In this document: in pieces, positions 1 through 32,000 of the stretch
Layout: every line of letters starts with the position of its first letter
Position numbering within the stretch: the stretch's first letter is position 1
Position numbers and translations under genes: made by a program
The notes under the pieces: generated by a model
The model's database searches: none
The model's input: the letters and a program-made list of their open reading frames with translations, nothing else
Told to the model about the DNA's origin: nothing
NCBI RefSeq assembly: GCF_964277405.1
Contig: NZ_OZ195521.1
Coordinates: 914,434-946,433 of the forward strand
Origin: Wolbachia endosymbiont of Cantharis cryptica
GTDB lineage: Bacteria; Pseudomonadota; Alphaproteobacteria; Rickettsiales; Anaplasmataceae
Length of the DNA: 32,000 nucleotides
Direction of reading: 5' to 3'

Positions 1-93
1 AAAAAATTAGTTGGAGTGACCTTACCCAGAAAAAGTAGAGAGGAAGTTAAGCCATTTTTGAAGTAAAATAAAACATGATTATGAGGGCTTATT

Positions 94-357
94 ATGGTAA
101 AGAACAGAAAAAATTACACAGTGGAATTTAAATTAGAGGCAATAAAGTTGGTAAAGGAAACGGGGCAGTCAGCAAGCAAAATAGCTAAAGATTTAGGAAT
201 AGATAACAGTACACTAAGTGACTGGATAAAAAAATATAACGAAAAAGGATCAATAGAAGAAGCATTTCCTGGTAAGGGAAAGTTGGCACCATGTGATAAA
301 GAAAAGTTTGAATTAAAGAAAGAACTAACAAGAGTTACTAGAGAAAGAGACATTTAA
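94..357 (+). CDS. IS3 transposase OrfA (helix-turn-helix part)
   Basis: 87-aa ORF MVKNRKNYTVEFKLEAIKLVKETGQS... has a typical IS3 OrfA N-terminus. It ends at TAA 355-357, directly before an A8 run. Confidence 0.85.
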   Translation: MVKNRKNYTVEFKLEAIKLVKETGQSASKIAKDLGIDNSTLSDWIKKYNEKGSIEEAFPGKGKLAPCDKEKFELKKELTRVTRERDI

Positions 358-363
358 AAAAAA
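356..363 (+). promoter_or_regulatory. A8 run at the orfA/orfB junction, the expected -1 slippage site of IS3 elements
   Basis: catttAAAAAAAAgcc. The orfB frame is -1 relative to orfA and is open from 354. The orfA stop codon lies at the 5' edge of the run (see findings). Confidence 0.4.
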
Positions 364-455
364 GCCCTGGGATATTTTGCAAGTCACAAAGAGTAAAATA
401 TTTATTTATCAAAAAGCATGGAAACTACTATAAAGTACAGGAGTTATGCAGGATT

Positions 456-1250
456 TTGAAAGTATCTGCTAGCGGCTACTACAAATGGACTAGTAAGAAG
501 AAAAGCAGCAAAGAATTAACAAGGGAGCAGCTTCTAGCAGACATTCAAAAAATATACCAAGCATCTAATTGTAGATATGGGGCACCTAAGATTCATGCTG
601 AACTAAAGGCTTTAGGTAAAAATTGCAACATCAAAACAGTGCAGGATATCATGCAAAAAAATGGTATTCAAGCTAGACTGAGGCGAAGATTCAAAAGCAA
701 AAAACAGCAGACTGACAATAGGGTTATAACTCCCAATATATTGGACCAAAACTTTACTACTAGTCAGCCAAATAAAGTATGGGTAACTGATATTACATAC
801 ATAAAAACTAAGGATGGATGGCTATATTTGGCAGCAATAATTGATCTATATTCACGTATGGTAGTTGGCTGGTCAATGAGTAGTACAATAACTAAGCGAT
901 TAGTTATAGATGCTTTATTGATGGCTGTTGATAAGCGCAAACCAGCCAAAGATCTGCTATTTCATAGTGATCAAGGTTCACAATATACCTCTAAAAATTA
1001 TCAGTTTTTGCTGAACACAAAAAACATCATTTCCAGCATGAGTCACACAGGCTGTTGTTATGACAACTCTGTTGTTGAAAGCTTTTTCAGCTCACTCAAA
1101 CGGGAGCTTCTTATTGATACTTCGCAACACTCTGCTCAGCAAACTAGAACTGCTATATTTGAGTACATAGAAATTTTTTATAACAAACAGCGTAGACATT
1201 CTACTATTAATTATTGCATTCCTGAGAAATTTGATTCATCATTTTCATAA
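456..1250 (+). CDS. IS3 transposase OrfB (DDE / RNase-H-like catalytic core)
   Basis: 264-aa ORF; the ORF track starts it at TTG 456, and the frame is open from 354. It contains WVTDITYI, HSDQGSQYTS and YDNSVVESFF, the D, D, E contexts of IS3-type integrase cores. Confidence 0.85.
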   Translation: MKVSASGYYKWTSKKKSSKELTREQLLADIQKIYQASNCRYGAPKIHAELKALGKNCNIKTVQDIMQKNGIQARLRRRFKSKKQQTDNRVITPNILDQNFTTSQPNKVWVTDITYIKTKDGWLYLAAIIDLYSRMVVGWSMSSTITKRLVIDALLMAVDKRKPAKDLLFHSDQGSQYTSKNYQFLLNTKNIISSMSHTGCCYDNSVVESFFSSLKRELLIDTSQHSAQQTRTAIFEYIEIFYNKQRRHSTINYCIPEKFDSSFS

Positions 1251-1294
1251 TAAAAATGGCTTAACTTCCTCTCTACTTTTTCTGGGTAAGGTCA

Positions 1295-1549
1295 ATAGGT
1301 TTCCATTATTAACTCTTGCCTGATTTCTTCCAGGTACTTTTCCGCTCCCTCTTCTTCGATCTTTTCAAATGTGATGCCGTCTATTCCTGCTGCACCTCCA
1401 TTCTTTTTGGCTATTTCATAGGATATCTTCAGCGTTTCCGGTTTACATACATGTACGTATATTCCCCAAAATCGCCATTGTTTTTCGGCCTTCGCTTTTG
1501 CGTATATTCTCCTCCTTAGTTCCTGCAGTTTTATGGATTCTTTTATCAT
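1295..1549 (-). pseudogene. Group II intron reverse transcriptase/maturase, N-terminal 85 codons only
   Basis: MIKESIKLQELRRRIYAKAKAEKQWRFWGIYVHVCKPETLKISYEIAKKNGGAAGIDGITFEKIEE... matches the conserved N-terminal RT block of bacterial group II intron proteins (RF..iY......L..A...v..N.GaaGiDG.t...ie). Confidence 0.8.
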
Positions 1550-2060
1550 TCTATCCTTGCCTCACTTTCGTTAGAGAAATTCTATCAGCAGGGTATCTTC
1601 GCTCTTCTGGTATTACCCAGTTTCTTTGCTACTACATACCCCTCCGCCATCTTCTCGTCTTCCATCTCTTTCCCATTTATGGTTATAAGATGTACCTTGC
1701 TCCAGTCATTTCTGCTCTGGGACGAGGAAGACTTCTCCAGTTGCTTTCATTTGTCCTTGTTACCATGCTGCCACTATCACCCCGCTAAGATCCAGTACTG
1801 TTCCATTCAGCTTTCAGTACTCGATTCTGCTTTCGCTGTTCTTCCACCAGCTCAGCTCTTAGGTTCTTTGGTGTGTCGAGGCTACCTATGTGTTCGCTTT
1901 CGCTGCGGCCTGATAACTCGCTCACCACCCTATAGATGGCTTTGTCAGTAGGCTTCAACATTTCTGGTTTCCCATTATGCTGCTCTCAAGCTATAGGGGT
2001 CTGACTTTTCCCCTAGCAGGTCTGTCTCCTGCTGAACAAATGTGCCTTGTCTGGACACAC
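1295..2060 (-). mobile_element. Group II intron 5' portion (ribozyme domains plus start of the intron-encoded RT), truncated by the IS3
   Basis: The minus strand begins GTGTGTCCAGACAAGGCACA at 2060 (GUGYG-type group II 5' end). About 510 nt of comparatively GC-rich, ORF-poor sequence follow, and the RT ORF starts at 1549. The sequence ends abruptly at the IS3 right IR (1294). Confidence 0.75.
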
Positions 2061-2581
2061 AAAAGAAACACCACCTTTCTTTTGTGCTCTCTAACTCCTC
2101 TACTTTGCTTTTTGTAAATTTTGGCAACTCAATGAAGACAAATTGAAAATCTTTTAAGTAATGTCCATTGGTTTTTATGTCACGTATATTATGAGTAGAA
2201 ATATACTCAACCTCCGAAGGAAATAGCAATAAAGAAGACTTTCTTTAAATCAATGTAGTTGCCAGATTGTCTTGAGTAGGCTTTAGCAGCATACAGTTGA
2301 GCACGTTTCTCAAAGCCTTTATCACGAGCCAGTTGCATTTCAATCACAAACCTATTACCAATAGAATCTTTGCAGAGAACATCAATAATGCTCTGTTTAT
2401 CAGAGGCAATTTCAGGGTCCATGATGGTGCTTAAGAACTCTACTTCTTGTATTGCATTTACCTCAGCAAATCCTAAGATATCGTTCAAAAAGTGGATAAG
2501 GATATTCTTATTTTTTTCAGTGCCAAATATTTTTTTGAAGGTCAAATCTAGCTTTGGATCAAGAAATTTTGAAATGGCCAT
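2061..2581 (-). pseudogene. Rpn-family / PD-(D/E)XK nuclease putative transposase (YhgA-like), frameshifted and interrupted by the intron
   Basis: ORF 2207-2581 (MAISKFLDPKLDLTFKKIFGTEKNKNILIHFLNDILG...) continues in a different frame in ORF 1975-2229 (FPSEVEYISTHNIRDIKTN...FVFIELPKFTK...KERWCFF). That second frame runs up to the intron 5' end at 2060. Confidence 0.7.
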
Positions 2582-2671
2582 AGCAAGAGCGCTTAAAAAA
2601 TATTAACAATTATACACTATTATTAACAATTATTCAACCTTATTTTTGAAGATAGCTAGTTTCTGTATTTA

Positions 2672-2700
2672 CTTTTATTTGAAGAAAGCTCAAATAAAAG
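2672..2700 (-). terminator. AT-rich perfect hairpin between fmt and the Rpn pseudogene (possible fmt terminator)
   Basis: CTTTTATTTGA (2672-2682), loop AGAAAGC, TCAAATAAAAG (2690-2700); the 11-bp stem is perfect. No convincing U-tract follows on the minus strand. Confidence 0.25.
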
Positions 2701-2753
2701 ATCGTGTTTTGCTAAAAATCACAGAATGCAGTCTAACAGTGAATGGTTACTGT

Positions 2754-3662
2754 TTATTCTATAAACTTTTTTACCATGCTAAATTTTAAGCCACGAACAA
2801 AATCTTTAATACTACAAGAATTTCTTCCTTCCATTTGTACAACCTTAGGAATTAAAGTGCCGCTTTCCAAACTTATGTGCATATTATCATTAATAATCTC
2901 ACCTTGTCCTGAAGTTAAAGAAGCATCTACTTCAAAGTCAGCATCAAGTATCCTAACACGTTTATTCTCTATCTTGACAAACGCCTTGGGATAAAACGCT
3001 TTAACTTTCCTATAAGCAACTTCACAAGCATCGCTTGCATAAATTTTATAGTCTTCTATTTTGTCAGCATAGCACGCATTGTCATCGCTTTGTTCTAAGG
3101 GAACCTGTTTTTCAATTTGATTTAACACTTCCATCAGTAAATCACTACCTAGCTCAGACAATTTATCATGCAACGTTTTATAATTGTCATTTTTTTCAAT
3201 TAGAAATTTTTTCTGTTTTAAAATAGGGCCACAATCTAATTCTTCATTCAATTGCATAATGCTAACCCCAGTTTCTTGATCTCCTGCTAAAATCGCGTGC
3301 TGTATCGGAGCTGCACCACGCCATCTAGGCAGCAGTGAAGGATGAATATTAATACAACCATATTTTGGAATATTCAAAATTTCTCTTGGAAGTACCAATC
3401 CATACGCAGCAACAACTGCAACGTCTGGTTTGGAATTTCTAAATTTTTCTTGCTCTACCAAAGATTTTAGAGAAGTAGGAGTGCATACCTCTATATCATT
3501 TTCTTCAGCAATACCATGTATTGGAGATTTTGTCAGTTTTTGCCCACGCCCTGAAGGTTTTGGAGCCTTGGTATATACTGCTATTATTTCATTCTGTGAT
3601 TTCAACAGTAAGTTTAGCGCACTAACAGCAAATTCCGGTGACCCCATAAAAACAACTCTCAT
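2754..3662 (-). CDS. fmt: Methionyl-tRNA formyltransferase
   Basis: 302-aa [16 protein letters not shown]...[22 protein letters not shown]..., carrying canonical Fmt N-terminal and catalytic motifs. Confidence 0.9.
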
Positions 3663-3689
3663 GCTGCTAAATGTTTTTGCCTGAGGAAA

Positions 3690-4055
3690 TCAAGAATTCT
3701 CTGCTAATTTACCACTTACAGCTTCTACTAATTTGGCAAAATCATCTTTATAATTAACAGCCATTTCAGAAAGAATTTTTCTATTTAAATCAATTCCAAC
3801 AAGTGTAAGGCCATGTATAAATCTACCATAAGTAAGCCCATACTTTCTTACTGCTGCATTAATACGTATTATCCACAAACTGCGAAAATCACGCTTGCGA
3901 TTTCTTCTGTCTCTGTAAGCATATTGCAATGCTTTTTCAACCCGTTGTAATGCAATTCTATAACAACTTTTTGCACGTCCTCTGTAACCCTTTGCCAGGT
4001 TCAATATTTTTTTATGACGAGCATGAGTAGTGACTCCACGTTTTACCCGAGCCAT
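3690..4055 (-). CDS. rplT: 50S ribosomal protein L20
   Basis: [35 protein letters not shown]...; the rpmI-rplT order is conserved. Confidence 0.95.
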
Positions 4056-4074
4056 TCTATTTTACCTCCATTTT

Positions 4075-4272
4075 TTAAATACCATAAGGCATATAAAGCT
4101 TAACTATACGCGAGTCAGATTTACCAAGAATTGTCGTACCGCGCTGATTACGAATATTAGATTTGCTCCTCTTTATCATGCCATGCCTTTTGCCTGACTG
4201 AGTAGAAATGACTTTACCCTTAGCTGTAAGGCGAAAGCGCTTTTTAACAGAAGATTTGGTTTTCAATTTCAT
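4075..4272 (-). CDS. rpmI: 50S ribosomal protein L35
   Basis: [21 protein letters not shown]...; a small basic protein directly upstream of rplT. Confidence 0.9.
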
Positions 4273-4370
4273 TTTCTTTATATTCCAAACAAATTTACAA
4301 ACATTACTATCGAATTCTTTAGTAGTAATTAGTTAGTAGTATAAATAATTTTATTAAAGAATCAAATAGT

Positions 4371-4440
4371 ATGCAACCCACAAGTTGCAATATAACTATA
4401 ATATGCAACCTAAAACTGCAATACAACCTAAAATTGTATA
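4371..4440. repeat. Three tandem ~22-bp hairpin-forming units
   Basis: The units are ATGCAACCCACAAGTTGCAATA (4371-4392, containing TGCAAC/GTTGCA), ATGCAACCTAAAACTGCAATA (4403-4423) and CAACCTAAAATTGTATA (4424-4440, containing TACAA/TTGTA). Confidence 0.6.
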
Positions 4441-4499
4441 TCAAAGGAGATGATATGAATTGTTATTGCTTGGTTGGAAGCATGAGAAGATAATCACTT

Positions 4500-4670
4500 C
4501 TCAGAGTGGATAGGTGGCAGGTTGAATTTTTTTGTGAGGCCCCATTTTGCTTTATATACAATAATGGGATTAGACCTCGTAAAGGAGATTATCCGCCCCT
4601 GCCACCGGAAACCATCGTGCGGCCCATAAAATTTGGTGACCGCGTATAGGAGAATGGTCTAACCGGCAAT
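4500..4670 (+). ncRNA. Candidate IS110 bridge RNA (structured left-end leader)
   Basis: Outer stem GGTGGCAGG (4513-4521) / CCTGCCACC (4598-4606) nests GAGG (4536-4539)/CCTC (4575-4578) and CCCA (4541-4544)/TGGG (4565-4568). A second stem-loop pairs ACCAT (4611-4615)/ATGGT (4654-4658) and GCGG (4619-4622)/CCGC (4640-4643). The position upstream of the recombinase matches the IS110 group. Confidence 0.45.
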
Positions 4671-4714
4671 ATTCTACTCTGATATTTTGTAGTATTCAAT
4701 AAGAGGAAAAATTT

Positions 4715-5734
4715 ATGCGTCACATAGGTGTAGATTTACATACTAACAGTTTTACTGTTTGCTACTTAGAAACAGGAAAGCAAGAATATATTCGCACATT
4801 TCGCTTACAGGATTTGGACAATTTTGTCGAGAATCTTAAATCAGAAGATGAAATAGCTTTCGAAGCTACGGGTAACAGCTGTTTCTTTTATGATGCAGTT
4901 TCATCTTACGTTAAGCGCGTGGTGATAGTTGCACCCTGGCAATTTAAAGTGATTCGTCACTCTGTAAAGAAAACAGACAGGCATGATGCAAGAGCTATTG
5001 CTTTCTTTCTAAGCAAGGATATGTTGCCTGAAGCAAGATGTAAAAGCAAACAATGCCAGCAGTTAGCTTCTCTTCTTCGAACAAGAGAGCAGTTAGTAAA
5101 ATCACAAGTATCTCTAATTAATAAAATGCACGGTCTTTTTAATTATCATGGAATAAAAATTAAGAAGGAGACACTGATAACTAAAGCTGGATTTGAGCGT
5201 TCTATTCAAAAGCATAATTGGGACTATATAGAAAAGATAGAGATTGAAGTAATTAACTGTCAATTGGAAGCTATTCGAGAAAATCTCAAGAAGCTAAAAG
5301 AAGAAATTATTGCTTTTGCTAAACAACTTCCTGGGTTTAATAATATTATCAGTATTAAAGGTATTGGTGCAATTTCTGCAGCGGTTTTTATCACGACAAT
5401 TGGTGACATTAATGATTTTAGTAATCCTGAAAAACTTACTGCTTATTTCGGAGTTGTACCATCAGTTTCTCAATCTAATCAGCAATGTACTATTGGAAGA
5501 ATTACCAAACATGGGTCAAAAACGGCACGAACTTCTTTAGTACAGTGTACCTGGATTGCTATACGGTATAGCCCTTACTTAAGAAGTTTTTACGAGCATG
5601 TGAAAAAGAAGCGTGGTTCTGCTAAGGCTATTATTGCAACTGCTAGAAAGTTTCTAACAACAATTTTCTATACGCTTAAAAATAATTGGATTTTTGAAGA
5701 TTTCACAAAATTTGAATTTTCTATTGGACAATAA
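4715..5734 (+). CDS. IS110-family transposase (DEDD recombinase)
   Basis: 339-aa ORF MRHIGVDLHTNSFTVCYLE...FEATGNS...KTDRHDA...IKGIGAISAAVFITTIGDINDFSNPEKLTAYFGVVPSVSQSN...GRITKHGSKTAR, showing the typical IS110 N- and C-terminal domains. Confidence 0.9.
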   Translation: MRHIGVDLHTNSFTVCYLETGKQEYIRTFRLQDLDNFVENLKSEDEIAFEATGNSCFFYDAVSSYVKRVVIVAPWQFKVIRHSVKKTDRHDARAIAFFLSKDMLPEARCKSKQCQQLASLLRTREQLVKSQVSLINKMHGLFNYHGIKIKKETLITKAGFERSIQKHNWDYIEKIEIEVINCQLEAIRENLKKLKEEIIAFAKQLPGFNNIISIKGIGAISAAVFITTIGDINDFSNPEKLTAYFGVVPSVSQSNQQCTIGRITKHGSKTARTSLVQCTWIAIRYSPYLRSFYEHVKKKRGSAKAIIATARKFLTTIFYTLKNNWIFEDFTKFEFSIGQ

Positions 5735-5795
5735 TCGTGAAGGAAAATATGACACCTTAGTTTTTATAAGCTAATGAATAGACTTCTTTCAAAAT

Positions 5796-6236
5796 TCACG
5801 TAAGGAGCTCAAAATTGTGGATAGCAGCAATCAAATTAAATCTTAAACCAAAACGTTTTCGTCGGTTTCTATATCTATCGGAAATGATTTTAAACCTTTT
5901 TAATAAGCCAATTACGTTTTCAACAATTGCCCTTTGGCTCATAAGTGTTCTGTTCTCTTTTTTTTGTTCTTTGCTTAACGGATTCTTTTTCGTTTTCCTG
6001 TGAGGTAATACAACATTTTTATGTATTTTTTGCATTCCTCTGTAGCCGGCATCAGCTAAGATTTTAGTTTCCGGCAATATTGCTACCTTTGATTCCCTAA
6101 ATATCCGAAAATCGTGTTTCCTACCTTTCGAGAAAGATGTACATATTACTTTTTTACTCTTCTTCTCTGCTACTACTTGCGTTTTTATAGTATGCCTTTT
6201 TTTCTTTCCAGAGTAGAAGCATTTTTGCTTTTTTTT
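5796..6236 (-). CDS. IS5-family transposase, downstream -1 frame (DDE part), reachable by slippage in the A8 run
   Basis: The -1 frame reads ...KKKQKCFYSGKKKRHTIKTQVVVAEKK...ILADAGYRGMQKIH...RAIVENVIGLLKRFKIISDRYRNRRKRFGLRFNLIAAIHNFEL. It has no ATG of its own before MPETKIL (6077). Confidence 0.7.
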   Translation of the reverse strand, partial: KKKQKCFYSGKKKRHTIKTQVVAEKKSKKVICTSFSKGRKHDFRIFRESKVAILPETKILADAGYRGMQKIHKNVVLPHRKTKKNPLSKEQKKENRTLMSQRAIVENVIGLLKRFKIISDRYRNRRKRFGLRFNLIAAIHNFELLT

Positions 6237-6622
6237 GGCCTCTCTACTGGTGTTTCAGTTCCATCTATTACCAAAACTTCATATTCTACATTACCCTTTA
6301 ATAGCTCTTTTTTTCCCGGTAATGAAAAATCTGGATGTTTTATTAGCGTGTCTTCTACCCATCTTATTATTTTGAAACAGTTACTTTCACTCATGCCATA
6401 ACTTTGACCAATGTGGAAATACGTTCGATATTCCCTCATATATTCTAATGCCATAAGCAACCTATCTTCTACGCAAAGTTTGCTTTTTCTTCCACTTCTA
6501 GCTTTTTTTCTTTTATCCTCCTCATCCAAAATTTCCACCATTCGCTTAAATGTTCCCTTTTTTTCCCCTGTTAAGCGCCTAAATTTCTTTCCTTCCAACT
6601 TTTCTATTTCTTTATATCTCAT
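6185..6622 (-). CDS. IS5-family transposase, upstream frame (OrfA)
   Basis: MRYKEIEKLEGKKFRRLTGEKKGTFKRMVEILDEE...LVIDGTETPVERPKK...; A8 and A7 runs lie near its 3' end. Confidence 0.8.
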   Translation of the reverse strand: MRYKEIEKLEGKKFRRLTGEKKGTFKRMVEILDEEDKRKKARSGRKSKLCVEDRLLMALEYMREYRTYFHIGQSYGMSESNCFKIIRWVEDTLIKHPDFSLPGKKELLKGNVEYEVLVIDGTETPVERPKKSKNASTLERKKGIL

Positions 6623-6685
6623 ACCTTAAAATATCTGATTTTATACTTCTTTTCCCTTGTTTGCCAATTTTGAAAGAAGTCTAAT

Positions 6686-6741
6686 ATGTGCATAAGTACT
6701 TAAAATATGTGGGGACGTACTTACACACATATTCATTAGCT
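6686..6741. repeat. Long palindrome whose left arm was split by the IS5 insertion
   Basis: The right arm is GTACTTACACACATATTCATTAGCT (6717-6741). The left arm is AGCTAATGAAT (5769-5779) plus ATGTGCATAAGTAC (6686-6699). Once the IS and one AAT copy are removed, 23 of 25 positions pair. Confidence 0.7.
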
Positions 6742-6963
6742 ACATTAATTTAAAAAAGATTAATTAAAAGCTTAGTGTTTTTGTTGCCGATGAAACAACT
6801 TTTGATTGAATCAGATGGCATAGTAATAAATAAAAAATTGTATTAAAGCTGAATTTTATATCAGAAAATGTTTTGGGTAATACAAAAAATCATTATTGAC
6901 TTTTATGCAATTAGAGAACTGCTAGTCAATTCCTGACAACTACTTTTTATAACTTAAAAACAA

Positions 6964-7016
6964 CTGAATTTTTGAAGATTTTACAAAAATTTGAATTTTT
7001 TACTAGACAACAATCA
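6964..7016 (+). mobile_element. Remnant of the 3' end of a second IS110 copy
   Basis: CTGAATTTTTGAAGATTTTACAAAAATTTGAATTTTTTACTAGACAACAATCA is about 80% identical to 5690-5737, the last codons of the intact IS110 transposase (NWIFEDFTKFEFSIGQ). Confidence 0.5.
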
Positions 7017-7475
7017 TAGGAGCTTAAATGTAATTACGCCCAATATATGTGTTATACCTTCTTTATTCCCAAGTGGCAACAATACTTGCCTCATTTTAAC
7101 ACTTTCACTTTCTTCCTCTTCATGAATCGGGCACTTACTATCTACTACAGCATCAAGTTTATCAATAACTGCATCTATTTTATATAGTCGCAAAAATGGT
7201 GCATCAATTGCATATTTACTATCAATGCACATTTTTTTCTCAAAACCATAGAATTCAACAGCCTTTTCTCCTGCATTTTCACAAACATAACCCTGATCCT
7301 TGACTTCAATGACAAAACAGTGCTGCCATGACTCCATTATTTCAGCAGTGTCTATTTCGTGTCTTTCTGGCCAGTCTCTGTCTGATCCTTTTATGTCACT
7401 CCAGTGCTGAGTCACTACATTTGCTATTCTTCTTTCTTTGCCTGCATAAATTTCCATTCCAACGTCCACATACAA
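7014..7475 (-). CDS. Conserved hypothetical protein, probably a PAS-fold (PAS_5-like) protein of alphaproteobacteria
   Basis: The 153-aa ORF shows the pattern HWSDIKG..DWPERHEID.AEIM....HCFVIEV....YVCENAG.KAVEFYG...MRQVLLPLGNKEGITHILGVITF. From memory this resembles the alphaproteobacterial PAS_5 family. No HMM search was run. Confidence 0.45.
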   Translation of the reverse strand: MYVDVGMEIYAGKERRIANVVTQHWSDIKGSDRDWPERHEIDTAEIMESWQHCFVIEVKDQGYVCENAGEKAVEFYGFEKKMCIDSKYAIDAPFLRLYKIDAVIDKLDAVVDSKCPIHEEEESESVKMRQVLLPLGNKEGITHILGVITFKLL

Positions 7476-7648
7476 AACATAGATATAAGCTGAATTTACT
7501 GTGAATGTATTGATTTTTTCTTAACCGCAAGGCGCATATTACGAGAATTCCCACACTGCTTTTCTTGATACAAATACTTTTTTAACCATTCCTTAACGTG
7601 AGTTTACACTTTCTTGCCCAGCTATGTGTAATATATATTCGCACATGC

Positions 7649-7984
7649 TTATGATTGTTCGTTGCTGTTCTCGTTGTTTATTTTACTAATTAAATAGTCT
7701 CTTAAGTTGGTAAGTTCTTGCAAAAAATCCTTTGAATCACGATTGATTTTTATATCATTATCAAATTCTTTTTGTACTCCTTTTATTGTATACCCTTTAT
7801 CATATAGCATGTATTTTACTTTCTTTATGGCCTCTATACACTTATGATCATATAGCCTTCTTCCTTTGCGCTTTGTAGGTTTAATTTGATGAAATTGACT
7901 CTCCCAAAATCTTAAAACATGCCGTTGTAAATGTAGCTCTTTAGCTACTTCTCCAATTGTGTGGAATAATTTTTCCTTATTCAT
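7649..7984 (-). CDS. MerR-family transcriptional regulator
   Basis: [64 protein letters not shown] is a MerR HTH domain. The ORF overlaps the ihfA stop by 4 nt. Confidence 0.8.

Positions 7985-32000: not shown

Follow-up and report, generated by a model that had tools for sequence, protein, structure and literature searches.

What does the non-coding leader in front of the IS110-family transposase gene in this Wolbachia genome encode, and does it bear on where the element inserts? Within the 32,000-nucleotide stretch of DNA analysed here (the window), positions 4441–4714 hold no open reading frame of 50 aa or more, are enriched in G+C (0.39–0.47 against 0.21–0.33 in their surroundings) and stand directly upstream of the transposase ORF (4715–5734), in line with an initial annotation that likened them to a bridge RNA. 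The bridge-RNA mechanism is established for IS621, ISEc11 and ISEc21 (PMC11208160, PMC11208158, PMC11187229). We conclude that this non-coding stretch very probably encodes a guide for the element's own ends and its insertion site: a guide RNA (bridge RNA or seekRNA) of ~200 nt at ~4466–4670, to which, together with the mechanism proposed below, we assign on sequence grounds a probability of about 0.88. The conclusion draws on the observed borders of the element, its core dinucleotide, the conserved stems, the covariation of guides with flanks, the match to a donor end and a promoter motif at the circle junction. Transcription of the RNA, its binding by the enzyme and catalysis we infer.

Borders of the element and its transposase

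The leader, from 4450 to 4714, forms the left end of an insertion sequence of the IS110 family that resembles ISWpi14. Comparison of the four copies in the genome set the ends of the element at 4450 and 7022: on the left the copies differ beyond [A/T]AGGAG, and on the right all four are alike up to ...CATAGGAG and then differ. A core AG is common to both junctions in all copies (its right copy lies at 7021–7022), and in variants whose left flank ends in TTTAG, GGAAG or CCCAG, AG is the sole overlap with the right end. An empty site on a contig from another strain (run X1) joins the left flank and AG straight to 7023; its left flank differs by C4442T and reads TAAAGGAG. Both the borders in the copies and the empty-site contig indicate insertion without target duplication. 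REP-like units at 4371–4440 were considered as the target and rejected, the left flanks of the other three copies being unrelated to them and the empty-site contig lacking most of the array.

The right end had been placed just past the transposase stop; the four copies and the empty site put it at 7022. A degenerate inner right-end-like sequence (...AATAATCGTGAAGG, ~5728–5741) straddles the stop, and most Wolbachia variants, ~1.29 kb in length, end near the position of 5735–5780. The ~380-nt 3′ non-coding extension is limited to the variants G000 (that of the genome analysed here, window copy included), G095 and G050, and sets G000 apart from ISWpi14. It has no similarity to the leader and no Rfam match, and ~6917–7015 are an 81% copy of the transposase 3′ end. 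The IS5/IS4-type element nested in it does not belong to the IS110 unit: it is missing from copy B, and a contig of run X10 joins 5776 to 6683 in a junction that lacks it. The right end carries a −35-like TAGACA (7004–7009), a sub-terminal repeat (AACAATCATA) and the left-donor bases CATAGG (7015–7020). Its repeat, read as the reverse complement (TATGA-TTGTT), matches TATGAATTGTT in the left end over ~12–13 nt with one indel.

The element's only protein is a DEDD (RuvC-like) and Tnp (PF02371) recombinase, with matches to Pfam PF01548 (DEDD_Tnp_IS110) and PF02371 (Transposase_20) and to the NCBIfam model NF033542, 'IS110 family RNA-guided transposase' (241 bits against a cut-off of 140). Judged by eye, it looks about four-fifths identical to the ISWpi14 transposase as given in the supplements to PMC11208160 and PMC11187229. 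The ISEc11 transposase aligns over its full length (24% identity, E = 4e-22) and IS621 (PDB 8wt6) over the C-terminal domain (E = 1.5e-4); the group placement was made by pairwise comparison with ISEc11 and a PDB search. A conserved motif reads GV-P----SN, as against GL-P----S(T)G in the IS1111 family.

Table 1. Coordinates of the features of the element and its flank, in positions of the window.
Feature	Positions	Strand	Remarks
Left target flank ATCAAAGG and left core AG (4448–4449)	4440–4449	+	Copy divergence, empty site
Left end of the element: right-donor bases ATGATATG; −10-like TATGAA (4454–4459) after TGn	4450–4465	+	
Sub-terminal inverted repeat TATGAATTGTT in left end	4454–4464	+	
Closing helix P1, 5′ strand (UUGC-U-UGGUUGG)	4466–4477	+	Pairs with 4659–4669
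5′ stem-loop (GAGAAG / CUUCUC)	4484–4502	+	99% of cells paired in alignment A1
Predicted target-binding module: closing stem, 5′ guide, inner stem-loop, 3′ guide	4513–4606	+	
Putative 5′ target guide AAUUUUUUU+GU	4525–4535	+	Complementary to top strand of core and right target
Inner stem-loop of target module	4536–4578	+	
Putative 3′ target guide G-UAAAGG-AG-AU	4579–4589	+	Same sense: left target, core and first two left-end bases
Candidate right-donor guide ACCAUCGU	4611–4618	+	Complementary to GATGGT
Donor-module hairpin GUGCGGCCCA ... UGGUGACCGCG	4618–4644	+	
Putative left-donor guide UAUAGG and core AG (4645–4652), then AUG (4654–4656)	4645–4657	+	Same sense as right end CATAGG+AG
Closing helix P1, 3′ strand (CUAACC-G-GCAA)	4659–4669	+	
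Hairpin of CUCU (4677–4680) with the transposase ribosome-binding site AGAG (4702–4705)	4677–4705	+	RNAalifold helices 9 and 10
Transposase (putative bridge recombinase), 339 aa, ISWpi14-like	4715–5734	+	Pfam, NCBIfam
3′ non-coding extension (~380 nt), first part	5735–5780	+	
Nested IS5/IS4-type element, 906 bp	5781–6686	−	Pfam DDE_Tnp_4 and HTH_Tnp_4
Remainder of 3′ extension and true right end	6687–7022	+	Shared border in four copies, empty site

Conserved fold of the leader and promoter motif at the circle junction

The leader folds more stably than shuffled sequence, with z = −2.15 for the 274 nt and z = −3.56 for the 205-nt core at 4466–4670, whose stability was reached by 0 of 200 shuffles. 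In an alignment of 16 leader variants from 13 Wolbachia genomes (A1), 98.1% of cells are paired, against 36–48% when the partners are slid, a count made on the same alignment that gave the structure. Six pairs change on both sides among these variants, and the covariation score was matched in none of 500 shuffles. Relatives outside Wolbachia, whose transposases are 47–54% identical, share the fold, and 16 of 44 pairs are compensatory there.

All the stems named in the initial annotation are present in the sequence at the coordinates it gave, and three of them prove to be conserved in 15–16 of the 16 leaders: the outer stem of the first loop (as 4513–4520/4599–4606), GAGG/CCTC (4536–4539/4575–4578), with a compensatory change to GAAG/CTTC, and GCGG/CCGC (4619–4622/4640–4643), with one from C-G to A-U. 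The remaining two did not hold up. The ends of ACCAT/ATGGT (4611–4615/4654–4658) pair in just 1 and 6 of the 16 leaders, and CCCA/TGGG is found in G000 and its nearest variant, the others forming a different distal hairpin. A long-range helix that had not been named, P1, closes the structure. It is 96% paired in the 16 variants and is also formed in the single-sequence minimum free energy fold; outside Wolbachia, relatives have exchanged both partners in five of its pairs. The RNA is predicted to start just upstream of 4466, and it probably ends at the 3′ strand of P1 (4659–4669), ~200 nt from that start. At the place equivalent to 4484–4502, the Tardibacter homologue also has a stem-loop. The donor hairpin has nine pairs, three of them with double-sided changes among the Wolbachia variants (C-G to A-U, U-A and U-A), and is retained in distant relatives. 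Further downstream, RNAalifold helices 9 and 10 are 97–100% paired, with one-sided changes only. Searches with Rfam 15 at the gathering score gave a group II intron (1898–2034) as the sole match in the whole window, and between 4250 and 5900, with E up to 10, chance-level matches only.

Joining the right end to the left end yields T(T/A/G)GACA, a 17-nt spacer and TGnTATGAA at the same place in 11 of 11 distinct junctions (score 9–10 of 12), a motif by which a sigma-70-like promoter would be rebuilt at the circle junction. In the integrated state, no plus-strand promoter-like site was found between 4300 and 4800. No run on record as RNA contained 4450–5780, and the four runs compared with the element are contigs, which do not bear on transcription, RNA ends or circle junctions.

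Putative guide segments, insertion flanks and element ends

Gathering the copies and looking for complementarity of the loops to flanks and ends, as the initial annotation had suggested, we found it in both. Its expectation that the loops specify the insertion site and the element ends is borne out in that the strands of loop 1 covary with the flanks and a constant segment reproduces the right end. The guide columns of loop 1 are hypervariable, with an entropy of 1.1–1.2 bits against 0.06 in the closing stem and 0.14–0.16 in the donor guides. We compared each guide with its own flanks over 26 independent sites and 10 guide classes, which are related by descent and so not fully independent, using 50000 permutations. 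The 3′ guide agreed with its own left flank and core AG at 121 of 156 positions (63±13 expected; 0 of 50000 permutations), and the 5′ guide paired with its own right flank at 78 of 114 (58±6 expected; 35 of 50000).

Some matches are perfect: G086 (left 8/8; right 7/7, with a CU core pair), G000 copy D (left 9/9, right 7/7) and, on the right, G091 and G095 (each 7/7). Right-flank pairing is poor in two of the four genomic copies, the window copy having 3/7. Contigs of runs X1 and X5 carry extra variants that also match their own flanks. One natural variant carries the guide pair TTGGGAAG/ACAAATA.

The constant segment of the leader, UAUAGGAG, equals the right end of the element plus the core. 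All full-length variants carry the left-donor guide within it unchanged, and in every element the right end repeats AUAGGAG exactly. Bases AA, UU or GU after this guide were considered as handshake-like bases and rejected: they do not track right flanks. They covary with CAU/CAA at 4481–4483 and are therefore part of a helix, AUG (4654–4656) pairing with CAU (4481–4483) and the pair reading CAA/UUG in six variants. For the right donor, the candidate guide is complementary to GATGGT, which is the core G plus the start of the left end in most variants; the left end of G000, ATGAT, has one mismatch to it. In Tardibacter, CCAU has become CCAG and AU has become CU where the left end goes from ATGG to CTGG, one compensatory case. 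The assignment is tentative because the segment is absent from four Wolbachia variants.

Two further parts of the annotated layout need revision. The donor guides lie not in a loop closed by ACCAT/ATGGT but in a multiloop closed by 4466–4477/4659–4669. The guides come in the reverse order to those of IS621 and of IS110-group elements: as in IS1111-type seekRNAs (PMC11187229), the segment pairing with the top strand precedes the other. The antisense guide (4525–4535) stands 5′, and the same-sense guides (4579–4589 and 4645–4652) stand 3′.

In the mechanism that we propose, the excised element would circularise, bringing its right end (−35, TAGACA) to its left end (−10, TATGAA) to form a promoter that would transcribe the guide RNA and then the transposase gene. 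The RNA would fold into the long-range closing helix, the 5′ hairpin, the target-binding module and the donor hairpin. For the G000 variant the ideal target would be GTAAAGG-AG-AAAAAAA, and a target sequence suited to the guides of the G000 element would read GTAAAGGAGAAAAAAA. ACCAUC probably pairs with the left end, and the DEDD/Ser recombinase would exchange strands at the common AG, with no target duplication.

Rival readings, related elements and meaning for the family

Were the leader solely a cis-regulatory 5′ untranslated region, limiting translation of the transposase or stabilising its mRNA with no part in site choice, the conserved hairpin that sequesters the ribosome-binding site (4677–4680 with 4702–4705) would be in keeping, as would the lack of a leader RNA species in the runs on record. 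We regard this as very improbable, for it leaves unexplained both the hypervariable loop strands that track their own flanks on opposite DNA strands and the leader segment that copies the right end. Just as improbable is that the matching segments work as DNA, being internal copies of the ends or of a preferred site that act as binding sites or are recombination footprints. The guide segments are identical in sequence to DNA junctions (left target, core and right donor; left donor and core), and therefore sequence alone cannot separate RNA pairing from DNA pairing. However, compensatory changes keep the helices around them, in Wolbachia and in relatives at ~50% protein identity, which favours selection acting on a folded transcript; a 5′ strand antisense to the right flank is not foreseen by a binding-site model; and the RNA mechanism of the family has been shown by experiment (PMC11208160, PMC11187229).

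If a guide RNA it is, as we hold, its type and its present activity can be weighed separately. An RNA ahead of the transposase gene, within the left end, occupies the IS110-group position (PMC11208160), but a canonical IS621-type bridge RNA, whose left guides would stand 5′ in two simple internal loops, is extremely improbable. The same-sense left-target and left-donor guides are on the 3′ side, so that the guide order already contradicts it; the donor guides sit in a multiloop, and no conservation is seen for the ACCAT/ATGGT stem; a sub-terminal inverted repeat of 12–13 nt is present; and the transposase aligns in full with that of ISEc11, of the IS1111 family, and with IS621 in its C-terminal part only. 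The four copies and the empty site argue against a wrong orientation or wrong borders as the source of this disagreement. The RNA gene might also be real for the family while the element is immobile in this genome and the window copy a fossil, which we consider unlikely but worth real weight. Nested insertions are found in three of the four copies (in the 3′ non-coding region of the window copy, the RNA 3′ helix of C and the transposase gene of D), the left end mismatches the candidate right-donor guide, and a genome search for free targets returned no perfect site and one with a single mismatch. Against this, the four copies show 100% identity wherever they overlap, a sign of recent movement; copy B (G000:C1:613936–615602) is intact throughout; and the three transposase ORFs in the genome are open, intact and identical.

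The guide RNA that we favour shares much with that of IS621: a left-end location ahead of the gene for a DEDD/Ser recombinase (PMC11208160, PMC11208158), a predicted promoter at the junction of right and left ends, the 5′ hairpin, and the target and donor modules, each with one same-sense and one antisense guide (a candidate only in the case of the right-donor guide), both extending into the shared core dinucleotide. Much as a handshake guide would, the 3′ target guide continues past the core for two bases that agree with the donor; read as RNA, the last bases of the 5′ guide are CU and those of the 3′ guide AG; and neither element makes a target duplication. [quoted passage not shown] The core on the transposase strand is AG here and CT in IS621, and therefore the guide order appears reversed, of the IS1111 type. 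The donor guides lie in a multiloop under a long-range helix, the sub-terminal inverted repeat has 12–13 nt as against 2–3 bp in the IS110 group, and the proteins are distant (E = 1.5e-4, C-terminal domain only).

With the IS1111 elements ISEc11, ISPa11 and ISKpn4 (PMC11187229) the Wolbachia element has in common a top-strand match 5′ of the bottom-strand match, sub-terminal inverted repeats (7–17 bp in that group) and a 339-aa transposase (~330–350 aa in the group) that aligns in full with that of ISEc11; donor-binding nucleotides in a multiloop were noted by Durrant for many IS1111 members (PMC11208160). It differs in that its RNA is in the left end, upstream of the transposase, whereas the IS1111 RNA is in the right end, downstream. 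ISWpi14 itself (ISfinder; Cerveau 2011, PMC3205602) is placed by ISfinder in no group, according to Durrant Table S5, and the same Supplementary Table 5 records no bridge-RNA end for it (PMC11208160). ISMch4 and ISHvo9/10 are its deep-branching neighbours, and ISHvo9 is listed in that table as an IS1111-group element with a bridge RNA detected in the left end (PMC11208160). Comparing k-mers in the regions upstream and downstream in relatives at ~30% identity (Rhizobium, Comamonas, Paraburkholderia, Leisingera) yielded no information. Within the library searched, no paper linked Wolbachia with bridge RNA, and as far as we could find this is the first account of guide assignments, targets and core for the ISWpi14-like lineage.

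The ISWpi14-like RNA may combine IS621-like guide chemistry (5′ N7-CU, 3′ N6-AG and a handshake-like pair) with a position at the other end of the element when the polarity of the crossover site is taken as reference. In its ancestral form, the target guide of the lineage appears to have been aimed at Shine-Dalgarno sequences (GAAGGAG). Insertions lie between ribosome-binding site and start codon in all three relatives found outside Wolbachia, as do three Wolbachia insertions, upstream of two genes; if the aim was as it appears, the right end ...ATAGGAG would restore a ribosome-binding site before the downstream gene. Taken jointly, that ISWpi14-like elements are a distinct, undescribed RNA-guided arrangement within the IS110 family and that their ancestral guide was aimed at Shine-Dalgarno sequences is possible, and we offer it as a tentative reading.

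What the locus very probably presents is a known mechanism in a lineage without a recorded bridge RNA and with a guide order opposite to that of the textbook example. RNA-guided IS110-family recombinases are under development for genome writing, and their diversity has been mapped mostly through IS621 and a few IS1111 members. The ISWpi14-like lineage, ungrouped and with its bridge RNA undetected in the reference survey, now has a candidate RNA, a core, guides and targets, and its pairing of IS1111-type order with a left-end RNA indicates that guide order is separable from RNA position. At least 10 guide classes in one genus, each in its own matching sites, would form a natural reprogramming series, and several insertions that match at one flank only bear on recent reports of half-match recombination. 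For Wolbachia, the result would explain where these elements land, and it corrects their borders, the right end at 7022 being the working end.

The leader and the borders of the element

The sequence upstream of the transposase gene (4441-4714) contains no ORF of at least 50 aa and has a G+C content of 0.39-0.47, against 0.21-0.33 on both sides. This confirms the initial annotation's observation of a non-coding, GC-enriched leader before an IS110 gene, and all the stems that it named are present where it placed them. The gene product matches the Pfam families DEDD_Tnp_IS110 and Transposase_20 and the NCBIfam model 'IS110 family RNA-guided transposase' (241 bits, cut-off 140). Folding stability of the 274-nt leader is somewhat above that of shuffled sequences (z = -2.15); for the 205-nt core, 4466-4670, z = -3.56 and none of 200 shuffles was equally stable.

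In the source genome (G000; 1.39 Mb, one contig), the element is present in four copies, 100% identical over shared sequence, and we set the borders by aligning their flanks. The left border follows [A/T]AGGAG, the left end beginning at 4450 (ATGATATGAA...), and the right border (...CAATCATAGGAG) lies at 7022 and not just past the transposase stop. Copy B is intact (1667 bp, G000:C1:613936-615602). The window copy holds a nested element; copy C carries an 860-bp insertion (G000:C1:38990-39849; 5 bp duplicated) within the 3' closing helix of the guide RNA, equivalent to 4658-4662, and copy D an insertion of ~901 bp (G000:C1:1191177-1192077) within the transposase gene, equivalent to 5344-5348. 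Across all variants, the two junctions share only AG: left flanks may end in ...TTTAG, ...GGAAG or ...CCCAG and the right end still reads ...CATAGGAG. The crossover core is therefore AG, at 4448-4449 and 7021-7022, the only dinucleotide common to both junctions. A contig from public sequencing runs of another strain (X1) joins 4429-4449 (with C4442T) straight to 7023; this empty site, TAAAGG-AG followed by CTTAAATG, confirms the borders and that insertion duplicates nothing beyond the core. At locus L069 (genome G090), the right end is ...CATAGAAG in place of ...CATAGGAG and the left flank is ...GGGGAAG; here the target side appears to have supplied the base immediately left of the core, which could bear on the position of strand exchange.

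The window copy has a 3' non-coding extension of ~380 nt (5722-5780 and 6687-7022), found only in the G000, G095 and G050 variants; the others stop at the inner position, at ~1.29 kb. A degenerate inner right end (...AATAATCGTGAAGG/AAAATATG) immediately past the transposase stop is followed by ~230 nt with a 25-bp palindrome, after which the 3' end of the transposase gene recurs as an 81% copy with the working right end. It looks as if the element captured the downstream end of a decayed second copy and the intervening DNA has become part of it; a preprint describes repeated insertions expanding IS110 loci (10.64898/2026.08.14.744561). Six copies of the G050 variant (L058, L061-L065) share 100% identity with L038 as far as position 1106, where all diverge; this suggests that a rearranged form, or else a nested element, has itself multiplied. 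A convergent 153-aa ORF (7014-7475, minus strand) terminates within the IS110 right end (TGA, 7014-7016), so the insertion provides this stop codon and has replaced the original C-terminus; in the empty-site allele (X1), the frame would run on into different sequence. Elsewhere in the window, 1898-2034 (minus strand) matches group II intron domain 1-4 (Rfam RF02003, 105 bits).

A conserved predicted RNA structure

Within the genus, 22 of 59 other genomes carry homologues of the leader (68-91% identity); 38 genomes covering twelve further genera of the family yielded none. An alignment (A1) of sixteen distinct variants, drawn from 13 genomes, was folded with RNAalifold. On the consensus, 98.1% of A1 cells are paired, against 36-48% with slid partners, six pairs have changed on both sides and the covariation score was reached by none of 500 shuffles, these pairing counts being made on the alignment that yielded the structure, from sequences related by descent. 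The initially proposed outer stem and GAGG/CCTC belong to the consensus; ACCAT/ATGGT is not conserved, its end pairs being kept in just 1 and 6 of 16 variants. The alternative CAU/AUG helix is CAA/UUG in six variants. The hairpin over the ribosome-binding site may limit translation.

Features of the predicted leader RNA and the element
Feature	Position	Sequence or size	Relation or basis
Long-range closing helix	4466-4477 with 4659-4669		RNAalifold
3-bp helix	4481-83 with 4654-56	CAU with AUG	RNAalifold
5' hairpin	4484-4502		RNAalifold
Outer stem of initial annotation	4513-20 with 4599-4606		RNAalifold
Inner stem		GAGG/CCUC	RNAalifold
5' target guide	4525-4535	seven bases then C/G-U	complementary to top strand, core + right flank
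3' target guide	4579; 4580-85; 4586-87; 4588-89	G; UAAAGG; AG; AU	same sense as left flank + core + left end's first two bases
Candidate right-donor guide	4611-4616	ACCAUC	pairs with GATGGT (core G + left end of most variants)
Donor hairpin	4618-4644		RNAalifold
Left-donor guide	4645-4652	UAUAGG + AG
Hairpin over transposase ribosome-binding site	4677-4680 with 4702-4705 (span 4677-4705)	CUCU with AGAG	RNAalifold; conserved
Transposase ORF (+)	4715-5734	339 aa	directly downstream of leader
Nested IS5/IS4-type element	5781-6686	906 bp	inside window copy

Transposases 47-54% identical to this one were found on a Tardibacter plasmid (L081) and in 3 of 400 sampled alphaproteobacterial genomes, one a mere fragment. 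The leaders of these relatives diverge widely in sequence and have their architecture in common with those of Wolbachia, with 16 of 44 consensus pairs compensatory across relatives, five of them in the closing helix.

Solo copies of the leader's first 40-75 nt (G000:C1:588015-588077 and 1117056-1117096; L046, L048-L051), which occur in many other Wolbachia genomes too, extend from the left end to GGAUAGG and then pass into unrelated sequence; they could have arisen by deletion or belong to a different element.

Probable target and donor guides

The loop strands of the target module are the leader's most variable part (1.1-1.2 bits per column, against 0.06 in the closing stem and 0.33 over the whole leader), and they match the flanks of their own insertions. 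In genome G086, the 3' guide is TTGGGAAG and the left flank TTGGGAAG, and the reverse complement of the 5' guide, AGACAAATA, stands against a right flank of AG-ACAAATA. The 3' guide and left flank are TTACCGAG and CTACCGAG in G095, and TTACTCAG and TTACCCAG in G091, with 7/7 on the right in both; copy D of the source genome matches at 9/9 (left) and 7/7 (right). Two variants seen only in public runs carry guides UUGUCGAG (X1) and UAUGGAG (X5) against their own left flanks TTGTCGAG and TATGGAG. Permuting 10 guide classes over 26 independent sites 50000 times, we found 121/156 identities on the left flank (63±13 expected; reached by no permutation) and 78/114 pairs on the right (58±6 expected; reached by 35); with class means, used against pseudo-replication, the counts were 1 (left) and 14 (right) of 50000. 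The proposal that the loops specify the insertion site is thus upheld.

Several insertions match on the left flank only, in agreement with half-match recombination as described in two recent preprints (10.64898/2026.08.31.748434, 10.64898/2026.08.14.744561). One of them is the window copy: its left flank scores 7/8 (the empty allele, 8/8) and its right flank 3/7. Two different guide variants occupy an orthologous site, with the same gene downstream (MSCITEQNNLGD...), at L034 (G049) and at L035 and L036 (G082, G039); their right-target guides fit their own site versions, AAAAATTT in one case and AAACATTT in the other, by either independent insertion or co-divergence in place.

The relatives' 3' target guide, UGAAGGAG, matches the left flank at 8/8 (G466) and 7/8 (Tardibacter). 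All three of their elements lie between a Shine-Dalgarno sequence and a start codon (L081 1940-1960; L090 ~2600-2640; L091, reverse complement), as do three Wolbachia insertions upstream of two genes (G000:C1:615603; right flanks of L034 and L035). The right end, ...ATAGGAG, puts AGGAG back before the downstream gene at the original spacing. From these sequences, it looks as though an ancestral target guide UGAAGGAG was aimed at ribosome-binding sites.

The left-donor guide is invariant; every element, those of the three non-Wolbachia relatives among them, has the AUAGGAG of this guide as its right end plus core. The right-donor assignment is weaker, because the G000 left end, ATGAT, has one mismatch to the candidate, four degenerate variants do not have the segment and the sole compensatory event is in Tardibacter, where CCAG replaces CCAU and the left end reads CTGG in place of ATGG. 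There too, the two bases of the 3' target guide that come after the core are CU instead of AU, following the left end (AT to CT), as a handshake guide does (PMC11208158). All 11 distinct junctions formed by joining right end to left end carry T(T/A/G)GACA, a spacer of 17 nt and TGnTATGAA, always at the same position, a putative instance of the circle-junction promoter known for the IS110 family. No plus-strand promoter was found for the integrated state.

Relation to known bridge and seek RNAs

The reading of the leader as encoding a bridge RNA is supported, with its borders, structure and guide order corrected. IS621 has a CT core and carries its same-sense guides (left target, left donor) on the 5' strand of each loop (PMC11208160, PMC11208158), a guide order found also in ISEc21 of the IS110 family. 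This canonical order is not that of the Wolbachia RNA, which has the IS1111 type, the top-strand match lying 5' of the bottom-strand match as in IS1111-family seekRNAs (PMC11187229). The element also resembles IS1111 in its ~12-nt sub-terminal inverted repeat and in having its donor guides in a multiloop, as reported for many IS1111 members (PMC11208160), but its RNA lies upstream of the transposase gene, and seekRNAs lie downstream (PMC11187229). The 339-aa transposase gives a full-length alignment with that of ISEc11 (24% identity, E = 4e-22), whereas only its C-terminal part aligns with that of IS621. Read on the CT-core strand, the RNA is laid out as in IS621 (5' guide N7-CU, 3' guide N-AG plus two handshake-like bases); we therefore infer that what differs from IS621 is how the RNA-transposase cassette is oriented with respect to the crossover site.

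The transposase belongs to the ISWpi14 type. In Supplementary Table 5 of PMC11208160, ISWpi14 has no detected bridge-RNA end and no group, the adjoining ISMch4 is placed in the IS1111 group with no detected end, and ISHvo9 is an IS1111-group entry with the RNA detected in its left end, so that a left-end RNA with IS1111 affinity is hinted at there without description. Our literature search returned no paper linking Wolbachia with bridge RNA and one naming ISWpi14.

Transcription, RNA-protein binding and catalysis would be expected to follow the family's established mechanism. The finding is a well-supported variant of the known bridge-RNA type, valuable mainly for filling in an unassigned lineage and for offering a natural series of reprogrammed guides.
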